In this document: positions 1 through 64,000 of the stretch, one piece after another
Position numbering within the stretch: the first letter of the stretch is position 1
Layout: every line of letters begins with the position of its first letter
Sequence record: MW741821.1
Length of the DNA stretch: 64,000 bases
From: Escherichia phage vB_EcoP_DE5
Reading direction: 5' to 3' (one strand)
Made by a program: the position numbers and the translations under genes
The notes under the pieces: model-generated
The model's input: only the letters and a program-made list of their open reading frames with translations
What the model was told of the DNA's origin: nothing
The model's database searches: none

Positions 1-368
1 CACTCAACCTCAATACTATATAGAGTTTTCAGTGTATCTTTAATCCAAGCCCGTCGTTTTGGATTCTTATGATGTGCCCCGTTTTCCCTATCTCTAAAAT
101 ATTGATCACATCCGAATGGGTATGTTGGGTCCAAAAACTTTTCTTGATTAAACATATCCTTCATGTCGTCAATATCTAAATGCTTTGTGAAATAGTAATA
201 CCTCTTATAACAGCGAAAGTTGAAGCATAATCCGTGATCTTCACTAAACCATTTTGGATAAATTCCAGTCTTAGCTATTTCATAATATTGGAGGAGGAAA
301 TCCTCCATCCCCCTCTCTTTAGCTAAACATCTCAATGTTCTGTAGATGATATTGGTTTCTTTCATCAC
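1..368 (-). CDS. hypothetical protein, partial (C-terminal part; gene continues beyond window start)
   Basis: Open minus-strand frame ending with ATG at 366-368 and running off the left edge; not in ORF track because incomplete. Confidence 0.35.
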   Translation of the reverse strand, partial: MMKETNIIYRTLRCLAKERGMEDFLLQYYEIAKTGIYPKWFSEDHGLCFNFRCYKRYYYFTKHLDIDDMKDMFNQEKFLDPTYPFGCDQYFRDRENGAHHKNPKRRAWIKDTLKTLYSIEVE

Positions 369-373
369 TCACC

Positions 374-2218
374 TTAGTGTGTATGCATCCAGTTAAGTCC
401 AATCTGACAATCAGATGCCAGAGGACATTCCATGTTCAGATACTCGCCAGCTTTCTTAACACAAAGCTCAGTGTGCTCTTTGAGTTTCTGTACATCATTA
501 CGGTTTACTGAGAATTGACCTTCATCGTGCATATCAATTACCTTAGCACAACGAACCTTATCTTTCTCAATCCACTTGTTAAGGAACATCATAGCATATT
601 TCATAACAACAGCACCAGCACATTGCAGGAGTGTGTTAAGGGCTTTATGAACCATAACCTTACCAGTGGCATCCCGTCTCATTGTAATCTTACGACCATC
701 GACACCAATCAAGTATCCTTGAGCAGCTTTCTCTGTCATACGATCAATGAGGATTGCAATACATGGGTTCTCTGCTAAGAAACGTGCTCGCATCACTGAA
801 CCTTCGTCAGCCCCACCACCTACAATTGAACCGAGCTTAGCATCACCAGCACCATAGTTGAATGCGTAGATAAATGTCTTAGCGTTGTCACGAGTAGGAA
901 GACCAGCAAGTTTCTGGTTGTGGGAGTGGATATCCCCTTCAAGGAGGATGTCACGATACATAATAGCAGAAGCTAAACCACGTTCTGCCAGAGCTTTCTT
1001 AGCTGGATTATTCTCTTCTATTGCTTCAGCAAGCATGTCCCTACACTCTTTAATGAGGTAGTGAGCGAGCATGCGAAGTTCAAGTCCAGAACCATCATAC
1101 CCTAAGAATACTTCTTTACCAGCGGGTATGTAATATTTGTAAGCACCTACAGGTTTGTCTTTCTTCCCCGGCTTACCCTTCTCGTAAATTACGTTAGTAC
1201 CTTTTCGTATATAACAACCATCAGGAACAACGTTAGTAATAATGAAAGGACGAGAATGATCACTGTCTGAGTTATAGTCAGACTCAAACAAACTGCGACA
1301 CTCGTGACCAAACAAACCACGGGAGGGAATATTAACCACGATACGATGTTTGAATCGAAAAGTTGGCGTAGCGCAGCTGTTAGCTTCTGCCGAAAGTTTA
1401 CCATCTTCGCGTTCCTTTGCTATAAGTCCACTGATAAGACCCAGCCTGTGAGCCGCTACAACGCGTCTCTTAAGCAAACTTCCGACACTCCCTAGCTCAC
1501 CCCCTAACCCTTCTTCAAGAGTCTCCTCGAGGTTTGTAGGAGCTGTAGGCCACTTGTTTGATGTGGCTAGTGCTTTCTTAATCTCATCAAACGTTACAGG
1601 ATTACGTCGATTAGGGTTTAATCCCAAACCAAATACGTAAGCCTTCATATAGTTCTTAGTTTTAAACCTAAAATGCTTTTCTAAGAACTTCTTAATATCA
1701 GCGTCAACCATCTTGGCTGTCTGTTTTTGCTTAGCATTACCTCGCATCCAAGCAGTATACCATGCTTGGTATGTTCCATACTTTCTCATATCTTTCTTAA
1801 TTTCGAAAGTATTCCAAGGCTTCTTAGATACGTTAAACTCTGGAGGAAGAAAGCCCTCATCCATAAGAGCTTCTTTAACTCGTGCATCTTTCGATGGGTC
1901 AAAGTCTACGTATTCGACACAGGTGAAAGCTCCACCAATATCTTCTCTCTTCAGCCCAACCCTATCACAATAGGCTTGAGGCCACTTCTGTAAAGCTCCA
2001 GACTTCTTAAACGGCTTCATATAAGTAGAGCCATCTAATCTCATCTTAGGTAAGAGAGGAATCAGTTCTTTGTCAATATTAACAATAATCTCTTTAAGGA
2101 GGTGAACATACCACCGAGCATTTCTTCGGTTGAAACTCACTCCGTGCTTTGCTTGCTTAGAGATTATATCAGCGACAGTCATCTCTGTCAAAAATGGAAG
2201 AGCGTCCGGGTTGCTCAC
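374..2218 (-). CDS. DNA polymerase, family A (polymerase domain only)
   Basis: 614 aa; Pol A motif A-like DGSGLELR, motif B-like RDNAKTFIYAFNYG, motif C HDE; no exonuclease domain in this ORF. Confidence 0.85.
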   Translation of the reverse strand: MSNPDALPFLTEMTVADIISKQAKHGVSFNRRNARWYVHLLKEIIVNIDKELIPLLPKMRLDGSTYMKPFKKSGALQKWPQAYCDRVGLKREDIGGAFTCVEYVDFDPSKDARVKEALMDEGFLPPEFNVSKKPWNTFEIKKDMRKYGTYQAWYTAWMRGNAKQKQTAKMVDADIKKFLEKHFRFKTKNYMKAYVFGLGLNPNRRNPVTFDEIKKALATSNKWPTAPTNLEETLEEGLGGELGSVGSLLKRRVVAAHRLGLISGLIAKEREDGKLSAEANSCATPTFRFKHRIVVNIPSRGLFGHECRSLFESDYNSDSDHSRPFIITNVVPDGCYIRKGTNVIYEKGKPGKKDKPVGAYKYYIPAGKEVFLGYDGSGLELRMLAHYLIKECRDMLAEAIEENNPAKKALAERGLASAIMYRDILLEGDIHSHNQKLAGLPTRDNAKTFIYAFNYGAGDAKLGSIVGGGADEGSVMRARFLAENPCIAILIDRMTEKAAQGYLIGVDGRKITMRRDATGKVMVHKALNTLLQCAGAVVMKYAMMFLNKWIEKDKVRCAKVIDMHDEGQFSVNRNDVQKLKEHTELCVKKAGEYLNMECPLASDCQIGLNWMHTH

Positions 2219-2234
2219 TTTATACTCCTTTAAA

Positions 2235-2657
2235 TTATTGGTAAAGTAAATCTGTAAATGCTTGGTTATCTTCTACTACATTCAGCATGGTTGCTTCATC
2301 ACTATAAGCCCTAACTGTCCCGTTGACAACTGTCCAAGGAGGGGGCGGAGGTGGTGTATGTGTAGCTCTGGCTTCACGAGGTTGTTCTCGTACCAGATGA
2401 GCCACAACCCTCTGATTAGCAACTTCTTCTCTTTCTCTAATAGCTCTCTGAATGTAGGCCAGCTTCATACCCCAAGCTTCTTCAAACTCTTGAGGGTGTT
2501 TATCACTGATAACCACATACTGACGTTCAGGAATACCAGAGCGAATCTCTGATAATAATTCATGGAACAAATCTAGTTCATGTTCAGTGAGATTCATTTC
2601 GATATCATCCCACTTTAGAACTAAGAAACGGTTTTGGTGTCTAGCTGGTAATGGCAT
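2235..2657 (-). CDS. hypothetical protein
   Basis: 140 aa ORF, operon context with polymerase. Confidence 0.45.
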   Translation of the reverse strand: MPLPARHQNRFLVLKWDDIEMNLTEHELDLFHELLSEIRSGIPERQYVVISDKHPQEFEEAWGMKLAYIQRAIREREEVANQRVVAHLVREQPREARATHTPPPPPPWTVVNGTVRAYSDEATMLNVVEDNQAFTDLLYQ

Positions 2658-2820
2658 CCTACTCCACCTCTACTTCAATGTAAGTTCTCTCGCCAACGTC
2701 GTCTTTTAAGACCCATGACTTGGCATCTTCTTCAGACTTAAAAGCTTTCACAACGCTGTATCCCCCTTCCCATTCATCACCGAACCAGCGCTGTCCTACG
2801 TAAATATATTCTTTCATTAC

Positions 2821-3105
2821 TCAACCTTTTGGGAATGGCATCAAAAATTCCATAGCAGATTTAATCTCATTATTGATTCGTGAATCACGATAAGAGATAA
2901 ACTTACCTTTGCTATCACGTAACATCACATGGGTTCTGGCTGTTTTGTGAGGGAGCAATGTGATACTAGTTGGAATAGCATCAACCCCTACAGCGTATTT
3001 GTCAATAGTCTTACTTTCAGCCAACAGATAAGACCAAGTACGCGGTTTCTGCTCCGGGCGGTTAGGGTATGTGTCCCGAATTTGAACCATAGCTAACTTA
3101 TTCAT
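2821..3105 (-). CDS. hypothetical protein (paralog pair with 3107-3361)
   Basis: 94 aa; shares KTARTxVxLR...GKFISY...PFPKG with neighbour. Confidence 0.5.
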   Translation of the reverse strand: MNKLAMVQIRDTYPNRPEQKPRTWSYLLAESKTIDKYAVGVDAIPTSITLLPHKTARTHVMLRDSKGKFISYRDSRINNEIKSAMEFLMPFPKG

Positions 3106-3106
3106 A

Positions 3107-3361
3107 TTAAACTCCTTTAGGGAATGGGATGAGATTTTCTACTGCAACACGGAAAGATTTTTCTACGTCTTTGTTTTTATAAGAAATGAATTTACCATCA
3201 GCACCACGAAGGATTACATTAGTGCGAGCTGTTTTTGGGTTAATCTCAATCATCCGTTCGATGATCTTGTTTGATTTGTTGTGGTGGTTAGTGAAAGTCC
3301 ACTTAACAATCTTGCCATCTCTGGTTACATCAAAAATATTTACGATTTTTACAATAGACAT
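3107..3361 (-). CDS. hypothetical protein (paralog pair with 2821-3105)
   Basis: 84 aa; same conserved motifs as neighbour. Confidence 0.5.
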   Translation of the reverse strand: MSIVKIVNIFDVTRDGKIVKWTFTNHHNKSNKIIERMIEINPKTARTNVILRGADGKFISYKNKDVEKSFRVAVENLIPFPKGV

Positions 3362-3393
3362 ATTTATTACCTAAGAAGTTTTAATTTGGTTTA

Positions 3394-3428
3394 TATAAAA
3401 GAAAAGGCCACCTGATTAGGCAGCCTTT
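3394..3428 (-). terminator. Rho-independent terminator (minus strand)
   Basis: Minus-strand RNA hairpin GGCUGCC-loop-GGUGGCC followed by U-rich tract; same hairpin type as 28770-28803. Confidence 0.55.
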
Positions 3429-3431
3429 GTT

Positions 3432-3725
3432 CTAGAGACGAAGCCAAGTTTGATAGTCAGCTTCAGTGTAATGATTGTTTCGAGAGTTGTTTTTCATTTC
3501 CTTGAGAGTGGCTCTCAGGTCGATGTTATGCTCTCTCCTTGTTCTATTCGGGTCTGTATCTTCTAATAGATGGGAGTGATCACTACAAGAGTAGTGCTTA
3601 TAGTGGTCCCTATATCCTCTACTTGGAGAATACTTGGTCATTAAAGTTGCAACTCTTTTTACACCCTCTGCTTTACAGAATTTACAATAAGTGTGAATTG
3701 TACATCTTTTTGTTTCTGCTGACAC
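3432..3725 (-). CDS. Cys/His-rich small protein (possible HNH-like nuclease)
   Basis: 97 aa with CKFCK and HYKHYSCSDHSH clusters. Confidence 0.35.
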   Translation of the reverse strand: MSAETKRCTIHTYCKFCKAEGVKRVATLMTKYSPSRGYRDHYKHYSCSDHSHLLEDTDPNRTRREHNIDLRATLKEMKNNSRNNHYTEADYQTWLRL

Positions 3726-3735
3726 TATAACCTCT

Positions 3736-4050
3736 TTATGAGCTTAAAGCTCCTTTGCGTGCTCCAGCTGCTTTTCCAGCTCGATCACCACTTTTGCCGC
3801 CGTTTGAACGGTTTGAGCTGACTGATTCAACACGTAAGTTGCTTGACGCATTAGAGCCTCCAGACTTGACAGCTCGTTTGTGTCCAACATCTTTACCTCT
3901 GACAGCAGCTTTTCCATCGCGCTTTTCAACGATGCGACGTGCACGGTGGCGCTGAGCATCTCCGCTCTTGCTCCCAACGCCTGTCTCACCACGGGCAATT
4001 GCGGTACGTCTTTCTTGTGCATAATCTCTCTTTCCTACATGATCTGCCAT
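3736..4050 (-). CDS. hypothetical basic Gly/Arg/Lys-rich protein
   Basis: 104 aa; strong AAGGAG SD 8 nt upstream of ATG; an alternative overlapping frame 3744-4022 cannot be excluded. Confidence 0.35.
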   Translation of the reverse strand: MADHVGKRDYAQERRTAIARGETGVGSKSGDAQRHRARRIVEKRDGKAAVRGKDVGHKRAVKSGGSNASSNLRVESVSSNRSNGGKSGDRAGKAAGARKGALSS

Positions 4051-4106
4051 TTAAAACTCCTTAATATATCAGTGTACACTAAGGAGTATACATTATAAGT
4101 TACTGT

Positions 4107-4844
4107 TTAAGCTTTCTTTTCCATTGCTTTAACAATCGCCTTACAGAAACCAGAACGAACAATATCATCTGATTCACCATCTACAATCTCAGCAAACTCA
4201 TACAGATCATGTTCATCAATAAAGTTAGTAGCCCAAGTAAGACCACTCTCACGACCACGCATATCATGCTGGTTAGTATCGCCCATGCAGAACAGCTGAG
4301 AGGTTTCTCCCAATCGAGTCATGATCGAGAAGGCTTCATCTTTAGTGGTGTTCTGGAACTCATCAACAATAACAATAGCATCATTGAAAGAACGACCACG
4401 GAGATATTCCAGAGGTACGAACTCAATGTTACTGTTACCGAGCTGGCATTCATAGAACCCCTTACCATATCGCTGAGTAATAACATCAATGATAGGCATC
4501 AGGTAAGGTTCAAACTTCTCGCGCATTCCTCCCGGAAGTAACCCAAGGGAGTTGCCCATGCCAACCGAAGGGCGACTCAGAATGATCTTCTGAATCTTAC
4601 CACTTTTCAGTGCATCAATAACCGTGGAAGTGATTACAAAGGTCTTACCACAGCCCGCAGGAGCGTCTGTGAACACAACTTGTTTAGTCTTAATAGCATT
4701 GAGTAGCTCAGACTGAAACTGGTTCTGAGGGACTACAGGCTTTGCTAAAACCACCTCTTCATACTCTCGCTTACCCTTACGAGTAACAAGAGCTTCCCGA
4801 CGAAGGTCTTTCCGTGATTCTTTCCGTGATTGACGACGACTCAT
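4107..4844 (-). CDS. phoH: PhoH-like ATPase
   Basis: 245 aa; Walker A-like APAGCGKTF, Walker B-like IVDEFQN; typical PhoH length. Confidence 0.85.
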   Translation of the reverse strand: MSRRQSRKESRKDLRREALVTRKGKREYEEVVLAKPVVPQNQFQSELLNAIKTKQVVFTDAPAGCGKTFVITSTVIDALKSGKIQKIILSRPSVGMGNSLGLLPGGMREKFEPYLMPIIDVITQRYGKGFYECQLGNSNIEFVPLEYLRGRSFNDAIVIVDEFQNTTKDEAFSIMTRLGETSQLFCMGDTNQHDMRGRESGLTWATNFIDEHDLYEFAEIVDGESDDIVRSGFCKAIVKAMEKKA

Positions 4845-5038
4845 TTACGCTCTCCAATTTCTTCGTAATGACACTCAGTAGTTAAGCAGTCTTTACAGAT
4901 TGCTGTATAAACCCTGACGTTAGTAAATCGTTTGTTCTTCCCTTTGGTTGGAGAGCCTTTGGCAAGCTCTCTGATAACCTTGTTACTTAAATGAAGGTTT
5001 GTTCCTTCACATTTAGAGCACTTCACCACAATGTCCAT
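4841..5038 (-). CDS. small zinc-ribbon protein
   Basis: 65 aa; CSKCEG...CKDC; start/stop overlap with phoH. Confidence 0.45.
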   Translation of the reverse strand: MDIVVKCSKCEGTNLHLSNKVIRELAKGSPTKGKNKRFTNVRVYTAICKDCLTTECHYEEIGERK

Positions 5039-5223
5039 TCAGTAAGAGACCACAGAGAGTCACCTATGTGGGCATTGTCATTCCTGATGAGGTCTTTGAT
5101 TTTATCAACATCAGTTAAGTGAGTCACATTCAAAATGTCCTCAACATCCGGGGCATATTTAAATATGGCAACAATACTGTTGCAATCTTCAGCGTATCTT
5201 TCTAGAACATAAACTACGCTCAT
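5023..5223 (-). CDS. hypothetical protein
   Basis: 66 aa ORF in operon. Confidence 0.4.
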   Translation of the reverse strand: MSVVYVLERYAEDCNSIVAIFKYAPDVEDILNVTHLTDVDKIKDLIRNDNAHIGDSLWSLTEWTLW

Positions 5224-5543
5224 GCGACGTTAACCTCTTTATGAAGTCTGTAAACAGCTGTCGCCATACAAGCAACAGCTTCGTTATGTGGGAGATGCAT
5301 ACCTGTAGAACCATCCCAATCTTTAAACTCGTTGTCAAAGACTCCAGTAGGTTCTGGATACAGAGCTTGCAGCTCCACTAGATCATTAGCAACTTGTTGC
5401 CATTTATCATCAGACCAGATAGGGTCATCCAACCAGTAATACAAATAGGAATGGATGATCAATTGCCTTCTATGCCGATTGATTACTTCAGCGGGACTTA
5501 TCTCACTTCCATTTGAAGTCCTAAATGTATTACTGTCAATCAT
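5220..5543 (-). CDS. small protein resembling the N-terminal Ia domain of NAD-dependent DNA ligase (LigA)
   Basis: 107 aa; HSYLYYWLDDPIWSDDKWQQV...ELQALYPE matches the LigA HxYxYxxxDxPxIxDxEYD...LE...P pattern (recalled from E. coli LigA). Confidence 0.5.
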   Translation of the reverse strand: MIDSNTFRTSNGSEISPAEVINRHRRQLIIHSYLYYWLDDPIWSDDKWQQVANDLVELQALYPEPTGVFDNEFKDWDGSTGMHLPHNEAVACMATAVYRLHKEVNVA

Positions 5544-5725
5544 TTCACAACCTTAAATTTGAATGTTGTTGGGTGATAATAATGCAATCTATTGATAGTG
5601 TGTTTTGTTTCAAGATATATCCTGCAAGAGTGGCACATGACATGGGTCAGACCAGTTACAGGATTAGGTTTAAAGTTGGCGACAGTCTTCTCTTTATTGC
5701 AGAAGCTACAGACTTTCTTTTCCAT
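5540..5725 (-). CDS. small zinc-ribbon protein
   Basis: Internal start MEKKVCSFCNKEK...CHSCR; track ORF 5540-5788 trimmed to this Met. Confidence 0.4.
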   Translation of the reverse strand: MEKKVCSFCNKEKTVANFKPNPVTGLTHVMCHSCRIYLETKHTINRLHYYHPTTFKFKVVK

Positions 5726-5939
5726 CTTTTCTCCAGTGGTCAACGAATTGCTGAAACACTTTACGATCAAATGTGAAATTACGAGCAATTCCGCATTCTC
5801 TAAAAGTGGCAGGCATATAATCTACATCACCTTCAGATGTATGACCATAGACTTGAATAAGATTCTTAATCTTATCCTTCTCTCTTCGAGGAAGCATTCT
5901 AAATGCCTCCTGAATATCTGTAATATGTTTTATCTTCAT
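5706..5939 (-). CDS. hypothetical protein
   Basis: 77 aa ORF. Confidence 0.4.
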   Translation of the reverse strand: MKIKHITDIQEAFRMLPRREKDKIKNLIQVYGHTSEGDVDYMPATFRECGIARNFTFDRKVFQQFVDHWRKDGKESL

Positions 5940-5951
5940 AAGGAATTCCTG

Positions 5952-6086
5952 CTAATCCTCTGAGTTGTGGGAACAGCAATATTCACATACTCCGCAACAT
6001 GGACAAATTTCTACACTTGGGTCATATGCATCATCAACTGTCATCCCACACTTGGTGCAGAACACATCGTCATCTTCTTCCAACAT
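5952..6086 (-). CDS. small Cys-rich protein
   Basis: 44 aa, four Cys pairs, GGAG SD; TAATG overlap with stop of upstream ORF; below track size cutoff. Confidence 0.4.
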   Translation of the reverse strand: MLEEDDDVFCTKCGMTVDDAYDPSVEICPCCGVCEYCCSHNSED

Positions 6087-6334
6087 TAATTCTCCAAACA
6101 AGAATCATTCATCAGTAGCTCCAAACTATCAAGTGTGTAGTAATAACCAAAGAATGGGGCTGTTGACTTGGAAACCTTTTTATCAAAAAGAGATTGAGAA
6201 AGATTTATTTCTACTCCAGCATCTTCAAGCTGTTGTTTTGTGGGGTATGTAATGAAAGAGCAAAGCACTTCTGTGTACTCCCCTCTGTCTGTCTCTTCAA
6301 CACGACTCAGAATCCAAATACTTTTACTAGCCAT
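6086..6334 (-). CDS. hypothetical protein
   Basis: 82 aa ORF. Confidence 0.45.
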   Translation of the reverse strand: MASKSIWILSRVEETDRGEYTEVLCSFITYPTKQQLEDAGVEINLSQSLFDKKVSKSTAPFFGYYYTLDSLELLMNDSCLEN

Positions 6335-6335
6335 T

Positions 6336-6992
6336 TTAACTCTCCAAAGTTTTCTTCAGAGCTGCCCATGAGATTGGGTAGAGTTTAGCCATCTCTTCAT
6401 CCAGAGATTGAGCAAACACTCGAACTTCATATTGAGCGTGAGAGGAGAGTCGCTGACGACACAACTCAAACCAGCCATACAAAGAACCAGTCCACACCCA
6501 CTCAGTGATCATCCCCTGAGGAAGAACAAATCGAGCTTGCTCCGGTGCAACAAATTCAATCAACTTGTCATATGCTGCTAGAGAAGCTTCATATGCATCG
6601 TTAATCAGCATTAATGCTTCAGCTCGCTCTCCGTCGATGAGTTGAATCCCTGAACCTGCATGGAGGTCCGAAGGTCTCGCAAAAATCTCTTTAGGGATGA
6701 AGACTTCAACTGCTCCATCTTTATACCGCCGGGACATTTCGTTCCACGAGAATCCAACCTGATGCTTGCCCAGCTGTCTCGCAATTGCGATAGGTGCTTT
6801 GCATCGGAAACTGACTTGCGGGTGTCGGAATGGGGTAACATGCTTCTCTCTTGCGAGGAAATTGATGAGACGTTCATCACGTTCATTTAAATCACCTTCA
6901 CGGGTTACGCCAAAGGAAACTCGAGCTGCGTTTACTACGCTACGATCACTTCCCATAGCTTCGATTAATGTTGCTTGTAGTTGTTCATTCAT
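6336..6992 (-). CDS. thyX: flavin-dependent thymidylate synthase ThyX
   Basis: 218 aa; FRHP...SRRY resembling the ThyX RHR...SxRY signature. Confidence 0.85.
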   Translation of the reverse strand: MNEQLQATLIEAMGSDRSVVNAARVSFGVTREGDLNERDERLINFLAREKHVTPFRHPQVSFRCKAPIAIARQLGKHQVGFSWNEMSRRYKDGAVEVFIPKEIFARPSDLHAGSGIQLIDGERAEALMLINDAYEASLAAYDKLIEFVAPEQARFVLPQGMITEWVWTGSLYGWFELCRQRLSSHAQYEVRVFAQSLDEEMAKLYPISWAALKKTLES

Positions 6993-7007
6993 CCGTGAAT
7001 ATCCTTA

Positions 7008-7283
7008 TTACTTATTGCTCAGGGCTGTGTCCAAAAATGCTTTCAGGTTTGCTTCAGTCTGCATACCGGAGAGACTGTAGTGTGCACCACTATTACGGTC
7101 AGGTACAACAAAAGCAGGGATGCTTCGTACACCATACTTAACAGCTTGTTCACGACCATCACCTTCAAGGATGTTAATCTCTTCCACTTCTACATCAAAC
7201 TCCTTAACAACCTTCTCAAAGGTAGGAGCCATTGCTTTACATGGAGCACACTGATCACTATAAAACTTAATTACTTTAGACAT
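7008..7283 (-). CDS. thioredoxin-like protein
   Basis: 91 aa with CAPC active-site-like motif. Confidence 0.7.
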   Translation of the reverse strand: MSKVIKFYSDQCAPCKAMAPTFEKVVKEFDVEVEEINILEGDGREQAVKYGVRSIPAFVVPDRNSGAHYSLSGMQTEANLKAFLDTALSNK

Positions 7284-7291
7284 GTAAATCC

Positions 7292-7471
7292 TTATGCAGT
7301 CAGGAGGTGAAGCAGGAATGGGATAACAACAGCTACGATAACCATGATGGTTGATGCTGTTTGAATCTCACCTTTCTTATCAGGAGTTTCTTCAATAAGC
7401 TTACCAGAAGCCCAATAAATACCACCACCAATAAAGATAGCCCAAATACCCCATACGATTGCTGATAACAT
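7292..7471 (-). CDS. small membrane protein
   Basis: 59 aa hand-translated (MLSAIVWGIWAIFIGGGIYW...), two hydrophobic segments; below track cutoff. Confidence 0.4.
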   Translation of the reverse strand: MLSAIVWGIWAIFIGGGIYWASGKLIEETPDKKGEIQTASTIMVIVAVVIPFLLHLLTA

Positions 7472-7532
7472 ATATCTATATCCTTATAAATAAGTTCGCC
7501 CCACCTCGGGTTAGGAGACAGGGCGGAGGTTT

Positions 7533-8144
7533 TTAGTAAGACACGTCACCACTTGAATGGGACATGTTGCTCTTGACGAAGTAGCAATACTTGCCAAGAC
7601 CTTCATTAATTTCTTGAAGCATACTCTGATCGACAGGGTAGGTGGCTAAATCACCATCAAACTCATCCATCTTCTCAATAATACACATCAAGGTCATGCA
7701 CATATCAGAGAGCATACCGTCCATGTCTAGATCAGCATTACCCTCTGAGAACCAAGCATGAGAGAGGTAGTTAGCTGCTGTAGCATCCACTTTAACACAG
7801 TGGTAACGCATACGTTCAGCAATACGATCTCCTACCTGTCGTGCGTAATCTTCCAGCTCATCAAACATACCATGAACACCCTGAAATCCTGCACCAGAGA
7901 CGTTCCAGTGGTAGTTTTTAGCTTTGATATGCAAGAGTTCCATGTTAGCTTGTAAGCAGCTCAGGATGTGTTCTAGGCTGTTTGCACTAATCATGCCTTG
8001 CATTGTTTCAAGGCGAGAGATTGAAAGCTCAGATCGGTCTAACATACTATAACTGTCACGACCAATCTCAGGTAAATCAAAGACATTCTTATGCATTTGG
8101 GTTTTCTCCATCAAGTTCAACTGAGTTAGCAACATTACGTGCAA
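7533..8144 (-). CDS. Dps/ferritin-like protein
   Basis: KAKNYHWNVSGAGFQGVHGMFDELEDYARQVGDRIAERMR resembles Dps KxxHWNxxGxxF..H...DE...D.IAER; true start may be internal. Confidence 0.55.
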   Translation of the reverse strand: MHVMLLTQLNLMEKTQMHKNVFDLPEIGRDSYSMLDRSELSISRLETMQGMISANSLEHILSCLQANMELLHIKAKNYHWNVSGAGFQGVHGMFDELEDYARQVGDRIAERMRYHCVKVDATAANYLSHAWFSEGNADLDMDGMLSDMCMTLMCIIEKMDEFDGDLATYPVDQSMLQEINEGLGKYCYFVKSNMSHSSGDVSY

Positions 8145-8418
8145 TATTATCCATTACCTGCTGGGTAATTACGATGCAGTTCTGTGGGTCTACTGACTTA
8201 GAACGCCCCATTTCAGGATCATACACCTTAACTCGCTTAGCAGTTGAACCTGTAACCTGAAGAACCTTCAACAGATATCCCTGATTACCAATAGACCAAG
8301 CAACAACATCACGATTCTTGATAAAGCGACCAAGCATATCACGATGATAAAACTGTTGCATCACCTTGGATTTTGTAATCTCTTCAGTGGGCGGGGCCAC
8401 TTTACTCAAATCTAACAT
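8089..8418 (-). CDS. hypothetical protein
   Basis: 109 aa; TAATGTATA-like motif about 40 nt upstream. Confidence 0.45.
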   Translation of the reverse strand: MLDLSKVAPPTEEITKSKVMQQFYHRDMLGRFIKNRDVVAWSIGNQGYLLKVLQVTGSTAKRVKVYDPEMGRSKSVDPQNCIVITQQVMDNIARNVANSVELDGENPNA

Positions 8419-8453
8419 AACTCTCTCCTGTAAAATACAAATTCTTATTGTAC

Positions 8454-8465
8454 TCTATATACATT
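8454..8465 (-). promoter_or_regulatory. putative phage-specific promoter element (AAATGTATATAG)
   Basis: Near-match to the TAATGTATATAGG motif recurring upstream of plus-strand genes. Confidence 0.35.
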
Positions 8466-8490
8466 TGAGAGTTATCATATCTACTACCAA

Positions 8491-8700
8491 TCAGTAGTAA
8501 ATTACTTTAGACATAAAAGAACCAGTGTTAGGGTCTTCATACCAGCGATGTATGTCAGCGCTTTTTACTATTGTGCCCAGAGTCTTCAACTGTTTCTTAG
8601 CAATACGAGCCTCTTTGCGAGTGTCAAACAATTTGATGTTATCTTTTCTCATGTGTTGCTCAAGATCCCAAACAACATGAATAGCCCACATCTTTTTCAT
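8491..8700 (-). CDS. hypothetical protein (paralog triplet member)
   Basis: 69 aa; tandem with two similar-sized ORFs, abutting start/stop, shared C-terminal Y(Y). Confidence 0.5.
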   Translation of the reverse strand: MKKMWAIHVVWDLEQHMRKDNIKLFDTRKEARIAKKQLKTLGTIVKSADIHRWYEDPNTGSFMSKVIYY

Positions 8701-8909
8701 TAGTAATGTACCTTTCCGCTGATATAAACACGACCAGAAGAATACTCTTTGGCCTTATGGATACTGATACTGTTGACCACGTCACCAGTAAGCATAGTCT
8801 TTTTAAAATCTCGAGCTTGTTGGCGAGTGGGTAGTGCAGTCATAGTCATACCGCCTGATGCCCACTTAATCTTTGCTAACCAAATTTTTCTCATAGTGAT
8901 TGGTCTCAT
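8700..8909 (-). CDS. hypothetical protein (paralog triplet member)
   Basis: 69 aa; same pattern. Confidence 0.5.
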   Translation of the reverse strand: MRPITMRKIWLAKIKWASGGMTMTALPTRQQARDFKKTMLTGDVVNSISIHKAKEYSSGRVYISGKVHY

Positions 8910-9106
8910 TAGTAATAAACCTTACTGTTGGCAAGAAAAGCACCTTCGCTATTCACAATAGCTTTCCCCAACGTAACCTTGCTGAGTCTAAAAGTAGACT
9001 TGTATTGGTTTTTGACCCTACGGGCGTGCTCTCGAGTATTAACAAAATCTACAGCTACTAACTCTCCAGTCGTGTTATCATGTACACGAACAATCCACTT
9101 TTTCAT
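8909..9106 (-). CDS. hypothetical protein (paralog triplet member)
   Basis: 65 aa; same pattern. Confidence 0.5.
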   Translation of the reverse strand: MKKWIVRVHDNTTGELVAVDFVNTREHARRVKNQYKSTFRLSKVTLGKAIVNSEGAFLANSKVYY

Positions 9107-19554: not shown

Positions 19555-20168
19555 AACGAATCCACCAACGTAATATTATAATTGCTAAGGTTTTCAGAGA
19601 TGTGATGAAAATGCTCCAGAAGTCGCATCGGTTGCTGACCGTAAGAGTCACGAGGTGCTTCCAGATCTACTTGTCCTACCAGTGCACCTTTATAATGCAC
19701 CTTACCATCCGTAGGGTTGATGTAAATGTAACGAGTAACCAATCCATCAAATTCAGGATTGAACAGACTGTAAACCATTTCACCAGAGATCGAACGACCA
19801 ATCCCAGGAGCGTTTCGAATCTTGTTACCCATCAAACCCTTCGCTCTCTGACGAACAGGGTTGATGTGAGTCCAGCTTACAGTGTTACCGTTATGGAACA
19901 GATAACCAACATCAGGCGATTCAAGAATCAAGGTTGGGTCGAACACTGGAATATTCATCGTAGTGTTTCGAAGATTCCCTTGCTCATTCTTGTACCACTG
20001 CTCTACAACAAAGTACAAAGCCTGTTCTGCTTCGTGAGAGAAGTCATCGCTGCGGAAGTTACCGCTCTGCTCAACACCAATCACAAAACACGGAAGGTTG
20101 ATATTGCCTGCCCGTTTAGCAATCCATGTACCATTATAGTAATGAGAAAAATCAGCTACTAAGCTCAC
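19551..20168 (-). CDS. hypothetical protein
   Basis: 205 aa; operon with amidoligase genes. Confidence 0.5.
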   Translation of the reverse strand: MSLVADFSHYYNGTWIAKRAGNINLPCFVIGVEQSGNFRSDDFSHEAEQALYFVVEQWYKNEQGNLRNTTMNIPVFDPTLILESPDVGYLFHNGNTVSWTHINPVRQRAKGLMGNKIRNAPGIGRSISGEMVYSLFNPEFDGLVTRYIYINPTDGKVHYKGALVGQVDLEAPRDSYGQQPMRLLEHFHHISENLSNYNITLVDSL

Positions 20169-20177
20169 GATAACCTC

Positions 20178-20984
20178 TTATGCTACCTGAAGGAGTTTGA
20201 TCTGCTGGTCAGCTTCTTTAACGTTGTTCCCGTTAATGATTTCATGAAGCTTCTCAATCGGAAGGCGAGAGTGCAATGCCATCAGAGTGGACATATCACA
20301 CTGCTGAACAACCTTGTCAACCTGATCGTAAACAAACTTACGGTTTTCACGATCACTAATCCAGAAGTTAGACAGAGAGCGATATTCAATACCATAGTCT
20401 TTATAACGGATTGCAGATGCTTTACCGTAGAGTTCTTTACGGCGAGTATCTTTGTCCATAATTACTGCTGGGAGAGACAGGAAGTAGTCACACAGCACAC
20501 CAAGCATCATCTGAGTTTGCAGAGTGATATCCAAAGCACCAACTACGCCAAGATGTACGTGACCACCGGCAGTACGAAGTCCCTTATTCTGAGAAGTCGG
20601 GGATGGGTTTTTCTGACCAGTGAAGGCGTTGAAATCAGGAGTGCACCCGAAGATGAACGCTGATTCATTAAAGGTCTTCATCTCTTCTTCAGTGAATATG
20701 TGAGAGCTAACACCTGGAGCTGTTTCCATGTCTAGTTTGTTCAGGACATTGTTAGTGAGATCGATACCACGTTGCATGTTATCGTTAAACGCTTCAAAAC
20801 CGCTCTGTGGGTCGATATCAAACTCAGCCAGTACGTTGTCCTCTTGAAGACGAACATCTTTAGCCAGAGCGATCTTATCGTCCTTAGAGCAGCCTAATAA
20901 ACCGGCTACAGAGGTGATGATACCGTTGCTAGTACGAACGAACATTTCAGGGTCAGAGCCGATGAGGAATTTGCGCTTAGTCAT
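20178..20984 (-). CDS. putative second amidoligase (GCS2-like)
   Basis: 268 aa; IGSDPEMF and GGHVHLG motifs. Confidence 0.4.
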   Translation of the reverse strand: MTKRKFLIGSDPEMFVRTSNGIITSVAGLLGCSKDDKIALAKDVRLQEDNVLAEFDIDPQSGFEAFNDNMQRGIDLTNNVLNKLDMETAPGVSSHIFTEEEMKTFNESAFIFGCTPDFNAFTGQKNPSPTSQNKGLRTAGGHVHLGVVGALDITLQTQMMLGVLCDYFLSLPAVIMDKDTRRKELYGKASAIRYKDYGIEYRSLSNFWISDRENRKFVYDQVDKVVQQCDMSTLMALHSRLPIEKLHEIINGNNVKEADQQIKLLQVA

Positions 20985-21948
20985 TGTAATACTCCACTAG
21001 TTCAGAAAAGAGAGATGAGATTGTGTTACCAACTTCTTCAAGAGTAAGACCGGAATCTGCTCCAGTTCTTTGAATCAGTCGGGATGTAAAGTTTTGTACT
21101 GTAATGTTTCCCAACTTGTCGTCTATTGATTCACGTTTGTGACCATAGCAGTTGGACCAGAGTCTTAACCACTCTGACATTGTTTCATACTCGTCCGGGT
21201 CTTGATCTTTAGCACGAGCAAATCTTCGTAAGGCATCTTGGTTATGGTTACGAACATAACCATTCTCGTTGTCGCCAACACCGAAGGGGTTTTGAACCCA
21301 TACTTGCTTCGTGTATTCATCAGAGTCTACAACCAAAGGAAGGAATGCTGCTGCTGACATATTGTTGTTGATAACAATAGAGGTGCTCTCGCTACTCCCA
21401 TTGGCTCTCCCTCGTTGAGACCATCCACCGAAGAAGTCACGACCCAACCCAGCTAACATTAGAGCGATGCCGATGCGTTTACGCTTCAGCCACTCTTCCC
21501 TGTCTTCAATTCCTTCTGCTAGGAAATCCATTCCACGATATTGCCCTTCCAGAATACTACGAAAGAGCATAAGTCCTGTGAAGATCTGATCTGCTGGATG
21601 CTCACGAAGGTTGACAGCAACACTATTCGCTGAAGTGATCGTAAATACGTCACGATAGCAAGACATGGAGTTCATAATGTCTGCTGTTTCAACCAAATTC
21701 TTTTCAATATCAGATGTAACATGACCATGAAAAGAGTGAGTCCAGTAATTCAACATCTCCAGTTGCAAGTTGATATCACGGTTGAAGCGACGATAGCGCC
21801 CTTCTTCCGTGATAACTTCACCATTAATGTCATTTACACACTGGCCTTGCATGTAGTTGTGGATACCGAAGCACCCACGACCTAAGAACTTCTGTTCCCC
21901 TAAATCCTGTTGAAGATTCAGAGGTACGATCGTTGTGGAGATTGACAT
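20977..21948 (-). CDS. hypothetical protein
   Basis: 323 aa ORF. Confidence 0.5.
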   Translation of the reverse strand: MSISTTIVPLNLQQDLGEQKFLGRGCFGIHNYMQGQCVNDINGEVITEEGRYRRFNRDINLQLEMLNYWTHSFHGHVTSDIEKNLVETADIMNSMSCYRDVFTITSANSVAVNLREHPADQIFTGLMLFRSILEGQYRGMDFLAEGIEDREEWLKRKRIGIALMLAGLGRDFFGGWSQRGRANGSSESTSIVINNNMSAAAFLPLVVDSDEYTKQVWVQNPFGVGDNENGYVRNHNQDALRRFARAKDQDPDEYETMSEWLRLWSNCYGHKRESIDDKLGNITVQNFTSRLIQRTGADSGLTLEEVGNTISSLFSELVEYYND

Positions 21949-21958
21949 AACTAACCTT

Positions 21959-23155
21959 TTATTTTCCTAAAAATAATCCGCTCATAACACCATCCCACTC
22001 AGAGGATGGAATCACTGAATACTCCGAACTTTGGTCCAGAGTCCCACTACTAAATCGCTGAACAATGTTGTAGATGTTGAACAGGTCTTTAGCCTCGGCA
22101 CGAATGCCGTAGATTAGCCTGTTAGCTGTTTTCTCATTTTTAGACACGCGACGGGTAAAGTTAACCAAAAGATTATCACCTTTAAGTATCTCTGACCCAT
22201 CTTTTACTAGATCGGGGTGCATCACTGGCAAGAACATTGAGTTGTTAACTCGTAATTCTGCTGTTTCATCATTCTCGTAATGAATCCACTTAAAGTCTTC
22301 ATCACGGAAGTGACCACACCCGTCTCTGTACGACTGCTGACGCCAAGGTACTTGAAATGCTTCAGCATACTTATCAGCCATGCCAACCGTAAATAGCGAC
22401 GCTGGGAAGATACAAGCGTCCCAATCGTTACCAACCAGAGTAGCTTTCGTTTCACCCAAGAGGTTAGTGTAGGTACTAACCATTCGTGAGTAAACGTAAG
22501 CCTGAAGGATTGTCCAGCCTTCAACCAACCATTTGTGGAGGAAGGTTTCAACTTGACTCTCTTCATCTTCACAATAGAAGGTTCGATCTAACATCAAATA
22601 GAATAGACAACGATCAGCAGGAACATTTTCAGTTGCTACCCCCATAAAACCTTTATCGTGCCAGCGTAAACAGGAGGGACGATCTTTGTCCACAAATGCT
22701 TCCATAGCTTCCAGTACAGCACGAGGTGTGGTTCGATGTTCAGGGTTTTTGTCGTTCCAACGTTCAATGTTATTCTTAGGGGGCGTGTCTTCATCTTCAT
22801 ACGAACACCAACTTAAAGCTTCAGCTACATGCTTTTCATCACGCCAACGTCTAAAGCCTAACATCTTCATATGAGTTCCAGAGTTCCAGATATGCTTGAT
22901 TTTACACATATCCATCTCTCGGCTTAACAGGAACTCTTCCCCATCAGCACTACGAACGTTAGCTTCTTCATGCCACACTCGAACGTGCATATTCCATCCA
23001 TGAGTGGCCTCATACATGTTAGGGTCGAAGTAGTCATCATCTTCGTCGTCTTCATCAACGCCGCCATTATAGTTGCGAAGTTGAAGGAATCCATAACAAG
23101 GAGGACTAACCGTTAAAACATTACCTTCAGTATCTTCTAATGTTACTGGAAACAT
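21959..23155 (-). CDS. hypothetical protein
   Basis: 398 aa ORF. Confidence 0.5.
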   Translation of the reverse strand: MFPVTLEDTEGNVLTVSPPCYGFLQLRNYNGGVDEDDEDDDYFDPNMYEATHGWNMHVRVWHEEANVRSADGEEFLLSREMDMCKIKHIWNSGTHMKMLGFRRWRDEKHVAEALSWCSYEDEDTPPKNNIERWNDKNPEHRTTPRAVLEAMEAFVDKDRPSCLRWHDKGFMGVATENVPADRCLFYLMLDRTFYCEDEESQVETFLHKWLVEGWTILQAYVYSRMVSTYTNLLGETKATLVGNDWDACIFPASLFTVGMADKYAEAFQVPWRQQSYRDGCGHFRDEDFKWIHYENDETAELRVNNSMFLPVMHPDLVKDGSEILKGDNLLVNFTRRVSKNEKTANRLIYGIRAEAKDLFNIYNIVQRFSSGTLDQSSEYSVIPSSEWDGVMSGLFLGK

Positions 23156-23166
23156 TATACCAACCT

Positions 23167-23529
23167 CTATTGGTTTTTAATCAACTCGATCGATTTACGG
23201 ATATAGAGAATATCTCGGAAGTTTCGATAGTTGTTCATAAATTGATGCTTCTGAAACTCTGCTTCAAGTAGGGCTTCTTTAGCACTTTCGTAGTTCTTAC
23301 GGGCAAGATGTACAACCCGCTCCGGTAACATATTTGCACGACGGATGATATACTTGTGAGCTTTCATGTTGCTTTGCTCACGAGTAATCTTACCTTTAGC
23401 AACTTTGATACCATTTGCAATCCAAGCAAGTTCTTGCTCAAGCTCATCGTTGGACATTCCACCGAGATTTGATGCAACCTTGTTCAGAGTTTCAATATTA
23501 ACGTTGCCCTTAATGGGACGTGTATTCAT
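23167..23529 (-). CDS. hypothetical protein
   Basis: 120 aa ORF. Confidence 0.5.
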   Translation of the reverse strand: MNTRPIKGNVNIETLNKVASNLGGMSNDELEQELAWIANGIKVAKGKITREQSNMKAHKYIIRRANMLPERVVHLARKNYESAKEALLEAEFQKHQFMNNYRNFRDILYIRKSIELIKNQ

Positions 23530-23531
23530 AC

Positions 23532-23684
23532 TTACTCCTGTTGTTTACACTCGTCAATAACCCACTGATAAGTGGATTGCCCAGAAAAGAAACACTGAAT
23601 AAATCCAGATGTTCTCTGCGTTACCAGTGCTAGTGCACAAATCACTACCGCTGCTGCTAGCAGTTTTAAATCTAATTTAGACAT
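23532..23684 (-). CDS. small membrane/secreted protein
   Basis: 50 aa hand-translated (MSKLDLKLLAAAVVICALALV...), hydrophobic N-terminus. Confidence 0.35.
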   Translation of the reverse strand: MSKLDLKLLAAAVVICALALVTQRTSGFIQCFFSGQSTYQWVIDECKQQE

Positions 23685-23701
23685 ATTTCCTCTCATTGAA
23701 T

Positions 23702-23728
23702 TTAAAAAAGGACTCTCCGAAAAGAGTC
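23702..23728 (-). terminator. Rho-independent terminator (minus strand)
   Basis: Hairpin GACUCU-UUUCGG-AGAGUC followed by CUUUUUU. Confidence 0.55.
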
Positions 23729-23920
23729 AAGCTTTAAATCCAAAAAAGATATTACCCAATATCTGTGGATAACCTGCTCTTAAAATATCTATCCGACGGA
23801 TGTTCGAGGAATATTCCTCTCTTTAGCATCGGCCCCATACGGGAAATATATTAAGATTAGGTTAGTTGAGTCAGAATAACTCACATAGCCCTCCGAAGAA
23901 GGCTATAGGCGTTACTACAA

Positions 23921-24139
23921 CTAAAAATCACCTGATTTTACAAAATCATCACTAAGAATTTCGTCAATCTCTTTGCCGGTCAAATCTTTCCTGAACCAGC
24001 AACAAGGAACATTCACCCATTGACCAGAGTTGTTCTCTACAGAGCATAGATTCCCTGTCTTACTCTTGCATTTATAAGATTTTCCTTTATCTAGGCGATA
24101 GTGTAATCTGTAAACTACAGACACAAGTGTTATCATCAC
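23921..24139 (-). CDS. hypothetical protein
   Basis: 72 aa ORF. Confidence 0.4.
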   Translation of the reverse strand: MMITLVSVVYRLHYRLDKGKSYKCKSKTGNLCSVENNSGQWVNVPCCWFRKDLTGKEIDEILSDDFVKSGDF

Positions 24140-24369
24140 TCACCTTTCTTAGCACGATCTTTGGCAGTTTTGCCAGTGCGGATGCGATGAGAAACGTTAA
24201 CCAGAGTGCCACCATCAACTACGGTAACGCTCTTATTTTTAGCCAGATCAAACACAGTCTTCTCTGTACCACCCAAGCGAATTTGCTTAGGTTCGCTGAA
24301 GGTTTGGGTTGATTTGGATTGGAACTGAAACGGTTGACGGATTGCATCGATTGCGCTTACTTTAGACAT
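24136..24369 (-). CDS. hypothetical protein
   Basis: 77 aa; AAGGAA SD. Confidence 0.45.
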   Translation of the reverse strand: MSKVSAIDAIRQPFQFQSKSTQTFSEPKQIRLGGTEKTVFDLAKNKSVTVVDGGTLVNVSHRIRTGKTAKDRAKKGE

Positions 24370-24383
24370 AGGGGAAATTCCTT

Positions 24384-24419
24384 AAAAAATTATGGCTGCG
24401 TAGAGGGAATTCCCTACGC
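24384..24419 (-). terminator. hairpin plus U-tract (terminator-like) after conserved element
   Basis: GCGUAGGGAAUUCCCUCUACGC hairpin then UUUUUU about 8 nt downstream. Confidence 0.4.
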
Positions 24420-24433
24420 AAATCGGGCCGCCC

Positions 24434-24462
24434 ACAGAGAGGCGTCATAGTACTAAAAGGAG
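24434..24462 (-). repeat. conserved 25-30 nt intergenic element (copy 1) containing TTTTAGTACTATGACGC
   Basis: Near-identical element at 31566-31597, each followed on the minus strand by a hairpin/U-tract. Confidence 0.5.
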
Positions 24463-24601
24463 GAGAGAAGAGGGCTTATTTAGCTACCTTTTTCTGTCCG
24501 TTTACGAACCAGATAATTGAACCGTCAGGCTGTCGTTGACCGAAGCCTTTCTGGTTAATCATATCGTCATAAGAATATGCTTTACGTCTCATTTGTTTTC
24601 C

Positions 24602-24856
24602 CTACGAAGTTAAGATGATTTCAGCCTTAATAAACTTCTCACCAACAACCATATCACCAGAGATGACACGTAGTTCTCCAGTGCCTAGGTTAACAGCTCC
24701 AGCAGGTTGACAACCCCTGCTTTTAGCTGTCATCATATAAACCTTTTGATTTTGGCACTCTTGGAGAGTGAACACATCTGACATATTTAGATCTCTGACG
24801 CGGAGGATTTTTTCCTCTTTGTCTTTAACTTTAATGTTAATAATGCTCATATGCAC
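24602..24856 (-). CDS. small protein, paralog family member
   Basis: 84 aa; tandem array, N-terminal K-rich segment followed by L..L..GDVF-like motif. Confidence 0.5.
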   Translation of the reverse strand: MHMSIINIKVKDKEEKILRVRDLNMSDVFTLQECQNQKVYMMTAKSRGCQPAGAVNLGTGELRVISGDMVVGEKFIKAEIILTS

Positions 24857-25101
24857 TACTCCTGAACCACTGACATACGAATCATTTCTACCTGATCATC
24901 AAGACCTTTAACAGATAACATACCTGTGGAAAGGTTTACCACAGGAACCCAACCACTGGCTATACGGATGTTACCAGAAGCATTTTCAACCCTCATGTAA
25001 TACTGAGGAGAGGCACTTCCGTTCTGAACCACGAAAGGGTTTCCGGGAATGATTGTTTCCAATCGTACCGTATTATCCTTTTTCTTTGGGATGATTTTCA
25101 T
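24856..25101 (-). CDS. small protein, paralog family member
   Basis: 81 aa; MKIIPKKKDNTVRLETIIPGNPF. Confidence 0.5.
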   Translation of the reverse strand: MKIIPKKKDNTVRLETIIPGNPFVVQNGSASPQYYMRVENASGNIRIASGWVPVVNLSTGMLSVKGLDDQVEMIRMSVVQE

Positions 25102-25349
25102 TGCGTATTATCCACCAAAAGTTCTGCTGATACAGGAACAACTCGGCACCAGATAGAAGGTGCTGTTACGTTACCATCGGATAGACGAAGAGTAATTGTT
25201 CGATCAGAGTTAACGGTTACATTAGGACTTTCAGACACAGACCCTTTAACATAGAGAGTAGCACTCTCAGGGAATTTAAACACTGCTCCGCTGGGGAGGG
25301 AGTTGAGATCAATCGTGGTCACTTCTTCTTTCTTGTGGGTAATCTTCAT
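25098..25349 (-). CDS. small protein, paralog family member
   Basis: 83 aa; MKITHKKEEVTTIDLNSLPSGAVF. Confidence 0.5.
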   Translation of the reverse strand: MKITHKKEEVTTIDLNSLPSGAVFKFPESATLYVKGSVSESPNVTVNSDRTITLRLSDGNVTAPSIWCRVVPVSAELLVDNTQ

Positions 25350-25600
25350 TTAGAATCCTTAATAACGTTAGCTTCAACCTTAACAGGAATAACAGAGATG
25401 CCCTCAACGGGGCCACTTAAGTGTCCATCTTCCAGTCTGACACACACGACTCGATCTCGTGCAACTTCTACCCAATTAGTAGATGCCGCAGTACAGACCA
25501 TATGAATTGGACCGTTCTCTTCCAGCCGGAAGGTATCGCCCTTCTTCAGAGTGTGGAGTTTCACAGTCTTGATAGTTTTGTTCAATTCGTTAACTTTCAT
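25346..25600 (-). CDS. small protein, paralog family member
   Basis: 84 aa; MKVNELNKTIKTVKLHTLKKGDTF. Confidence 0.5.
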   Translation of the reverse strand: MKVNELNKTIKTVKLHTLKKGDTFRLEENGPIHMVCTAASTNWVEVARDRVVCVRLEDGHLSGPVEGISVIPVKVEANVIKDSK

Positions 25601-25608
25601 ATTGATTC

Positions 25609-25920
25609 CTATTTAAGTTTGAGGCTAATGTTAAGGTGCATACATGCTCTGTTCTGTACAGCAGCATAACTTCTACCGAGCATGTCAGCCATTCTCTGAA
25701 TAGACATGAACCCAGCATTACGGATAAGGAACTGGTCCTCTTCTTCAGACCATTTAACTCGGATTGAAGCTCTTGATATGCCGAATTTAGTGCAAGCTGT
25801 GTTAACAGCATTCTCCGTTACATTCATAATCTGAGCTACTTCTTGAACCGAGTACTCTTTGATTAGTCTCCGAAGATTTTCAATCTGCATCGGAGTCCAT
25901 ATAGTTCTTCGTGCTTTCAT
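25609..25920 (-). CDS. DNA-binding protein with two tandem Myb/SANT-like helix-turn-helix repeats
   Basis: 103 aa; two W-[TS]-x-E-E-D...L repeats (RRTIWTPMQIENLRRL... and VKWSEEEDQFLIRNAG...). Confidence 0.5.
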   Translation of the reverse strand: MKARRTIWTPMQIENLRRLIKEYSVQEVAQIMNVTENAVNTACTKFGISRASIRVKWSEEEDQFLIRNAGFMSIQRMADMLGRSYAAVQNRACMHLNISLKLK

Positions 25921-26415
25921 ACATCCTCCAATTAATTGTTAAAACTATCAGGGGAGAACACTAGCTCTGGGCCACGCTGTAGATATTGGCCTACCTTCCA
26001 CAGCTAATCAGCTAATATACTCCCCTAATAGTTTATGAATAGGGGGAGGGGACGAATCCTCCCTTATCCTATTAGTTAATATTGCATGTAAGATCTAACA
26101 ATCGGTTGCCTTTGTAGGAATAAGCGTAAAGCCAATCCAGCACTAAACTCCCGCCCCCTTAGTGGGCTGGGTTATTAAAGGGTAACGCCCTTATGGGCTA
26201 GTTACATGAATGTTAGTTTGATAGGAGATCTGAAGTCCTATCTCAAAGGACTCTCGTAAGAATCCTTCACGATATTACTTATTCATCTCTCGTCGGCTAT
26301 CTCTCCAAGCCAACCAAGTGTAGGTTTTCAGTTCTTCAAAGTCTTCTGGAGAGAATAGATACTCTTTGAAGGTGTTCCCAAACCACTCTAAAAATTCTTC
26401 AGTCATAAGATTCTC

Positions 26416-26589
26416 TTAACAAGATTGGTCACACGGCTGATCACCACATGTTTTACAGATCACTGGTGAGTAACTACAGGCAGGATAAACAGACACCCCA
26501 TCAAACGTCTCACATCCACAATCAGGACATGTACCGTTGGATTCCATGTCATCATCGTCATCTACTTCACCGCCACCAAAACAACTCAT
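26416..26589 (-). CDS. small acidic Cys-rich protein
   Basis: 57 aa hand-translated (MSCFGGGEVDDDDDMESNGTCPDCGC...), AAGGAG SD; below track cutoff. Confidence 0.4.
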   Translation of the reverse strand: MSCFGGGEVDDDDDMESNGTCPDCGCETFDGVSVYPACSYSPVICKTCGDQPCDQSC

Positions 26590-26598
26590 ACAGGCTCC

Positions 26599-26820
26599 TT
26601 AGTAAACTAAACCTGTAGCCTTTGCATCAGGCTGAGGGACTACTTTTGCACTAGGGCGATAGCCATCCACTGAGCCGTTCCAAAGATTGACACAGGTGAT
26701 ATATCCATCGTCTATGATGTCTGTTTTAATCCAGAAGTGTTTATCATGACCAAAAATACTTCCGTTTGGCAGCGTGGACAATTCAACAGTTTTAAGTGAC
26801 TGCTTAGAGTCTAGTTTCAT
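26599..26820 (-). CDS. small protein, paralog family member
   Basis: 73 aa; MKLDSKQSLKTVELSTLPNGSIF. Confidence 0.5.
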   Translation of the reverse strand: MKLDSKQSLKTVELSTLPNGSIFGHDKHFWIKTDIIDDGYITCVNLWNGSVDGYRPSAKVVPQPDAKATGLVY

Positions 26821-26829
26821 ATAAGTTCC

Positions 26830-27027
26830 TTAATATACCAAACCATGTAAAAGAAACATCCTCTTTGTAAGCTCTGCTTTAGCTCTGTAATAAGCCTTAG
26901 AACCTAACAGGCGGCTCTTAACAAAGAACTTAATGTCATTGCTAACATCTTGTATTAAACGCTCCTGTACAGTTTCTGAGGAGTTATTAATCGAATCAAT
27001 TAACACCTTTGTAGATGTGTAATTCAT
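26830..27027 (-). CDS. hypothetical protein
   Basis: Track ORF 26830-27219 trimmed to internal Met with AAGGAG SD (65 aa). Confidence 0.4.
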   Translation of the reverse strand: MNYTSTKVLIDSINNSSETVQERLIQDVSNDIKFFVKSRLLGSKAYYRAKAELTKRMFLLHGLVY

Positions 27028-27028
27028 A

Positions 27029-27328
27029 TCACCACTCCTTACCGGTTGTAATCGTAGAGCCACCACACCACAATGCTGTATCAATAACAACATTATCCGG
27101 TGTAGACTTCTCTTCGTTGATAGAAGGGTTAGCATTAGAACAGGTTGCTCCGTTCCATCGCATATCAATTTCACCAGAAGGAATCTTCTCACCCTTATGC
27201 CAGCGAGAAACACAAACACCTTCCACTGCTACTGCACACCATCCATCAGGACGGCTCTGTACGCAGCCTGTAAGGGCTATGCAGACAAGGAAGATACAGA
27301 TTAAGGATATTACACCACCCCAACTCAT
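27029..27328 (-). CDS. predicted lipoprotein
   Basis: 99 aa; signal peptide with lipobox ALTGC; AGGAGGT SD. Confidence 0.6.
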   Translation of the reverse strand: MSWGGVISLICIFLVCIALTGCVQSRPDGWCAVAVEGVCVSRWHKGEKIPSGEIDMRWNGATCSNANPSINEEKSTPDNVVIDTALWCGGSTITTGKEW

Positions 27329-27348
27329 AATTACCTCCTATTAGATTT

Positions 27349-27440
27349 GGTGGACTATCTGGAATCGAACCAGAAGCTCACTAAGAAAGTAATTCCCACT
27401 GTTATAAAAGCACTTGCCTCAACAGGGATACACTAACTCT
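27349..27440 (-). other. tRNA-like element (T-arm present; full cloverleaf not resolved)
   Basis: Minus-strand UCUGG-UUCGAUU-CCAGA T-arm followed by UAGUCCA-CCA, but no matching 5' acceptor strand found by hand. Confidence 0.3.
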
Positions 27441-27468
27441 GGTGCCGCACCCATACTAGCCCTAAATG

Positions 27469-27544
27469 TGGTGCGCCCTACAGGACTCGAACCTGTAACC
27501 AATAGCTTAGAAGGCTACTGCTCTATCCATTGAGCTAAGAGCGC
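27469..27544 (-). tRNA. tRNA-Arg (anticodon TCT)
   Basis: Hand-folded: acceptor GCGCTCT/AGGGCGC, D-arm GCTC-AATGGATA-GAGC, anticodon stem GTAGC/GCTAT with loop CTTCTAA, T-arm ACAGG-TTCGAGT-CCTGT, discriminator A, encoded CCA. Confidence 0.85.
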
Positions 27545-27719
27545 AGAATTATTTAGATCATATCTCGCTTGGTGATATGACCACATGTTTTACATCGAAG
27601 TATATAACGAGTACCTGTGTCTTCTATTTGACCAATCTCATTATATATGTGTAAACGAACTTCTTTTATTGTCTCCCAATCATGCAGATGGAATAGACGT
27701 TTAAACCACTTGAACATAA

Positions 27720-27953
27720 TTACACCACCTCAACGAGAGATGTTTTCCATGCAAACAGAGGTCCATTATCGTTAAGATAAACAGCTCCTCCCGTCTCGAA
27801 CGGAGTCCCATAAGGAAGTGCCCAAGCATACCCACGAATTTCTGGCTTATGGGTAAACCCATATACCTCGCCGTTGCTATCAGTTGCTAAATATCTTATA
27901 GAGCTGTCCACTTTAACAACTTCGCCAAAATATTTAACCTCTTTTCCTTTCAT
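27720..27953 (-). CDS. hypothetical protein
   Basis: Track ORF trimmed to MKGKEVKYF Met with GAGG SD. Confidence 0.45.
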   Translation of the reverse strand: MKGKEVKYFGEVVKVDSSIRYLATDSNGEVYGFTHKPEIRGYAWALPYGTPFETGGAVYLNDNGPLFAWKTSLVEVV

Positions 27954-27960
27954 ATTAACC

Positions 27961-28212
27961 TCAAGCACAAGCAGGGAGTGTGATGATTTTATGCTTACCA
28001 TCAAATTCTCCAAATAAACCTAAGAATGTGGGACTGTAAGTTCCAGTACAAACAAACTCATCAAACAATGCGTTATAACTAGGCTTGATCTTCCAAGCCC
28101 ATACATAACCCATCTTGTCAATTGCAATGTAACGAGTGTTCAGAGGAACAGTCATCATTATACCATCAACTTCGATCACTTTAGTGATTGGTGCAGCTTG
28201 GAAGTTTTTCAT
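27961..28212 (-). CDS. hypothetical protein
   Basis: 83 aa ORF. Confidence 0.45.
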   Translation of the reverse strand: MKNFQAAPITKVIEVDGIMMTVPLNTRYIAIDKMGYVWAWKIKPSYNALFDEFVCTGTYSPTFLGLFGEFDGKHKIITLPACA

Positions 28213-28385
28213 ACTTTACCTTTGATAAAAATGTCATTACCACAGACACAGCATGAACGAACAACAGTAGCGCCACGCTGAACAATACGAACCTCTTCCT
28301 TAACCAGACTAATACGAGCACCGCAGCAAGGAGAGTTGACATAAGAGTAACCAGCTTGCGTATGTTTGATTATTTGCTTAGACAT
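28209..28385 (-). CDS. small zinc-ribbon protein
   Basis: 58 aa hand-translated (…SPCCGAR…SCCVCGN…); ATGA overlap with downstream gene. Confidence 0.4.
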   Translation of the reverse strand: MSKQIIKHTQAGYSYVNSPCCGARISLVKEEVRIVQRGATVVRSCCVCGNDIFIKGKV

Positions 28386-28731
28386 TTGATTCTAGATCTC
28401 TTAGTTGTTCAGCCAATTGTTCGCATTCATTAACGCAGAACTCTTCTGTTCTTGGTATCCCGTTAGGGTTGAACCGTGTCTTATCACCTGCATGGGCACA
28501 ATCAAATCCGATTGTATCTAAACCACCCATCTCTTCAAGGGTGTCTTGCCATGTGACACCACCATGAACACTTACATAACAAACCTCTTCCTTTCCGTTA
28601 TATCCGGTGAAGTTTTTATGTTTTAAGCTGTCTGGTAGCTCTACATATCCACAAAAATGGGAGTCGTTCATGTGCATAATCACAGCACGAAGACCTGATT
28701 TAGTGACCCAATCTTTAACCATGCGTCTCAT
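28378..28731 (-). CDS. hypothetical protein
   Basis: Track ORF trimmed to MRRMVKDW Met with GGTG SD (117 aa). Confidence 0.45.
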   Translation of the reverse strand: MRRMVKDWVTKSGLRAVIMHMNDSHFCGYVELPDSLKHKNFTGYNGKEEVCYVSVHGGVTWQDTLEEMGGLDTIGFDCAHAGDKTRFNPNGIPRTEEFCVNECEQLAEQLRDLESNV

Positions 28732-28769
28732 ATAAGCACCTCTTGTTAGTTTAAGTAAGAGTTGTCCCT

Positions 28770-28803
28770 TAATTAAAACAACAAAGGCCACCCGAAGGCA
28801 GCC
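28770..28803 (-). terminator. Rho-independent terminator (possibly bidirectional)
   Basis: Hairpin GGCUGCC-UUCG-GGUGGCC with U-rich tracts on both sides. Confidence 0.55.
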
Positions 28804-29311
28804 TTTTATTTATTAACTGTTATACGTCCAATTACCTTGCTTGTTACGGATGGCTGACATTGCATGAATCCAAAAGCCTTCCAGTTTCAGAGCACCATTA
28901 GCTACTGCATCCATACGTTCAGGGCGGTTCATACGTTTGGTTGATACTTTCATACCTATCTCTCTTTGTTAGTGGAGGCATTATTGCCAGTTGATATAAG
29001 GGATAGCCCTAGTCAGTAGACTAACCCTGACCGCGTACTCATTGCCGACCTTCTCTGCCTAAGAGTTCAGGTTCTAGAGCTATCTCTTATTCCAACTGGT
29101 GAAGACTCCCTACCCCTAGGAAGTCTCCTGAATCCCAAACCAATACGTACCCCTACATATCGGAAAGTCTTTCGAAAATTAACAGGTTTTAGTCTAACAC
29201 CGGATGTTCGAGCAAGCTCTCCCTAGCGGTGTGGCATATGCCTGAATTAATAAGTTAATGAGGAACACCCTCACATAGCCCTCTGATAAACACAAGGGCT
29301 ATAAGTCGGTG

Positions 29312-29530
29312 TTACTTTTGGGATAAACACAGATCAGGTCGTGGCATAACAGTGGTTGATAGACCGAAGACTTCAACAGAACCACTGCTCAAGTTAGCAG
29401 CCTTACACAAACCATCAGGGGTTTTATCTTCTAGCATCAGCCAGAAACGTTTATCATAAGAGAAAACATCACCACCTTTAACGTCCTCTGCATTTGCATA
29501 TTTAGGATAATCAACTACTTTAATTTCCAT
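29312..29530 (-). CDS. small protein, paralog family member
   Basis: 72 aa; ...AEDVKGGDVFSYDKRFW. Confidence 0.5.
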   Translation of the reverse strand: MEIKVVDYPKYANAEDVKGGDVFSYDKRFWLMLEDKTPDGLCKAANLSSGSVEVFGLSTTVMPRPDLCLSQK

Positions 29531-29540
29531 CTAATTGCCC

Positions 29541-29759
29541 TTATTGATATATAGAAAGGTGGATAAGTTTATTAACATGAGCGAAGTTAGGAAGGATTTG
29601 CATCTCATTGTTGAAGATATTAAAACAACGAACCCCGCCCTCTACAGCATAAGCAGATTTCTGAAACAGACTGCCTCCCCACACAAATACATCATGTGTT
29701 TCAAGAGATCGTAACTGAACAGCCTCGTCAACAACCTTCTTTTCAATGTTCATATTCAC
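29541..29759 (-). CDS. small protein, paralog family member
   Basis: 72 aa; ...LRSLETHDVF. Confidence 0.5.
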   Translation of the reverse strand: MNMNIEKKVVDEAVQLRSLETHDVFVWGGSLFQKSAYAVEGGVRCFNIFNNEMQILPNFAHVNKLIHLSIYQ

Positions 29760-30007
29760 TTCCGATTGGTAATTACTGCATCATGGATAACTGAAACAGG
29801 TAAGTTTGAATCTAGCTTCATTACTTGATTGGTGCTTAAACTGAGCACTACACAACCATTCCGAAGATCAGTCTCTGACACATGTGGTGTATATAACTGA
29901 ACGATCATGTAATAATCAATACATGTTGCCTTAACTTGGAATACATCACCAAGTTTCAAATCACCCACACACAATTCTTTAGCTTTCATCTCAAGATCAA
30001 TCTTCAT
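29756..30007 (-). CDS. small protein, paralog family member
   Basis: 83 aa; ...VGDLKLGDVFQV. Confidence 0.5.
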   Translation of the reverse strand: MKIDLEMKAKELCVGDLKLGDVFQVKATCIDYYMIVQLYTPHVSETDLRNGCVVLSLSTNQVMKLDSNLPVSVIHDAVITNRK

Positions 30008-30233
30008 CTTTAGCCTCTATGTTGGTTATGTGAAGATCACTACGTACTTGGCAGACTTCATCCCGTTTAAAAGGCATGAGCTTTCCAGTTACCACATCAA
30101 CACAGTTGACATAATTGTCTGCGTACAATGTGTCGGTTCTGATGTAAAGGGATTCTTTACGCTCAAACAGAACCCCCGGCTTCATGTTATTTAAGCGAAG
30201 CATTGTACGATCGGATTTAATATTAACTTTCAT
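29997..30233 (-). CDS. small protein, paralog family member
   Basis: 78 aa; ...LNNMKPGVLFER. Confidence 0.5.
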   Translation of the reverse strand: MKVNIKSDRTMLRLNNMKPGVLFERKESLYIRTDTLYADNYVNCVDVVTGKLMPFKRDEVCQVRSDLHITNIEAKDED

Positions 30234-30235
30234 CT

Positions 30236-30493
30236 TTAATCCACCTTATTGGTAAGTCGAGCATTATCAACTACCTGAACAACAGTATCTTTTCTCAACA
30301 TTGTTATTCTATCCGAAGTGAGATCTACTACTACTCTTTCGTCAGGCTTCCAACTAGCTGAATAAACGGTTGAGGAATCTAGCTTTACTGTAAGATATAT
30401 TTTATTTTTAGGTGGAACAGTTTCAAAAACACTCCCCACCTTCAGGTCTTTCAGTTGCTTGACTACAGGGGCTGTATTAATATCATGCTTCAT
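30236..30493 (-). CDS. small protein, paralog family member
   Basis: Trimmed to MKHDINT Met with AGGAG SD; ...LKDLKVGSVFETV. Confidence 0.5.
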   Translation of the reverse strand: MKHDINTAPVVKQLKDLKVGSVFETVPPKNKIYLTVKLDSSTVYSASWKPDERVVVDLTSDRITMLRKDTVVQVVDNARLTNKVD

Positions 30494-30779
30494 TGTTAAT
30501 CTCCTGCTGTTTAGCAATAGCCACTCGCAAGTCTTCATTAGCACGAGCAAGGCGTAACACTTCGTGGTTGAGGTTCTGAAGACGCTTGTTTCTGTCCTCT
30601 ACTTGCATAATAAGATCATTAAGTGTTACTTTAACTTTCTCATTATACATCTCATCCACTCGAACTAGGGATTTATACATTCTCTCCCAGCTTGCTGCTT
30701 TGTTTCTGAGAATAATAAATCCTAGAACGCTGATAGTTAAACAGCTTACAAAAAGGAATTTATATACTTCTAAAGTCAT
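30483..30779 (-). CDS. membrane-anchored coiled-coil protein
   Basis: 98 aa; N-terminal hydrophobic helix then heptad-like charged region. Confidence 0.45.
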   Translation of the reverse strand: MTLEVYKFLFVSCLTISVLGFIILRNKAASWERMYKSLVRVDEMYNEKVKVTLNDLIMQVEDRNKRLQNLNHEVLRLARANEDLRVAIAKQQEINNEA

Positions 30780-30978
30780 ATTATTTACCCTTTATCAGAG
30801 ATTAAAAGTAATATTATTTAAGTAAGTTATATTTAGTAAACTTATTTTCTAAGAAATTTTCAAAGGGTCTATATACAGAGCATTACCCATAGTCCCAGAA
30901 TACTGCCATCTTTTTCAATAAATTTACTAAGTGGTTGGTTTATAAAGGAATTTAGTTTGTCAAATCTGGCACTAGTGA

Positions 30979-31368
30979 TTATTCCCTAGAGCTATTATCG
31001 AACACTAAATCACCACAATACATAGGATTGGCATACCATTTTGGCACCCCTTCGCTCTTACTCTGAAAGTAAGTCCCACTGTACAGCGGAACATAATTCT
31101 TCTTAAGGGCACGTTTAGCTAGCCTCTCGCTTTCTCCAATGGCTTGCTTAGTCATCGGATTTTTATCACGAATCAGCTTTACATAACGTTTATAAGGTTT
31201 CTCCTGTTTTAATAGTACCGGAATCCACTCAAACTGGTTCTTTTGTCTTATCACCTGTTCAGCGGTCAGTTTTCGTTGGGCCATTCTATTTATCACGGTA
31301 TCCGCAACTAAAGCCTTACATGCGGTTGGCTGATTCCCTGCCTCATAATAAATAGTCAATGTCAACAT
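30979..31368 (-). CDS. cell wall hydrolase (SleB-like)
   Basis: 129 aa; EAGNQPTACKALVADTVINR resembles the conserved N-terminal block of SleB-type hydrolases. Confidence 0.55.
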   Translation of the reverse strand: MLTLTIYYEAGNQPTACKALVADTVINRMAQRKLTAEQVIRQKNQFEWIPVLLKQEKPYKRYVKLIRDKNPMTKQAIGESERLAKRALKKNYVPLYSGTYFQSKSEGVPKWYANPMYCGDLVFDNSSRE

Positions 31369-31502
31369 TAGCTGTGCCGTTGTTATCAGAACTTGATACC
31401 TCCTGTTTTACGGGCATAAAAAAGCCCCAGCCGTAGCCGGGGCAAACCTGAAAGCAACACATGACCGTTGCTATAAATACACTCGCAAATGCACTTACAG
31501 CA

Positions 31503-31528
31503 ACGCAAAAAGCCGCTCAAAGGCGGCT
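31503..31528 (-). terminator. Rho-independent terminator (minus strand)
   Basis: Hairpin AGCCGCC-UUUGA-GCGGCU followed by UUUUUG. Confidence 0.55.
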
Positions 31529-31565
31529 ATGCGGAAGCTTCAAATGGGGAGAGGGCACGACGCGA

Positions 31566-31597
31566 CAGAAAGAGCGTCATAGTACTAAAAAGAGAGG
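31566..31597 (-). repeat. conserved 25-30 nt intergenic element (copy 2) containing TTTTAGTACTATGACGC
   Basis: Matches 24434-24462 with a few transitions; followed on the minus strand by terminator 31503-31528. Confidence 0.5.
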
Positions 31598-31758
31598 CTA
31601 TTGGAGAGGTTACTTATTGCCTTCCTTAATGCCTTGTTTTCTTGTTTAACCAATTCGTTTTCTTCTTGCAAGGATGCTACCAGATGGACCAGAACATCAA
31701 CTACTGCATCACCTTGCCGCATCTCTCTGACTTTATTTAGAATCTCTGAATAAATCAT
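31585..31758 (-). CDS. small hypothetical protein
   Basis: 57 aa hand-translated (MIYSEILNKVREMRQ...); ATGA overlap with upstream gene stop. Confidence 0.35.
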   Translation of the reverse strand: MIYSEILNKVREMRQGDAVVDVLVHLVASLQEENELVKQENKALRKAISNLSNSLSF

Positions 31759-32198
31759 TTTACCCTCGCCTCTTTGATGGGGTCGATGTATTTCTCAACG
31801 CCCCACTTGTGTTTACTATCTGCGTAGAAAACATCAGGTGCACATTGGCTTGTTTTAGGGAAGGCTTGCGGGTCTTTCGTGCTCCCCTTAAACTTCTGTT
31901 TACCTCGAGTGCGACCATTACAGAAGATTTCTAACTTCTTCTCCTCTTCTGTTTTAGCTCCCCCGCTCTGTAACAAAGAACGTTTATGATCAGCTAACAA
32001 CAACGCATCAGCCCGATGGACACGATGGCCTACACGTTTTGCCACACTGGAAGGAACATGGGATTCAGCCTCAGCCTTTGCAGCACGACGTTTTAAACTA
32101 CGCTTACTAACGTGATTAGTTGCCTTCGGTTTCTCTTTCTCCAGTTCAGAGATAGAAAAACAACGCCCGCCCTTCATGCTGATTTTTGATTTAGCCAC
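31755..32198 (-). CDS. basic hypothetical protein
   Basis: 147 aa, Lys/Arg-rich. Confidence 0.5.
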   Translation of the reverse strand: MAKSKISMKGGRCFSISELEKEKPKATNHVSKRSLKRRAAKAEAESHVPSSVAKRVGHRVHRADALLLADHKRSLLQSGGAKTEEEKKLEIFCNGRTRGKQKFKGSTKDPQAFPKTSQCAPDVFYADSKHKWGVEKYIDPIKEARVK

Positions 32199-32267
32199 AA
32201 TCTTATTCCTTTCAGTGATAAGTTATATCGGGCAAGCCCATCAAGTCGATAGGCTTGAACAAATAAC

Positions 32268-32477
32268 TTAATCAAGTAAACTAAATGACTTCCAACTGCG
32301 TAGCAGGATTGTACCATCATCCATAACTACACTTAATTGCAATAGTTTTTTGTTGCAACTACTCACCGTTGTAATTCGTCCGGTTGTACTTTTACCTTTA
32401 TTGCTGTAAAGATATACAACACGACGGCCTAACAAGCGGGAAGGTGCTTTCTTAAATGCTGAAATGTTAGTGATCAT
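32268..32477 (-). CDS. hypothetical protein
   Basis: 69 aa; ATGA coupling with upstream ORF. Confidence 0.4.
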   Translation of the reverse strand: MITNISAFKKAPSRLLGRRVVYLYSNKGKSTTGRITTVSSCNKKLLQLSVVMDDGTILLRSWKSFSLLD

Positions 32478-32698
32478 AATGCTTGATACCTTTGAATGTG
32501 TTCAATACGGGTGGATTGAGCAAATGACGCTTTAACAGCCATTTTCCTAACTTCTTCTTTACGCTGGTTAGTGTGTACAGTATCCCAATGATTGTTATCA
32601 CGTTGGCGCTGTAATATCTTACTACATTTGCGATGGTTTCCCGTGCTGCGATGTTTCTCACAAATAGGACACTTGCCAAAATTACTACTGAATATCAT
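32474..32698 (-). CDS. small zinc-finger protein
   Basis: 74 aa; CPICEKH...HRKC. Confidence 0.4.
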   Translation of the reverse strand: MIFSSNFGKCPICEKHRSTGNHRKCSKILQRQRDNNHWDTVHTNQRKEEVRKMAVKASFAQSTRIEHIQRYQAL

Positions 32699-32922
32699 TT
32701 TCTCAATCCCAGCTTTCTTAAGATACGGCCTAACGTTGTTTCTTGCGTGATAATATAGCTGATCGCTTCACGTTCCAATGTTTCAATCTTCATTGGCGAC
32801 GGATACCATTCACCGGTAATAACACATTTACATTCAACGCCATACTTTTTAGATAGGCGGTAATGTTGACCGTTGACAAGATTTCTATAAATCGTGGTAT
32901 GTGTAATTAACATGATCGTCAC
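32695..32922 (-). CDS. hypothetical protein
   Basis: 75 aa ORF. Confidence 0.4.
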   Translation of the reverse strand: MTIMLITHTTIYRNLVNGQHYRLSKKYGVECKCVITGEWYPSPMKIETLEREAISYIITQETTLGRILRKLGLRK

Positions 32923-32965
32923 CTTTGATTAGATTCTTTGATTAATGCACTGAATCAATGCACTG

Positions 32966-33000
32966 ATAAAAGAAAAGGCGCTACCCGTTAAGATAGCGCC
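32966..33000 (-). terminator. Rho-independent terminator (minus strand)
   Basis: Hairpin GGCGCUA-loop-UAGCGCC followed by UUUUCUUUUAU. Confidence 0.55.
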
Positions 33001-33024
33001 TTATGTTTATTCAAATTGTCTTAC

Positions 33025-33933
33025 TTATGCCGCCTGACGTGCCGCCATAATTTCAGCCGCTTTACGCAACACTTCTTCCTCTTCTGCTTTCGCCGCTTGT
33101 TCGGTACGGGTAGCAACCGTTGAAGAGATACGACCGCGCAGACTTTCTAACTTCTCCTGCATAGCTGCAACAGTCTTTTCCATTTCATCAGCGTATGAAT
33201 CGAGTGATTCTAATTCCTTGCTTGATGCGTTCATCAGATAATCATCCGAGATCGCTACCGTTGAGGCCGTGACTTTCTTGATGAGTGAATCAAAGGACTT
33301 TTTAACCTTCCCAACTTCTTCACTCAGGGCGATAGTGTTATCGCTAGTTGCGCCGTTGCGCTCATCAGCCAGTAATTTGGCTTCAATACGGATTGCATTC
33401 AAGCGTTCAACTAAAGCGTAAATATCCTGATTAAAATCTTCCTTGTTTTTCGCCGGAATTTGCAGGTGTGCCGCCACGTTGTCATTACAACCCTTGTAAA
33501 AGTTAGGGTTATCAACTTCAATTTCACGGCCTAAAGCAAAGTTTTCGAAAGCGTTTGACCAGCGAGCGCGGTTTTGTTCCATTTTGGCCTTAATTTGTGC
33601 TTCTTTCGCGTCTTCTTTAGCTTTCGCCTCACCTTCCAGATTAATCCACTTTTTACGACCATTTGCCGCATCGGTGTTAAACTTGATAGGAGTTAAGAAA
33701 GTAATTGCAGTGGCAATCACATCCATATCACGAAAACGTTCAGTTAACAAGAAGTCAACCGCCGTCTGCAATACGTCCAGCTTTTTACCGTTACTGCGGA
33801 AGTGCTGCAAGTGCCCTAACAGGAAGTTAGAAACATCTTGTTTGATCGCCGCGTTATTGCTACGAATGTTGTTAGCCAGTGCGTTAAAACCAGATTCTTT
33901 TACCAGATTAAAGATTTTAGCCATGATATTCAC
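33025..33933 (-). CDS. hypothetical protein (first gene of the minus-strand arm)
   Basis: 302 aa ORF adjacent to the central ORF-free region. Confidence 0.55.
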   Translation of the reverse strand: MNIMAKIFNLVKESGFNALANNIRSNNAAIKQDVSNFLLGHLQHFRSNGKKLDVLQTAVDFLLTERFRDMDVIATAITFLTPIKFNTDAANGRKKWINLEGEAKAKEDAKEAQIKAKMEQNRARWSNAFENFALGREIEVDNPNFYKGCNDNVAAHLQIPAKNKEDFNQDIYALVERLNAIRIEAKLLADERNGATSDNTIALSEEVGKVKKSFDSLIKKVTASTVAISDDYLMNASSKELESLDSYADEMEKTVAAMQEKLESLRGRISSTVATRTEQAAKAEEEEVLRKAAEIMAARQAA

Positions 33934-34747
33934 CTTTCAATTGTAAGGGCGCTATTGCCCCGCTCTCTATGAGCTTGTTTAAGTCACTATTAACTTAACT
34001 ATAACCGCTAACTATTCAGTAGTTATAGGTAAGTGGGGCGGTCTTATCAGGAGTTAACCTTGCCGCCCCCTTATCCGTGATGTTTCATCTGGTATCTTTA
34101 ATTAGTCGCTATAAACGAAGCCGACCTGATAGCGATGATCAATCATCACAATAAGGCAGTGCGTCCGACTCTAATTAGTTACGTTATTGTAACCGTCGGC
34201 AATATCGTTTACTTTGCTTTCGCTCTCGCCTATCCTTTTATATCAACTCTCAATCGCTAGTCATCGCCCACTACGGGATACTATTGCGAAAGAGTCATTG
34301 ACCGTCTAATGTTCCGACGTTTTATATCTTTCGGCAAGTTTACTACATAAACCGACTATGTACTTTCATCATAAGATGAATCTCAAGCCGTTCACATCGT
34401 AAACGTTCACACTAAACCTTATTGTTAAATAGCAATTTGCCACTTTTTAACCACTCCCCGCCGCTCTCAATTGAGCGTTAATTCGTCGGGATTGCCTACC
34501 CTGATTAACTTCTTTCACCGTAGCACCATGTTAGCGATGACCGCCGCTACCCTTAACCGTGGGCGATTAGCTTAAGCCTTTGCGTGTACTCGATGAATCT
34601 GTTTATCAGTGGTGACGTTTCCAGTAAGGGAATGTAAAACTGTTTACCCTGATAATTTAGGGAGTTTTACGCCGTTTTATCTGGTATGTTATCCGATGGT
34701 TATTATCATCTAACATATTCAACCGATATAGGAGAATGTTTAAATTA

Positions 34748-35372
34748 TTAAAGAGCGGTAAATCTATCAGTGTGCTTTCTCACACTATGCAACTGTTAGC
34801 CGTTGTTACGCTTTTCACTGAAGCGATGATTTGCTTAGTGAGTGCTCATTATGAATCATGTTGTTTTCGCTGTCAACCGCTTTTTAATCTTTTTTCGTCG
34901 TTCCCGCTATTGGGAGGATATATCAATCAGCTTTATTTGATTGAAGATTAAGCGGTGAGGCTTAACTTATGACTCATATTGTTAAAGAGCGTTTAGCCTT
35001 TTAAAGTGTCTGCTAATCACTGTCACATTGAAGGCTTACTGATTCATTAACAGGCCGCCTACACCTGAACTAATCGCTGCACTATGTGCCACCTTTCCCG
35101 CGATACGTTGATTTGGGAACTAGTTAGCGATGTTTTGCTAACTTGTGGTTAGTATGGACTACTTTAACCACGTTTGCAACTCTTTTTATCATCTTCTTTT
35201 AATTCCTTTCCCTTATCTCGCGTGAATCTATGCGAAAGGGCAAGATGATAAGTTTTTAAAGAGCGGGATTTTTTAAGTCATCGCTGACTATGCTCACTAT
35301 ATATCAGGCTTTTTCTGGTGTCAATACTCTTTTTAAGTATTTTCACTTTCTAGCCTGATTTTTAAAGAGCGG
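34748..35372. repeat. four dispersed copies of TTAAAGAGCG(G) within an ORF-free region
   Basis: Copies at 34748-34758, 34982-34991, 35246-35256, 35362-35372; no ORF of 60 aa or more between 33950 and 35700 except one short frame. Confidence 0.55.
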
Positions 35373-35603
35373 GGCAAGTTTCCTTGCCTTGTATGTTTTT
35401 CATCGTACCCGATGAATTGAAGTATACGCCAACCAATGTGTAATGCAATAGGGTAAAGCAAATTATTTTAAACTTTTTCATAGTGGGATAGGTAAAAGAA
35501 CGCGCACGCGTGATACATCATAGAAAATAGCTTGTAAAGCATTATTTAACGGCCTGTAACGCATCACAACGAGCTAAAGGAGGGTAAGGAATACAATCAC
35601 CTT

Positions 35604-35632
35604 AGAAATGAGAAAAGCCTCACTAGGAGGCT
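35604..35632 (-). terminator. Rho-independent terminator (minus strand)
   Basis: Hairpin AGCCUC-CUAGUG-AGGCU followed by UUUCUCAUUUCU. Confidence 0.5.
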
Positions 35633-35709
35633 TACAGGAAGGATTTAAAGCAACAGATACAGTAGGACCATAGGCATGACTACGGCACAATATAGGAGAA
35701 AGATTAAGC

Positions 35710-36087
35710 CTATGGATTTACACATTGACCTAAACCGGACTCAATTTCATTCATGGACTCATCAAAGAGCGTCAACGATGAGCGCATCAAGTGATCTATC
35801 GTGATTTGTTTACCGGTAGTTTCATTTACCAGCAGAATAGCTTTGTTATCTGATTGCACATGATCAAAATCATTTACATGCAAAATAATAACTTTAGGTG
35901 ACTGTTTACCAGTTTCATAGTTTTCTATCAAATAGGTGCACTGTAAACTGTCAACCGTAGCAGGGGAGAACATTGCAGCCTTAACACTACCCATAGACGA
36001 TAGGAGAACGCCCAGCAGGAGAACGACAAGGAAGAAGCCCACGAATACTTTTACTACAAATTTGATAATACCCATGATAATAATCAC
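35710..36087 (-). CDS. membrane protein
   Basis: 125 aa; N-terminal transmembrane segment. Confidence 0.5.
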   Translation of the reverse strand: MIIIMGIIKFVVKVFVGFFLVVLLLGVLLSSMGSVKAAMFSPATVDSLQCTYLIENYETGKQSPKVIILHVNDFDHVQSDNKAILLVNETTGKQITIDHLMRSSLTLFDESMNEIESGLGQCVNP

Positions 36088-36172
36088 CTATAGTTAGAGA
36101 ATATAAGAATAAAGCATATCAGCGACGAATAACGCCACTGTAACGACGAACAAGCAACGCCAAAAATAATCA

Positions 36173-36448
36173 CTATTCATCGTTGCTATTCTCGCCAAAA
36201 AATGCTACGCTAATCTGTTCCACTTCTTCCAGCGACAGGAGAATCCCGCGTTGGGCTAAATACTTCCCAACAGTTAGATAATCTTGCACTAAACAGACAA
36301 TAGGAAAGCGTATATTTTGAATCTCACCTTTGGAAAGAAAAGACAAATATCCAACGTCGATTGATTCATCAAAGGACAATGTAACGCCACCGTAATTATG
36401 CGTATCAATTAACGCAATAGTTTCATTTCCCATTGGTATCATCCCCAA
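36173..36448 (-). CDS. hypothetical protein
   Basis: 91 aa ORF. Confidence 0.45.
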   Translation of the reverse strand: MGMIPMGNETIALIDTHNYGGVTLSFDESIDVGYLSFLSKGEIQNIRFPIVCLVQDYLTVGKYLAQRGILLSLEEVEQISVAFFGENSNDE

Positions 36449-36689
36449 TCAGACCATGATTAAGCAGGTTAGCCAGCGACAAATCACCGTCAATATAGAT
36501 TGATCTGAAATCATCGCGGGTAATTTCGAAATCAGCAAAGGCTAGCCAGTCTTTAAGAGGCTGATATTCCATCCTGCAAAAAGTGATAACAGGCAAGATT
36601 ATCTGACCATCAAGTGTATTAAACATGATAGAGCTTCCACCAACAAAACAAGAAAAACCGTTAGATAATTTAACTTCTTTAATAGCCAT
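36423..36689 (-). CDS. hypothetical protein
   Basis: 88 aa ORF. Confidence 0.45.
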   Translation of the reverse strand: MAIKEVKLSNGFSCFVGGSSIMFNTLDGQIILPVITFCRMEYQPLKDWLAFADFEITRDDFRSIYIDGDLSLANLLNHGLIGDDTNGK

Positions 36690-36715
36690 TTTTTACACTC
36701 CCAAAAATAGATTAT

Positions 36716-37207
36716 TTACTTACTAGCCTTAATACAGTTGGCTAAATTAACGTGAACAGTATAAACAGCATTATCAGCATTATTGTAAACAGTGGTGGCG
36801 ATCATCGACTCATTAACTGGGCCATAACTCACTAGATTGGTTACAGCTTTAACATCTTCGTAACGTTGTACAGTGCCATAAGTCACCATATCCGCATCGT
36901 TATCAGTACGCTTGAGAACTAGATCACTGTTAGGCTGATTATCTAACGTTTTAGATTGAAAGAGAACGCCATCATTAGTAACGTTGCTAAATTTCATCTT
37001 TAGCACGGTATTATTGCCGTCACTATCCGCACCGTTGCAAATCATCCAACCCTTATTGATGGAACTAGAGAAGACACTAGCCGCATCAGTTGCAGGAGCA
37101 GGACTAGCGATAGCCTTATCAGAAAGAGATGTGACCAGTGCACTAACACCGATAGCTGCAACCAGTGCATAACTTGCCAGATTAACTACCTGCATTGCTT
37201 TAGCCAT
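36716..37207 (-). CDS. secreted protein with N-terminal signal peptide
   Basis: 163 aa; hydrophobic h-region then Ser/Ala-rich stretch; two Cys that could form a disulfide. Confidence 0.55.
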   Translation of the reverse strand: MAKAMQVVNLASYALVAAIGVSALVTSLSDKAIASPAPATDAASVFSSSINKGWMICNGADSDGNNTVLKMKFSNVTNDGVLFQSKTLDNQPNSDLVLKRTDNDADMVTYGTVQRYEDVKAVTNLVSYGPVNESMIATTVYNNADNAVYTVHVNLANCIKASK

Positions 37208-37421
37208 TTCGTTATTCCTTAGATAGATTCAATCAACTGTCATCAACTATATAATAAAGGAAAAGGCTGTCAACCATCTATTTTCTAACTTTCTTGCATC
37301 CTCCTGAAAACTAAAGGAATTTAATTTGCTAAACTTTCCATACTCAGAGAATCAGCTTACTTCTTATTGTTACTTTATAACACTACGGGTAACAGACCAA
37401 CAGACCAGGACAAACGGGGAT

Positions 37422-37812
37422 ACAACAACCGCAGGACAGACCACGGGGAAACATAGCAAGATAGTGCGGTAATAATATACCACTTAAATAATCATCAACT
37501 CATAAAAGAAAAGACCATTCGCTACGCTCATAAAGGCACGCTGAAAAAGAAAAGATTAAAAGAAATACAATCATCCACTTAATTAATACATACATCATTA
37601 TTGCACTCATAATCATTACTATTGAAACTATTTACATTCAAACTATGGGGGATGTGGGCTATTACTTATGGGTATTATTAGCCTCTTATGGTAGTGCCTG
37701 TACAGTGCTAGCCTTTCTCTCACTCTCTAAAGGGGAACTAAATAAACGGGTAGCTAATGAATAGGATGGTATACACGGGGAAAGAATAACGGGGAGTAGG
37801 CACGGGGAAACG
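37422..37812. repeat. five copies of (C)ACGGGGA(AA) in two clusters
   Basis: Copies near 37423, 37443, 37775, 37790, 37803; ACGGGGAAAC exact twice; track ORF 37686-37910 here is probably spurious. Confidence 0.45.
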
Positions 37813-37953
37813 CTGGAACGTGGAAGGAGGTGTAAAGGCATTGCCAATAACCCTTTTTTAAATGAGGACTCCCCCCTTTTAGGAAACGCGCGGGAAGCGC
37901 CTAGCCCCACTCGGTCAAATCAGAATTTTAAACTCTTATATATAAGGTTAAGT

Positions 37954-38127
37954 ATGAATCTAATTAAAGTATTTAGACGGATGAAGTGTAAGCACAATTA
38001 CTATCTTCTTCGTAAAGCTTACGGGGATGAAAGAATACATGGTCTCTACCTATCAACATGGAAGTGTAAGGAATGTGGTAAGTTGAGATTCAGTACATGG
38101 GTTGACAGACCAGTCAGTAGGCCTTAA
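37954..38127 (+). CDS. small zinc-ribbon protein
   Basis: 57 aa hand-translated (MNLIKVFRRMKCKHNYY...WKCKECGKL...); first plus-strand gene of right arm. Confidence 0.4.
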   Translation: MNLIKVFRRMKCKHNYYLLRKAYGDERIHGLYLSTWKCKECGKLRFSTWVDRPVSRP

Positions 38128-38434
38128 TGGAAATAATCTTTTGGTTAGTAATAGTCTTCTGTTTATTCATCTGCTTCTCTATAGCAAGATGTATCAAGTA
38201 TGACTAATGACATGGCCTTTATGAAGTCCCCTTTATGACATGCCCTTTACTTCAGCGTACACGGGTTGTTGGTATGAGGTGGCCTTTACGGGTTGGATAT
38301 GACTAGCCCTTTATACTTTTATTCAGAGGATAGAATATGAGGTTTTTAAAAGAACTACACTCCTTGATTTATAAGGACATAGTGTACTCAGTATCCCGCA
38401 ATGCATGGTTCTACCAAAAAGGTGGCAACGGTGA

Positions 38435-38725
38435 ATGGGTAGATTGAATCTTATTCAGAGGAGAAGGATTATGAATTTAATATTAGACTTTTTATCAGAG
38501 ATGGTGCCTCGGTTTAGAACGGAGACATACGCTTTCGTAATCAACAGTGACTCTGAAGATGGGATGGAAGCTACGTGCCTAGGGCGTCTTGTTGATTTAG
38601 ATGATGAAACAGATTTCGATATTACAATTGATGTGAGTAGCTTAGGTTGGCTCTTCTTCAGAGCATTCCGCACTTACAAAGTAGAAACATATAAAGATTA
38701 CAGCAAGGGAGAGACAGATGAATAA
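38435..38725 (+). CDS. acidic hypothetical protein
   Basis: 96 aa; alternative start at 38471 also has an SD. Confidence 0.45.
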   Translation: MGRLNLIQRRRIMNLILDFLSEMVPRFRTETYAFVINSDSEDGMEATCLGRLVDLDDETDFDITIDVSSLGWLFFRAFRTYKVETYKDYSKGETDE

Positions 38726-39287
38726 TTTAATCAAAGCGATGGACCTTAACGAGTATAATTCACAGCTGTGTCGCTCTGGCTGTAGTTTACAGCATTTAGA
38801 AACTATGGGAAACATCTCAGGACTAGCTGTACAAGATTTGTATAGTGGAAGTATTCTTAAACCAAATATTACGGAGAACAAAAACATGTTAGATTTGATT
38901 CATACTACTCGCCCTGATTCTAAAACTAAAACACAACCATCTACTCTGGAAGTAGTTGAATATGAATCTACTAAACATGATCACCTCCCTGACTATGCTC
39001 GTGCAATGATTGAGATGATCGAAGAAGCTGAATATGAAATGCTCCATGATTACATTACCTCCAAAGATGAATGGCATCGTGATGTTCGCATCGAAGAGGA
39101 TGGTACAGAAACAATTACGTGGATTCACAAGAGTGAGTTAGTAGACGACGCACTGCGAGACTACGAAAAATTTTTGGTCGATGGCTCTATTCTTTTAGAG
39201 GAAGAGAAGGGTGTAGAACTTCCGTGGGAGGGTGAGATAGTTACTTTAGGTAAGATGTTTAACCTGTCCGTCAGTAATTGTAAGTAA
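38718..39287 (+). CDS. hypothetical protein
   Basis: 189 aa acidic ORF. Confidence 0.5.
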   Translation: MNNLIKAMDLNEYNSQLCRSGCSLQHLETMGNISGLAVQDLYSGSILKPNITENKNMLDLIHTTRPDSKTKTQPSTLEVVEYESTKHDHLPDYARAMIEMIEEAEYEMLHDYITSKDEWHRDVRIEEDGTETITWIHKSELVDDALRDYEKFLVDGSILLEEEKGVELPWEGEIVTLGKMFNLSVSNCK

Positions 39288-39292
39288 TGTTT

Positions 39293-39316
39293 GCCTCCCT
39301 TGGGAGGCTTTTTGTG
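39293..39316 (+). terminator. Rho-independent terminator
   Basis: Hairpin GCCUCCC-UU-GGGAGGC followed by UUUUUGUG. Confidence 0.55.
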
Positions 39317-39343
39317 TTGTTGATAATGTAGAAGGAGTATAAA

Positions 39344-39817
39344 ATGTTTGGAGAAAACGGAGAACTCACGCCTGCACAGGTAGCTGAGATTACAGGAAGA
39401 TTACCCGGAGTAACGGAAGAACTTGAAGGCCGTGGTATGAACCCAAGCAATGGGAAGTTTCAAAAGGGAAATAAATTCGGACGACCCAAAGGTAGTAGAG
39501 GTAAACTGACACAATTAATGTTGGACCGTGTTGCTGCAAGTCATTTGTCTCCTGATGAAGTGTTAATTCAAATTTACGAAGATCCTAATATTCCACCTGA
39601 TCTTAGATTCAAGGCTGCATCAAAAGTTGCAGATCTGGTATATCCTAAGGCGGCCTCTGTTGAAGTTAAGATTGAGGAAGAGAATGTAATCAACGAAGAA
39701 TCATTGAATGCACAAATCAAGGACTTCTTGACTGGAGCACTTGGTATCGATGTTATGCCTCCAGAAGAAGACAACTCTGAGGACGCTGAAAAGGGGGAGG
39801 AAGCGGACGAGAGTTAA
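39344..39817 (+). CDS. putative terminase small subunit (by position)
   Basis: 157 aa immediately upstream of terminase large subunit; no diagnostic motif. Confidence 0.4.
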   Translation: MFGENGELTPAQVAEITGRLPGVTEELEGRGMNPSNGKFQKGNKFGRPKGSRGKLTQLMLDRVAASHLSPDEVLIQIYEDPNIPPDLRFKAASKVADLVYPKAASVEVKIEEENVINEESLNAQIKDFLTGALGIDVMPPEEDNSEDAEKGEEADES

Positions 39818-39912
39818 TTAAAGGAAGACAGGATAGCGTATTCTGTAAGATGAGAGGGGGAGGTTCTTTGACGAAGGGACTTTCCCTTTTCTATTTTTAA
39901 ACTGGAGGAAGT

Positions 39913-41454
39913 ATGTCATTAGATAAACAAATTTATGAAGCTCTAACTGGTAACAACCTTAGTGTAGACGAAAAGAAAGCACTATTGAATATGTTGAAAG
40001 AGCGTGACCAATGGAGGAAGTATAATAGGATTTTGTCTTTCAAGGCGTATGACTTCCAAAAGAAATTTTATGCAGCAGGATTGAAGCATCGCTTTAGGTT
40101 CTTGTGTGCAGCGAACCGTGTTGGTAAATCTTATAGCGAGGCATACGAGTTTGCTTGTCATGTCACAGGTCGCTACCCAACTTGGTGGACAGGATATAAA
40201 TTTAAAAGACCTATCTTAGCATGGGCAGTTGGTATTACAGGGGATTCCACAAGGAAGGTATTGCAAAAGGAATTGTTTGGTACACCTATCGGAAAGGATA
40301 CAAATTTATTAGGGACAGGTGTCATTCCTCGTGATGCTATCGTCATTGATACGATAGAACGAGATGGTAACAAACTTCAAATCGTACAAATCAAACATCA
40401 AAATGAGAGAGGAGAGTTTGACGGTTTAAGTACATTAGAATTCCGTTCAACCCAACAGGGTGAACACACATTGATGGGTGCAACAGTTGACTACATTTGG
40501 TTAGACGAAGAAGATCCATACGAGTCTATGGCTATATTCGCACAGTGCGTCACACGTACACTCACAACTAAAGGTCTAGTTACAATTACAGCTACACCAG
40601 AGAACGGTTTAACTGAACTGGTAGATAAATTTATGAAAGGTGAAGGAGATGAGAGCACAGGTTCTCTATATTTCCAGAATGCCTCTTGGTGGGATGCTCA
40701 TGCAGACCTAGGTGGACATATCACTGACCAAGATATAAAAGATATGACTGAAGGTATTCCAGCGTGGCAGTTAGAGATGCGTTCGAAAGGTATGCCATTG
40801 TTAGGAAGTGGTTTGATTTATGATGTATCGGATGACACAATTAAATGTGAACCATTCGAAATTCCTGATACGTGGAAACGTGTCTGTGCAATTGATATTG
40901 GTATTGATCACCCAACTGCTGCTGTTTGGACAGCTTACGATGCAAACACGGATACTATCTATGTTTACGACTCATATAAAGAAGGTGGCTTTACTCCAGT
41001 GTATCATGCTCCAGCTATTAATGGTCGTGGTCAGTGGATTCCTGTCATCCTACCGCACGATGCGGACAATATTGAGAAAGGTAGCGGTTCATCTGTTGCT
41101 CAATTCTATAAGAATGCAGGAGTTAACGTACAGAGTGAGACCTTCTACAACAAAATTGGAATGGATGGTAAAAAGAACTTCTTTGTAGAACCGGGAATCA
41201 CAGATATCCGAGAAAGAATGATGAGTGGACGCTTTAAAGTCTTTAACACAGCCGCTAACGCTAAGCTATTCGAAGAGAAAGCTAGATATCACCGTAAGGT
41301 TGGTAAGATTATTAAAGAACATGATGACTTAATGGATGCAATGCGCTATTCAGCGTGCTCTGTTACACATCGTGGTCGCTCTAAGCATGACGTTAGCTAC
41401 GGAAGTGCTTCTTTGTATGAGGCAAACGTAAGCAGATGGAATCAGAGTTACTAA
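39913..41454 (+). CDS. terminase large subunit
   Basis: 513 aa; Walker A-like AANRVGKS, acidic nuclease-type residues downstream, precedes portal. Confidence 0.8.
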   Translation: MSLDKQIYEALTGNNLSVDEKKALLNMLKERDQWRKYNRILSFKAYDFQKKFYAAGLKHRFRFLCAANRVGKSYSEAYEFACHVTGRYPTWWTGYKFKRPILAWAVGITGDSTRKVLQKELFGTPIGKDTNLLGTGVIPRDAIVIDTIERDGNKLQIVQIKHQNERGEFDGLSTLEFRSTQQGEHTLMGATVDYIWLDEEDPYESMAIFAQCVTRTLTTKGLVTITATPENGLTELVDKFMKGEGDESTGSLYFQNASWWDAHADLGGHITDQDIKDMTEGIPAWQLEMRSKGMPLLGSGLIYDVSDDTIKCEPFEIPDTWKRVCAIDIGIDHPTAAVWTAYDANTDTIYVYDSYKEGGFTPVYHAPAINGRGQWIPVILPHDADNIEKGSGSSVAQFYKNAGVNVQSETFYNKIGMDGKKNFFVEPGITDIRERMMSGRFKVFNTAANAKLFEEKARYHRKVGKIIKEHDDLMDAMRYSACSVTHRGRSKHDVSYGSASLYEANVSRWNQSY

Positions 41455-41459
41455 AGTAA

Positions 41460-41489
41460 GGGGGAGGTTTGTCCTCCCTTCTTTTATTT
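41460..41489 (+). terminator. Rho-independent terminator
   Basis: Hairpin GGGAGG-UUUGU-CCUCCC followed by UUCUUUUAUUU. Confidence 0.5.
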
Positions 41490-41515
41490 AAGCTATCAAC
41501 CGAGGGAGAGAATAG

Positions 41516-43759
41516 ATGGCTAAGCAAAAATATAGTGAAGAGGTGTTGGACGAGTTACGTGTTGACCTTCAACGTCGTTTTAATTACGCTCAAGGTTACG
41601 TGGACATGGCTGTTAAGGGCTATGCTCGTGAAGCTTGGGAATATTTCTATGGTAACTTACCTGCACCAGTAACTGCTGGCAGCTCTAGTTGGGTAGATCG
41701 TACTGTTTGGGAATCTGTTAACGGTACATTGCAAGATATTATTAACGTATTCTGTTCTGGTGATGAAGCAGTTACTTTCGTAGCTGACAACCAACAGGAT
41801 TCTGATGCTGCTGATGTAGCAACTAAATTAGTTAACCAAATTCTTCTGCGTGATAATCCGGGATACAATATTATCTCTTCTGCTGCACAAGAATGTCTAG
41901 TTACTCGTAACTCTTTTATCAAGTATTATTGGGATGAACAAACTTCTACTCAAACTGAAGAAGCTGAAGGTGTACCACCGGAAGCATTGGCTGCATATGT
42001 TCAGGGATTAGAAGCTGGTGGACTCAAGAATCTGGAAGTCTTCACTGAAGAAAATGAAGACGGTACAGTAGATGTTAAAGTTACTTACGAACAAACTGTT
42101 AAACGTGTGAAAGTTGAATATGTTCCTTCAGAGCAAATCTTTGTTGACGAACATGCTACCTCTTTTGCAGATGCACAATACTTCTGTCATCGTGTACGTC
42201 GTTCTAAAGAAGATCTGGTTGCTATGGGCTTCCCTAAAGATGAGATTGAAGCATTCAACGACTGGACAGACACGATGGATACCACTCAATCTACAGTTGC
42301 TTGGTCTCGTACTGACTGGCGTCAGGACATTGATGCTGATATTGGTACAGATACCGAAGATATCGCTTCTATGGTTTGGGTTTATGAGCACTACATCCGT
42401 ACTGGTGTTCTAGATAAGAATAAAGAGTCTAAACTCTATCAGGTTATTCAAGCTGGTGAGCATATCCTTCACACTGAAGAAGTAACTCACATTCCGTTTG
42501 TAACTTTTTGCCCGTATCCTATTCCGGGTTCCTTCTATGGTCAATCGGTCTATGACATTACGAAAGATATTCAAGATTTACGTACCGCGTTAGTTCGTGG
42601 TTATATTGATAACGTCAACAATGCTAACTATGGTCGATACAAAGCCCTTGTTGGTGCATACGATCGTCGCTCTCTGCTTGATAACCGTCCCGGTGGAGTG
42701 GTTGAAATGGAACGTCAGGACGCTATTGACCTGTTCCCATACCATAACCTACCTCAAGGTATTGATGGCCTCCTAGGCATGTCTGAGGAGCTTAAAGAGA
42801 CACGTACAGGTGTAACCAAACTAGGCATGGGTATCAACCCTGATGTGTTTAAGAATGATAACGCTTATGCAACCGTAGGCTTGATGATGAATGCTGCACA
42901 GAACCGCCTCCGTATGGTATGTCGTAACATTGCTCACAATGGTATGGTTGAATTGATGCGTGGTATTTACAGCCTTATCAGAGAAAATGGTGAAGTTCCT
43001 ATCGAGGTACAAACCCCTCGTGGTATGATTCAGGTAAACCCAAAACAATTACCAGCTCGTCACAACCTCCAAGTTGTTGTAGCTATCTCTCCTAATGAGA
43101 AAGCAGAACGTGCACAGAAACTGATTAGCTTGAAACAGCTGATTGCAGCAGATGCACAGTTAGCGCCTCTCTTTGGTTTGGAGCAAGATCGTTACATGAC
43201 TGCACAGATCTTTGAGTTGATGGGCATTAAGGACACACATAAATACCTTCTGCCTCTGGAACAGTATCAGCCTCCAGAACCTTCTCCGATGGAAATCCTC
43301 CAGCTCGAGATGACTAAAGCACAGGTTGAGAACGTACAGGCTTCTTCTCAGAAGATGATTGCTGATGCATTCGACCAACGTGAACGTACTACATTCGAAC
43401 AGCAGAAAGCTGCGGATGAATTAAGTCTACGTCAGGAAGAGTTGCAATTCAAGCAAGAAAATGCAGCAGATGCAATGACTCTGGAAAACCGTAAAGAAGA
43501 TAACAATGCTACTCTGGAACAAGCTAAGCACAAGTTAGCTCTTATGCAACAGCAGGTCCGTCAGTATGAATCTGTACTGAAAGAATTGCAGATGGTTATG
43601 TCTCATCAGGTAGACCAAGAGAAGATTGTTCAGCAAGCTCGTGTTCAGGACAAAACTTTGGAACTCCAAAAGAAAGAAGCTAATGTAACTAAGAAAGAGC
43701 AACAAGCTTCTCTCAAAGATTCACGGATTCCAGGCAAACGTCTTGGAAGTAAAAACTAA
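41516..43759 (+). CDS. portal protein
   Basis: 747 aa, between terminase and scaffold/capsid; coiled-coil C-terminus. Confidence 0.65.
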   Translation: MAKQKYSEEVLDELRVDLQRRFNYAQGYVDMAVKGYAREAWEYFYGNLPAPVTAGSSSWVDRTVWESVNGTLQDIINVFCSGDEAVTFVADNQQDSDAADVATKLVNQILLRDNPGYNIISSAAQECLVTRNSFIKYYWDEQTSTQTEEAEGVPPEALAAYVQGLEAGGLKNLEVFTEENEDGTVDVKVTYEQTVKRVKVEYVPSEQIFVDEHATSFADAQYFCHRVRRSKEDLVAMGFPKDEIEAFNDWTDTMDTTQSTVAWSRTDWRQDIDADIGTDTEDIASMVWVYEHYIRTGVLDKNKESKLYQVIQAGEHILHTEEVTHIPFVTFCPYPIPGSFYGQSVYDITKDIQDLRTALVRGYIDNVNNANYGRYKALVGAYDRRSLLDNRPGGVVEMERQDAIDLFPYHNLPQGIDGLLGMSEELKETRTGVTKLGMGINPDVFKNDNAYATVGLMMNAAQNRLRMVCRNIAHNGMVELMRGIYSLIRENGEVPIEVQTPRGMIQVNPKQLPARHNLQVVVAISPNEKAERAQKLISLKQLIAADAQLAPLFGLEQDRYMTAQIFELMGIKDTHKYLLPLEQYQPPEPSPMEILQLEMTKAQVENVQASSQKMIADAFDQRERTTFEQQKAADELSLRQEELQFKQENAADAMTLENRKEDNNATLEQAKHKLALMQQQVRQYESVLKELQMVMSHQVDQEKIVQQARVQDKTLELQKKEANVTKKEQQASLKDSRIPGKRLGSKN

Positions 43760-43768
43760 GGACGTCGA

Positions 43769-44005
43769 ATGAACATTAGACATCAATTTAATAAAGAGCA
43801 CGCCGCCGCTTTGGCGGCTCTCAACCTTAACGGCAGTCTTGACGCAGCATTAGAGGCATTGAAAGAAAGACTCATGACAGAGATAGTTCAAACAGAACCT
43901 CATGAGAATAAGAAACGCGAAGATTGTTATCAAAAGTATAAAATGGTTGGTAGCTTAAAAGAGGTCATAAAAGCTGCTATCAATAGTGCAGGAGATGTTT
44001 CATAA
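43769..44005 (+). CDS. hypothetical protein
   Basis: 78 aa ORF. Confidence 0.45.
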   Translation: MNIRHQFNKEHAAALAALNLNGSLDAALEALKERLMTEIVQTEPHENKKREDCYQKYKMVGSLKEVIKAAINSAGDVS

Positions 44006-45090
44006 TGCCACAAGATAATTATATTGACCCGAACGATTTTAAATCTTTCCTCCAACTGGATGACCTGAAAGGTTCTTTCAAAGAAGAACTCGGTCGATTA
44101 GAATCTGAACAAGAACCAGAAGTGGACATTGACGATGAGTTCCCGGAAAAAGACGGTGACGATTTCGACTTTGATACCGACCTTCTCGGTGAAAGCGATG
44201 TGCTTAAGTTCGAAGATGAAGATGGTTGGGAAGATCATGATGAGGAAGGCGAAGTCGAAGAAGACGAGGACGACTCTGATGAAGGTGCTGAAGACACTGA
44301 AGTAGAAGAGGAAGACTCAAGCGATGCAGGATATGAAGATGATTCTGCTGACGGCGATGGTGAAGTCTTTGATGTAGACTACGAAACCGTTATCACCCTT
44401 CCTGATGGACGTGAGATGACTATTGAAGAACTCTCCAATGGCTATCTTACTGGTGCTGATATGACAGAACGAGAAACTACTCTTCAGCGTCATATGGAAG
44501 CATTCGAGGAACGTGTAGTAGGTTTGAAGGATGTATTAGAACTAGCGTCTTTAGAAGCAGACCGAGTAATTGAAGATTATAACGGTTTTGATTGGGACAA
44601 GCTTGCAGTAGAAGATCCTCAAGCATATGTTGAAAACAAACGTTTCCTAGAGAAGTACACAGCTCGCCGTCAACAGCTTGAACAGGCTCAGGTCCGTATT
44701 AAGCAGGAAGCAGCAGCTAAAGAGCAGGAAGCTTTCCAAGCCAAGAGTATTGAATGTGTTAATATTCTGAAACGTGAGATTCCAAATTGGGATGAAAACT
44801 TATATCAAAACTTAATGCAATACGCAATTGACTTAGGTGCTACTGAAGAAGAAGTATTGAAGGAAAACCGTCCGTCTATTTTCCTAGCTCTCCATAAAGC
44901 ATACCAATTTGATAAAGGTAAGCAACAGGTGATGGCTAAGATTAAACGTCCCGGTGCTCCACGTAAGGTTGTGAAGTCTGATGCTGCAAAGTCTCGCACT
45001 TCCAATAAGCCCGACAACGCTAAGGTTGCCAAGGCATTCGCAGAGGGTCGCGTTAGTCACGAAGACGCATTCAAATTCCTCGTAGATTAA
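44005..45090 (+). CDS. putative scaffolding protein
   Basis: 361 aa, highly acidic (long D/E runs), helical, immediately upstream of capsid gene. Confidence 0.5.
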   Translation: MPQDNYIDPNDFKSFLQLDDLKGSFKEELGRLESEQEPEVDIDDEFPEKDGDDFDFDTDLLGESDVLKFEDEDGWEDHDEEGEVEEDEDDSDEGAEDTEVEEEDSSDAGYEDDSADGDGEVFDVDYETVITLPDGREMTIEELSNGYLTGADMTERETTLQRHMEAFEERVVGLKDVLELASLEADRVIEDYNGFDWDKLAVEDPQAYVENKRFLEKYTARRQQLEQAQVRIKQEAAAKEQEAFQAKSIECVNILKREIPNWDENLYQNLMQYAIDLGATEEEVLKENRPSIFLALHKAYQFDKGKQQVMAKIKRPGAPRKVVKSDAAKSRTSNKPDNAKVAKAFAEGRVSHEDAFKFLVD

Positions 45091-45130
45091 TCGACAAATT
45101 AATTATTAATAGTATAGGAGCTAACATAAC

Positions 45131-46189
45131 ATGGCTAATCCAACTTTATTTGTATCGTATGACCAGAATGGTAAAAAACTTTCTTTTGCTAACTGGATTT
45201 CTGTTCTGTCCCCTCAGGATACCCCGTTCGTATCTATGACCGGTAAAGAGTCTATCAACCAGACTATCTTTAGCTGGCAGACCGATGCACTGGCAAGCGT
45301 TGACGGTAATAACGCACACGTCGAAGGCTCTCGTGCTGAAGACGGCGAAATGAAACCGACCGTTATCAAATCCAACGTTACTCAGATTCTGCGTAAGGTT
45401 GTTCGTGTTTCTGATACTGCTAACACCACCGCTAACTACGGTCGTGGTCGTGAACTGATGTATCAGCTGGAGAAGAAAGGTAAAGAGATCAAGCGTGACC
45501 TCGAGAAAATCCTTCTGTCCGGTCAGGCTCGTACCGACGTTCTGGCTGACCAGTATCTGACTAACTCTGCAACTGATCCTGCTGTTGTTGGTCTGAATGA
45601 CACCCATGCAGCTCGTAAGACTGGTGCATTCCAGTTCCTGTGTGCTCACGGTGGTCTGGCTGGTGGCGTTGTTGACAAGACCAAGAATGGTCCTGCTGAC
45701 CCGGACACTGGTGCAGTAACTGTTAAAGTTGCACAGAATGCTTCTAACCCGACCACTAACATTGGTTTCGACGAAGCTGATATCTTTGATATGACTCTGC
45801 AACTGTATACCGCTGGTTCTGAAGCAGATATCATCATGATTAACCCGGCTCATGCTAAGATCTTTGCTGGTCTGCAAGAAAATACTCAGGGTTCACGTAA
45901 GCGTATCTTTGAGAACACCAAGCAGTTCATCTACGAAGTTAACAGCATCACTGACCCGCTGGGCCAGAGCTACAAAATCATCGTTAACCGTTGGATGCCT
46001 ACCGATGCAGTTTACTTCTTCCGTAGCGCTGACTGGACTCAGATGGTTCTGCGTGCTCCGAAACGTACTGAACTGGCTAAAGACGGTTCTTACGAGAAGT
46101 GGATGATTGAAATGGAAGTTGGTCTGCGTCACCGCAACCCGTATGCTTCCGGCGTTCTGTTCACTGCTGCGGGAAAGGTGGTGGCGTAA
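45131..46189 (+). CDS. major capsid protein
   Basis: 352 aa; position after scaffold, codon usage typical of a highly expressed gene, strong terminator downstream of the extension ORF. Confidence 0.7.
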   Translation: MANPTLFVSYDQNGKKLSFANWISVLSPQDTPFVSMTGKESINQTIFSWQTDALASVDGNNAHVEGSRAEDGEMKPTVIKSNVTQILRKVVRVSDTANTTANYGRGRELMYQLEKKGKEIKRDLEKILLSGQARTDVLADQYLTNSATDPAVVGLNDTHAARKTGAFQFLCAHGGLAGGVVDKTKNGPADPDTGAVTVKVAQNASNPTTNIGFDEADIFDMTLQLYTAGSEADIIMINPAHAKIFAGLQENTQGSRKRIFENTKQFIYEVNSITDPLGQSYKIIVNRWMPTDAVYFFRSADWTQMVLRAPKRTELAKDGSYEKWMIEMEVGLRHRNPYASGVLFTAAGKVVA

Positions 46190-46713
46190 CAGTAGACAGT
46201 GTGACTGTTAGCCCTGCGTCTTTAGCAAGTCTAGAGACAGGGGCTACTCGGCAGTTCACTGCAAGCGCGGAGAAAAGTGATGGTTCTACCGAAACAACTG
46301 GCTTTACTTGGTCAGTGACAGGAGGTGGTTCTATCACTCAGTCGGGTTTGTATACTGCTCCGAGTGCGTCTCAATCCACTGATGTATCCATTACTGCAAC
46401 TTTAGAAGGTGTTTCTGGTACAGCAACCATTTCTGAAATTGTTGCTCCTGCTCCTACTATTGTGAGTCGTGGGCCAATTACAGGTAAAGTAGGTGGTACT
46501 ACCACTAACTTCAACACCATGTTTACTGTAACTAATTCTATTGCTGATGATTACACACTTGTTGTAACTCCCGCAGAAGCTGGTACAATAAGCGCTAATA
46601 ATTCGTTAAAATTAGATGCTGCTGCAAGTGGCGAAGTTACTGTTCAAGCAAGTTTGACAGCTGACCCATCCATCAATGCAACATGCACTTTTACTGGTGT
46701 AACACCTGCTTAA
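46111..46713 (+). CDS. Ig-like (Big_2) C-terminal extension ORF, probably expressed as capsid fusion by -1 frameshift
   Basis: Frame open from 46111, overlapping capsid gene end; slippery heptamer G_GGA_AAG at 46171-46177; hairpin ACAGU-GUG-ACUGU at 46196-46208; Big_2-like VTVSPASLASLETGATRQFTA...FTWSVTGGGSIT. Confidence 0.5.
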   Translation, partial: NGSWSASPQPVCFRRSVHCCGKGGGVTVDSVTVSPASLASLETGATRQFTASAEKSDGSTETTGFTWSVTGGGSITQSGLYTAPSASQSTDVSITATLEGVSGTATISEIVAPAPTIVSRGPITGKVGGTTTNFNTMFTVTNSIADDYTLVVTPAEAGTISANNSLKLDAAASGEVTVQASLTADPSINATCTFTGVTPA

Positions 46714-46720
46714 AACTAGA

Positions 46721-46750
46721 CCCTGCCTTCGGGCGGGGTTTTTTCGTTTT
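46721..46750 (+). terminator. Rho-independent terminator
   Basis: Hairpin CCCUGCC-UUCG-GGCGGGG followed by UUUUUUCGUUUU. Confidence 0.7.
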
Positions 46751-46772
46751 AAGACCTATACAAGCCAGTGTG

Positions 46773-46781
46773 TAATGTATA
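46773..46781 (+). promoter_or_regulatory. putative phage-specific promoter element TAATGTATA
   Basis: Exact 9-mer about 42 nt upstream of ATG at 46815; same 9-mer at 63844-63852. Confidence 0.45.
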
Positions 46782-46814
46782 TTCTTTGTCTACATATAAC
46801 AAGGAGGACAACCT

Positions 46815-47567
46815 ATGGCAATGCCAGATGTTCAATACCCCATCAATACCTATGGGTGGCTAAAGAAGGCCGTGGCCCTCTGGGCAGATAGGGACGATGA
46901 CGAATTTGTTAATCAAATTCCAAACTTTATTAACTTTGCAGAGAAAGAGATTTATCGTAACTTACGTATCCCTCCTCTGGAAAAAGAAGTGTATTTAGAT
47001 ATTAAAGATGGAGTAGCTTACATTCCTCCTGATTACTTAGAAGCTCAATGGATGATGAGAGCCAAAGATGGTACAATCTTCCAAGTAACATCTCCTGAAG
47101 AGATTAGCTATCGTAGACAGCATGGAACAATTAACCCATCTCATTGGAATAACCAACCTGTTAATTTTGCTCGTTTCGGTAGTCGTTTCATTTTCTACCC
47201 TAGCATTGAAGCAGATACTCCTGTTTATCCTGATGATGGAAGTCCTTTGATTCCAGCAGAAAACTCAGTAATTCTTAGCTATTATGCAGATCCACCGGAA
47301 TTCCATGAAGATACAGATACTAGTACTATTCTCACTATCGCACCAGAGCTTCTTCTGTATTTCACCCTACGTCATGCTTGTCTGTTTGTTCAAGATGATA
47401 ATGGAGTTCAGAAATGGTCCGCATTAGGAAAAGCTATCCTTGATGAAATGGTAGAGCAGAATAAGAAACAAGAGTACTCAGGTTCACCTATCGCAATTCC
47501 GAATAACATGACTCGACTTCAGAGCAGCTTGCCTGATATTTATGGTATTCGTACTTCTCGTGTATAA
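46815..47567 (+). CDS. virion structural protein (function unassigned)
   Basis: 250 aa between capsid and tail-fibre genes. Confidence 0.45.
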   Translation: MAMPDVQYPINTYGWLKKAVALWADRDDDEFVNQIPNFINFAEKEIYRNLRIPPLEKEVYLDIKDGVAYIPPDYLEAQWMMRAKDGTIFQVTSPEEISYRRQHGTINPSHWNNQPVNFARFGSRFIFYPSIEADTPVYPDDGSPLIPAENSVILSYYADPPEFHEDTDTSTILTIAPELLLYFTLRHACLFVQDDNGVQKWSALGKAILDEMVEQNKKQEYSGSPIAIPNNMTRLQSSLPDIYGIRTSRV

Positions 47568-47576
47568 GGAGATAAT

Positions 47577-50354
47577 ATGATCGTTTATAATAACCAAGCA
47601 CCTGATGCAGTGAATAACGTTGGGCAGTTTGGTGCTACTGAAGGCTCTATCGGAGCTTACAAGCAAGCGGCAGAATATGCAGCTGACTCTAAATATTGGG
47701 CACTGTTAGCAGAATCTAAGTTTGGTACAATTGATGATTTAATTGCTGAAGTAGAACGTCTGTATCAACAGGGTGTTCTGATGAAGCAAGACATTGAAGA
47801 TCTTAAGCAGGACTTTAAAGATCAAGATGCTCGTCTGATGAGCTTGATTGCTCAGACTAATGCGGCAGTATCTGATGCAAATAACGCAGTCGCCCTGATT
47901 AACCAAAAACTCATTGAAGTCCAGAAGCAGCTTGATGTTCTGTTAGGAATGTCTGTTGATGTAACAACCCTCCCTCCGGGAACTCCGGCTACTGGTTCTT
48001 TTAATCCTAACACTGGTGTAATCTCTTTAGGTATTCCAGAAGGTGATCCCGGAAAAGATGGTTCTGTTAAGGATTTGGATACAGCACCTACTGGTGTTCC
48101 AGAGCTAGGTGATTTAGGTTTCTATGTTGACAAAGATGACAACACCGTCCACAAAACTACTCTAGATAACATTGCTAACTTAATCCCATCTGTTCGTTCT
48201 GTATCTATTAACGGAGGTCCAGCTCTTGATGGAGAGGTTGCTCTAACACTTAACAAAGAGACGGTAGGTTTAGGAAATGTTCTGAACGTTGCTCAGTACA
48301 GTCGTCAAGAGATTAATGACAAATTTGACAAAACTACCAAGACATACCAATCAAAAGCAGAAGCTGATGCTGATGCTCAGTATCGTCAAGTAGGTGAGAA
48401 AGTTTTAGTTTGGGAAGCTACTAAGTATGAATTCTATACTGTTGCTGCTAACAAGACATTAACTCCTGTTAAAACTGAAGGTAGAATCCTTACTGTTAAC
48501 TCTCGTTCTCCAGACTCAAGTGGTAACATTGATATCACGATTCCAACAGGAAACCCGTCTCTGTATCTTGGTGAGATGGTGATGTTCCCTTATGACCCAG
48601 CTAAGAATATCTCATATCCGGGGGTTCTCCCTGCTGATGGTCGTCTGGTATCAAAAGAGTCTGCTCTAGATTTAGGTCCATCACTTGTTAGTGGTCAGCT
48701 TCCTGTGGTCTCTGAAACAGAGTGGCAGGCTGGTGCTCGTCAGTATTTCTCTTGGGGTAAGTTAGCAGATGGAGTCACTGATGCAGATTCTACTAACTTT
48801 ATAAGTATCCGACTCCCTGACTGGACTGGTGGTGAAGCTATCAGATCTCCTGATTCAGATAAGGATGCTAATTACAAGGGTCGTGTTCAATCTCAGATTC
48901 CTTACATTGTAACCGTAAACGGAAAAGCTCCTGATGATGCTAATGGTAACGTAGTTCTCACAGCTGCTAATGTTGGTGCAGCAGCGTCCGGAGCAAATTC
49001 AGATATCACCTCACTCAGTGGACTAACTACTCCCTTATCTGTCACTCAGGGTGGTACAGGTGTTACTGATATAGGAGGTTTGCGTAGAGCGGCATTGGTT
49101 CAGGGTGTAGAATGTAATGACCAAACAGGACCAGATAGCTACAACAGTTTCCACTCCCCTAATACTCAATATGCATGGAAGATAACCAACTCTGGTGTGG
49201 CTCAAACAATTAAAGTTTCCGATGGGTCTGCTGTTCCTATACCTATAGGTTCTGGGGGTACAGGGGCTACCTCTGCTTACGATGCTCGTATTTCTTTAGG
49301 TTTGGGCAGATTCCGGGAAGAGGGTGTGGAAACTAAAACCTACTCCCCTGATTTTGGAACGTACATATACATCAATGATACATCTTGGGGTTGCTATAAC
49401 ACGACGAGAGGTACAGTACCTTTAGGAACTGTTCAAGGGGGTACTGGAGCAATAACAGAAGCTGGGGCTCGTGTTAATCTGAAAGTAGATAAACTTGTTC
49501 AGAGTTCAACTGACACTAAACTTTTAGATGGTTCAGGAGATCACACATTCTTTATAGCTGGGGATGATTGGGGGTATTTCAATAATTCAGATTCTTCCAG
49601 AATTGCCCTACCGGTAATAAGTGGTGGTACAGGAGGGAAGACTCCAGAAGAAGGCTGTGAAAAGTTAGCGGCAATGCATTATCAGCATAGTCAATCAACA
49701 TACTATGGTAGTGATGCTTTGCCGACCGGTATTGGGTTCTACAGTCAAGACACTTCACCATTCCCTGGCGGTAACGGAGGCCCTTACTCATATGCAGAAA
49801 TAATGACTATTGCTGAAGGTGGTCGTGGAGGTAACTGGTCTCAAATAGGTTTCTCTACTATTACGAACCAAGCCCCTCGTTATAGACAAAGGACTAGTGA
49901 CCCTTCTTTAATCACAAACTGGCGTGACTTCTTAATAAGAGATTTGAACACTACCGTAGATGTTAATGGTTTTGTTAAGATTGCATCACCTATAGTCAAA
50001 CTAAAATCTGATGGTTCTTCTGAAGTTAATGACCAAGCCCAAGGAGTAACAACCGAAAGGCTAGATGTTGGTGTTTACAAGATATCTGGGACTTTAGGGT
50101 TTAACTCGGATGCATCTTGGGGTGGTATCGAAGGTGGTTTTTCTATTCCACAAAACTCCAATGGTTTACCTCTTCTTTGGGTTGACTTTGAAGTTGATGA
50201 AGAAGGTGATATTACTCTGAAAACTTACCATCGGACTCATGAGGGAGTTCCTTCTTTTGCTAGTAATGTAATAGAGGGTGTGGCAGATGGGGAACCTATC
50301 GATATCCCTGTTGGAAGATGGATTGATCTTCGTGTTGAAATGCCTTCTAAATGA
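47577..50354 (+). CDS. tail fibre/tail protein with repeated GGTG motifs
   Basis: 925 aa; repeated QGGTGV/SGGTGA/QGGTGA/SGGTGG segments typical of fibre shafts. Confidence 0.55.
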   Translation: MIVYNNQAPDAVNNVGQFGATEGSIGAYKQAAEYAADSKYWALLAESKFGTIDDLIAEVERLYQQGVLMKQDIEDLKQDFKDQDARLMSLIAQTNAAVSDANNAVALINQKLIEVQKQLDVLLGMSVDVTTLPPGTPATGSFNPNTGVISLGIPEGDPGKDGSVKDLDTAPTGVPELGDLGFYVDKDDNTVHKTTLDNIANLIPSVRSVSINGGPALDGEVALTLNKETVGLGNVLNVAQYSRQEINDKFDKTTKTYQSKAEADADAQYRQVGEKVLVWEATKYEFYTVAANKTLTPVKTEGRILTVNSRSPDSSGNIDITIPTGNPSLYLGEMVMFPYDPAKNISYPGVLPADGRLVSKESALDLGPSLVSGQLPVVSETEWQAGARQYFSWGKLADGVTDADSTNFISIRLPDWTGGEAIRSPDSDKDANYKGRVQSQIPYIVTVNGKAPDDANGNVVLTAANVGAAASGANSDITSLSGLTTPLSVTQGGTGVTDIGGLRRAALVQGVECNDQTGPDSYNSFHSPNTQYAWKITNSGVAQTIKVSDGSAVPIPIGSGGTGATSAYDARISLGLGRFREEGVETKTYSPDFGTYIYINDTSWGCYNTTRGTVPLGTVQGGTGAITEAGARVNLKVDKLVQSSTDTKLLDGSGDHTFFIAGDDWGYFNNSDSSRIALPVISGGTGGKTPEEGCEKLAAMHYQHSQSTYYGSDALPTGIGFYSQDTSPFPGGNGGPYSYAEIMTIAEGGRGGNWSQIGFSTITNQAPRYRQRTSDPSLITNWRDFLIRDLNTTVDVNGFVKIASPIVKLKSDGSSEVNDQAQGVTTERLDVGVYKISGTLGFNSDASWGGIEGGFSIPQNSNGLPLLWVDFEVDEEGDITLKTYHRTHEGVPSFASNVIEGVADGEPIDIPVGRWIDLRVEMPSK

Positions 50355-50394
50355 AACAAGAATGCTCCCTTCGGGGAGCTTTAAGGAGAAATAA

Positions 50395-52587
50395 ATGTCT
50401 AGAGAATTAATGCCCAAATCTGGCATAATGATGCCTCACGTAGTTGTGACCAGAGATGCGGCTGTTGTTGGTGTTTCTACAGTAGATGGACAGGCCGGGG
50501 CTATTGACCTCACTGGAAAGTATTTACAGAAAACCGATGCGGCTGCTACATATCAGACTAAAACAGAGGGAGCATCTAAAGACTACGTATTAGATTCAAT
50601 TCAACCTCTTATGTCTAGTGCTCTGTTCCGAGAAGATCCTTGGGTTGTGAACGACACACCTTTCCGCTCTACTGGAGCTAACGGTGTAGAGTCAGTGGAT
50701 ATGATGAAGGTCACTCCTGATAACTCAATTAAGATTGGTAGTTATGCTTCTTCCGTTCAAGGTGTAGAGATTCACTCTGCTGGTCGTCTTCAGGTTGTTG
50801 ACCAGAATGATTCTGGAGTAGAAACTAAGTATCCAGTTTATTCTAAACGCTACCGCCCAGAGATTGAAGATTTACCTTTTGCTGCGATTGGTTCTTATGT
50901 TAAAGACTCCAAAGGTCGTACTGTTGGGGTTACTCGTACAGGGATTAACTCTGATATCAAACAGCTCACGCAGAAGGTGACTTTCACTCAACCAGTTACT
51001 GTTCCTGATGCAGTTGGAGACTATGATGCAGTTACTTTGAGACAGCTTCGTAATAGTGGTGGTGGTTCTGGTGGTCCTGGTGGTCCTACAATGAGTGGCA
51101 TTTCTAACTTTGGGATTGGGGATTTTCATTTACGTGATAGTCGTGCTTTCATCCCAGCTTTTGAGGTGGTGTCTGATGGTCAACTCCTTGAGCGTGCTGC
51201 CTATCCTGACTTATGGGCGTACGCTCAACTTCTTACACCCATCTCTGATTCAGAGTGGCTTGCTAATGTAGAAAATAGGGGTAAATATTCTACAGGTGAT
51301 GGTTCTACGACCTTCCGTGTCCCAGACCGAAATGGTGTTCAGAGTGGGTCTGTTCCGGGACTGTTTGGTCGCGGTGACGGTGGGGATAGTGCTCTAAATG
51401 GGATAGTGCGTAGCAACGCCGCGCCGAACATTACTGGTGCTCTGGGTGCATCCATGACTACCCTGTACGATGCTCCAGATACAACAGGTACGGGTGCAAT
51501 AGTTCCAGCCCCTATAGTTATAACCGAATATAAATTAGATAGTACGGGTACTGCAAGACTAAACTACAGGCTCAACCTTAATATTGATGCCAGCCTATCC
51601 AATGCGGCATACGGTCGTGACGGCACCGCAGAGGTCCGACCCAATGCTTTCACCGGGGTCTGGACTATTCGTGCTCATGGTGGATTTGTTGCTGCTAATA
51701 CTTCTTGGTCTGTTATCAATAGTGACACCGCCCGGCCTTCGAATGGAACGAAAGTTTCCAGTGGGTCGGTTGTCTCTGAGTATAGAATCGGTTCAGAGGT
51801 GGAAGCTTCTACTACCCTCAAAACTGATGCCTACATCAACGGAGCTTACTATGGAATCATTGACGTCTACAATAAAACTAAAGGAGTTACCAAGCAGTTA
51901 GCTTTCGACGATTCTGGTACACTGAATTCTGATAGGTATGTTGCTAGATTTGGCACTTTGATGTCTTGGAGTGAAACAGGAGCTAGGAAAGGAACATTCT
52001 CTATGGATAACCAAGGGATAGGGTCTAACTACTCATTCAACTCTATACTAAGTGCATCACAAGCATCCAATGGAGGGTACAAGACTACAACTCACGTTGG
52101 TATGATTCACAATGACGCCGGAACTTTTGCCGACTCTTGCTGGCACGTTGCAGGGGATGAAAATAACCAATATGGTTGTCGTCTAACCCTTCGACCAAAC
52201 AGGAATGAGATTTTCTATTATACTTGGCAACCCAGCTCTACTGGAACATACACTCTTGCTCTGAATCCTGTGTCAGATGAAAGATTAAAACATGATATCC
52301 AAGATGTATCTCCTGAGAAAGCTATCAAGGCTATCAAAGGGTTGGATTTCAAATCATTTGTGTATAACAACGATGAACAAGGAAGAACTCGTCGTGGTAT
52401 TATCGCACAGCAAGCAGAAAAGGTAGAACCTCTTTATGTTAAGACTCGTAGGTTCCATGACAACGATGGTGTAGAGCAAGAACAGAAAGAGCTAGACTCA
52501 GCTCCTATGCTCCTTGATACTATGCAGGTTGTTCAAGACCTTCTGAAACGTATTGAAGTTCTGGAATCGAAGTTAGCAGAGAAGTAA
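50395..52587 (+). CDS. tail fibre/spike with C-terminal intramolecular chaperone (peptidase S74-like) domain
   Basis: 730 aa; C-terminus DERLKHDIQDV...KAIKGLDFKSF...RRGIIAQQAEKVEPLYV. Confidence 0.65.
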   Translation: MSRELMPKSGIMMPHVVVTRDAAVVGVSTVDGQAGAIDLTGKYLQKTDAAATYQTKTEGASKDYVLDSIQPLMSSALFREDPWVVNDTPFRSTGANGVESVDMMKVTPDNSIKIGSYASSVQGVEIHSAGRLQVVDQNDSGVETKYPVYSKRYRPEIEDLPFAAIGSYVKDSKGRTVGVTRTGINSDIKQLTQKVTFTQPVTVPDAVGDYDAVTLRQLRNSGGGSGGPGGPTMSGISNFGIGDFHLRDSRAFIPAFEVVSDGQLLERAAYPDLWAYAQLLTPISDSEWLANVENRGKYSTGDGSTTFRVPDRNGVQSGSVPGLFGRGDGGDSALNGIVRSNAAPNITGALGASMTTLYDAPDTTGTGAIVPAPIVITEYKLDSTGTARLNYRLNLNIDASLSNAAYGRDGTAEVRPNAFTGVWTIRAHGGFVAANTSWSVINSDTARPSNGTKVSSGSVVSEYRIGSEVEASTTLKTDAYINGAYYGIIDVYNKTKGVTKQLAFDDSGTLNSDRYVARFGTLMSWSETGARKGTFSMDNQGIGSNYSFNSILSASQASNGGYKTTTHVGMIHNDAGTFADSCWHVAGDENNQYGCRLTLRPNRNEIFYYTWQPSSTGTYTLALNPVSDERLKHDIQDVSPEKAIKAIKGLDFKSFVYNNDEQGRTRRGIIAQQAEKVEPLYVKTRRFHDNDGVEQEQKELDSAPMLLDTMQVVQDLLKRIEVLESKLAEK

Positions 52588-52656
52588 GATAAGCCCCTTC
52601 GGGGGCTTTAGTAGTAAGTACCCTTAGTAAGTAATGAAACTAATATATCCCAAGAG

Positions 52657-52668
52657 GTTAATATATAG
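52657..52668 (+). promoter_or_regulatory. TAATGTATA-like element (TTAATATATAGG)
   Basis: One-mismatch variant immediately upstream of 52680 ORF. Confidence 0.3.
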
Positions 52669-52679
52669 GAGACACTCAA

Positions 52680-52898
52680 ATGAAAATGATGAAACAAGCT
52701 GCATATGGTTTAATATGTTTAGGCGCAGGTGTTGTGGTATCCACCGCAGTTCCTGTAGGCGCAGTTCATCCATTAGTAACTGTCCCTGCTCCAGTAGAGA
52801 AGCTCAGCTCTCAATGTAAGCAGAGAACAATTCAAAATAACTTAGTTGTTATTTGCCCTGATGCTGAATCTAACGCTCTGAGAAAGATACTACCTTAA
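52680..52898 (+). CDS. small membrane protein, lysis-associated candidate (holin/spanin-like)
   Basis: 72 aa with N-terminal hydrophobic segment, directly upstream of lysozyme. Confidence 0.4.
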   Translation: MKMMKQAAYGLICLGAGVVVSTAVPVGAVHPLVTVPAPVEKLSSQCKQRTIQNNLVVICPDAESNALRKILP

Positions 52899-52926
52899 TT
52901 TAAAGGGACTACAAAGGAGGTTAGAA

Positions 52927-53418
52927 ATGGATAACGTCGCATTGCCACCTGTACAACTAAACTTAAGCCCAGCTGGAATGGAATTCATCATGAAGCATGA
53001 GGGTATGAGAACAAAGGCTTATAAAGATTCCGCAGGTATCTGGACTATATGTGTAGGGGCTACGCGCGATATGAATGGTTATCCGGTTAGACAAGGATTA
53101 ACGTATTCTATAGAGGATTGTCTAGCTCTGCTAGATAGAGACACACAAGACTCTGTTCGTGCTACTCAGAAGAACATAAAGGTTCCTTTACTAGTTCATG
53201 AGTTTGATGCCCTCACTTCTTTCAACTTCAATGTTGGCAGTGGGGCTTTGAGCACATCTAAGTTAAGGAAGGTAATCAATGGAGATGTTAAGGGGGATGT
53301 TTATTCCGAATTTCTTCGTTGGGATAAAATAACGGTCAAGGGAGAGAAGCAGAGAAGTCAGGGTCTTCATAATAGAAGAGTTGCAGAAGCTAATCTTTAC
53401 ACCGAAGGTAAATATTAA
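52927..53418 (+). CDS. lysozyme (GH24, T4-lysozyme-like), probable endolysin
   Basis: 163 aa; FIMKHEGMRTKAYKDSAGIWTICVGAT matches the GH24 catalytic block. Confidence 0.75.
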   Translation: MDNVALPPVQLNLSPAGMEFIMKHEGMRTKAYKDSAGIWTICVGATRDMNGYPVRQGLTYSIEDCLALLDRDTQDSVRATQKNIKVPLLVHEFDALTSFNFNVGSGALSTSKLRKVINGDVKGDVYSEFLRWDKITVKGEKQRSQGLHNRRVAEANLYTEGKY

Positions 53419-53430
53419 TGGAGGTGCCTT

Positions 53431-54234
53431 TTGGCTATCGAAACTAATGCGGTAGTTATTACCGACTTAAACCCGCTCTATCCTAGAGACAGGGATTACA
53501 TCTACGAAGGGGCGGCTCAAATCCGCCTCATTAAACAAACGTTACAGAACACATTCCCCAATGTCACAGAACCAGTTGATATTGATTCTGACACTTTTAA
53601 GATTATGTCAGAGAAGCTTAAGTTTACTGGTGATGCAATGGATGTTGGCGGTCTAATGATTAAGAACGTCACTCCGGGAACTGGTGACAAAGATGTTGTT
53701 ACTAAAGGTCAGATGGAAGCGTTCATGAAGAACTGGATGGAGAATAAAGTATTCCGTATCGGCGCTTACTATATCACTGAAGAAGATATTAACCCCGGTG
53801 ATTCCATCTCCTTAGGGTTTGGCTCTTGGGCTAAAGTGACTGGTGTTATCATGGGTACTGGTGTAGTAAACCCTGATGGTTCTGTCCCTAATGCTCAGAG
53901 AGTTGAGTTCCAAGCAGGTGGTACTGGTGGTCGTGTCTTCAATACTATTCGAACTGAGAACGTACCTTTGATGACAGTTAATGGCTCCAGCTTCTCTCTA
54001 TCCAGTAATACTCACAGTCACAACATGGTATTTGGTCGTGGAGATGCTAGTGGTCATAACAGCTCGCCAAACTGGTATAGTCCGGGTGGTGGATACAGTC
54101 AGAGAACTGATAATGATACTCACACTCATACAATCTCTGGTAGTGTAAGTCTTGGTCGTGATGATATCTCTCGTCAACCTATTAACACTTTGCCACCATT
54201 CAGAGCAGCTCACATTTGGAGACGTATTAGCTAA
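53431..54234 (+). CDS. virion structural protein
   Basis: 267 aa in structural operon. Confidence 0.45.
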   Translation: MAIETNAVVITDLNPLYPRDRDYIYEGAAQIRLIKQTLQNTFPNVTEPVDIDSDTFKIMSEKLKFTGDAMDVGGLMIKNVTPGTGDKDVVTKGQMEAFMKNWMENKVFRIGAYYITEEDINPGDSISLGFGSWAKVTGVIMGTGVVNPDGSVPNAQRVEFQAGGTGGRVFNTIRTENVPLMTVNGSSFSLSSNTHSHNMVFGRGDASGHNSSPNWYSPGGGYSQRTDNDTHTHTISGSVSLGRDDISRQPINTLPPFRAAHIWRRIS

Positions 54235-54243
54235 GGAGGAATT

Positions 54244-57200
54244 ATGGCGCTGTATCCAATAAAGTCGCTAGGTGCTGTAGGCGTTATCGCTGATCAGGCT
54301 CCGACAGACTTAGCTCCTAATGCTTTCACTAATGCTATAAATGCTCGATTTGTTGAGCAGAGAGTCTTTAAGACGGGGGGCAATGCCCCTCTTTCTTATG
54401 TAGATGAAGATAAGGATTTAACCCCTCTGTCTTTCGTTTCTATGCCTTTCGATTATTATAGCGCAGGTAATAGCTTTCTTGTTGTAGGTACAAATAAGAA
54501 GTTATATAAACTGACAGATGAAAGCTTGACTGATATTAGCCGTAAGGTTGCTACAGTCACTAAGAAGGCTTCTGCCTCAATTAAGATTTATCCAGTTGTT
54601 TCTCAGATCGTTCCTAAAGAATCAACTATCTCAATGAACTTCAATCAGACCAAGAATCTAGAGGTTTCTCTTCTCCCTGCTGATGCTAATAATACTGATC
54701 TTATTTGGGAGGTTAGTAACTCAGCCTATGGAAGTATTACGGTAGACCCTAGTGACTCTAAACTTGCTACTCTAACATCTTTTGAGAAAGAGGGTAATCT
54801 TGTAGTAACTATCTCTACTGCCAATGAATCCGTAGTGGCTCAGATTGCTGTTAATATCATAGATGGTGATTCAGGCATCTTCTTGAGTCAAGATACTGTT
54901 ACAATTCGTAAGGGAGGGACTACTACTCTCACGGCTGTTACTGGCAAGACTCCTGTAACTTGGTCCAGCAGTAACGCTTCTATTGTATCCGTAACTCCTA
55001 ACGCCAACTCTTTAACTGCTGTCATTACAGCGAATGGAGAAGGTAATGTAACAATCACTGCTGACAACGGAACTAAGACTGCTTCTTGTGAGATTGTTTC
55101 TATCCCTCAGATTGATAGTATCTCTTTAAGCCAGTCAGATGTTACTGTGAGTAGAGGTTCTCAGTATATCTTAACTGCTACCCTTTCTCCTGCTAACGCC
55201 CCTAATCAAAATATTACTTGGACCTCTTCTAATCCAAATATTGCAACAGTATCAGGGACTAGCACACAAGGGACGATCAACGCTCTACTTGCTGGTTTTA
55301 CTGAGATTACAGCTACCACTGAAGAAGGTAACAGAGTTGCTGTCTGTACTGTACGTGTGGACTTAGCTGGAAGGACAATGAGAACAAGTGCTATGGCATT
55401 TGCCGCTCCTGTATCAGAGTCAGTAGAAACTCAAGAGGAAGAAGTAGTAACTCCTCCTGAAAGTGAAGAGACGGTTTATTTTGCTGAGCCTACATCCGGT
55501 ATTGATACGTCAGGGATGTACGAAGGTAATAACTTCTATGACTACTCTAACGTGAATGACATTGAAGGTTTTGCAAGAGCTTCTTTACTGGCAACCCCTT
55601 TGTCATCTGTAACCTTAGATGTTGTCAGCGCCTCACTTGATGTTGGTGAAGAGATTGTTATCACAGCTACAGCTTCTCCAGAAGGTGATTATTCTTATCA
55701 GTGGTCTGTTGATAAGACTGGTTATGTTTCTACAACTTCAGTCACTGGTAAATCTATCAAACTGGTTGCTCTTCGTAAAGGAGAGATTAACGTAACATGT
55801 ACTGTCAGTCAGATGACTCAGAAGGATTACGATGCTTTTGATGATTATCCTTGGTATCACGCTGTTATCTCTAACTGTGCAGTTGCTACAACTCACTATG
55901 AAACTCCTCAGGTAAAAGAATTCGAATCAGAATACTTTGTAGATCTTCCGGGATGGGGTGAGCAAACAGTTGTCGATAATGACGGGAACCCTTCAGTCAA
56001 GAAGTTTAACTGGAAATGTGAAAGAGTAAGATCTTTTAACAACCGTCTTTTTGCTCTAAACATGAGAGAGGCTAACGCTTCTGGTGTTACCACTAACTAC
56101 CCGCTTCGTCTTCGTTGGTCTAACTTTGCCAATGAGAATAAGGCTCCTACACTGTGGGATGACTTTGCCTATGATCGAGTTGTGTCTTCGGACTTAGCTT
56201 CTAACATCGTAGGGCAGACTCAGGCTCTAGAGAATGGATATGCTGGTTACATTGACCTAGCCGATTCTAATGGTAGCTTGATTGATATCCTACCTCTTAA
56301 AGACTACTTGTTCGTTTATACAGAGTTTGAAACGTATATTGGTTCTCCGACTAATAACACGTACCAACCTCTAATGTTCAAGAAGCTCTTTAACGACTCT
56401 GGTATCCTCGCTCCCGAGTGTGTGGTTGAAGTAGAAGGTAGTCACTTCGTAGTTACTCAGAACGATGTAATCTTACACAATGGTGCAACCAAGAAGTCAA
56501 TTGCATCTAACCGTGTTAAGAACATGCTGATTAATGAGGTGTGTCTGGTTAACCCTCTAGCAACTCGAGTACACTTGCATCAGGATAAGAAAGAAGTTTG
56601 GGTTCTGTACGTAGGTCCGGGAGAACCAAAAGAAAGCTTCGCTTGTACTAAAGCTGCTGTATGGAATTATGAGTTTGATACTTGGTCTTTCCGTACTATC
56701 CCATATGCTCAGTGTATTGGTCTGGTTGATCCTCCTGTTTTAGAAAGAGGTCCAATCTGGTCTGACTTCCAAGAAATCACTTGGGATGACCCATCTATTA
56801 AAGAACTCGTTTGGAGAAAGGATGCAACAAACTTTAGACAGAGGGTTACGATAGTAGGTTCATTCTTGAAGGGATTCTATCAAGTGGATGTAGGTGCTCT
56901 TGATTACTTCTATGACAGGCTAAATGATGTTGTTATAGAGAAGCCTCTGGAAATGAGGTTAGAGAGGACTGGTATAGATTTTGATAATGTGACGAATGAG
57001 TGGAATCAGAAGCATATTAACAGATTCCGACCTCAGACAACTGGCTCGGGTACTTACATATTTGAAGCTGGTGGTAGTCAATTCTCAAATGAATATGGAC
57101 ACCCACACACATCTAAGACATATACGATCGGTGTTGACAGGCACGTCTCGGTGAGACTGAACCATCCATACCTTTTCTATAATGTTATAGATAATGATGT

Positions 57201-57261
57201 TAACAGTAATGCTGCTATCAATGGTTTAACGATAGAGTTTGCTGTTGGCGGGCGGAGATAA
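54244..57261 (+). CDS. large structural protein with tandem Ig-like (Big_2) domains
   Basis: 1005 aa; several repeats of the ...TxTATxxPxxATNxxxxWxSSNxxIATV... pattern. Confidence 0.55.
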   Translation: MALYPIKSLGAVGVIADQAPTDLAPNAFTNAINARFVEQRVFKTGGNAPLSYVDEDKDLTPLSFVSMPFDYYSAGNSFLVVGTNKKLYKLTDESLTDISRKVATVTKKASASIKIYPVVSQIVPKESTISMNFNQTKNLEVSLLPADANNTDLIWEVSNSAYGSITVDPSDSKLATLTSFEKEGNLVVTISTANESVVAQIAVNIIDGDSGIFLSQDTVTIRKGGTTTLTAVTGKTPVTWSSSNASIVSVTPNANSLTAVITANGEGNVTITADNGTKTASCEIVSIPQIDSISLSQSDVTVSRGSQYILTATLSPANAPNQNITWTSSNPNIATVSGTSTQGTINALLAGFTEITATTEEGNRVAVCTVRVDLAGRTMRTSAMAFAAPVSESVETQEEEVVTPPESEETVYFAEPTSGIDTSGMYEGNNFYDYSNVNDIEGFARASLLATPLSSVTLDVVSASLDVGEEIVITATASPEGDYSYQWSVDKTGYVSTTSVTGKSIKLVALRKGEINVTCTVSQMTQKDYDAFDDYPWYHAVISNCAVATTHYETPQVKEFESEYFVDLPGWGEQTVVDNDGNPSVKKFNWKCERVRSFNNRLFALNMREANASGVTTNYPLRLRWSNFANENKAPTLWDDFAYDRVVSSDLASNIVGQTQALENGYAGYIDLADSNGSLIDILPLKDYLFVYTEFETYIGSPTNNTYQPLMFKKLFNDSGILAPECVVEVEGSHFVVTQNDVILHNGATKKSIASNRVKNMLINEVCLVNPLATRVHLHQDKKEVWVLYVGPGEPKESFACTKAAVWNYEFDTWSFRTIPYAQCIGLVDPPVLERGPIWSDFQEITWDDPSIKELVWRKDATNFRQRVTIVGSFLKGFYQVDVGALDYFYDRLNDVVIEKPLEMRLERTGIDFDNVTNEWNQKHINRFRPQTTGSGTYIFEAGGSQFSNEYGHPHTSKTYTIGVDRHVSVRLNHPYLFYNVIDNDVNSNAAINGLTIEFAVGGRR

Positions 57262-57267
57262 CAACAA

Positions 57268-57294
57268 GGGGCTTCGTGCCCCTTTTATTGTTTT
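57268..57294 (+). terminator. Rho-independent terminator
   Basis: Hairpin GGGGC-UUCGU-GCCCC followed by UUUUAUUGUUUU. Confidence 0.6.
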
Positions 57295-57304
57295 GGAGGA
57301 ACTT

Positions 57305-58273
57305 ATGGGTGCAGGTGGTTTTCGTAAGAACACTGGTCGCAACAACACCACACTCCCGTACAACGTTGGGTTTCTCAATAATGTACAGGACACAGAAACA
57401 TATAACGTAGCAGTGTATGATGAATTACAAAAAGTTAGCACAGCTACTAACCAAATGTTCCAAGCTATAGATGAAATTCACGAAGAGATTGATGTTCGTA
57501 TTAAAGCTCTTAATGCAATGAATCTTCAATTTGATGAGCTTGAGAATAGAATTACTACAGAGATAGAAACAGCTATTGCAGATATCCAAACCCAGATGGG
57601 GAACCTGTCCACTGAGGACATTTGGGATAATTCTGTTCAACCCCCTGTGAAGCTAGAAAGCACTGTATCTGGTTTTAAGACCAGCATCGAAGGTAACACA
57701 ACTAAAATTCAGACAGTAGAAGGTATTGTTAACGATCAAGGTCAAGAGATTGCTCTTGTTCAGACAGAACTGCAAAATATCAACGGAAGCCTTTCTCAGT
57801 ATATGAAACTCTCTGAGTATGAAGCTACGTGGGGTGTTAACTCTACAGTCAACGGAAGATATGCTGGGGTCAAGTTAACTAACAACGGAACAAACAGTCA
57901 ATTCCAAGTAACAGCTAACAAATTTATTGTTGGTGATGGCAGCTCTGGGAATACCCCCTTCGTATTTGAGGGTGGGCGAGCTAGGATGGAATTCGCTGAC
58001 ATAAAGAACGTCAACATCACAACTGCTCAGATTGCCAACGCTAGGATCCAATGGGCACAGATTGATAACGTATCTATCTCCAATGCTCAGATTCAGAACT
58101 TATCAGCGGATAAAATCACTGCTGGTTCTATGTGGGGTTCTAACTGGAGACTTACTGTTGGTGGTGATTTTGTTATGGGTGGTACAGGTGGTTCTCAGTT
58201 GTGGATGAATGGTAATAGAATAGATTTTTATGATGGGAGTGGAACTCTTCGCATAAGAATAGGGAGTTGGTAA
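57305..58273 (+). CDS. tail fibre-like protein
   Basis: Track ORF trimmed to MGAGGF Met with GGAGGAA SD; ITTAQIANARIQWAQIDNVSISNAQIQNLSADKITAG repeats. Confidence 0.5.
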   Translation: MGAGGFRKNTGRNNTTLPYNVGFLNNVQDTETYNVAVYDELQKVSTATNQMFQAIDEIHEEIDVRIKALNAMNLQFDELENRITTEIETAIADIQTQMGNLSTEDIWDNSVQPPVKLESTVSGFKTSIEGNTTKIQTVEGIVNDQGQEIALVQTELQNINGSLSQYMKLSEYEATWGVNSTVNGRYAGVKLTNNGTNSQFQVTANKFIVGDGSSGNTPFVFEGGRARMEFADIKNVNITTAQIANARIQWAQIDNVSISNAQIQNLSADKITAGSMWGSNWRLTVGGDFVMGGTGGSQLWMNGNRIDFYDGSGTLRIRIGSW

Positions 58274-58274
58274 C

Positions 58275-59309
58275 ATGGCATATGGAATATGGACACGCCC
58301 GGTTGGTCCGGGTCCAGCGGCACCTGCTGATATTTACATCGATAGTGGTAGCACATTCCCTCAACTCAGAAATAGAGTCAGTGGGAATTTCTCTTTTAGT
58401 GGAAATACCTGTGACTTGCCTATAAGTGGTTGGGATGGTAGTGGTCAGATAGTTGTAGTTCCAACAGGGTCTGTTGTTTGGGAGAGATACATACCTCCTA
58501 ACGTAACGTCTGATGTGTATTGGATAACGGATATATCTGTTATTAATAACTCAACCTTCAGAGTTACTATGGACTATAATGTAAACGGTTGGGTATTTGA
58601 TATGGCTTTTAATGTGTATCAAATATGGCCTAGAGCTAACAGGAATTATGGAATCACATTCTCCAACTCTGCTGACTATTTCTCAATATCTGATTCTGGG
58701 GTTGTTGGTCAATGTATTTGGGCTTGGGAGGGTGACATAAATGGTTCTCTTCAAATACCAGATATTGGTGGTTTTGATATGAGCCGAGCAACTGTCTACG
58801 CGAATTGGAGTAACGGTGGAGCAGGGCTGCTATACAATCCATCCAATAGGGTTGTTTATGTGTACCAGAACAGGTCTCATGATAATGGTAACACAAACCA
58901 AACAGGATACATTGGTGGTGTTAGAATTGCCGTCTTCTGTGATGGTTCTGGAGTACCAACCCACAATGGTGGTTTAAATATCTTCTCTCCAAATGGGTCT
59001 CAGTGTGTATTTTCTACATATAGAACCCCTTTTAGTGTTGAGGGATTTATGCCTATGAGTGGCGGTAACACATCTCTGGCCTATCCAATGATACCACTAT
59101 CTTACGGAGCAGGAGCAATAAGAGGCAAGGCTAGTGGTTGGTATTTTCAACACACAAGATCTCACATGATGAATGGCTCTTCTTTCGGTACAGGTTTCGG
59201 AAGGATGATTTACTCTTGGAGTAGTCAATATGATTTAGGAGGGGGTGGTGCCCTCGGGTTAAGTATTCCAATATTAGATGCTAGAAAGATATTCAGGAGT
59301 ATACAATAA
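58275..59309 (+). CDS. virion structural protein
   Basis: 344 aa in structural operon. Confidence 0.45.
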   Translation: MAYGIWTRPVGPGPAAPADIYIDSGSTFPQLRNRVSGNFSFSGNTCDLPISGWDGSGQIVVVPTGSVVWERYIPPNVTSDVYWITDISVINNSTFRVTMDYNVNGWVFDMAFNVYQIWPRANRNYGITFSNSADYFSISDSGVVGQCIWAWEGDINGSLQIPDIGGFDMSRATVYANWSNGGAGLLYNPSNRVVYVYQNRSHDNGNTNQTGYIGGVRIAVFCDGSGVPTHNGGLNIFSPNGSQCVFSTYRTPFSVEGFMPMSGGNTSLAYPMIPLSYGAGAIRGKASGWYFQHTRSHMMNGSSFGTGFGRMIYSWSSQYDLGGGGALGLSIPILDARKIFRSIQ

Positions 59310-59318
59310 GGAGATATT

Positions 59319-60101
59319 ATGGCAATCAGAATGGGTATCGAAGAACTAGACCCAATGGTACAGCAAGCTTCAAAGAAGTATGGGATTCCTGCTGCTTTGA
59401 TTCATGCTGTCATCCAAAGAGAGTCCAGTGGTCGTCCTACAGTGGCCTCTGGAACTGGTCCTGTAGGTTTAATGCAGATCAGTAAAGGGTTGGCTAAAGA
59501 TTACGGTTACAAACTAGAAGATAGACTTGACCCAGCAAAGAATATTGATATGGGCGCTCGTTACATAAGAGATAACTTAAAAGCTTTTAATGGTGATGTT
59601 AAGAAAGCAATGGTTGGTTATTCAGAAGGTATCGGTGGAGCTAAGCAAATGTTCGCTGGTAAAAAGGGGTTTACTCCACAAGCTCTTGACTCCATGAACA
59701 ATAAACACTTTCTTCCTTTCTATGGTGATGCAGCTTCTCAGATTGCTAACCCTGTTGGAGCTTTGCAAGCTGTTCAACCAGTCAATCAGTTTAGTCCTGA
59801 CTTGTTAGATAGAGAGAAGGCCGCACAAGCTCCAACTCAGGCAGAGATTGCTGCTTCTAAGACAGGTGCTTTAGGTGGAAATCCAGTAGAGTTTTACTCT
59901 GATGAAGTGCAGGAAGGCGAAAATCAGAAACCTCAACAGAACTTTGGTAATGCAGTATTAGGGGTAGCTGCTATGCTTGCTGGTAAACCTCCCACTTCTC
60001 AAACAGTTCAGAGGGCAAGTGCACCACATGCAGCAGGTTCTCAGTACAGTCCACAAACACAAGCAGTGCTCAGACGTCTGGCTAGCATTGGTGTAAAGTA
60101 A
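59319..60101 (+). CDS. lytic transglycosylase (SLT domain), probably virion-associated
   Basis: 260 aa; IQRESSGRP (catalytic E-S), GLMQI motifs. Confidence 0.7.
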   Translation: MAIRMGIEELDPMVQQASKKYGIPAALIHAVIQRESSGRPTVASGTGPVGLMQISKGLAKDYGYKLEDRLDPAKNIDMGARYIRDNLKAFNGDVKKAMVGYSEGIGGAKQMFAGKKGFTPQALDSMNNKHFLPFYGDAASQIANPVGALQAVQPVNQFSPDLLDREKAAQAPTQAEIAASKTGALGGNPVEFYSDEVQEGENQKPQQNFGNAVLGVAAMLAGKPPTSQTVQRASAPHAAGSQYSPQTQAVLRRLASIGVK

Positions 60102-60120
60102 TAATCTTTAAGGAGGACTT

Positions 60121-61173
60121 ATGTCTTTATTTGGAAAATCAGCTTCTAGCAAAACCACAGTGGCCCCTTCCTCTCAGGTTGATGCCCTGCTGAAGCAGAT
60201 TGTTGCTAATGCTCAGAATATGCAGAACAACGATCCGGGATTCATCTCCCAACAACTGGCTGGGTTTAATGGCAACCAACAGGGTGCTCTGAACAACTTA
60301 GCAGCTTCTACTACTCAGAAGCAATTGGCTGATATGTACACGCCTCGTACACAGCAAGGGTTGGACCAATTAAACTCTCTTGCACAGCAGTATCAGAATA
60401 TTGTCAATGGTGGTGGTCTAACTGCTGATGGTGTTAATAACTTTAGTAAAGGATTGAATAACTCAGCTCTTGCTCAAGCGACTAGTAAGGCAGCTTCCAA
60501 TGTATCCCTCGGAAATGGTTCTGATTCAGGCTCTCTCCGTAGAGCTGCTGCTCAAGGTGCTGCTCTGAACAGTGCTAATACAAACTTAGCTCGTACTATC
60601 AGTGGCAAGAATATGGGAATCAGTGCTCTTCAACAAGACCAAAACTTCCAGAGGGGCTTACTTGGTGCTCAGTCAGGATTGGCTGGACAGAATCTCAATC
60701 TTGGTGCTCAAGGTGTTCAGGCAACTCAACAAGCTATCCAGAATCAACTCATGGCTGGTAATCTACAACAGCAACAAGCCCAAGCTCAAGCTGATATTAA
60801 TTGGCAGAACGCTATTGGCTCTCAACAGTATGGGTGGAATCAGCTTAACAACCAACTTAATGTATTAAATAGTGTAAGCCCAATGGCTGGGTACACGATT
60901 AAGAATGCTGCTCCGGGGGTTAATACTGGACAACAGCTCCTAGGTGCTGGTATCACTGGATTAGGTATTGCAGGTCGTATGGGTGCTTTCTCTCCTAATC
61001 AACAGACTCAGAATGCTTGGAGTTCCTATAACAACTCAGGTGGGCAATCTGGAATGGCTGGTCCTATGATTGGTGGTTCTAATCTTTCTCAACAGAAAGG
61101 TCAGTCTAACTGGTTATCCACAGCAGGTAGTAATATCTTAGGTGGTGTCTTAGGGGCATTTGGAGCAAACTAA
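60121..61173 (+). CDS. Gln/Asn/Gly-rich internal virion protein (paralog of 61186-62154)
   Basis: 350 aa; shared N-terminal F.GNQ..ALNNLA.S and Gly-rich hydrophobic C-terminus. Confidence 0.5.
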   Translation: MSLFGKSASSKTTVAPSSQVDALLKQIVANAQNMQNNDPGFISQQLAGFNGNQQGALNNLAASTTQKQLADMYTPRTQQGLDQLNSLAQQYQNIVNGGGLTADGVNNFSKGLNNSALAQATSKAASNVSLGNGSDSGSLRRAAAQGAALNSANTNLARTISGKNMGISALQQDQNFQRGLLGAQSGLAGQNLNLGAQGVQATQQAIQNQLMAGNLQQQQAQAQADINWQNAIGSQQYGWNQLNNQLNVLNSVSPMAGYTIKNAAPGVNTGQQLLGAGITGLGIAGRMGAFSPNQQTQNAWSSYNNSGGQSGMAGPMIGGSNLSQQKGQSNWLSTAGSNILGGVLGAFGAN

Positions 61174-61185
61174 AGGAGATTTGAT

Positions 61186-62154
61186 ATGGGACTTTTCGGA
61201 GGCGGGGGTAGTAAAACTACTTCCCAAATGATTCGCCCTGAATACATTCAACAGTATATTGACCAGCTTAACCAACAGATTGGTAATACTAGTTCAGGGG
61301 ATTATGTTTATCGTGACAATGTAGGGTTTAATAACAATCAGACAGAGGCACTTAACAACCTAGCACAATCTGGCGCTCTAGGTACTCTCTCACAGCAGTA
61401 TATGGATGCAGCAGGTCAAGGCTTGGGTTATCTAGATAATGCCTATAAAGGTTATCAGAGCCTCTCTGGACAAGGTGGGATTACTGGAGAGCAGATTGGT
61501 GCTCTCGCTGGTCAACTGTATGATGATGACGCTGTGCAAGCAGCCATTACAGCTAATAATGAACAGGTTCAACAGAACTTGGCACGTAATGCTCTTCCTC
61601 AGTTAGCTCAACAGTTTGCTGGTCAACAAGGTTCAGGTGCTCGTATGGCTAAGTCTTTTGCCCAAGGTGATGCTCTGAATCAGATGCAAGGCCAAGCAAC
61701 AGATATTACCAATAGTGCCTATAACTCGGCTATTAGCCAAGCTGAAAGCATCCTCTCTGGTAATAGACAGAATCAGGCAGCTGCTCTCTCTGGTCTTTCT
61801 AATATTGGTTCTAACCTTTCTAACCTAGGTCAGCAGGGTGCTAATTTGTCTCAACAGCAAATAATGAATCAATGGAATGCAGGGTTGCAGCAACAACAGC
61901 AACAACAGAATGAATATGATAATGCCTACCAGAATGCTCAGAACGCAGCTAATTGGGGATGGCAAGATATCAATAACCAACTCGGTGCAGCAGGTGTACT
62001 TAACGGTGCTCTCGGACAAACTACAACTACTAAAACATCTGGTGGCAAAGGTGGTTTCCTTGGTGGAGCTATGAGTGGTGCAGCAGCTGGCTCTTCCTTT
62101 GGACCTTGGGGTGCATTAGCTGGGGGTGTAATCGGTGGGTTGGCTAGTACTTAA
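61186..62154 (+). CDS. Gln/Asn/Gly-rich internal virion protein (paralog of 60121-61173)
   Basis: 322 aa; same architecture. Confidence 0.5.
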   Translation: MGLFGGGGSKTTSQMIRPEYIQQYIDQLNQQIGNTSSGDYVYRDNVGFNNNQTEALNNLAQSGALGTLSQQYMDAAGQGLGYLDNAYKGYQSLSGQGGITGEQIGALAGQLYDDDAVQAAITANNEQVQQNLARNALPQLAQQFAGQQGSGARMAKSFAQGDALNQMQGQATDITNSAYNSAISQAESILSGNRQNQAAALSGLSNIGSNLSNLGQQGANLSQQQIMNQWNAGLQQQQQQQNEYDNAYQNAQNAANWGWQDINNQLGAAGVLNGALGQTTTTKTSGGKGGFLGGAMSGAAAGSSFGPWGALAGGVIGGLAST

Positions 62155-62167
62155 TTAGGAGATAAAT

Positions 62168-63823
62168 ATGCAACAGACAACTTACGCTCAGGTCAGAAGT
62201 CGTGACCCGAGAAATACTTTCTATGGTGTTAATCCGGGAGCGGCTTCGGCCTCTCCTTATATGGCTAGACCAACTCAGACAGCAGATATTTCTATGTATC
62301 AACGTCCTGCTGTACCTTCATCTCTTGCGGGTCTTGTCTCTCAGGCAGAAGAAGATCAGAATGCTATGGTTAATCCGGGATTCCAGCAACGTCTTATGGA
62401 ACAGCAGAATCAAGGGACTCCTACCAGTCTTCAGGGTATTGATATTGGAGCACCGGCCCCTGTAGCGTCTAACCCTAACCTATCCACTGATCAAGGTTTA
62501 CAGGATGCTGGGCTTATGCCTAGTGACCCTCTTCCGGTAACACCTCCTACTAAACCGTTAGAAGCTGGTCCTATGGAGTTTACTCCTTCTCAGGTGGAAC
62601 AGGCACAAGGTGTGATTAATACTCTTGCTCAAGGACAAGATACTGGTGATGGAATGGCTGCTGCTACTCGTGCTAAAGATCAGGAACGTGTTAACAATGA
62701 TATCTTGCAAGTTGCTAAAGCTAAAGACCCTTCAGAAGCTTGGAACAAATTACAGAAAGAACCGTTCTATCAGAACTCTAGTTTCTACACAGGTTTGATG
62801 GGTGTAGGTCTTTCCATTATGTCAGGTAAGTCTCCTATTGAAGCTTTCCAGATTGGTCAGGGAATGGCTAATCAAGATGAGACTAAGAAGCAACTGGAAG
62901 CTAACCGTGATGCTCTGATTGAACAAGGCTTCTCTCAAGACTCGATTGCAGCTGCTATTGCTAACGGAGACCCATCTCTACTGAAGATGAGAGCTGTAGA
63001 CCCTGCTCAGAAAGAAGCGTTGTATGCTGCTCGTGAAGAACGACAAAATGCTGAATGGGATAGACGTCAACAGATTCAAGAGCAAACTATGCGTGAGCGT
63101 GCTGATGAAACTCGTCGTGCCGCTGAAGAAAGAGCTAACATGAACTTTGAACGTCAGAAAGAGTTGATTGGTTATCGTGATAAGGTTAAGGCTGAACGTG
63201 CTGAACAAGCTGCTCAGAGTTTTAACTTTAACCCGAAAGAAGTTCGTCTTGCTCAGAATACAGCTGAAGGTACGGTTGCTAAGCAGTGGGCAGAGAAAGG
63301 TGGCCTGTTTAACCAGTCTAACAAAGACTTGGATTTGGCTGATAAGGCTGTTAAGGATAAAGACTATCAGACAGCTCGTTCTGCTTACATGCAGGCTATC
63401 ATGAACTCCGCAAGGGCTGAAATCGGTGCTACTCGTTCTCTTACCGAAGAAGACTTGGGGCACTTTGCAGAAGACCCATCAATCTTCATTCGTGTTGGCA
63501 ACAAGTTTGCACTGAAATCTGGATGGCGTCCTACTGATTCTGCTCTTGCTTATGCTCGTAAGCAAGCTAACGTTGGTCACACCTCTGCAATGAAAGGTGT
63601 TGCTGATGCTAAGAGAGCTACGATTGAAGCTTACATCGGTTCTGGTATGGATAAGAAGAGAGCTACTGCATTGGTTAACCGTGCAATCCCTTCTGGTGGT
63701 TTCTATGACCCTCTAGGTGTTTTCTCTGAACAAGCAGAAGAAGCAGTTGGTGGTGCAGCAACCAATCCTAAGCTCAATGGTGCTTTATCAGCTGTCGAAG
63801 ACACTAGCTGGTTTACTCAATAA
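62168..63823 (+). CDS. virion protein (function unassigned)
   Basis: 551 aa in structural operon. Confidence 0.5.
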   Translation: MQQTTYAQVRSRDPRNTFYGVNPGAASASPYMARPTQTADISMYQRPAVPSSLAGLVSQAEEDQNAMVNPGFQQRLMEQQNQGTPTSLQGIDIGAPAPVASNPNLSTDQGLQDAGLMPSDPLPVTPPTKPLEAGPMEFTPSQVEQAQGVINTLAQGQDTGDGMAAATRAKDQERVNNDILQVAKAKDPSEAWNKLQKEPFYQNSSFYTGLMGVGLSIMSGKSPIEAFQIGQGMANQDETKKQLEANRDALIEQGFSQDSIAAAIANGDPSLLKMRAVDPAQKEALYAAREERQNAEWDRRQQIQEQTMRERADETRRAAEERANMNFERQKELIGYRDKVKAERAEQAAQSFNFNPKEVRLAQNTAEGTVAKQWAEKGGLFNQSNKDLDLADKAVKDKDYQTARSAYMQAIMNSARAEIGATRSLTEEDLGHFAEDPSIFIRVGNKFALKSGWRPTDSALAYARKQANVGHTSAMKGVADAKRATIEAYIGSGMDKKRATALVNRAIPSGGFYDPLGVFSEQAEEAVGGAATNPKLNGALSAVEDTSWFTQ

Positions 63824-63830
63824 GACCTAA

Positions 63831-63875
63831 GTCCTGCCTTCTATAATGTATATAGGGGGTAGGACATTTTTATTT
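63831..63875 (+). terminator. terminator-like long-loop hairpin with U-tract
   Basis: Stem GUCCUGCC/GGUAGGAC with a 19-nt loop that contains TAATGTATA, followed by AUUUUUAUUU. Confidence 0.35.
63844..63852 (+). promoter_or_regulatory. putative phage-specific promoter element TAATGTATA
   Basis: Exact 9-mer about 39 nt upstream of ATG at 63891. Confidence 0.45.
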
Positions 63876-63890
63876 ATAAAAGGAGACGTT

Positions 63891-64000
63891 ATGGCTAACA
63901 TTAAACCGTGGGAAGAAGCTTCCAAAGCTCCTGCGTATCTGAATGCCTCTCCGGAGCAACAAGCTCAAATGAGAGAACAATATAAGGCAGCAGGTGGCTC
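63891..64000 (+). CDS. hypothetical protein, partial (N-terminal part; continues beyond window end)
   Basis: ATG with AAGGAG SD; MANIKPWEEASKAPAYLNASPEQQAQMREQYKAAGG... Confidence 0.4.
   Translation, partial: MANIKPWEEASKAPAYLNASPEQQAQMREQYKAAGG

Follow-up and report, generated by a model that had tools for sequence, protein, structure and literature searches.

Bas90_0095, an early-region gene of a phiEco32-like phage, encodes a predicted tandem of two Myb/GcrA-like helix-turn-helix domains

The gene and its neighborhood

An open reading frame of 103 amino acids occupies positions 25609-25920 on the minus strand of the window, the whole 64,000-nucleotide stretch of Escherichia phage vB_EcoP_DE5 (MW741821.1) analyzed here. 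Its extent is exactly that given in the first-pass annotation. A 2-kb piece around the gene shows 100% identity to Escherichia phage SkaterBoy_Bas90 (PQ850626.1), where the gene is Bas90_0095, and 90-97% identity to many phiEco32-like podoviruses of the genus Kuravirus. The features of the gene and its immediate upstream region are as follows.

25609..25920, minus strand: coding sequence of 103 aa (Bas90_0095), ortholog of phiEco32 gp99/phi32_99, with a pI of 10.0
25925..25929, minus strand: GGAGG, a Shine-Dalgarno sequence that lies 4 nt upstream of the start codon ATG, seen directly in the letters
25921..26034, minus strand: variable leader between an RNA-like element and the gene, characterized by alignment, sliding identity and a promoter scan

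In the deposited record the product of Bas90_0095 is annotated as "transcriptional regulator; D5-like". The ortholog in the type phage phiEco32, gp99, is annotated only as a hypothetical protein, and some kuravirus records label the gp99-like gene 'endonuclease'. The homolog in Salmonella phage 7-11, AEK82031 (listed as SaPh711_gp116), has a record that itself notes similarity to phi32_99. In the papers on the phiEco32 group (phage 7-11, SU10) that the analysis covered, gp99/phi32_99 appears only as one row of a supplementary homolog table, paired with SaPh711_gp116. The gene is already annotated as a regulator and belongs to a common and known class of phage helix-turn-helix (HTH) DNA-binding proteins.

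The gene is real and under purifying selection, as judged from its GGAGG site, from its presence at 60% or greater amino acid identity in about 75 phage records (tblastn), and from a dN/dS of 0.03-0.26 in both halves of the gene (Nei-Gojobori, four orthologs). GGAGG or GGTGG occurs at the same site in Bas89, L009, 4E8 and phiEco32. The protein is basic, with a net charge of +7 (16 Lys plus Arg versus 9 Asp plus Glu). A stand-alone form of 101-104 aa is kept across Kuravirus, relatives of phage 7-11, and PKM.Lu.22.1, with identity falling to 33% in phage 7-11 and 41% in PKM.Lu.22.1. Since no homolog occurs in the related phage GAP52, nor near the conserved upstream element in Bas88, the gene is probably not essential to the core programme of these phages.

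The gene lies inside a minus-strand block of small genes that matches the early cluster of phiEco32, in agreement with its earlier assignment to the early arm. Directly downstream are four consecutive ORFs of 81-84 aa (Bas90_0091-0094; 24602-25600, minus strand). These four, together with an upstream 73-aa ORF (26599-26820), appear by eye to have the N-terminal pattern MK...T[VI].L..L..G..F in common, which suggests a paralog array. Copy number in this putative array varies among kuraviruses.

Two helix-turn-helix repeats and their relatives

Residues ~6-50 and ~55-100 of the protein align to each other with 30% identity over 43 aa (BLASTP, E = 4e-4), and the Smith-Waterman score between the two regions is reached by 2 of 5000 shuffles. 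The first-pass annotation had described two consecutive W-[TS]-x-E-E-D...L repeats. The presence of two repeats stands; the literal motif is found only in repeat 2, as W57-S-E-E-E-D. Repeat 1 reads W8-T-P-M-Q-I-E-N-L, and so retains the Trp, the Thr and the downstream Leu without the acidic run. The parts of the protein map to the window as follows.

25774..25902, minus strand: repeat 1, first three-helix HTH domain, residues ~7-49, from AlphaFold2 helices and alignment
25783..25815, minus strand: predicted recognition helix of repeat 1, residues 36-46 (ENAVNTACTKF), third helix of the first bundle
25756..25773, minus strand: basic inter-repeat linker, residues 50-55 (RASIRV), within residues 47-58 that are modelled without secondary structure
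25627..25755, minus strand: repeat 2, second three-helix HTH domain, residues ~56-98, with W-S-E-E-E-D and LGRSYAAVQNRA, from AlphaFold2 helices
25636..25668, minus strand: predicted recognition helix of repeat 2, residues 85-95 (YAAVQNRACMH), third helix of the second bundle

Structure prediction, set in advance as the check on the proposed fold, returns two HTH bundles. The AlphaFold2 model, with a mean pLDDT of 83.3, places helices at residues 10-22, 25-32 and 36-46 in a first three-helix bundle and at 59-68, 74-81 and 85-95 in a second, with a 12-residue linker between them. Each domain has about 50 residues and three helices, the second and third forming the HTH, as in Myb/SANT domains. 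The model and the sequence alignments, in which the family profile described below covers two c-Myb repeats, support a tandem of two tri-helical Myb/SANT-type HTH domains. The pTM of 0.50 leaves the relative orientation of the two domains undefined by the model, and for this reason the whole model finds no significant match in a Foldseek search of PDB. The top of that list, below significance, consists of tandem HTH proteins: Reb1, 2lvs, DUX4, SNAPC4, CDC5L and the Tc3/Mos1 transposases.

A Pfam search of the protein returns matches only to families of the HTH clan. Sigma70_r4_2 (PF08281) scores 31.2 bits, above its cut-off of 25.7, over profile positions 22-45 of 54 (residues 18-41), and HTH_23 scores 22.2 bits. 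Myb_DNA-binding (PF00249) reaches 21.6 bits, below its Pfam gathering cut-off of 24.4, and PF13921 reaches 14.5 bits, below its cut-off of 22.9. Some distant homologs do exceed the PF00249 cut-off (P0016, 30.9 bits; P0131, 33.1; P0025, 25.2). The best matches to the single sequence in PDB are weak, c-Myb at E = 0.007 and the Cef1 Myb domain at E = 0.015, both across both repeats.

A family profile was constructed from an alignment of 47 sequences from two database searches. Against PDB it finds 2lvs, an archaeal 105-aa CRISPR-repeat-binding protein with two HTH domains (E = 2.9e-9); c-Myb (E = 3.7e-9), in a tandem R2R3-like alignment that matches profile positions 10-99 to residues 61-156, two consecutive repeats; SNAPC4 (E = 4.6e-8); B-Myb (E = 3.3e-6); and the DNA-binding domain of GcrA (E = 3.5e-5; one repeat, 26.8 bits). 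The same PDB set results from a pooled profile of single repeats, with scores of 37 bits for 2lvs, 28 for the Myb-like domain of DMTF1, 25 for GcrA, and 12-14 for each c-Myb repeat. In the profile alignments, the predicted recognition helix of repeat 2 aligns with the recognition helices of c-Myb and GcrA.

Among phage protein families, the protein matches PHROG 323, 'transcriptional regulator, D5-like', with E = 1.2e-28 and 101.6 bits over profile positions 91-190 of 319. Two PHROGs of HNH endonucleases, 1891 and 8446, give weak matches. Searched exhaustively with HMMER, 1.84 billion cluster representatives from public genomes and metagenomes yield 1,708 proteins at E <= 1e-3 and 271 at E <= 1e-10. 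Many of the 1,708 repeat-bearing proteins are 300-880 aa long, with up to nine matched two-repeat stretches, and the Pfam matches of repeat-bearing cluster proteins are a mixture of Sigma70_r4_2, HTH_23, Myb, GcrA and IF2_N. Most neighbors in the viral structure library BFVD are phage proteins ~100-110 aa long, and among the neighbors are a Goslar "Myb-like domain-containing protein", a Brucella phage "GcrA-like cell cycle regulator", a Vibrio phage "D5 protein" and several endonucleases. The earlier view of this arrangement as more typical of eukaryotic proteins is therefore overstated, since the 1,708 clusters found with HMMER carry the repeat, T5 D5 and HNH endonucleases among them. The abundance of tandem Myb-like repeats in phage and bacterial metagenomes bears on the origin of the eukaryotic Myb/SANT fold.

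The homology of Bas90_0095 to HTH repeats of the Myb/GcrA/D5 type, shown by sequence comparison, is accompanied by clear differences from each of the better known proteins. Where c-Myb, B-Myb, WER and SANT have three regularly spaced Trp residues per repeat, Bas90_0095 keeps only the first (W8, W57). The second and third positions face aliphatic or small residues in HMMER alignments to c-Myb, and in the repeat profile no column except that of the first Trp is nearly invariant. In contrast to eukaryotic R2R3 Myb proteins, this is a phage protein without activation or other domains. Its N-terminal HTH is of the type that serves as the DNA-binding domain in the GcrA family (PF07750). GcrA of Caulobacter (PDB 5yiu), however, consists of one HTH plus a further region (the chain in 7ye1 has 173 aa), whereas Bas90_0095 has two HTH domains only. 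The C-terminal region of GcrA contacts sigma-70. Bas90_0095 ends at residue 103, after the second HTH, and because it lacks this C-terminal sigma-70-interacting domain it is not a member of the GcrA family; the Pfam search gives no match to GcrA. The most fitting label for it is that of a tandem HTH protein of the phage/prokaryotic Myb/GcrA-like kind; it is not a bona fide member of the Myb family.

In size and architecture the protein resembles archaeal 2lvs, where ~100 aa likewise make up two homeodomain-like HTH domains with a linker between them. Both the family and the single-repeat profiles have 2lvs as their best PDB sequence match, and it stands second in the Foldseek list; its PDB entry is titled as a CRISPR repeat binding protein. 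Thibault gp103, an HNH endonuclease from a mycobacteriophage, begins with the same two-repeat module (27% identity over 92 aa), each repeat having W/Y-T-x-x-E-D and LGR[SR]. It continues into a C-terminal HNH_3 nuclease domain, while Bas90_0095 has no Pfam match to any HNH domain. In Thibault (L007, 1497-3298) the gp103 gene lies between two short 'DNA methylase' ORFs, gp102 and gp105, as though a methylase gene had been interrupted by the insertion of a homing endonuclease.

T5 D5 (T5.118) belongs to PHROG 323 (E = 1.2e-71). The family profile aligns by hhalign to D5 residues 133-247 with 93% probability and E = 3.6e-7, a stretch made of two HTH repeats of the 'IA..(L/F)GR....V..(R/K)' type. 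Both proteins come from non-late genes of virulent coliphages. According to the T5 record, D5 binds DNA, is needed for both DNA replication and late transcription, and takes part in shut-off. The likeness is confined to the HTH repeats, at 12% identity (hhalign), and Bas90_0095 does not have the full-length D5 architecture: D5 is 255 aa long, with ~130 N-terminal residues that have no counterpart in Bas90_0095 and with a longer spacer between its repeats. Because homology is limited to the HTH repeats, the 'D5-like' annotation is a reasonable analogy, not a demonstrated equivalence.

Mosaic history of the gene and the conserved element upstream

The two halves of the gene differ in history. 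Nucleotide identity to phiEco32 is 48% over codons 1-56 and 97% over codons 57-103, with a breakpoint at the 3' edge of the linker, around codons 55-57. In repeat 1, synonymous sites are saturated with changes whichever phage is compared (pS 0.73-0.79), including Bas89 and 4E8, where only 8 of 56 repeat-1 codons differ. Repeat-1 alleles fall into at least three types: that of Bas90 and Bas89, that of L009, and that of phiEco32. For repeat 2, pS is 0.11-0.53 and the protein sequence is almost invariant in an alignment of kuraviruses; comparison with Bas89, L009 and 4E8 reveals 10-13 codon changes that are synonymous only and 3 amino acid changes. Repeat 1 thus has an older, mosaic history and is joined to a shared repeat 2, with both under purifying selection. 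This swapping of repeat-1 alleles against a constant repeat 2 is the one less ordinary feature of the gene.

The idea that the invariance of repeat 2 reflects unusual selection holds only in part. The near-identity of repeat-2 DNA to that of phiEco32 implies recent shared ancestry or recombination, and the ~10-12% nucleotide differences from Bas89, L009 and 4E8, nearly all synonymous, imply ordinary strong purifying selection. A modular specificity cassette, in which repeat 2 would serve as a constant anchor for a conserved half-site or partner while repeat-1 alleles are exchanged by recombination in the linker, strikes us as unlikely. If it were true, a monomeric regulator with two HTH domains would have one half of its recognition code swapped between phages, perhaps in competition among co-infecting relatives or in host-range tuning.

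The leader of the gene is also variable. Alignment and sliding identity show the Bas90 leader to be unlike that of Bas89, L009 and phiEco32. Those three have a T-rich tail and a promoter-like TTGAAT...TATATA segment, which in Bas90 (25921-26060, minus strand) are replaced by a different sequence of ~110 nt. The Bas90 leader can form a second hairpin, CTCCCC...GGGGAG; because this shares sequence with the 3' arm of the GGGAGG/CCTCCC hairpin before it, the two pairings are mutually exclusive. A direct repeat, TTAGCTGATTAGCTG, occurs there as well. A scan of 25300-26500 finds no consensus sigma-70-like promoter on the strand of the gene, and the gp36 promoter core, AATGTATA, does not occur near it. 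Autoregulation through a joint swap of repeat-1 allele and upstream leader was considered and rejected for lack of co-variation: Bas89 and L009 have the same leader with different repeat-1 alleles, and Bas90 and Bas89 have the same allele type with different leaders.

Between Bas90_0096 and the leader of the gp99-like gene lies an element of ~245 nt (~26035-26277, minus strand), whose start directly follows the Bas90_0096 stop codon. It is 94-100% identical in Bas90, phiEco32, Bas89 and one metagenomic kuravirus, while both flanks are mosaic. Copies occur at ~77% identity in the SU7/Bas87/Bas88 group and at ~88% in the PKM phages, which belong to Grimontviridae. G7C-like Gamaleyavirus phages, from the unrelated family Schitoviridae, have partial copies in the non-coding DNA that precedes tRNA genes. 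The element contains no ORF of 30 aa or more. It folds at -74 kcal/mol, better than shuffled controls (z = -3.3), and ends in a terminator-like hairpin, GGGAGGATTCGTCCCCTCCC, followed in most kuraviruses by a T-rich tail. RNAalifold, applied to a seven-sequence alignment, gives 37 pairs, 11 of them with compensatory double changes. A comparison to Rfam finds no family match. Viral contigs scanned with the invariant core of the element yield nine matches, eight of 69.9-77.6 kb and one fragment of 8.2 kb; these are consistent with the kuravirus and G7C-like groups and add no new diversity.

The element looks like an undescribed phage non-coding RNA and is put forward as a candidate. It is not tied to gp99, since it precedes a different gene in Bas88 and an unrelated 103-aa ORF in the PKM phages. 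It deserves evaluation of its own and is of more interest than the gp99-like gene. In PhAPEC7 (L014, 1537-1659) a 40-aa 'hypothetical protein', gp54, is annotated wholly inside the element; it is probably a spurious gene call, because compensatory changes occur in the stems of the element, as do indels of lengths not divisible by three.

Proposed function and alternatives

The reading we favor, and consider fairly probable, is that Bas90_0095 is a small, basic, early-arm protein with two HTH domains that binds double-stranded DNA as a monomer and modulates early transcription or possibly replication. The protein consists of two predicted Myb/GcrA-type three-helix domains, a short basic linker, and nothing else, and it would be made from the early gene cluster, transcribed by host sigma-70 RNA polymerase. 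By analogy with c-Myb R2R3 and archaeal 2lvs, a monomer would set its third helices (residues 36-46 and 85-95) into adjacent major grooves and recognize an asymmetric site of ~10-12 bp. The effect, at an early stage of infection, would be on how phage or host DNA is transcribed or possibly replicated, a role akin to that recorded for the distant relative T5 D5. DNA binding, recognition by two helices of a monomer, a regulatory role and the nature of the target are all put forward by analogy with such systems, and the part of helix 36-46 in contacting DNA is assigned from its likeness to Myb and GcrA.

Points on both sides bear on the proposed DNA binding. In its favor, the HNH-fused form of the two-repeat module in other phages would have that module as its DNA-targeting part. 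Against it, the predicted recognition helices have few basic residues, and certain Myb/SANT domains, such as those of CoREST and Cef1/CDC5L, have protein or RNA as their ligand instead of DNA. A search for a candidate operator finds none, and the repeat-1 allele and the adjoining upstream sequence do not vary together.

The binding of T5 D5 to DNA is cooperative and non-specific. Bas90_0095 could likewise be a D5-type coating protein, whose non-specific or cooperative binding, spread broadly, would serve shut-off of host or early genes or serve replication. Its placement with D5 in PHROG 323, the hhalign alignment, the roles recorded for D5 in T5, the high pI of the protein and the failure to find a specific repeated target all fit this view. 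The homology covers only the HTH repeats, however, leaving the long N-terminal part of D5 without a counterpart, and a near-invariant repeat 2 combined with old and distinct repeat-1 alleles fits a specific interface better; we judge a coating role fairly unlikely. We give less credence to the view that the gene is the orphaned DNA-binding module of a homing endonuclease, whether as a remnant in decay or, once domesticated, as a fragment binding (and perhaps protecting) what used to be a homing site, without any regulatory role. It is prompted by the N-terminus of Thibault gp103 and the position of its gene between two methylase gene fragments, the weak PHROG 1891 and 8446 matches, the 'endonuclease' neighbors in BFVD, the 'endonuclease' label in some kuravirus records and the location of the gene in a mosaic region. 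Decay is hard to square with the low dN/dS, and the stand-alone form is retained at identities as low as 33%, with no nuclease domain or fragment adjoining the gene. We consider this reading decidedly unlikely.

Action on RNA polymerase, with the protein as a mimic of sigma region 4 or a GcrA-like sigma-70 cofactor that redirects the host enzyme, is highly improbable. The Sigma70_r4_2 match spans the HTH core only, the C-terminal domain of the GcrA type is missing, and when RNA polymerase purified from cells infected with phiEco32 was analyzed by mass spectrometry, gp36 and gp79 alone were found with it (PMC12276001). A sigma-factor or sigma-mimic reading of that Pfam match was rejected, the match being to the HTH core alone. 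The NCBIfam sigma matches all fall far below their cut-offs. Neither Pfam nor NCBIfam gives a match to sigma region 2 (or 3); the 103 residues are filled by two HTH domains, so there is no room for regions 2 and 3, and lacking region 2 the protein is not a sigma factor. The least probable of the proposals, which we hold to be very remote, is that the protein binds RNA, for example the structured element upstream. The Myb domains of Cef1/CDC5L contact RNA in the spliceosome and are found among the sequence and fold neighbors of Bas90_0095, and the gene lies directly downstream of the element in every kuravirus examined. The element nevertheless occurs with no neighboring gp99 homolog in Bas88 and PhAPEC7 and with a different gene following it in the PKM phages, while phage 7-11 has a gp99 homolog and no detectable element within 3 kb on either side.

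To our knowledge, gp36, a sigma factor, and gp79, an inhibitor/co-activator, are the only phage factors of the phiEco32 transcription programme that are known in detail. If it does bind DNA, a conserved early protein would add a third candidate for the control of that programme. The gp99-like gene is one of the few early genes also present in the distant phage 7-11, and the target of Bas90_0095 could explain part of early-gene control or host shut-off.

The first-pass annotation had also proposed that the protein may bind one of three repeated motifs, TAGTACTA, ACGGGGAAA or TTAAAGAGCGG. No such link was found; the vicinity of the gene is free of all three, and no result connects them with it. 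TAGTACTA is not enriched, with 3 sites against 1.33 expected, a count that 10 of 100 shuffles reach. ACGGGGAAA is not enriched window-wide; four sites cluster at 37414-37810, in annotated coding sequences. All four fit ACGGGGA[AT]A and lie within 400 nt of one another; two take the form GTA..CACGGGGAAA and are 27 nt apart. Coordinate conversion places the cluster inside Bas90_0126 and Bas90_0127. TTAAAGAGCGG, allowing up to one mismatch, is enriched, with 6 sites against 0.92 expected, five of the six within 34748-35372. The local clusters of ACGGGGAAA and TTAAAGAGCGG are 9-12 kb from the gene. The TTAAAGAGCGG cluster falls within, and at the edge of, a stretch of ~2 kb without an annotated gene (~34658-36628), 9 kb from Bas90_0095. 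Four of its five sites belong to an 18-nt direct-repeat family, [AT]TT.TTAAAGAGCG[GT], with spacings of 234, 274 and 106 nt, and the cluster could be an origin or a promoter cluster.

Follow-up and report, generated by a model that had tools for sequence, protein, structure and literature searches.

A Kuravirus lipoprotein of the Rtp45 family as a probable superinfection-exclusion factor directed at LptD

We found that a 99-aa prolipoprotein encoded in the 64-kb stretch of phage DNA analysed here (the window) belongs to the same protein family as Rtp45, and we consider it moderately likely that the gene encodes a superinfection-exclusion (SE) lipoprotein directed at the LPS translocon LptD(E) and acting by the mechanism proposed below. 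The original prediction had singled out the product as a candidate superinfection-exclusion factor, and this is supported by homology to Rtp45 (Pfam PF24052; E 9e-14; 41% identity; a fold match). The comparison of sequences also narrows the target beyond what had been suggested before, probably to LptD or LptDE. The lipoprotein itself is a further member of the known family PF24052, and what may be new is the implied LptD module of a Kuravirus, with LptD as the terminal receptor.

The closest relative of the window is Escherichia phage SkaterBoy_Bas90 (PQ850626), a phiEco32/SU10-like podovirus of the genus Kuravirus. The 3 kb around the lipoprotein gene are 99.8% identical to Bas90, other relatives range from about 92% to 99% identity over the same 3 kb, and a blastn comparison of the whole window with Bas90 gave pieces at 85-98% identity. 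WFI101126, phiEco32 and SU10 are classified as Kuravirus, Gordonclarkvirinae, and Bas90 was assigned to Kuravirus in the BASEL paper; such phages are prolate C3 podoviruses. The window covers most of a genome of roughly 77.5 kb, late tail genes included.

The coding sequence, taken from the ORF list and identified by its Pfam, PHROG and PDB matches, runs on the minus strand from 27328 down to 27029 and comprises 99 codons plus TGA; the coordinates and length given in the original prediction were correct. The product is 100% identical to Bas90_0100 and is an orthologue of phi32_106. The strong Shine-Dalgarno sequence that had been claimed could be read directly from the sequence as AGGAGGT at 27333-27339 (minus strand), 4 nt before the start codon (AGGAGGT-AATT-ATG), and a longer N-terminus is excluded because an in-frame TAG lies four codons upstream of the ATG. 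Residues 1-21 (MSWGGVISLICIFLVCIALTG; 27266..27328, minus strand) form the predicted signal peptide, as judged from the translation, from the very hydrophobic h-region of the leader MSWGGVISLICIFLVCIALTG|CVQS (mean Kyte-Doolittle 3.3) and from a helix over residues 3-20 in the AF2 model. The leader ends in the lipobox L19-T20-G21-C22 (27263..27274, minus strand), in which Cys22 is predicted to be acylated and to become the first residue of the mature protein. In an alignment of 68 family sequences Cys22 is invariant (68/68) and Gly21 is present in all but one (67/68), in keeping with the signal peptide and lipobox originally proposed. A six-frame scan of the 64 kb found a hydrophobic leader combined with a lipobox in this ORF only.

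The residue at position +2 of the mature protein is Val23 and not Asp, and across the family the six commonest residues at this position cover all 68 sequences, with Asp not among them. The +2 sorting rule is well established in E. coli, and under it Val23 predicts sorting to the outer membrane. The more general proposal of a lipidated envelope protein is likewise supported by the homology to PF24052 and Rtp45. The n-region of the leader is without Lys or Arg, which is atypical for lipoproteins. A leader of this MSWGGV type was found in 11 of the 68 aligned sequences, that of the window included, and none of the 11 has Lys or Arg, the remaining family members having one to three. Rule-based lipoprotein patterns that require Lys or Arg would miss this leader because its n-region has none.

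The neighbours of the gene are small early ORFs and a tRNA. The original prediction spoke of an adjoining tRNA locus; the tRNA is indeed present and on the same strand, and the locus consists of a single tRNA-Arg(TCT) at 27469-27544 (minus strand; ARAGORN; Rfam RF00005, 72.4 bits), 140 nt upstream of the lipoprotein ORF. The 140-nt tRNA-like spacer between them gave no call by ARAGORN, with introns allowed, or by Rfam. The ATG of the next small ORF follows one base after the lipoprotein stop codon, and we read this as a polycistronic context. We looked for a sigma-70 promoter or a terminator dedicated to the gene: directly upstream there is no convincing promoter, and the region 26000-29500 holds two promoter-like sites, fewer than shuffled sequences do (mean 7.9). 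The gene is therefore probably read within a long early transcript. Middle and late promoters of phiEco32 have been mapped in front of genes 6, 13, 26, 40, 58 and 68, and its early class consists of small, diverse genes in a leftward cluster, which includes gene 106. We infer early transcription because phi32_106 lies beyond the last mapped middle promoter (upstream of gene 68), and early expression of the lipoprotein, as with T5 llp, is likely.

PF24052 ('Phage lipoprotein family') is the sole credible Pfam match of the lipoprotein (7.4e-35, 119.2 bits against a cut-off of 27; residues 3-99, model 1-80 of 80), and Rtp45 scores 128 bits against the same model. The protein also matches PHROG 4281 (1.6e-33); the label of this PHROG is 'unknown', and it now matches a lipoprotein whose Pfam family holds a solved exclusion factor. 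Among the orthologues, phi32_106 of phiEco32 is annotated as 'putative phage lipoprotein' and the Bas90 copy as 'hypothetical'. The decisive match was to chain D of PDB entry 9RPS, which is Rtp45 (E 8.9e-14). The lipoprotein is closer to Rtp45 (41% identity) than Rtp45 is to the SE protein of phage Oekolampad (35%; PMC12685063), whose sequence we took from the supplement of the same paper. A tblastn search with the lipoprotein returned 383 phage records at the 1e-3 limit, 83 of them at 60-100% identity, and among the matches listed this band consisted of Gordonclarkvirinae throughout. The family is narrow, with 15 clusters at 50% identity among 1.84 billion representatives.

These matches also bear on whether the gene could be an o-spanin (an Rz1-like lysis lipoprotein) or a chance ORF without an exported product, a reading that we find hardly credible, even if a small lipobox protein of a lytic phage with a leader free of positive charge would suit it. 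The ORF is not a chance reading frame because its PF24052 match so far exceeds the cut-off; it is a strongly conserved member of that family, it is not Pro-rich and no i-spanin gene adjoins it. An Rz-like i-spanin gene, overlapped by a lipobox ORF (MRKLNQFFIMSALVMSMSAC...), is already present in the middle region of the genome (32.5-33.0 kb in Bas90), and the spanin census puts phiEco32, NJ01, ECBP2 and KBNP1711 in i-spanin and o-spanin two-component families. This Rz/Rz1 pair, both elsewhere in the genome and in the census, rules out the o-spanin.

The columns that are invariant in the 68-sequence alignment are C22, W30, C31, C39, G52, D55, R57, G60 and G90, and there is near-invariance in the RPDGWCA core and at the (K/R)EW end. 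The core, R26-P-D-G-W-C31...G37-x-C39 (27212..27253, minus strand), was delimited from the alignments, the invariant columns and an AF2 strand at 31-35. Its Cys31 and Cys39, both invariant in the family, align with the disulfide pair Cys30-Cys38 of Rtp45, and by this alignment they are predicted to form the equivalent intramolecular disulfide. The C-terminal K-E-W lies at 27032..27040 (minus strand); E98 and W99 are nearly invariant, and the corresponding ends are ..SKEWN in Rtp45 and ..SREW in the Oekolampad SE protein. In the AF2 model of the lipoprotein (pLDDT 81.6), residues 31-35, 38-44 and 47-50 form strands, and 52-64/87-98 make up a long hairpin. When this model was used in a fold search, Rtp45 (9rps_D) was the only credible PDB match (probability 1.0, target-normalised TM 0.78, E 1.4e-3). 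AF3 has been reported to mispredict Rtp45 itself, complexes included (PMC12685063).

Rtp45 is described and cited in PMC12685063 as the SE lipoprotein of siphophage Rtp. In the cryo-EM structure, solved with Shigella LptDE and LptM, Rtp45 lies where the outer membrane meets the periplasm, by LptD strands 5-8 and between LptE and LptM; its residues 30-35 pair with LptD 318-323, the Cys30-Cys38 disulfide is present, and its long hairpin enters the LptD lumen, whereby extracellular loop 4 is moved by up to 20 Å and the binding of the receptor-binding protein (RBP) is abolished (PMC12685063). The state bound is the closed one, with the lumen filled by Rtp45 (PMC12685063). Residues 31-36 of our lipoprotein align with the Rtp45 strand 30-35, that is, with the strand that forms a beta-sheet with LptD 318-323.

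The same structural facts could be read in favour of a host-takeover effector, which would bind LptDE to throttle LPS/O-antigen export, for instance altering the primary receptor layer or weakening the outer membrane before lysis, with exclusion as a side effect. LptDE is essential and Rtp45 occupies the lumen of its closed state, the gene stands among early host-takeover genes, and these phages depend on O-antigen. We nevertheless regard such a role as very unlikely, given that Rtp45 was co-overexpressed with LptDE to good levels with no toxicity reported (PMC12685063), that the literature searched assigns no such role to any family member, and that the lipoprotein gene is accompanied by an RBP homologue in those genomes that we examined.

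The lipoprotein differs from the siphovirus members of the family by an insertion between Cys63 and Cys88 at the tip of the hairpin (27065..27142, minus strand), placed by the alignment and by the AF2 hairpin strands 52-64 and 87-98. The extra Cys pair co-occurs in 18 of 18 cases in the family alignment, one Cys never being found alone, and it is found in the forms from SU10-like phages, the siphovirus forms being without it. The segment from Cys to Cys, both counted, is 10-35 residues long and has 26 in our lipoprotein; in sequences without the pair these columns hold 2-7. Three contexts of podovirus-type forms were checked outside the window; in all three the gene was an early-region gene, and one contig also had an SU10-type portal. 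By the strand register of the AF2 model, Cys63 and Cys88 would face each other at the distal end of the hairpin, with low pLDDT for the loop between them. A second disulfide, Cys63-Cys88, that staples the enlarged hairpin tip is likely on this model. Since the insertion sits at the tip that acts on LptD loop 4, mechanistic details may differ from those of Rtp45.

In siphoviruses, an SE gene is believed to be paired, downstream of gpJ, with the gene for its cognate RBP. Rtp has rtp45 and rtp44 in this order next to the J-like rtp43, and rtp45 and rtp44 abut. This pairing led us to search the genome with Rtp44. In the window tblastn found an ORF of 344 aa at 58275..59309 on the plus strand (4e-15), which is the orthologue of SU10 gp19, phi32_21 and Bas90_0015 and a homologue of the LptD-binding RBPs Rtp44 and RBP-Oekolampad. 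It matches Pfam DUF6453 at 1.2e-24 (Rtp44 itself 1.4e-113) and PHROG 1265 at 3.7e-106 (Rtp44 8.8e-99); the latter, labelled 'membrane protein / moron', thus includes an experimentally solved receptor-binding protein family. By sequence the ORF matches PDB 9rpt_C at 1.7e-9, chain C of 9RPT being the Oekolampad receptor-binding protein on open LptDE, and the same chain is the only significant PDB fold match (E 2.3e-12, TM 0.80) of its AF2 model (pLDDT 84, pTM 0.84). A profile built from podovirus sequences alone recovers Rtp44 at 3e-17. The identity of the gp19 homologue is about 25% to Rtp44 and 15% to RBP-Oekolampad (structural alignment).

Directly before this ORF lies the tail-needle gene (57305..58273, plus strand), the orthologue of SU10 gp18, assigned from Pfam PF09327, from blastp against Rtp43 and from the SU10 gene order. 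It matches PF09327 (Phage_Tail_Tip) at 1.1e-26, and over 270 residues its C-terminal part can be aligned with the final 230 of Rtp43, the blastp match being to residues 905-1116 (E 5e-6); we propose that the C-terminus of the needle is the putative docking site for a receptor-binding protein. In the arrangements examined, the gp19 gene invariably lies between the needle and ejection-protein genes. We propose the gp19 homologue as the candidate partner whose binding the lipoprotein would block. All three parts of the siphovirus LptD module appear, by homology, to be present in the window, with the SE gene 31 kb off in the early block. The SE gene here does not stand next to a cognate DUF6453 gene downstream of a J-like fibre gene; the RBP homologue is 31 kb away, in the late tail module. 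In Klebsiella siphophages the SE and RBP genes are also split, about 10 kb apart, so that adjacency of the two may not be truly defining.

The divergence of the gp19 homologue raises the question of whether the podovirus lipoprotein and its RBP could use the same mechanism on another outer-membrane protein, to which the pair would have diverged from LptD. Its low identity to Rtp44 and RBP-Oekolampad would fit, as would the lineage-specific Cys-stapled insertion at the functional hairpin tip, and the specificity of gp19 may have drifted since it is only about 25% identical to Rtp44. Against this, the core of the lipoprotein is 41% identical to Rtp45, compared with 35% between Rtp45 and Oekolampad SE, both of the LptD type. 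The BASEL work describes the RBP loci of small siphoviruses with other receptors as unrelated; in the FhuA-dependent T1 we found neither the PF24052 nor the DUF6453 family, and the literature searched ties no member of either to another receptor. We consider a different target quite unlikely.

Co-occurrence of the lipoprotein and gp19 genes was judged from identity-band counts and spot checks. Recognised by their nozzle protein, E. coli Gordonclarkvirinae are represented by about 98 records; the lipoprotein was found at no less than 60% identity in 83, with a few more at 58-60%, and the gp19 homologue at 60% identity or more in 91, with one further 44% type. A distant SU10-like metagenomic contig, ERZ1305919 NODE_71 (100.6 kb), has a 40%-identical lipoprotein in its early region and a tail module with Phage_Tail_Tip, DUF6453 and SLT genes, the lipoprotein and DUF6453 genes being split as they are in the window. 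Salmonella phage 7-11 has 41 ORFs in common with phiEco32, although neither family was found there by six-frame profile search. This is consistent with SE and gp19 genes that are kept or lost together, over few independent comparisons. Co-variation of SE and RBP alleles was tried as evidence of pairing and rejected: the lipoprotein is 100% identical to that of Bas90, the gp19 only 62%. The lack of co-variation agrees with an SE protein that recognises the receptor, at its conserved periplasmic face, and not the RBP.

Taken together, these data led us to a wider reading that we hold tentatively, at slightly less than an even chance: LptD(E) would be the terminal receptor of Kuravirus/Gordonclarkvirinae, gp19 would sit on the needle tip, the lipoprotein would be the cognate exclusion factor, and the three would form a module transplanted between siphovirus and podovirus. 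As parts of this reading, the C-terminus of the needle would derive from a siphovirus J-fibre tip, the SE gene would have moved to the early region, and the hairpin that penetrates LptD would have been enlarged and disulfide-stapled. Kuravirus receptors beyond O-antigen have been reported as unidentified in the BASEL paper and, for SU10, in a 2023 review, and in the literature searched we found no paper that ties Kuravirus, SU10 or phiEco32 to LptD and nothing relevant on DUF6453.

That the lipoprotein blocks the phage's own receptor is what we infer from the RBP homologue in the tail module, and this is weakened by the virion data on the SU10 orthologue, gp19. In the SU10 cryo-EM paper the entry for ORF19 reads 'In virion: no; Detected by MS: no', and its absence from both the virion listing and MS argues against a stable virion-borne RBP. 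The MS was done on gel bands, the virion includes proteins of similar size (gp18, 322 aa; gp21, 350 aa; gp22, 322 aa), and the needle was resolved only to 10-15 Å; for these reasons a substoichiometric or labile single-copy 37-kDa gp19 could be missed. Imaging of SU10 showed many particles delivering DNA into one cell, which is compatible with exclusion that needs time and lends no support to exclusion.

The virion data would be accounted for if the lipoprotein served to exclude competitors only, binding LptD to block the LptD-dependent small siphoviruses of shared hosts, in a Kuravirus that does not itself use LptD and whose gp19 has a non-virion role. The position of the SE gene in the early region, uncoupled from the tail genes, and the alleles of SE and gp19 that do not co-vary would also agree with this, and homologues of LptD-type RBP and SE proteins occur in several hundred coliphage and Klebsiella phage records. 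We still think it unlikely: gp19 is present at 60% identity or above in 91 of the about 98 E. coli Gordonclarkvirinae records, always between needle and ejection proteins, the needle bears the J-tip-like domain to which siphovirus RBPs of this type attach, and both genes are kept in the distant SU10-like lineage and both missing from 7-11.

The mechanism that we favour, with LptD(E) as the target, would proceed as follows. To judge from its position, the lipoprotein gene would be transcribed with the early leftward block. By the usual sequence rules the Sec pathway would then export the product, Cys22 would be acylated and signal peptidase II would cleave off the leader; with Val at +2 the protein would be sorted by Lol to the inner leaflet of the outer membrane. 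The mature protein of 78 residues, stapled by Cys31-Cys39 and probably by Cys63-Cys88, would dock at the periplasmic rim of the LptD barrel and, by homology to the Rtp45-LptDEM complex, send its hairpin up the lumen to displace extracellular loop 4, so that the RBP could not engage LptD from outside. The phage most likely to be excluded would be the Kuravirus itself, since the RBP homologue is encoded directly downstream of the J-tip-like needle in the same genome; the phage would first bind O-antigen and then reach LptD as its terminal receptor, and the lipoprotein would shield cells already infected and spare progeny from being wasted on debris. LptD-dependent siphoviruses would presumably be excluded too.

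Kuraviruses (SU10, ES17, phiEco32, the BASEL phages Bas86-94) have often been isolated on clinical E. coli, and the BASEL paper describes their molecular biology as poorly studied. The lipoprotein and a second gene of the window point to LptD as the final receptor of these therapeutic phages of E. coli. If true, this gives a prediction of the terminal receptor that can be tested directly, on an essential, highly constrained protein. It would matter for resistance trade-offs and for the way in which phage cocktails are designed, as cross-exclusion with LptD-dependent siphoviruses is then to be expected. A role would be found for an unexplained ORF of the SU10 tail module, and a second, naturally enlarged variant of an LptDE-binding mini-protein would become available as a probe or inhibitor scaffold.

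Several known phage lipoproteins invite comparison. Rz1-type o-spanins are likewise small outer-membrane lipoproteins of phages, but their lysis function needs a partner i-spanin gene, which in this phage type is located elsewhere. Cor of T1, phi80 and N15 is a small phage lipoprotein tied to exclusion at the receptor step, as proposed here, and differs in its receptor, FhuA; membership of the Cor family was rejected, as blastp against T1 Cor was empty at E up to 100 and the family profile gave 12.8 bits, at the level of the signal peptide. T5 Llp is closer in kind, being a small, early-expressed outer-membrane lipoprotein of a lytic phage that binds the periplasmic face of its terminal receptor, FhuA, and alters the extracellular loops of that receptor (PMC12685063). 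Its target, however, is a TonB-dependent transporter, and it works by long-range allostery and not by physical displacement of a loop (PMC12685063). Membership of the Llp family was also rejected, with no Llp chain among the PDB sequence matches up to E 10 or among the fold matches.

The nearest counterparts are Rtp45 and the Oekolampad SE protein (bas18_0026), the LptD dependence of Oekolampad having been shown experimentally. The carrier here is a C3 podovirus and not a small siphovirus, the leader is without Lys/Arg, and the SE gene belongs to the early region, with 31 kb between it and the RBP gene, whereas in Rtp the two abut downstream of gpJ. The 26-residue segment from Cys63 to Cys88 with its extra Cys pair likewise sets the protein apart from the siphovirus forms, which have 2-7 residues there. 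What it has in common with both is the Pfam family, the lipobox Cys, the Cys-Cys pair, the RPDGWC core and the KEW end, and a DUF6453 RBP homologue and a J-tip-like fibre domain are encoded in the same genome.

The 140-nt spacer that separates tRNA-Arg(TCT) from the start of the lipoprotein gene (27329-27468, minus strand) looks like a tRNA-derived element. It contains what reads as a T-arm followed by a 3ʹ acceptor strand and an encoded CCA (CTGGTTCGATTCCAGATAGTCCACCA), and GGGCTAG could serve as the 5ʹ acceptor strand; the minimum free energy of the whole spacer is -39 kcal/mol. Neither ARAGORN, with introns allowed, nor Rfam called it. The spacer is also present, unannotated, in 29 phage records at 94-100% nucleotide identity, all of them E. 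coli or Shigella phages with genomes of Kuravirus size, and it is far better conserved than the adjoining lipoprotein gene. In phiEco32 and WFI101126 the spacer is absent, and the lipoprotein gene starts about 20 nt past the tRNA.

On both sides of the lipoprotein region, we noticed runs of small tandem ORFs on the minus strand (24602-25600, 26599-26820 and 29312-30550; at least nine ORFs of ~72-104 aa), all annotated as hypothetical. Most of them begin with MK(I/V/L) and have in common the loose pattern ..L..G..F......V..L..G.....; the set looks like a paralogous family of early genes.

The gene for gp19 (58275-59309, plus strand), the DUF6453 homologue of the LptD-binding Rtp44, showed a different allele from that of the closest relative, Escherichia phage SkaterBoy_Bas90. 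Its product is 62% identical to both the Bas90 and the SU10 alleles, whereas these two are 98% identical to each other, and the divergence is greatest at the C-terminus. In the blastn comparison with Bas90, a gap at 58782-59302 falls within the gene, with 94-96% identity in the DNA that flanks it; the neighbouring tail needle gene shows little or no difference, except for an artefactual N-terminal extension of the ORF call. Such a diverged allele amid a near-identical needle gene and well-conserved flanks suggests that this putative receptor-binding protein gene is a hot spot of recombination. The long-tail-fibre region (~49030-52333) aligned to Bas90 only in patches, with 85% identity over 1 kb and unaligned stretches on both sides, which is consistent with exchange of an O-antigen-binding distal fibre between close relatives.

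Outside the lipoprotein region, in the stretch 32526-32885 of the Bas90 record (PQ850626), Bas90_0031 appears to be the Rz1 o-spanin in a truncated call: the annotated product has 57 aa (MPLPTNL...), and its frame continues upstream as MRKLNQFFIMSALVMSMSAC..., with a lipobox, overlapping the Rz-like gene.

In records of Klebsiella and Enterobacter siphophages, the PF24052 lipoprotein homologue lies ~10 kb away from the DUF6453 homologue (for example, 39319-39537 and 29203-29841 in NC_049840). In some of these records it is found under features labelled 'PDDEXK-like family protein' or 'DNA methyltransferase', and thus the PF24052 gene is often missed by annotation. The split arrangement of the two genes is therefore not restricted to podoviruses.

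Follow-up and report, generated by a model that had tools for sequence, protein, structure and literature searches.

Bacteriophage T4 expresses two stable RNAs, C and D (species 1 and 2), whose roles are unknown (PMC3014915, PMC9697503, PMC12685909). Their genes follow the order segB homing endonuclease, tRNA-Arg(UCU), rnaD (119 nt) and rnaC (139 nt), and rnaC, which also sits in the tRNA arrays of other T4-like phages, carries a 3' hairpin of the T-arm type (CCGGG-UUCGAAU-CCCGG) whose stem covaries among those phages. In engineered 'tRNA scaffold' RNAs a foreign hairpin takes the position of the anticodon arm, and, owing to the tRNA body, such RNAs are correctly processed and highly stable in E. 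coli; the C4 antisense RNA of phages P1 and P7 is an RNase P-processed phage RNA with a known antisense target. The non-coding RNA YrlA, a bacterial Y RNA-like RNA (RF02553), joins a tRNA-like module (T arm and D arm) to a long helix, and tmRNA retains the upper part of a tRNA, a long helix standing in for the anticodon arm. Kuravirus-like phages have been reported to carry one tRNA, with no mention of the element described here (PMC9965538, PMC11990801).

The window analysed here is a 64,000-nt stretch of Escherichia phage vB_EcoP_DE5 (record MW741821.1), a Kuravirus-like podovirus of E. coli in the subfamily Gordonclarkvirinae. Next to its tRNA-Arg(UCU) lies a 115-nt minus-strand unit (Table 1) that is most likely an unannotated, conserved gene for a tRNA-like small RNA with an alanine-type acceptor; we put at roughly 60% the probability that selection maintains it as a discrete gene whose RNA, of this tRNA-like kind, does not decode. 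The unit most likely represents a variant of the known phage arrangement of a stable RNA next to a tRNA: as in T4, tRNA-Arg(UCU) is followed by a small RNA, here of 115 nt, and a homing endonuclease gene lies upstream in two of the phages that carry the unit, Bas91 and YF01. As in the rnaC family, the unit has a T-arm-type hairpin at its 3' end and lies within a phage tRNA cluster, directly 3' of a tRNA. Homology to rnaC or rnaD was nevertheless not supported. The conserved blocks of rnaC (CGNUUCGAGGA, GUAGCGUCAACU and GGCGUUYCGUACAA) are missing from the unit; rnaC in turn has no encoded CCA, a 46-nt 5' extension and, in two lineages, a hairpin loop that is not T-loop-like, and rnaD has no T arm. 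A covariance model built from the unit scored T4 rnaC at 13.1 bits (E = 0.7), and a forced three-way MAFFT alignment of the unit, rnaC and rnaD was poor, with 20 invariant columns out of 140 and no common block beyond generic T-loop letters. Compared at the sequence level, the unit and the T4 RNAs C and D thus appear to be the same kind of element in the same kind of place, but of different families. The motif CUUUUA occurs in both the unit and T4 rnaC, and a role as a decoy of the tRNA-Lys anticodon loop was considered and dropped, the motif being variable among rnaC homologues.

Table 1. Features of the tRNA-like unit and its immediate surroundings. RNA position p in the unit equals 27463 minus the window coordinate.
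Feature	RNA positions	Window coordinates	Strand	Remarks
Whole tRNA-like unit	1-115	27348..27462	-	115 nt; sequence GGGCUAGUAUGGGUGCGGCACCAGAGUUAGUGUAUCCCUGUUGAGGCAAGUGCUUUUAUAACAGUGGGAAUUACUUUCUUAGUGAGCUUCUGGUUCGAUUCCAGAUAGUCCACCA
tRNA-Arg(UCU), constant upstream partner of the unit		27469..27544	-	Called by ARAGORN and Rfam tRNA (72.4 bits)
6-nt spacer CAUUUA, from the tRNA-Arg CCA to G1 of the unit		27463..27468	-	Putative RNase P 5' leader
5' acceptor strand GGGCUA	1-6	27457..27462	-	Pairs with 106-111
U8-A9 linker, ordinary-tRNA type	8-9	27454..27455	-	Same UA aligned in covariance-model matches to real tRNAs
D-arm-like hairpin	10-23	27440..27453	-	Stem UGG/CCA, loop GUGCGGCA with G17 G18
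Predicted irregular rod, replacing the anticodon arm	24-80	27383..27439	-	57 nt
Linker AGUGAGCU, variable-region equivalent	81-88	27375..27382	-	8 nt, unpaired in constrained folds
T arm UCUGG / UUCGAUU / CCAGA	89-105	27358..27374	-	Aligns to true-tRNA T arms under the unit covariance model
3' acceptor strand UAGUCC	106-111	27352..27357	-
Discriminator A112 and encoded CCA	112-115	27348..27351	-
3' trailer AAUCUAAUAGGAGGUAAUUA		27328..27347	-	Holds ribosome-binding site and start codon of the next gene

The locus lies within a long series of small minus-strand genes. Read along the minus strand past tRNA-Arg(UCU) (27544..27469), the sequence runs through CAUUUA and then GGGCUAGUAUGGGUGCGGCACCAG...GCUUCUGGUUCGAUUCCAGAUAGUCCACCA, and the 3' portion of the unit reads ...GCUUCUGG-UUCGAUU-CCAGA-UAGUCC-A-CCA, with its last base at 27348. 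The gene on its 3' side (27029-27328) encodes a Phage_lipoprotein family protein. The unit contains no open reading frame of at least 30 aa on its own strand, and neither a promoter-like nor a terminator-like site was found adjoining it, so it presumably lies inside a polycistronic transcript. Over the 1.2 kb around the unit the window is 100% identical to Escherichia phage SkaterBoy_Bas90, which is also the best match over 25 kb, yet at only 97.4% identity; the window therefore represents a close relative of Bas90 but a distinct genome.

A canonical T arm and a UAGUCC-A-CCA end on the minus strand beside tRNA-Arg had been noticed in the first-pass annotation, and both were borne out. The T arm has a 5-bp stem, a 7-nt loop of the form UUCRANY and the G53-C61 pair, and the T-loop core GGTTCRANTCC occurs at just two sites on both strands of the 64-kb window, one in the unit (27361-27371) and one in tRNA-Arg, against a chance expectation of about 0.12 (0 of 100 shuffles reached two). 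It is also true, as had been reported, that no 5' acceptor strand exists within 95 nt; the strand was missed because it lies 110-115 nt upstream (27462-27457), beyond the distance searched. The extent given at the time, 27349-27440, omits the 5' acceptor strand, U8-A9, the D arm except for its last base and the final A of CCA. With the unit delimited as 27348-27462 (115 nt), the acceptor comprises the pairs G1-C111, G2-C110, G3.U109, C4-G108, U5-A107 and A6-U106, all six of which are invariant in the sampled copies; the probability of six pairs arising by chance at positions fixed beforehand is about (6/16)^6 = 0.003, and the pairing starts exactly where the block conserved across phages, delimited independently, begins. 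G7 (27456) is unpaired unless placed opposite A105. The acceptor/T stack consequently comes to six pairs followed by A and CCA, that is, 11 bp rather than the usual 12 with a 5-bp T stem. An alternative register, with A0 as position 1, restores a 12-bp stack at the cost of an A.A mismatch on top and the loss of the discriminator. The odd stack length might disturb RNase P, the CCA enzyme or EF-Tu.

Between the D arm and the T arm the unit has about 42 extra nucleotides; 65 nt stand where a tRNA has its anticodon arm and variable region (together about 23 nt), and a 57-nt part of them is predicted to fold as a rod. This rod emerged as the best fold when acceptor and T arm were enforced, and is predicted to consist of 3 bp, an internal loop, 4 bp, a second internal loop and a 13-bp hairpin (positions 35-68), which is interrupted by two bulges (U and UAU) and closes with an AAGU tetraloop. 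Folded alone, the segment gave a single rod in which the minimum free energy (MFE) structure equals the centroid (z = -2.1; 5 of 200 shuffles were equally good). The D-arm-like hairpin, drawn from constrained folds and a relaxed ARAGORN model, is the weakest part of the unit (z = -0.66 when folded alone), and an alternative D stem, GGUG/CACC, is available. When the whole RNA was folded without constraints (-37.9 kcal/mol; z only -1.96), the T arm was disrupted, and the secondary structure in the middle of the unit is therefore a prediction only. No two-sided covariation was seen, with just four variable columns in the sampled copies; covariation is uninformative here because the copies are nearly identical, and the rod and D arm are accordingly thermodynamic predictions. 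Under the covariance model of the unit, real tRNAs lined up with the acceptor, D and T parts, the rod being skipped as a deletion. What the unit keeps is the 'top half' of a tRNA, namely an acceptor stem with A-CCA, the T arm and the D-loop GG, and the D loop with its GG might form the elbow.

ARAGORN at default settings reported tRNA-Arg alone and nothing at the unit. In the covariance-model search that the first-pass annotation had proposed, Rfam gave no match at the unit at the gathering score or, across a 401-nt slice, at E<=10, a comparison that included the tRNA (RF00005), tmRNA and intron families and known aptamers and ribozymes. With default ARAGORN and Rfam silent, and a length of 115 nt against the 72-95 nt of tRNAs, a canonical tRNA was rejected. 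The silence of tRNA finders had been put forward as grounds for dismissing the feature; as found at default settings it excludes a canonical tRNA and leaves a tRNA-like RNA standing. Weak Rfam matches to YrlA and Plastid-ycf2 were seen in the same region and sit on tRNA-Arg, not on the unit.

The proposed relaxed and intron-aware runs did draw models, all of them sub-threshold and mutually inconsistent: across the intron, relaxed, mitochondrial and tmRNA modes ARAGORN returned a tRNA-Asn with an intron, a 66-nt tRNA-Arg and a tRNA-Pro with a 115-nt intron, and lowering the threshold to 80% added models incompatible with the one at 90%. The latter (ARAGORN -i0,60 -ps90) is a 93-nt 'tRNA-Asn(GUU)' whose anticodon is split by a 22-nt intron; it has a long variable arm, and its acceptor is topped by an A.A mismatch. 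This model is the starting point for reading the unit as a decoding tRNA that finders miss, either a type II tRNA with an anticodon-loop intron (Asn GUU or, in a neighbouring register, Tyr GUA) or one of novel design. Its D loop, GUGCGGCA, is of a type seen in type II and Gln tRNAs, and unusual cloverleaves are found in bacteria and phages (PMC5389517, PMC7609411). The model remains below threshold, however, its intron falls between anticodon positions, and at -22.0 kcal/mol the ARAGORN-like structure is 9 kcal/mol worse than the rod model (-31.4 kcal/mol). We know of no splicing system for a 22-nt intron in E. coli or in these phages. The earlier suggestion of a type II tRNA with a long variable arm fails on the same ground: the 5-bp 'variable arm' (positions 71-85) appears only in the sub-threshold -ps90 model, needs the 22-nt 'intron' in the anticodon and is energetically inferior to the rod. 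Nor does the suggestion of a tRNA with an insertion survive, as no single internal deletion (5-61 nt, at all positions 20-88) yielded a tRNA at the ARAGORN default threshold; a tRNA interrupted by a group I intron was rejected as well, with no Rfam match to tRNA or group I intron at E<=10 and only about 22-42 nt of extra sequence. A standard anticodon arm (5-bp stem, 7-nt loop, U33, purine 37) was likewise looked for and rejected, the best fold being the rod with its 4-nt apical loop. Taken together, we regard a decoding tRNA as highly improbable, and the RNA is probably, on the modelled fold, a stable tRNA mimic. With an apical loop of 4 nt the predicted rod would not decode, and the RNA as a whole is expected to be non-decoding because it lacks a 7-nt anticodon loop and its arm would be far too long for the decoding site.

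The acceptor end was then compared with that of E. coli tRNA-Ala(UGC), whose sequence was confirmed at 100% identity to genes annotated as tRNA-Ala in 5,408 genomes. The E. coli acceptor, GGGGCUA/UAGCUCC-A-CCA, becomes that of the unit, GGGCUA/UAGUCC-A-CCA, on removal of the 4:69 pair; the two share G1-C72, G2-C71, G3.U70, A73 and CCA, and their T loops read UUCGAUU (unit) and UUCGAUC (tRNA-Ala), while the unit differs in having six acceptor pairs instead of seven and no anticodon loop. Alanine identity is set by G3.U70 together with A73, with G2-C71 in support, and alanyl-tRNA synthetase (AlaRS) ignores the anticodon. If the 5' end is G1, the unit has them as G3.U109, G2-C110 and, ahead of CCA, A112, with no variation among the sampled copies; because G1-C72, G2-C71, G3.U70 and A73 make up the alanine identity set, AlaRS is predicted to be able to charge an RNA with that 5' end. 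A metagenomic phage tRNA-Ala called by ARAGORN in a tRNA array (GGGC.../...GUCC-ACCA) has the same top four pairs and ACCA as the unit and was among the best matches of the unit covariance model. The top non-self match (22 bits) was the tRNA-Gln of a T4-like Klebsiella phage (...UCUGGUUCGAAUCCAGAUAGUCCAGCCA), which the 3' 35 nt of the unit also resemble. Judged from these likenesses in sequence, the ancestry of the unit is a tRNA, with tRNA-Ala and tRNA-Gln both candidates. The original notion of a tRNA-derived element stands in this general form, on the T arm, both acceptor strands, U8-A9, the D-loop GG and the encoded CCA; the three specific forms in which it had been cast fit less well.

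An acceptor of the G3.U70 type together with a T arm is also found in tmRNA, and a miniature tmRNA-like ribosome-rescue RNA, with an alanine-charged tRNA-like domain and a very short tag, would account for the G1-C, G2-C, G3.U, A73 and CCA that the unit shares with tmRNA and tRNA-Ala, and for a long helix leaving the tRNA-like domain at the point from which P2 emerges in tmRNA. Yet the ARAGORN tmRNA search was empty even at 80% (-m -ps80), the Rfam tmRNA families gave nothing at E<=10, and the 115 nt of the unit, against about 360 in tmRNA, hold no pseudoknots and no convincing tag frame in the single-stranded stretches, the sole long frame entering the T arm. A tmRNA was therefore rejected, and we consider a miniature version extremely improbable. 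The likeness to YrlA is that of a tRNA-like module joined to a long helix; in YrlA, however, the long helix is made by the ends and binds Ro, the acceptor-like stem being capped, and the RF02553 match obtained here (14.1 bits against a gathering score of 69; E = 4.7) covers mostly the T arm of tRNA-Arg. To our knowledge, E. coli normally has no Ro/Rsr partner. The tRNA scaffolds and C4 RNA differ from the unit in being artificial or in having a known target; for the unit none was found in the phage, the best complement within the window being 13 nt on a geneless strand, at about chance level.

The distribution of the unit was determined by blastn, which recovered it at 97.6-100% identity from 29 phage records in three genera, Kuravirus, Suseptimavirus and Nieuwekanaalvirus, where 112-115 of its 115 nt (97.4-100%) are identical; the carriers include SU10, TH06, YF01, Bas91, 101114UKE3 (Suseptimavirus) and EP335 (Nieuwekanaalvirus). 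None of the 29 records annotates it, a few having no annotation at all. The carriers make up roughly one third of about 95 E. coli/Shigella records of Gordonclarkvirinae, counted as those with a full-length primase gene, and about 70% of relatives are without the unit, which must be dispensable since close relatives lack it. In non-carriers tRNA-Arg is followed 19-20 nt on by the lipoprotein gene, and phiEc_1 and MN03 differ from the window here by precisely the 121 nt of spacer (6 nt) and unit (115 nt), a clean indel bordered by the CACCA common to both 3' ends.

Conservation of the unit equals that of the neighbouring tRNA-Arg (74-76 of 76 nt identical), in a setting of genome-wide identities to the window of 94-97% within Kuravirus and of about 80-87% in the alignable flanks of the two other genera; TH06, which across 25 kb matches the window at 94.0% identity, has an identical unit. 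Seven carriers sampled to span the range of identity showed four variable sites only (G15A, G24A, A48G and A73G, in unit positions), all transitions, and no indels. G15A falls in the D loop and A48G in the rod loop, and pairing is retained by G24A (G.U to A-U) and A73G (U-A to U.G). The sequence of the unit stays constant beside two unrelated tRNA-Arg(UCU) alleles, the tRNA fragments of TH42 (a tRNA-Arg-like sequence without a D arm plus half a tRNA) and three different downstream genes; Bas91 and TH42 have AUUUUAAACAA in place of the spacer CAUUUA. Similarity begins at A0/G1 in the seven carriers, and in EP335 it ends directly after CCA.

These patterns bear on whether the unit is a decaying tRNA pseudogene, derived from an Ala- or Gln-like phage tRNA whose anticodon region has been scrambled or expanded and carried passively with the tRNA-Arg locus. 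No finder accepts it as a tRNA, the acceptor is one pair short, the A14 position is a U and most relatives do without the unit; the locus gathers tRNA debris and swaps alleles, as the TH42 fragments show, and the resemblance of the 3' 35 nt to the Klebsiella phage tRNA-Gln would fit such an origin. A passive remnant is nevertheless hard to square with 0-3 differences per 115 nt and no indels across three genera whose flanks differ by 13-20%, with substitutions that spare all predicted pairs, with intact acceptor strands, CCA, T loop and D-loop GG, and with survival through several recombinations that replaced both neighbours, with breakpoints at the ends of the unit. We therefore consider decay rather unlikely, and the earlier description as a tRNA-derived remnant does not fit a unit that is untruncated, retains both acceptor strands and is conserved like tRNA-Arg despite mosaic flanks. 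High identity could, on the other hand, reflect recent spread by recombination or homing-endonuclease co-conversion instead of selection.

Conservation might also act on the DNA, with the unit serving as a target or scar of recombination or of a homing endonuclease, as a promoter, or as an attachment-site copy of the 3' end of a host tRNA. The locus is mosaic, the CACCA that recurs in the two tandem 3' ends marks the borders of the indel, and homing endonuclease genes flank the tRNA in Bas91, YF01 and Ptacy1532. However, a T-loop consensus, an acceptor complement at the exact ends of the conserved block and a terminal CCA would all be needless for a DNA site. The unit found no match in 5,426 E. 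coli genomes (blastn) and is therefore not an attachment-site copy of a host tRNA end; its 3' end was also unmatched in 185,579 species genomes (GTDB). No promoter-like site was found here, and a phage-sigma promoter inside the unit was rejected because TAGTGTATC agrees with the motif TAATGTATA in just 7 of 9 positions and sites with a single mismatch to TAATGTATA are not enriched in the window. A purely DNA-level role is thus very unlikely.

Searches for more distant relatives yielded no unit homologue outside Gordonclarkvirinae in the scans performed. Exact and gapped pattern scans of IMG/VR found none, and a search there by the lipoprotein neighbour recovered four further kuraviruses only, all without the unit. 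Seven matches in JGI metagenomes were all chance GGGCTAGTATGG strings upstream of ordinary tRNAs; the central hairpin pattern gave one chance match in GTDB, in a coding sequence that by eye resembles an adenine phosphoribosyltransferase gene. The covariance model detected no second copy in the window.

For the gene for a non-decoding tRNA-like RNA that we favour, the following course can be envisaged. The unit would be co-transcribed with tRNA-Arg and the flanking small genes on one minus-strand transcript, host RNase P, taking its bearings from the acceptor/T-arm helix and the ACCA end, would cut ahead of G1, and the AU-rich trailer would be cut and trimmed to the encoded CCA. The tRNA-like fold would yield a stable RNA with an L-shaped top half and a long rod, possibly alanylated by AlaRS and incapable, on this structure, of reading codons. 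Its effector part is most likely the rod. Our preferred guess is that, as a tRNA mimic, the RNA captures or draws away a host factor that recognizes tRNAs; candidates include defence enzymes directed at tRNAs, enzymes of modification or processing, and AlaRS. In its most specific form, an alanine-chargeable mimic that the rod directs to a host factor, either as an anti-defence decoy for an immune enzyme that attacks tRNAs or as a non-decoding aminoacyl-RNA acting on the ribosome or AlaRS, the proposal is speculative and we hold it to be decidedly unlikely; if true, it would establish a new class of small effector RNAs in phages and hint at what T4 RNAs C and D do.

Kuravirus-like phages are under development for therapy and have consistently been described with a single tRNA (PMC9965538). 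The unit illustrates that tRNA-derived genes of this type escape default tRNA finders. It would be a second case of a tRNA-Arg followed by a small stable RNA, the T4 case having been known for 50 years and left unexplained, and, since nature supplies carriers and non-carriers set apart by a clean 121-nt indel, these phages allow a direct test of what such RNAs do.

Among Gordonclarkvirinae, one locus (window 27469-27544 and the corresponding comparison loci L004, L006, L018 and L019) carries tRNA-Arg(UCU) alleles of no fewer than three unrelated kinds; a homing endonuclease gene overlaps or adjoins some of these alleles (in Bas91, YF01 and Ptacy1532), and additional small ORFs are present at the locus in XT73 and 172-1. 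The Gordonclarkvirinae tRNA-Arg locus is a recombination hot spot, a property that it shares with the segB tRNA region of T4. The deposited SkaterBoy genome and the window are distinct sequences. Comparison with SkaterBoy_Bas90 (PQ850626.1) over 25 kb gave 97.4% identity in eight aligned pieces, with gene offsets differing by 57-250 nt across window 9000-15000, and the best match to the primase gene of the window was that of YF01 (98.6%).

The region upstream of the 115-nt tRNA-like RNA gene in Escherichia virus TH42 (MT446413.1, a record flagged UNVERIFIED; L007 about 250-390) lacks an intact tRNA-Arg, and ARAGORN called no tRNA there. This region contains a tRNA-Arg(UCU)-like sequence without a D arm (GGGGGUU...CCCGU-CUUCUAA-ACGGG...GCAGG-UUCGAGU-CCUGU-AACCCCC), after which the 3' half of a Bas91-type tRNA-Arg comes next.

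T4-like phages of Enterobacter and Kosakonia carry, within their tRNA arrays, homologues of T4 rnaC, a small stable RNA encoded after T4 tRNA-Arg; Rfam holds no family for rnaC or rnaD. The terminal hairpin of these homologues displays compensatory changes (CCGGG/CCCGG, CCUGG/CCAGG and CCAGG/CCUGG), with a loop that is T-loop-like in some lineages only, and an acceptor-like stem of 8 bp (ACGGAACG/CGUUUCGU) is possible in the 3'-terminal 93 nt of T4 rnaC.

Coordinates of features in the window and in the T4 comparison locus
Feature	Position	Strand	Details
475-aa nucleotidyltransferase	window 9650-11077	(-)	PHROG 12715
TAATGTATA, exact copies (n=3)	window 4087-4095, 46773-46781, 63844-63852	(-), (+), (+)	
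Terminator-like hairpin, strong	window 28783-28806	(-)	GC-rich 10-bp stem, then T run
T4 rnaC/rnaD region	L025 (T4) 1909-2172		rnaC homologues at L031, L032 and L033

The terminator-like hairpin may mark the start of a transcription unit that includes tRNA-Arg and the tRNA-like RNA. It is located on the same strand as the tRNA locus, approximately 1.3 kb upstream. One-mismatch copies of TAATGTATA, which we take to be the phiEco32 phage-sigma promoter element, were not enriched in the window.

Finally, the PolyA_pol head domain matched the nucleotidyltransferase below threshold, with a score of 20 bits where the cutoff is 23 (E = 9e-4). The protein is possibly an enzyme of the CCA-adding or poly(A)-polymerase type; if this prediction holds, it could act on tRNA 3' ends.

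Follow-up and report, generated by a model that had tools for sequence, protein, structure and literature searches.

Antitermination of rRNA operons depends on BoxA, the element recognized by NusB/NusE, and in the E. coli rrnB leader the order of elements is a boxB hairpin followed by TGCTCTTTAACAATTTATC. The nut sites of phage lambda (boxA plus boxB, with the N protein) have the reverse order and a weaker boxA, CGCUCUUA. Large structured RNAs are known from phages and prophages (GOLLD, ROOL) and from other bacterial sources (OLE, raiA). Outside of rRNA operons, BoxA elements have been described ahead of CRISPR arrays (Stringer et al. 2020, PMC7665894), and the suhB leader is a further case (Baniulyte et al. 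2017, PMC5725501). We report here a phage locus that shares some features with each of these systems.

The window, a 64,000-nucleotide stretch of DNA from Escherichia phage vB_EcoP_DE5 (MW741821.1), belongs to a Kuravirus (phiEco32-like) coliphage. The gap at 33934-35709 lies between the homologues of phiEco32 genes 124 and 125 and is carried by 97 Gordonclarkvirinae records, most of which have nothing annotated inside it. Some depositors placed small CDSs in the gap, and many records label a small gap-adjoining gene as “terminase”. The preliminary description placed the gap between divergent arms, at a strand-switch point. The gene-124 and gene-125 homologues are, however, both on the minus strand, as are the three genes that follow the right-hand gene (35710-36087), and the gap is thus away from the strand switch, which is found with the terminal repeat about 2 kb to its right. 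The gap is bounded, and interrupted, by the following features:

35615-35633, minus strand: intrinsic-terminator-like hairpin (scan: seven-pair stem, then a T run)
34995-35250, minus strand: variable spacer, with insertions or extra promoter-BoxA modules in relatives
33025-33939, minus strand: Shine-Dalgarno sequence (AAAGGTGA) and gene-124 homologue (299 aa), directly downstream of the RNA described below

The hairpin at 35615-35633 is just downstream of the gene-125 homologue, was also marked as a terminator by the annotators of phage 4E8, and delimits the non-coding unit on its upstream side.

We considered whether the gap might be a packaging (pac/cos) site or the junction of a terminal repeat, as had been suggested. 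A non-coding gap next to a gene named “terminase” would suit either function, but the terminal repeats lie elsewhere: the 193-nt repeat of phiEco32 aligns at 90% identity to 37710-37902, and the direct terminal repeat annotated in phage 4E8 maps to 37857-37902. The 121-aa “terminase” owes its name to PHROG only, with no Pfam support found, while a 513-aa ORF (39913-41454) occupies the slot of the relatives’ 514-aa protein with Terminase_6N/6C domains. We therefore regard a terminus or packaging site within the gap as extremely improbable.

The same region had been described as free of ORFs, and this was borne out: 33934-35709 contains no credible ORF, and none is conserved on either strand. 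No minus-strand ORF of at least 30 aa was found within 33934-35330. Three short candidates were rejected. A 71-aa plus-strand ORF (34736-34951) has lost its start in six of 25 relatives, and truncations or frameshifts disrupt it in most of the others. Minus-strand ORFs of 38 and 39 aa at 35362-35690 have in-frame stops in relatives. A hidden protein-coding gene, whether recoded, frameshifted or composed of very small ORFs, could be argued from the presence of short ORFs and from the small CDSs annotated by some depositors; however, none of the gap ORFs is conserved, and the substitutions are compensatory changes in helix pairs without codon periodicity, making such a gene scarcely credible.

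The 11-mer TTAAAGAGCG had been noted four times in the gap, followed by an optional G. We confirmed four copies, at 34748, 34982, 35256 and 35362; the third had been given as 35246, ten positions too low, and at 34982 the last letter is T instead of G. The 11-mer occurs only on the plus strand, with exactly four copies in the whole 64 kb, all in the gap, and its minus-strand (transcribed) reading is CGCTCTTTAA. All four copies fit exactly the BoxA consensus GYTCTTTAANA (Baniulyte 2017, PMC5725501). The consensus has six matches in the 64-kb window, compared to 0.49 +/- 0.76 expected, and four of them are within 34746-35370, all on the minus strand. The elements and the predicted sigma-70 promoters, in the direction of the predicted transcription, are:

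35370-35360, minus strand: BoxA-1, GCTCTTTAAAA, preceded by a hairpin (35360-35392 together)
35296-35324, minus strand: upstream sigma-70 promoter, TTGACA-17-TATAGT (11 of 12 consensus matches), predicted start about 35289
35254-35264, minus strand: BoxA-2, GCTCTTTAAAA, at about +24 to +34 of the upstream-promoter transcript
34980-34990, minus strand: BoxA-3, with flanks CGCTCTTTAACAA, kept in the alignment
34848-34876, minus strand: core sigma-70 promoter, TTGACA-17-CATAAT (11 of 12 consensus matches), predicted start about 34841
34746-34756, minus strand: BoxA-4, GCTCTTTAATA, at about +85 of the core transcript

The hairpin before BoxA-1 (GGCAAG-GAAA-CTTGCC) has a GNRA loop and a boxB-like position, so that hairpin and BoxA follow each other in the same order as in the rrnB leader. 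A small GUCA-GCGA-UGAC hairpin precedes BoxA-2, and a covarying hairpin (34784-34768) precedes BoxA-4, where the word AGATTTACCGCTCTTTAA is invariant across 25 phages. BoxA-3 with its flanks reads exactly as the rrn BoxA core GCTCTTTAACAA. Of the 17 copies that we folded, 12 have a hairpin of -4 to -11 kcal/mol about 2-15 nt upstream of BoxA; the hairpin is weak or distant in the other five, including the perfect rrn-type BoxA-3. A search for the repeats in related phages, which the preliminary description had called for, yielded 103 BoxA copies in 25 close phages, and one copy in SU7 has 18 nt in common with the rrnB leader. No match to rrn boxC (TGTGTGGG; UGUGUGGG), with up to one mismatch, was found anywhere in 33934-35709. 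By their sequence, the four repeats are BoxA antitermination elements for which NusB/NusE binding and Rho resistance are predicted. Antitermination is the likelier outcome of the gap BoxA elements but not the only option, since BoxA has a repressive role at suhB (PMC5725501).

The placement of the promoters agrees with this assignment. Two sigma-70 promoters are predicted in the gap of DE5 and two to four in relatives. The upstream promoter has an equivalent in 24 of 25 close relatives (it was not called in EP335) and varies in copy number, while the -10 element of the core promoter together with GAGC is invariant in 25 phages. Both predicted gap promoters in DE5 are followed by BoxA, an arrangement also present in 32 relatives, and the order promoter, then BoxA is retained in eight distant phages. 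Among the 59 gap promoters called in the 25 close phages, 49 have a BoxA 47-123 nt (mostly 59-61) past the first base of the -35 hexamer. All BoxA copies have the same orientation as the predicted minus-strand promoters, although some are upstream, not downstream, of a promoter. The promoter at 37273, which has a translated gene at once downstream, is without BoxA. Four sigma-70 promoters, located where the early cluster begins, serve the early genes of phiEco32 (Lavysh 2022, PMC8948821), and we infer that the gap promoters are among these four.

These arrangements bear on two other interpretations. The BoxA array might serve, on abundant early transcripts, mainly as a decoy that titrates NusB/NusE (and SuhB) off the host rRNA operons, aiding the shut-off of ribosome synthesis. 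Each phage has four or more consensus BoxA copies behind near-consensus promoters, and the copies located upstream of promoters would place several BoxA on readthrough transcripts. However, simple antitermination in cis would call for one BoxA per promoter, and a decoy leaves the conserved 0.9 kb fold described below unexplained; we consider this role unlikely.

The second interpretation, for which an origin had been among the options first offered for this ORF desert with iterated motifs, is that the gap is or contains a replication origin. The repeats would then be protein-binding iterons, and transcripts from the strong promoters would prime or activate DNA synthesis. Transcripts prime or activate replication at the primary origin of T7 and, through RNA II, at that of ColE1. 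Phage origins often lie in such a setting, non-coding and with strong tandem promoters and direct repeats scattered through it, and a primer RNA that folds, as RNA II does, would covary too. Against this, the repeats are not iterons but exact BoxA elements in sense orientation after sigma-70 promoters, and no DnaA box (TTATNCACA) was found in the gap. The G+C content of the gap (0.39-0.41) is the same as in the remaining genome, arguing that there is no AT-rich unwinding block, and the minimum of the cumulative GC skew is outside the gap, at about 37-38 kb. An origin at this site thus appears improbable.

Downstream of the core promoter, folding energy and covariation support a conserved structured RNA of about 0.9 kb, with the following parts:

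33946-34841, minus strand: conserved structured RNA, whole
34841-34768, minus strand: 5' hairpins
34744-34446, minus strand: domain A
34445-34427, minus strand: single hairpin between the domains
34425-34148, minus strand: domain B
34147-33946, minus strand: 3' series of hairpins
34070-34147, minus strand: segment with the second repeat ATACCAGATGAAAC (plus strand 34083-34095), which takes part in a long covarying hairpin in the divergent alignment
34035-34069, minus strand: GGGGCGG-loop-CCGCCCC hairpin, a single RNA helix in which five of seven pairs covary, with zero broken cells

The minimum free energy of the RNA has a z-score of -8.3. The consensus fold has about 44 helices and 243 predicted pairs, of which 81 show compensatory double changes in the close set, compared to 36.6 +/- 3.3 in shuffles and 9-15 when the partners were slid. 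Cells are paired in 99.0% of cases in the RNA fold as opposed to 34-46% with slid partners. In the divergent alignment, 74 of 106 pairs covary, with a covariation score of 0.559 versus 0.21 for shuffled and 0.08-0.11 for slid controls. The strand is indicated by 681 G.U cells versus 20 A.C cells and by a consensus energy of -248 kcal/mol on the minus strand versus -165 kcal/mol on the plus strand. These results show that 34841-33946 encodes a conserved multi-domain folded RNA on the minus strand, with its transcription predicted from the promoters. A large non-coding RNA was one of the four options offered in the preliminary description and is the only one supported, strongly so, by this minus-strand covariation.

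Two further motifs that had been pointed out in the gap are parts of the folded RNA. The GGGGCGG inverted repeat is present as a hairpin, about 8 nt from the 34043-34077 first reported, and its loop GGCAAGGTTAAYTYCTGATAAG is invariant in 25 close relatives. The TTT(C/T) repeat TTTYATCTGGTAT does occur twice, at 34083 and 34675 and not at 34084 and 34677. In the divergent alignment, ATACCAGATGAAAC pairs with GATCATCGCTAT, and 19 of the 27 pairs changed on both sides. We rejected two other pairings. The local hairpin GAUGAUUGAUCAUC from the close set has zero covariation, and the divergent set favours a longer pairing with the ATACCAGAUGAAAC segment. BoxA-4 (CCGCUCUUUA) could also form 10 bp with UAGAGAGCGG close to the 3' end, but an A/C polymorphism breaks this pairing in seven phages and is instead compatible with the loop of a local hairpin. 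No convincing signal of pseudoknots emerged from pairwise covariation among unpaired columns.

The RNA matches no described RNA family. There was no match in the gap at the Rfam 15 gathering threshold, with GOLLD, ROOL, OLE, group I/II introns, RNase P, tmRNA and 6S RNA among the families covered, and at E <= 10 the 4227 models gave only seven chance-level hits (12-21 bits versus thresholds of 34-167). Searches of E. coli genomes, plasmids and GTDB genomes returned no similarity to the RNA, indicating that it is neither host-derived nor a prophage element. Distant copies of the RNA were located with nhmmer. A homologous RNA was not found by nhmmer in phage 7-11, formerly grouped with phiEco32, and thirteen IMG/VR contigs that matched a conserved 16-mer were chance matches.

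The RNA is directly upstream of the gene-124 homologue in every carrier phage examined, including relatives at 51-65% nucleotide identity, and gp124 and the RNA co-occur in the same 97 records and in eight metagenomic relatives (gp124 at 47-70% identity). The gp124 protein had no informative family or fold match. Purely from the linkage, gp124 and the RNA may be partners. No clear terminator or processing site was found before gene 124 to define the 3' end of the RNA, so that the RNA could be no more than a long 5' leader acting in cis on the gene-124 operon. It would then lack an independent function and would control the translation or stability of the gp124 mRNA, for instance by masking the Shine-Dalgarno sequence. 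In addition to its constant position immediately 5' of gene 124, such a leader is favoured by the closing helix that RNAalifold predicts between AUUUACC, next to BoxA-4, and GGUGAAU at the ribosome-binding site. This helix, however, has zero covariation and is broken in two of 25 sequences, and 0.9 kb with so many helices is far in excess of the need of any known translational leader. Moreover, the RNA is 86-90% identical in distant phages where gene 124 is 76-79% identical. A leader function alone is possible but doubtful. In distant phages the RNA is better kept than the adjacent protein gene, and our best guess is that it is more than a mere spacer, acting as a functional RNA, or as an RNA-protein particle possibly with gp124, in early host takeover.

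Taken together, the gap probably is an rRNA-operon-like unit that produces a large new structured RNA early in infection. On infection, the two near-consensus early promoters would fire, and a BoxA element (GCUCUUUAAnA) together with a small hairpin would soon be present on each transcript. If it acts as in E. coli rrn operons and CRISPR leaders, this element would recruit NusB/NusE(S10), which with NusA, NusG and SuhB would make RNA polymerase resistant to Rho, a resistance that would be needed since 0.9 kb of untranslated RNA follows. This untranslated part would fold into the conserved multi-domain RNA, and transcription would continue into gene 124 and the remaining leftward early genes. 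Nus factors would then bind the gap BoxA elements, and Rho would be the threat.

The unit resembles the E. coli rRNA operon leader in its tandem strong sigma-70 promoters (P1/P2 in rrn), in the hairpin with a BoxA of the GCUCUUUAACAA type a few nucleotides later, and in its long, untranslated and highly structured RNA. It differs in that boxC was not found in the gap, the RNA is something other than rRNA, without similarity to E. coli DNA, the unit runs into protein-coding early genes, and Nus-factor binding is a prediction. As in lambda, BoxA is on an early transcript soon after the early promoter, with use of host NusB/NusE presumed. Unlike lambda, where BoxA precedes boxB, the phage gap has the rrn-like order and full-consensus BoxA elements serving a long non-coding RNA, and no N-like protein was identified among the genes neighbouring the gap. 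The BoxA elements of CRISPR leaders and suhB share the consensus GYTCTTTAANA and, as predicted here, the control of Rho action on untranslated RNA; in contrast, the present BoxA elements are in a virulent phage, in several copies, each with its own promoter, ahead of a folded 0.9 kb RNA. The resemblance to GOLLD, ROOL, OLE and raiA is of kind only (a size of hundreds of nucleotides, many covarying helices, phage association). The present RNA matches none of them, occurs in a virulent coliphage clade behind predicted early promoters, and is fixed beside one protein gene.

Large structured RNAs of uncharacterised role are rare, and few occur in genetically tractable systems. The carriers here are virulent E. 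coli phages, several of which (Bas86-Bas93) grow on a K-12 strain with restored O-antigen, making deletion, compensatory mutation, RNA-seq and cryo-EM feasible. The findings would add a virulent podovirus to the known settings of BoxA/Nus-factor antitermination (rRNA operons, lambdoid phages, CRISPR leaders, suhB), and provide a concrete account of how 0.9 kb of untranslated RNA would be transcribed without Rho-dependent loss of the downstream early genes. They also account for an “empty” region of 1.6-3 kb that is blank or mis-annotated in about 100 deposited genomes. More tentatively, and with somewhat less than even confidence, we suggest that Gordonclarkvirinae and their uncultured relatives carry a large ornate RNA of a class not described before, produced within the first minutes after infection through the antitermination and folding machinery of host rRNA (rrn-type BoxA cassettes) and acting, alone or with gp124, as an RNA machine or scaffold in host takeover or defence evasion. 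Gordonclarkvirinae showed marked resistance to the defence systems tested in the BASEL study (PMC11990801), and this resistance of the subfamily might be related to a role of the RNA in defence evasion.

A sequence search with 33900-35750 matched 97 records, and this segment is 88-97% identical to Kuravirus phages of Escherichia and Shigella (phiEco32, SGF2, ES17, Bas90 and others). In phiEco32, the counterpart of the ORF-free gap (33934-35709) spans 1.94 kb from gene 124 (71887-72786) to gene 125 (74731-75096), both on the minus strand. The genes flanking the gap and the three sites that matched 11 of 12 promoter consensus positions in a consensus scan are listed below.

Flanking genes and predicted promoters
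33025-33924, minus strand: gp124 homologue, left flank of the gap
35710-36087, minus strand: gp125 homologue, right flank of the gap
34876-34848, minus strand: core promoter, TTGACA-17-CATAAT
35324-35296, minus strand: promoter, TTGACA-17-TATAGT
37273-37246, minus strand: promoter directly upstream of the gp128 homologue

The preliminary description placed the gap at the switch between divergent arms, but both flanking genes and the next three ORFs rightward of 35710-36087 are on the minus strand. At 37710-37902 the window aligned, with 90% identity, to the phiEco32 direct terminal repeat of 193 nt. The strand switch and the genome's physical ends thus lie some 2 kb rightward of the gap; since the repeat sits inside the window, the latter is a permuted assembly running through those ends. 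The same alignment, lying outside the gap, excludes the earlier proposal of a terminal-repeat junction or packaging site. A motif reported in SU10, CCCTTTTTTA, is part of the aligned repeat. Many GenBank entries call the 121-aa protein at 35710-36087 (minus strand) ‘terminase’, a name it owes solely to PHROG 13168; Pfam gave no match for it. The label looks like a propagated mis-annotation, and the place held in relatives by the gene for a 514-aa Terminase_6N/6C protein is occupied by a 513-aa ORF at 39913-41454. A tRNA-Arg(TCT) gene lies at 27469-27544 (minus strand), as in phiEco32.

The ORF scan and the comparison with relatives found no conserved coding in the gap, in agreement with the preliminary description. 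There was no minus-strand ORF of at least 30 aa between 33934 and 35330, and a hidden gene was excluded because the candidates, a 71-aa plus-strand ORF and two minus-strand ORFs of ~39 aa, are broken in relatives.

Promoter-like sites were fewer overall than expected by chance, and the three best sites were all on the minus strand. The -10 element of the core promoter and the GAGC after it are invariant in 25 phages. Lavysh et al. 2022 (PMC8948821) state that four sigma-70 promoters, located where the early cluster begins, serve the phiEco32 early genes; the predicted promoters here are probably among them. Transcription from the gap might prime replication, but an origin here is quite unlikely, given that the gap contains no DnaA boxes, AT-rich block or skew minimum.

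The repeat TTAAAGAGCG occurs exactly four times in the window (34748, 34982, 35256 and 35362), slightly adjusting the positions first reported. On the transcribed minus strand it reads (C)CGCTCTTTAA, and each of the four agrees with the BoxA consensus of gamma-proteobacteria, GYTCTTTAANA (Baniulyte et al. 2017, PMC5725501). This consensus matches the window at six places (0.49 ± 0.76 expected), every one on the minus strand; four of them fall within 34746-35370. The other two exact matches (GTTCTTTAATA; 41310-41320 and 56796-56806, minus strand) are antisense to plus-strand late genes, and may either be accidental or have a role on antisense transcripts. The E. coli rrnB leader served for comparison: P2 is followed there first by a boxB hairpin, next by TGCTCTTTAACAATTTATC. 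The gap copy at 34992-34980 reads CGCTCTTTAACAA, and 18 consecutive bases of one SU7 copy recur in the rrnB leader. A small hairpin lies at most ~15 nt upstream of BoxA in 12 of 17 copies folded. The hairpin-then-BoxA order is common to the rrn leader and the gap, whereas a search for boxC gave no match in the gap.

Searching related phages for the repeats, as previously proposed, recovered 103 BoxA copies in 25 close phages, with two to four promoter-BoxA modules per phage. BoxA follows 49 of the 59 gap sigma-70 promoters called, starting 47-123 nt (mostly 59-61) past the first base of the -35 hexamer, usually at ~+24 of the transcript; for the core promoter it is at ~+85. Module number differs between otherwise close phages: Bas90 and ECBP2 have ~186 nt extra inserted at ~35253, NJ01 and Bas93 carry additional modules, and the variable region is 34995-35250 with its homologous stretch in the relatives' loci L001-L025. 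The resemblance of 35253-35371 to 34834-34897 suggests that the modules are cassette duplicates. Rho terminates untranslated RNA only, and BoxA protects such transcripts (PMC7665894). The promoter at 37273 has no BoxA and a translated gene immediately downstream, which fits with BoxA being needed only ahead of untranslated RNA. More speculatively, the BoxA array could be a Nus-factor decoy. A 15-nt inverted match (93%) was noted between 33955-33969 (UAGAGAGCGGGGCAA in the RNA, shortly before the ribosome-binding site of gene 124) and 35363-35377 (BoxA-1 region); covariation does not support their pairing as RNA.

The 1060-nt block 33934-34993 is kept in every relative, and in more distant genera it is better conserved than the adjacent gene 124.

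Identity of the RNA block and gene 124 in distant relatives
SU7: RNA block 88.6%, gene 124 77.1%
Bas86: RNA block 90.4%, gene 124 76.5%
Bas88: RNA block 86.5%, gene 124 76.2%
EK010: RNA block 85.7%, gene 124 79.0%

The minus-strand RNA 34841-33934 folded at -274.6 kcal/mol (z = -8.3 relative to dinucleotide shuffles, which gave -220.9 ± 6.5); for the plus strand, z was -5.3. RNAalifold predicted 243 pairs in 25 phages, 81 of which keep pairing despite changes on both sides, in support of the large non-coding RNA suggested earlier.

Pairing in the 25-phage alignment (observed; shuffled; partners slid)
Cells forming a standard pair: 99.0%; 93.9%; 34-46%
Pairs changed on both sides: 81; 36.6 ± 3.3 (0/500 reach 81); 9-15
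Covariation score: 0.234; 0.129; 0.04-0.065

The excess of G.U over A.C cells in the minus-strand reading (681 vs 20) and the lower consensus energy (-248 kcal/mol vs -165 on the plus strand) settle that the RNA is on the minus strand. The GGGGCGG/CCGCCCC hairpin is real, lies at 34035-34069 and forms one helix of the RNA, with 5 of 7 pairs covarying and a 22-nt loop that does not vary among the 25 close relatives. The TTTYATCTGGTAT copies, at 34083 and 34675, are conserved RNA segments, and in the divergent set one of them supplies the 3’ side of a long covarying hairpin; both features had been reported with small coordinate errors. The RNA is possibly a purely cis-acting leader of gene 124, but no covariation is seen in the helix predicted to mask the Shine-Dalgarno sequence. 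No Rfam 15 family matched the RNA. Kink-turn-like elements are hinted at by conserved UGAUGA/CGAUGA words (34134-34147 and 34259-34270, minus strand) taken with chance-level Rfam matches of 12-21 bits to C/D-box snoRNA models. In LAMP (L021), part of domain B (~34330-34270) is replaced by an unrelated longer sequence (~33 nt extra) with the flanking helices kept, a natural domain swap that could reveal dispensable parts of the RNA.

The RNA (blastn) and gp124 (tblastn) each returned 97 phage records with an identical organism/host breakdown, Escherichia/Shigella Gordonclarkvirinae. Nothing similar to the RNA was found in E. coli genomes, plasmids or GTDB genomes, and phage 7-11 is without it. 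A protein search recovered gp124 homologues (47-70% identity) on uncultured-phage contigs, with 1.4-3 kb of gene-free DNA upstream in 8/8 loci fetched. With nhmmer, the RNA was detected directly upstream of the homologue (E 1e-116 to 1e-20), preceded by promoter-BoxA modules. When 8 close sequences were aligned together with 8 distant ones (51-65% identity), covariation was seen at 74 of the 106 pairs predicted; pairing was kept in 94.6% of cells (76.6% shuffled, 35-42% slid) and the covariation score was 0.559 (0.21 shuffled, 0.08-0.11 slid). Three distant uncultured relatives (L052, L053 and L055; ~1950-5000) lack genes 125-128, and their gap does lie at the strand switch: only 3 kb of gene-free DNA separates the gp124 homologue from the opposite-strand arm, and the large terminase follows ~2 kb further on. 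The gp124 protein is helical, family and fold searches with it gave no informative match, and synteny suggests that it may partner the RNA.

This analysis establishes the sequence features, their order, the RNA fold and the gp124 linkage, and the best-supported reading of the gap is an rRNA-operon-like unit. Tandem early promoters would yield a transcript carrying the hairpin and BoxA, on which a Nus-factor complex is predicted to load. The resulting Rho-resistant RNA polymerase would produce the long untranslated folded RNA, presumably Rho-sensitive otherwise, and carry on into gene 124 and beyond; the transcript ends are likewise predicted. Among the papers searched, none ties phiEco32 or Kuravirus to BoxA or non-coding RNA, and non-coding RNA goes unmentioned in the BASEL description of these phages (PMC11990801). 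Neither this RNA family nor its link to rrn-type BoxA cassettes in a virulent coliphage seems to have been described before; BoxA antitermination and large structured phage RNAs are both known kinds. The presence of the promoter-BoxA-RNA-gp124 unit on contigs of uncultured relatives indicates that it is older than the described subfamily.

Follow-up and report, generated by a model that had tools for sequence, protein, structure and literature searches.

The window analysed here, a stretch of 64,000 nucleotides of Escherichia phage vB_EcoP_DE5 (MW741821.1), was assigned by megablast and public annotations to a Kuravirus, a podophage of the phiEco32/SU10 type. It carries a compact unit of five minus-strand genes, numbered here from the promoter towards the terminator (Table 1). 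All four ORFs listed in the preliminary description were found where it had placed them, but the four-gene operon has to be extended by a 28-aa membrane peptide which had been overlooked. Each of these four ORFs has a Shine-Dalgarno-like sequence, starts and stops overlap, and the translational coupling of the five genes is well supported. The start of gene 3 most likely moves to position 36433, where it overlaps the stop of gene 2. The most likely start of gene 5 is the ATG at 36075, which has AGGTGA 8 nt upstream and gives a length of 121 aa, like that of the annotated homologues in Bas90, EP335, and Bas92.

Table 1. Features of the five-gene unit and its surroundings (positions of the window).
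Feature	Position	Strand	Description
Direct terminal repeat, single collapsed copy	37710..37902	.	Marks the physical right end of virion DNA
Sigma-70 early promoter, TTGACA-16-TATAGT	37246..37273	-	Scan, 11/12 matches; preceded by an A/T-rich stretch
Gene 1, 163 aa	36716..37207	-	Homologue of the C-terminal part of phi32_128 / SU10 gp125
Gene 2, 88 aa	36423..36689	-	Acidic (pI 4.5), soluble; homologue of phi32_127
Gene 3, 86 aa	36173..36433	-	Very acidic, soluble; homologue of SU10 gp122 / phi32_126
Gene 4, 28-aa single-pass membrane peptide	36094..36180	-	MNSDYFWRCLFVVTVALFVADMLYSYIL; missed in the preliminary description
Gene 5, 121 aa	35710..36075	-	Homologue of phi32_125 / SU10 gp121
Intrinsic terminator	35603..35633	-	7-bp stem AAGCCUC/GAGGCUU, 5-nt loop, U-rich tail
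ORF-poor spacer, context outside the cassette	33934..35709	-	ORF list and promoter scan

The terminal early operon of a Kuravirus genome

The -35 element of the promoter lies 629 bp from the physical genome end. An equal promoter is present in SU10, Bas90, phiEco32, an IMG/VR contig, Bas88, EP335, and SU7, and weaker variants were read by eye in NJ01, ECBP2, and KBNP1711. At the opposite end, the terminator claimed previously at 35604-35632 was recovered as a hairpin (35633-35615, −9.3 kcal/mol) followed by a T-run; its stem is kept in relatives while the loop varies, and in the SU7 clade an unrelated hairpin with a T-run occupies its place. The non-coding gap of about 1.7 kb described earlier corresponds to an ORF-free stretch of about 1.78 kb. 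This spacer of some 1.8 kb is conserved and holds strong promoters and repeats, including near-consensus sigma-70 promoters at 35324-35296 and 34876-34848, at the start of the main early arm. Three sigma-70 promoters in the spacer between genes 120 and 121 are given in the SU10 paper. The Rfam scan of positions 33500-38500 returned nothing real.

The 193-bp direct terminal repeat described in the SU10 paper, found at both ends of the SU10 record in identical copies, maps with both copies to a single place in the window (Table 1). Hence, the linear genome ends on the right with the cassette as its final transcription unit, and the assembly is circularly permuted. Its seemingly isolated position between an ORF desert and the late arm was an artefact of this permutation and is nothing other than the genome terminus.

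The cassette is the homologue of phi32_125-128 of phiEco32 and gp121-125 of SU10, which were annotated previously with no function assigned. Homology was found for all genes by tblastn and PHROG, the gene order is shared by 11 related loci, and the promoter upstream of the first gene, the terminator after the last one, and the adjacency to the right terminal repeat are all present. In the SU10 paper, the unit CDS125-CDS121 is early, with one sigma-70 promoter upstream of CDS125 and a terminator after CDS121. The rightmost gene cluster of phiEco32 is likewise early according to the macroarray results summarised in the 7-11 paper, and a published table lists phi32_127 and phi32_128 among the genes common to the phiEco32 subgroup. 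Compared with phiEco32 and SU10, the order of genes, the promoter, the terminator, and the place beside the terminal repeat are alike; the exported proteins match their direct homologues at 84-94% and the small soluble ones at 66-98%. The differences are a shorter gene 1, which has lost the N-domain through an in-frame loss of 381 bp, and the absence of the gp123-type gene. The anatomy of the locus, a terminal early Kuravirus transcription unit of five genes with one promoter, one terminator, and a predicted envelope-directed trio, can be stated with high confidence. The unit as such is of a familiar type; the protein families that make it up are new. The original phiEco32 genome and transcription papers aside, the literature gives no function, export, folds, or 28-aa peptide for this operon.

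Predicted envelope proteins and their acidic companions

At its N-terminus, the gene 1 product has a conserved membrane segment, which a linker joins to a predicted 8-strand beta-barrel carrying the invariant residues Cys56 and Cys157. It is a short form, devoid of the cytoplasmic N-domain of about 125 aa, corresponding to phrog_15368, that is found in orthologues of 286-290 aa. The clear signal peptide and two Cys ascribed to this protein in the preliminary description were only partly borne out: the N-terminus is hydrophobic (maximum Kyte-Doolittle 19-residue mean 2.06) and the Cys are invariant, but the segment more probably serves as a functional membrane anchor rather than as an ordinary leader, since it matches the internal transmembrane helix of the long orthologues and is the best-conserved region of gene 1 (pairwise identity of 84% on average, versus 63% in the barrel). 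The barrel is predicted to lie outside the cytoplasm by the positive-inside rule, because the sequence KKNKKQPIKP precedes the membrane segment in long-form orthologues. The AlphaFold2 model of the barrel has pLDDT values mostly of 81-92, with one 10-residue block at 72. An exhaustive HMM search with the gene 1 profile against 1.84 billion representatives returned only five family representatives and weak adhesin matches. The latter, multi-repeat matches to giant Big_9/cadherin adhesins, were rejected as a composition or repeat-sum effect, since gene 1 itself has no Big_9 match.

The hydrophobic N-terminal segment reported for the 35710-36087 ORF was confirmed (maximum Kyte-Doolittle 19-residue mean 2.94 in the 125-aa ORF). 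The gene 5 protein has a predicted signal peptide with a VKA↓A site; the domain that follows is predicted to resemble a 7-strand beta-barrel and contains the invariant residues Cys46 and Cys118. Orthologues from the SU7 clade carry a canonical Sec signal peptide of 20-21 residues, MKIKLAVC(A/S)ALFA(V/I)SSVSHA↓A. The mature domain is modelled by AlphaFold2 with pLDDT of about 89-93 and is highly conserved, at 64-66% even across genera. ECBP2 has lost the mature part. Annotations of the gene 4 peptide exist for Bas90, Bas88, and Bas92 but not for SU7. The peptide is 82-100% conserved in 10 loci (dN/dS about 0.2-0.26), occurs in all three genera, and has a recognisable homologue in the SU7 clade; in the relative P0115, a gene 4-like sequence stands in place of the gene 5 leader. 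The products of genes 1, 4, and 5 are regarded as a predicted envelope-directed trio; three genera have kept it, in contrast to the variable middle genes.

In each exported protein, the two invariant Cys residues fall in the first and last strands of the modelled barrel, which is consistent with a periplasmic disulfide closing the barrel. Hhalign detected no sequence similarity between the barrels of genes 1 and 5. The fold is generic, and its best structural matches are de novo designed idealised barrels. PliC/MliC, lipocalins, avidins, and the Cap15 barrel share with the cassette proteins an up-and-down barrel of similar size, at 3-13% identity in most matches, so that the likeness concerns the fold class only. 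Neither the family motifs of these small barrels nor their Pfam hits were found in the cassette barrels. The Cap15 barrel is cytoplasmic, whereas the cassette barrels are predicted to be periplasmic. A lysozyme inhibitor of the PliC/MliC type, which combines the family profile with an 8-strand periplasmic barrel, was considered and rejected. The 163-aa protein, for which homology and structure searches had been suggested, thus shows no homology to any known family and has a predicted barrel of generic fold. Two-component spanins, which pair a lipobox-bearing outer-membrane lipoprotein with a type II inner-membrane protein whose periplasmic domain is a coiled coil, were rejected as well, as the gene 5 cleavage site (VKA↓A or SHA↓A) has no Cys and the gene 1 model is beta-rich.

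The gene 1 membrane segment could also suggest a role in the timing of lysis, in which it would behave like a signal-anchor-release segment, with the periplasmic barrel as the part that binds the holin or senses superinfection, in the manner of the T4 RI antiholin. About 57% of the segment is Ala, Gly, Ser, Thr, Asn, or Tyr by our own count, its hydrophobicity is modest beside that of gene 5, and its strong conservation would fit such a role. On the other hand, T4 RI has a helical periplasmic domain and no beta-barrel, no sequence similarity to it was found, the operon belongs to the early class and is distant from the lysis genes, and a published survey has assigned the spanins of phiEco32 to known spanin families. 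A function in lysis timing is therefore considered very improbable.

Genes 2 and 3 encode small soluble proteins with pI of 4.2-4.5, and the net charge of the latter is about −9 in its 91-aa reading. Between genes 1 and 4, one to three small acidic proteins are encoded, with number and type depending on the phage. Among these families, a link was found only between gene 2 and the SU10 gp123 / SU7_117 type, which are distant paralogues (72% probability in hhalign). For paralogy between the 88-aa and 86-aa proteins themselves, BLASTP gave nothing and hhalign only a weak result (probability 3.7%).

In public records, gene 5 is named "terminase" and gene 2 "polymerase", and these names are carried by RefSeq records, Pharokka-style annotation, and PHROG labels. 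That the 121-aa and 88-aa proteins really are a terminase and a polymerase is almost certainly false. Neither domain was found in the Pfam and NCBIfam scans, the 121-aa "terminase" has a predicted signal peptide and a beta-barrel-like fold, and the real large terminase is encoded at 39913-41454. The labels look like propagated errors, because both SU10 genes are entered as "hypothetical protein" in GenBank KM044272 and PHROG puts "terminase" on just one of the two families that the 121-aa protein hits.

Distribution, selection and relocation of the cassette

Each of the four ORFs described first has homologues in 76-93 phage records. About 93 of 96 E. coli Gordonclarkvirinae records contain the family, and it is confined to this group; an IMG/VR scan added only five loci, mostly of known phages. 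Phage 7-11 shares the genome layout, yet no equivalent of the terminal envelope cassette was found at its right end, nor a homologue of the gene, 302 aa in product length, with which the main arm begins. Across 12 related loci, pairwise dN/dS was 0.13-0.26 for every cassette gene, compared with 0.04 in the neighbouring gene. All cassette genes are thus real, under purifying selection, and faster-evolving than the neighbouring gene. For the SU7 clade, identity is 45% in the 163-aa protein, compared with 94% in the large terminase. Fast evolution and confinement to a single lineage would fit proteins that face competitors or the host surface, as in the exclusion of other phages. The conservation of the mature gene 5 domain between genera argues against an arms race at that protein, and a near-universal cassette may serve a lineage-core infection step instead of competition.

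Phages of the Bas92 clade carry the entire unit in the early arm, to which it has been shifted as a block. The moved block spans the sequence from the promoter −10 region to the terminator stem, and the copy lies about 6 kb further in, without its own promoter and with a broken terminator hairpin. This arrangement bears on the possibility that the unit controls the entry of its own genome, like the pre-early genes of T5 in first-step transfer, with membrane products that would complete or regulate the internalisation of the remainder. The terminal position of the cassette, with a strong promoter directed inwards about 630 bp from the end and then a terminator and a conserved spacer, would be in line with this and with a pause at the terminator and the spacer rich in promoters; in addition, the cassette is almost universal, and membrane-directed products are predicted. 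Nevertheless, Bas92 was isolated and plated with a promoterless unit situated further in, ECBP2 has no mature gene 5 product, and 7-11 has no equivalent in spite of an equal genome layout. Entry control is thus an improbable function of the unit.

The preliminary description proposed an accessory module for host interaction, exclusion, or defence inhibition, and this proposal was supported in part. The unit has its own promoter and terminator, is restricted to one lineage, evolves fast, varies in its middle genes, is movable, and has no core function or known domain detectable in the profile scans; the Pfam, NCBIfam, PADLOC, and PDB-sequence scans of all products gave nothing above noise. The cassette also has a slightly low GC content (39.3% versus 42.2%, z = −1.6), as the suggested comparison of composition indicated. 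What does not fit is that it is not sporadic and that its isolation is that of a genome terminus: the presence/absence comparison gave a picture that is near-universal and yet confined to the lineage. Phage morons, which are autonomous accessory units of promoter, gene, and terminator, likewise have their own promoter and terminator, a slightly lower GC content, a movable block, and a role in neither replication nor morphogenesis, but they are sporadic among close relatives, whereas the cassette occurs in nearly all of its lineage and varies just in internal content and position. Moreover, the phage is virulent, so that the cassette serves the lytic cycle and not lysogenic conversion.

Possible functions and significance of the unit

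As the favoured reading, though as a possibility rather than a probability, we tentatively propose that the role of the trio is envelope conditioning in the freshly infected bacterium, for example superinfection exclusion. The strong host sigma-70 promoter near the right end drives the five-gene unit, and the trio would block the genome entry of later phages or the cell-wall damage caused by them; the small acidic proteins would act in host takeover or against defences. In this case, the trio would correspond in function to T4 Imm plus Sp and to other early superinfection-exclusion proteins. T4 Imm and Sp are small early proteins, one located in the inner membrane and the other periplasmic, and both work at the envelope of the cell that has been infected. 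The cassette resembles them in its early promoter and in its predicted membrane peptide, membrane anchor, and periplasmic domains. It differs in having no sequence similarity to them and in being one operon with extra soluble genes, and its proteins are predicted beta-barrels whereas Sp is helical. No product had a Pfam, NCBIfam, or PDB match indicating Imm/Sp homology, and none resembled a known exclusion protein, or any other characterised family, in sequence or in specific structural features.

The small acidic proteins may also point to anti-defence or host takeover as the main role of the whole unit. The acidic proteins would then neutralise cytoplasmic defences, such as restriction, and the envelope proteins would inhibit membrane-associated defence or stress systems. 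The cassette would be the first unit that the host RNA polymerase transcribes from the genome end, the soluble proteins are small and strongly acidic, and the copy number of the soluble genes varies, with two families being distant paralogues. According to the BASEL paper, Gordonclarkvirinae are remarkably resistant to restriction-modification with no known inhibitor, but its authors prefer DNA modification as the cause. Furthermore, neither PADLOC, Pfam, NCBIfam, nor solved structures provided a match, and conservation lies with the exported components rather than with the soluble proteins. We regard anti-defence as the main role of the unit as conceivable but somewhat unlikely.

A further reading, which we consider unlikely, is that the trio, with its membrane-anchored barrel whose transmembrane helix is invariant in sequence, its 28-aa peptide, and its secreted barrel, forms an unrecognised three-part envelope system that has no homologues outside E. 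coli Gordonclarkvirinae, that is made first from the putative leading end, and that gates the passage of DNA through the inner membrane or disarms an envelope function of the host. In the gating version, the trio would complete the phage's own entry and then shut the route to others. If such a three-part system is true, it would represent a new class of mechanism.

Kuraviruses are common coliphages and candidates for therapy. In a published pangenome paper, all their core early genes are described as hypothetical or of unknown function. The presented results narrow the first transcription unit of these phages to two predicted exported disulfide-type barrels, one micropeptide, and a few acidic proteins, and they indicate that the names "terminase" and "polymerase" on two of its genes in public records are wrong. 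Natural variants among the orthologues, with or without the N-domain of gene 1, with gene 5 truncated, or with the unit relocated, can be used in planning deletions and expression tests. Should the acidic proteins account for the restriction resistance of this group, a point left open by the BASEL study would be settled, and if the trio excludes other phages, this would have a bearing on the design of phage cocktails.

Position and transcription of the cassette

The region 33900-38000 was matched by megablast in 98 phage records, nearly all from phiEco32/SU10-type Escherichia phages (Kuravirus and relatives, Gordonclarkvirinae), with nucleotide identity of 80-95% in nearly all of them. The ORFs of the cassette are the counterparts of SU10 gp121-gp125, Bas90_0123-0127 and phiEco32 phi32_125-128. 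In the SU10 record, the first 193 bp are the same as the last 193 bp, and both map to one place in the window. The window is thus a circularly permuted assembly of a genome that is linear and carries direct repeats at its ends; one repeat copy is collapsed, and only this collapse makes the minus-strand early arm and the plus-strand late arm look adjacent. The preliminary description had located the cassette between an ORF desert and the late arm. The desert is real, being an ORF-poor spacer, but the cassette is not wedged against the late arm, as the repeat marks the physical right end of the virion DNA, where the cassette is the final transcription unit. Repeats of the motif TCCCCGT(G) occur inside the terminal repeat (37769-37810) and just inside of it (37400-37450), and may be packaging or end-recognition signals. 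Between the repeat and the cassette promoter lies a very hydrophobic 38-aa ORF (37500-37616, minus strand), the first ~24 residues of which are kept in several relatives and the remainder disrupted by stops or altered frames; this ORF is unlikely to be a gene.

Gene models were obtained by reading the sequence and by comparison with relatives. All four previously described ORFs are present; a 28-aa gene had been overlooked, which brings the count to five, and the starts of the 125-aa and 91-aa readings were probably set too far upstream.

Features of the cassette region and median pairwise dN/dS of its coding parts
Feature	Coordinates	Strand	Basis	Median dN/dS
Direct terminal repeat, one collapsed copy	37710-37902		SU10 193-bp ends map here
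Near-consensus sigma-70 promoter, TTGACA-16-TATAGT	37273-37246	-	promoter scan
Gene 1, 163 aa (barrel protein 1)	37207-36716	-	ORF and relatives	0.18
N-domain of gene 1 long form				0.18
Gene 2, 88 aa	36689-36423	-	ORF and relatives	0.22
Gene 3, 86 aa, start overlaps stop of 88-aa gene	36433-36173	-	ORF and relatives	0.13
Gene 4, 28-aa hydrophobic peptide, start overlaps stop of 86-aa gene	36180-36094	-	relatives	0.26
Gene 5, 121 aa, AGGTGA 8 nt upstream	36075-35710	-	ORF and relatives	0.14
Intrinsic terminator, hairpin with 7-bp stem and T-run	35633-35615	-	scan; about -9.3 kcal/mol
ORF-poor spacer	33934-35709	-	ORF scan
Near-consensus sigma-70 promoter in spacer	35324-35296	-	scan
Near-consensus sigma-70 promoter in spacer	34876-34848	-	scan
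Neighbouring 302-aa gene				0.04

The same promoter lies upstream of gene 1 in the window, SU10, Bas90, phiEco32, an IMG/VR contig, Bas88, EP335 and SU7, and weaker versions were read by eye in NJ01, ECBP2 and KBNP1711. The cassette's own terminator, already described, was recovered by the scan; across relatives its stem is constant and its loop variable, and the SU7 clade carries an unrelated GC-rich hairpin with a T-run at the equivalent site. The unit, its promoter and its terminator were assigned to the early genes in the SU10 paper, and macroarray data summarised in the 7-11 paper place the rightmost phiEco32 cluster among the early genes. It is strongly supported that the cassette is an early, host-polymerase-driven and self-terminated operon at the genome end, with conserved products predicted to reside in the inner membrane and periplasm.

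Conservation is higher in the spacer than in the protein-coding cassette: identity to Bas90 is 98.3% over 33902-35253 and 94.4% in the cassette-bearing stretch. Rfam gave no match within 33934-35709. Four copies of a motif ending TTAAAGAGCG(G/T) start on the plus strand at 34741, 34975, 35249 and 35355. In the spacer-equivalent region of SU7, the annotators placed a 66-aa CDS that is 94% conserved in Bas88.

Predicted export and folds of the products

The last gene had been credited with an N-terminal transmembrane helix, and the N-terminus of the 121-aa protein is indeed strongly hydrophobic (Kyte-Doolittle 19-residue mean 2.94), followed by a conserved VKA|A site. The SU7-clade orthologue carries a textbook 20-21-residue signal peptide, MKIKLAVC(A/S)ALFA(V/I)SSVSHA|A, from which the mature domain is predicted to be periplasmic. 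The 163-aa protein begins with MAK, ~26 uncharged residues and AIA|S. In ~42 related records, gene 1 encodes a form of 286-290 aa in which this segment is internal and preceded by KKNKKQPIKP, so that its C-terminal domain is predicted, by the positive-inside rule, to lie outside the cytoplasm. Conservation within the protein peaks in the membrane core NLASYALVAAIGVS, where pairwise identity averages 84%, compared with 63% in the barrel and 49% in the linker. Since such conservation is unlike that of ordinary leader peptides, the segment is read as a probable membrane anchor with a sequence-specific role; of the clear signal peptide and two Cys noted previously, the hydrophobic segment and the cysteines stand, and an ordinary leader is the less likely reading. 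Control of lysis timing through a segment resembling a signal-anchor-release element is a most improbable reading.

The window is 381 bp shorter than Bas90 and SU10, in frame, and thereby lacks the N-domain of the long form. This domain (~125 aa) is encoded at 6470-6871 of the Bas90 locus (L002) and also in SU10 (L001), and is missing from the window at ~37186-37198. It corresponds to phrog_15368, a separate and widespread phage domain found in 147 phage records, which Phapecoctavirus phages (for example PNJ1809-36) encode as a free-standing 122-aa protein and Klebsiella siphophages (for example VLCpiS8c) as a fusion to another C-terminal part; conservation of its cysteines is limited to kuraviruses.

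Each exported protein has exactly two invariant cysteines, C56/C157 in the 163-aa protein and C46/C118 in the 121-aa protein. AlphaFold2 models built from family alignments gave a short helix and eight strands for gene 1 (residues 41-160; block pLDDT mostly 81-92, one block 72) and an N-terminal helix and seven strands for gene 5 (pLDDT about 89-93 over the mature part). In both models the cysteines are located in the first and last strands, which are adjacent in a closed up-and-down barrel, making a barrel-closing disulfide plausible. No sequence-profile similarity was detected between the two families.

Sequence searches of Pfam, NCBIfam, PADLOC and PDB gave no match for any cassette product, and the PHROG families that exist for them are of unknown function. 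An exhaustive HMM search of the gene 1 profile against 1.84 billion representatives returned five family representatives, and confident Foldseek matches among viral models were restricted to its own family; none of these homology and structure searches linked the 163-aa protein to a characterised family. Giant Big_9/cadherin repeat proteins gave weak summed matches only and were discounted as relatives. The PHROG labels 'terminase' (121 aa) and 'polymerase' (88 aa), also present in RefSeq and BASEL records, were rejected: they have no support, and the genuine large terminase lies at 39913-41454. A 189-aa ORF at 38718-39287 is named 'ABC transporter' in public records (phrog_12176), and short ORFs of relatives bear the names 'tail protein' and 'DNA helicase'. 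These product names of small early ORFs have no domain support and seem to be errors passed from record to record.

Selection, distribution and relocation

Codon alignments of 12 loci (the window, SU10, Bas90, phiEco32, the IMG/VR contig, NJ01, ECBP2, KBNP1711, SU7, Bas88, EP335 and Bas92) gave median pairwise dN/dS values of 0.13-0.26, which places all cassette genes under purifying selection, but with protein change several-fold faster than in the 302-aa neighbour. By tblastn, 93 phage records contain the 163-aa family and 86 the 121-aa family; a large terminase at least 80% identical occurs in 97 records, one of which is a 1.5-kb fragment. Every match came from an Escherichia or Shigella phage belonging to Kuravirus, Suseptimavirus (SU7) or Nieuwekanaalvirus (EP335). 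Salmonella phage 7-11 shares this genome layout and has validated early promoters; a hydrophobic export signal is missing from the first early genes at its right end, and no similarity was seen between its terminal gene, gp151, and the 302-aa gene opening the main early arm here. A published list of the genes that the phiEco32 subgroup has in common includes phi32_127 and phi32_128 and gives no counterpart for them in 7-11 or GAP52. The cassette, taken previously for an accessory module, is thus a lineage-specific addition that is near-universal within its lineage, absent from the 7-11 right end and without detectable known domains. Its composition is a weak signal at most: GC content is on the low side (39.3% versus 42.2% in same-size windows; z = -1.6, 6.5th percentile), and trinucleotide distance is unremarkable (84th percentile).

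Barrel protein 1 is present in 12/12 loci, and the secreted barrel is intact in 11/12. The membrane peptide was found by tblastn in 10 loci, with a divergent, recognisably related form, MVIHKYFLHCLIAFCIMLF.YDM, in SU7 and Bas88. One to three soluble genes occur per phage (88-aa type in 76 records, 86-aa type in 77, gp123 type in 21), the 88-aa and gp123 types being distant paralogues (hhalign probability 72%, E = 3.4e-5). Identities between the window and SU10 form a mosaic over successive genes (94%, 70%, 98%, 90%), which points to recombination within the cassette. In P0115, a metagenomic relative, a micropeptide-like sequence replaces the leader of the last gene. In ECBP2 (L007, ~1216-1330), this gene is cut to the signal peptide MWFIKFIIKTVVGFFLVVLLLGVLLSAMGNA followed by a stop, so the mature secreted barrel is dispensable for ECBP2 propagation.

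In Bas92 (67.7 kb; L012, 4451-5810 and 400-460), a deletion with GGTC microhomology at its junction has removed what corresponds to window 37428-35669, so that the terminal site lacks the cassette, which sits instead some 6 kb deeper in the early arm (window-equivalent about 31395). The moved segment extends from 37256, 5 nt upstream of the -10 hexamer, to 35618 in the descending terminator stem. Its junctions lie in the promoter spacer and the terminator stem. No promoter belonging to the moved unit could be recognised, and its terminator is broken. An extra 65-aa ORF, Bas92_0086, accompanied the cassette, and the repeated ribosome-binding sequence AGGAGGTA flanks the insertion. The gene positions of Bas94 make the same arrangement likely there. 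Retention and movement as a block in a clade whose genome has shrunk by ~9 kb argue for a joint and beneficial action of the cassette genes. That the cassette controls entry of the phage's own genome, in the manner of the T5 pre-early region, is improbable; both Bas92 and ECBP2 speak against an essential entry function.

Proposed role of the cassette

Early timing, envelope location, lineage restriction, faster protein evolution and block movement suggest that the cassette products would change the envelope of the infected cell to the phage's advantage. The best-known function of this kind is superinfection exclusion, which is tentatively favoured for the cassette. T4 Imm and Sp act in superinfection exclusion, and by analogy the cassette could possibly bring about an envelope change of this type. 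The small acidic proteins may have host-takeover or anti-defence roles, which would fit them. This is of some interest in view of the BASEL study, in which the subfamily showed remarkable resistance to restriction systems although no inhibitor is known, a resistance that its authors prefer to ascribe to DNA modification. An anti-defence module is a doubtful alternative for the cassette.

A published pangenome paper describes every core early gene of the group as hypothetical or without known function. The SU10 paper had already put the unit, together with its promoter, terminator and early class, into the literature; new here are the predicted targeting to the envelope, the two modelled barrels and their cysteine pairs, the conservation of the micropeptide, the variable middle genes with their paralogy, the movement of the unit as a block in Bas92, the modular N-domain of gene 1 and the finding that the public 'terminase' and 'polymerase' labels are wrong. 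The protein families of the cassette are new, but the kind of feature is familiar: accessory envelope proteins that a virulent phage makes early.
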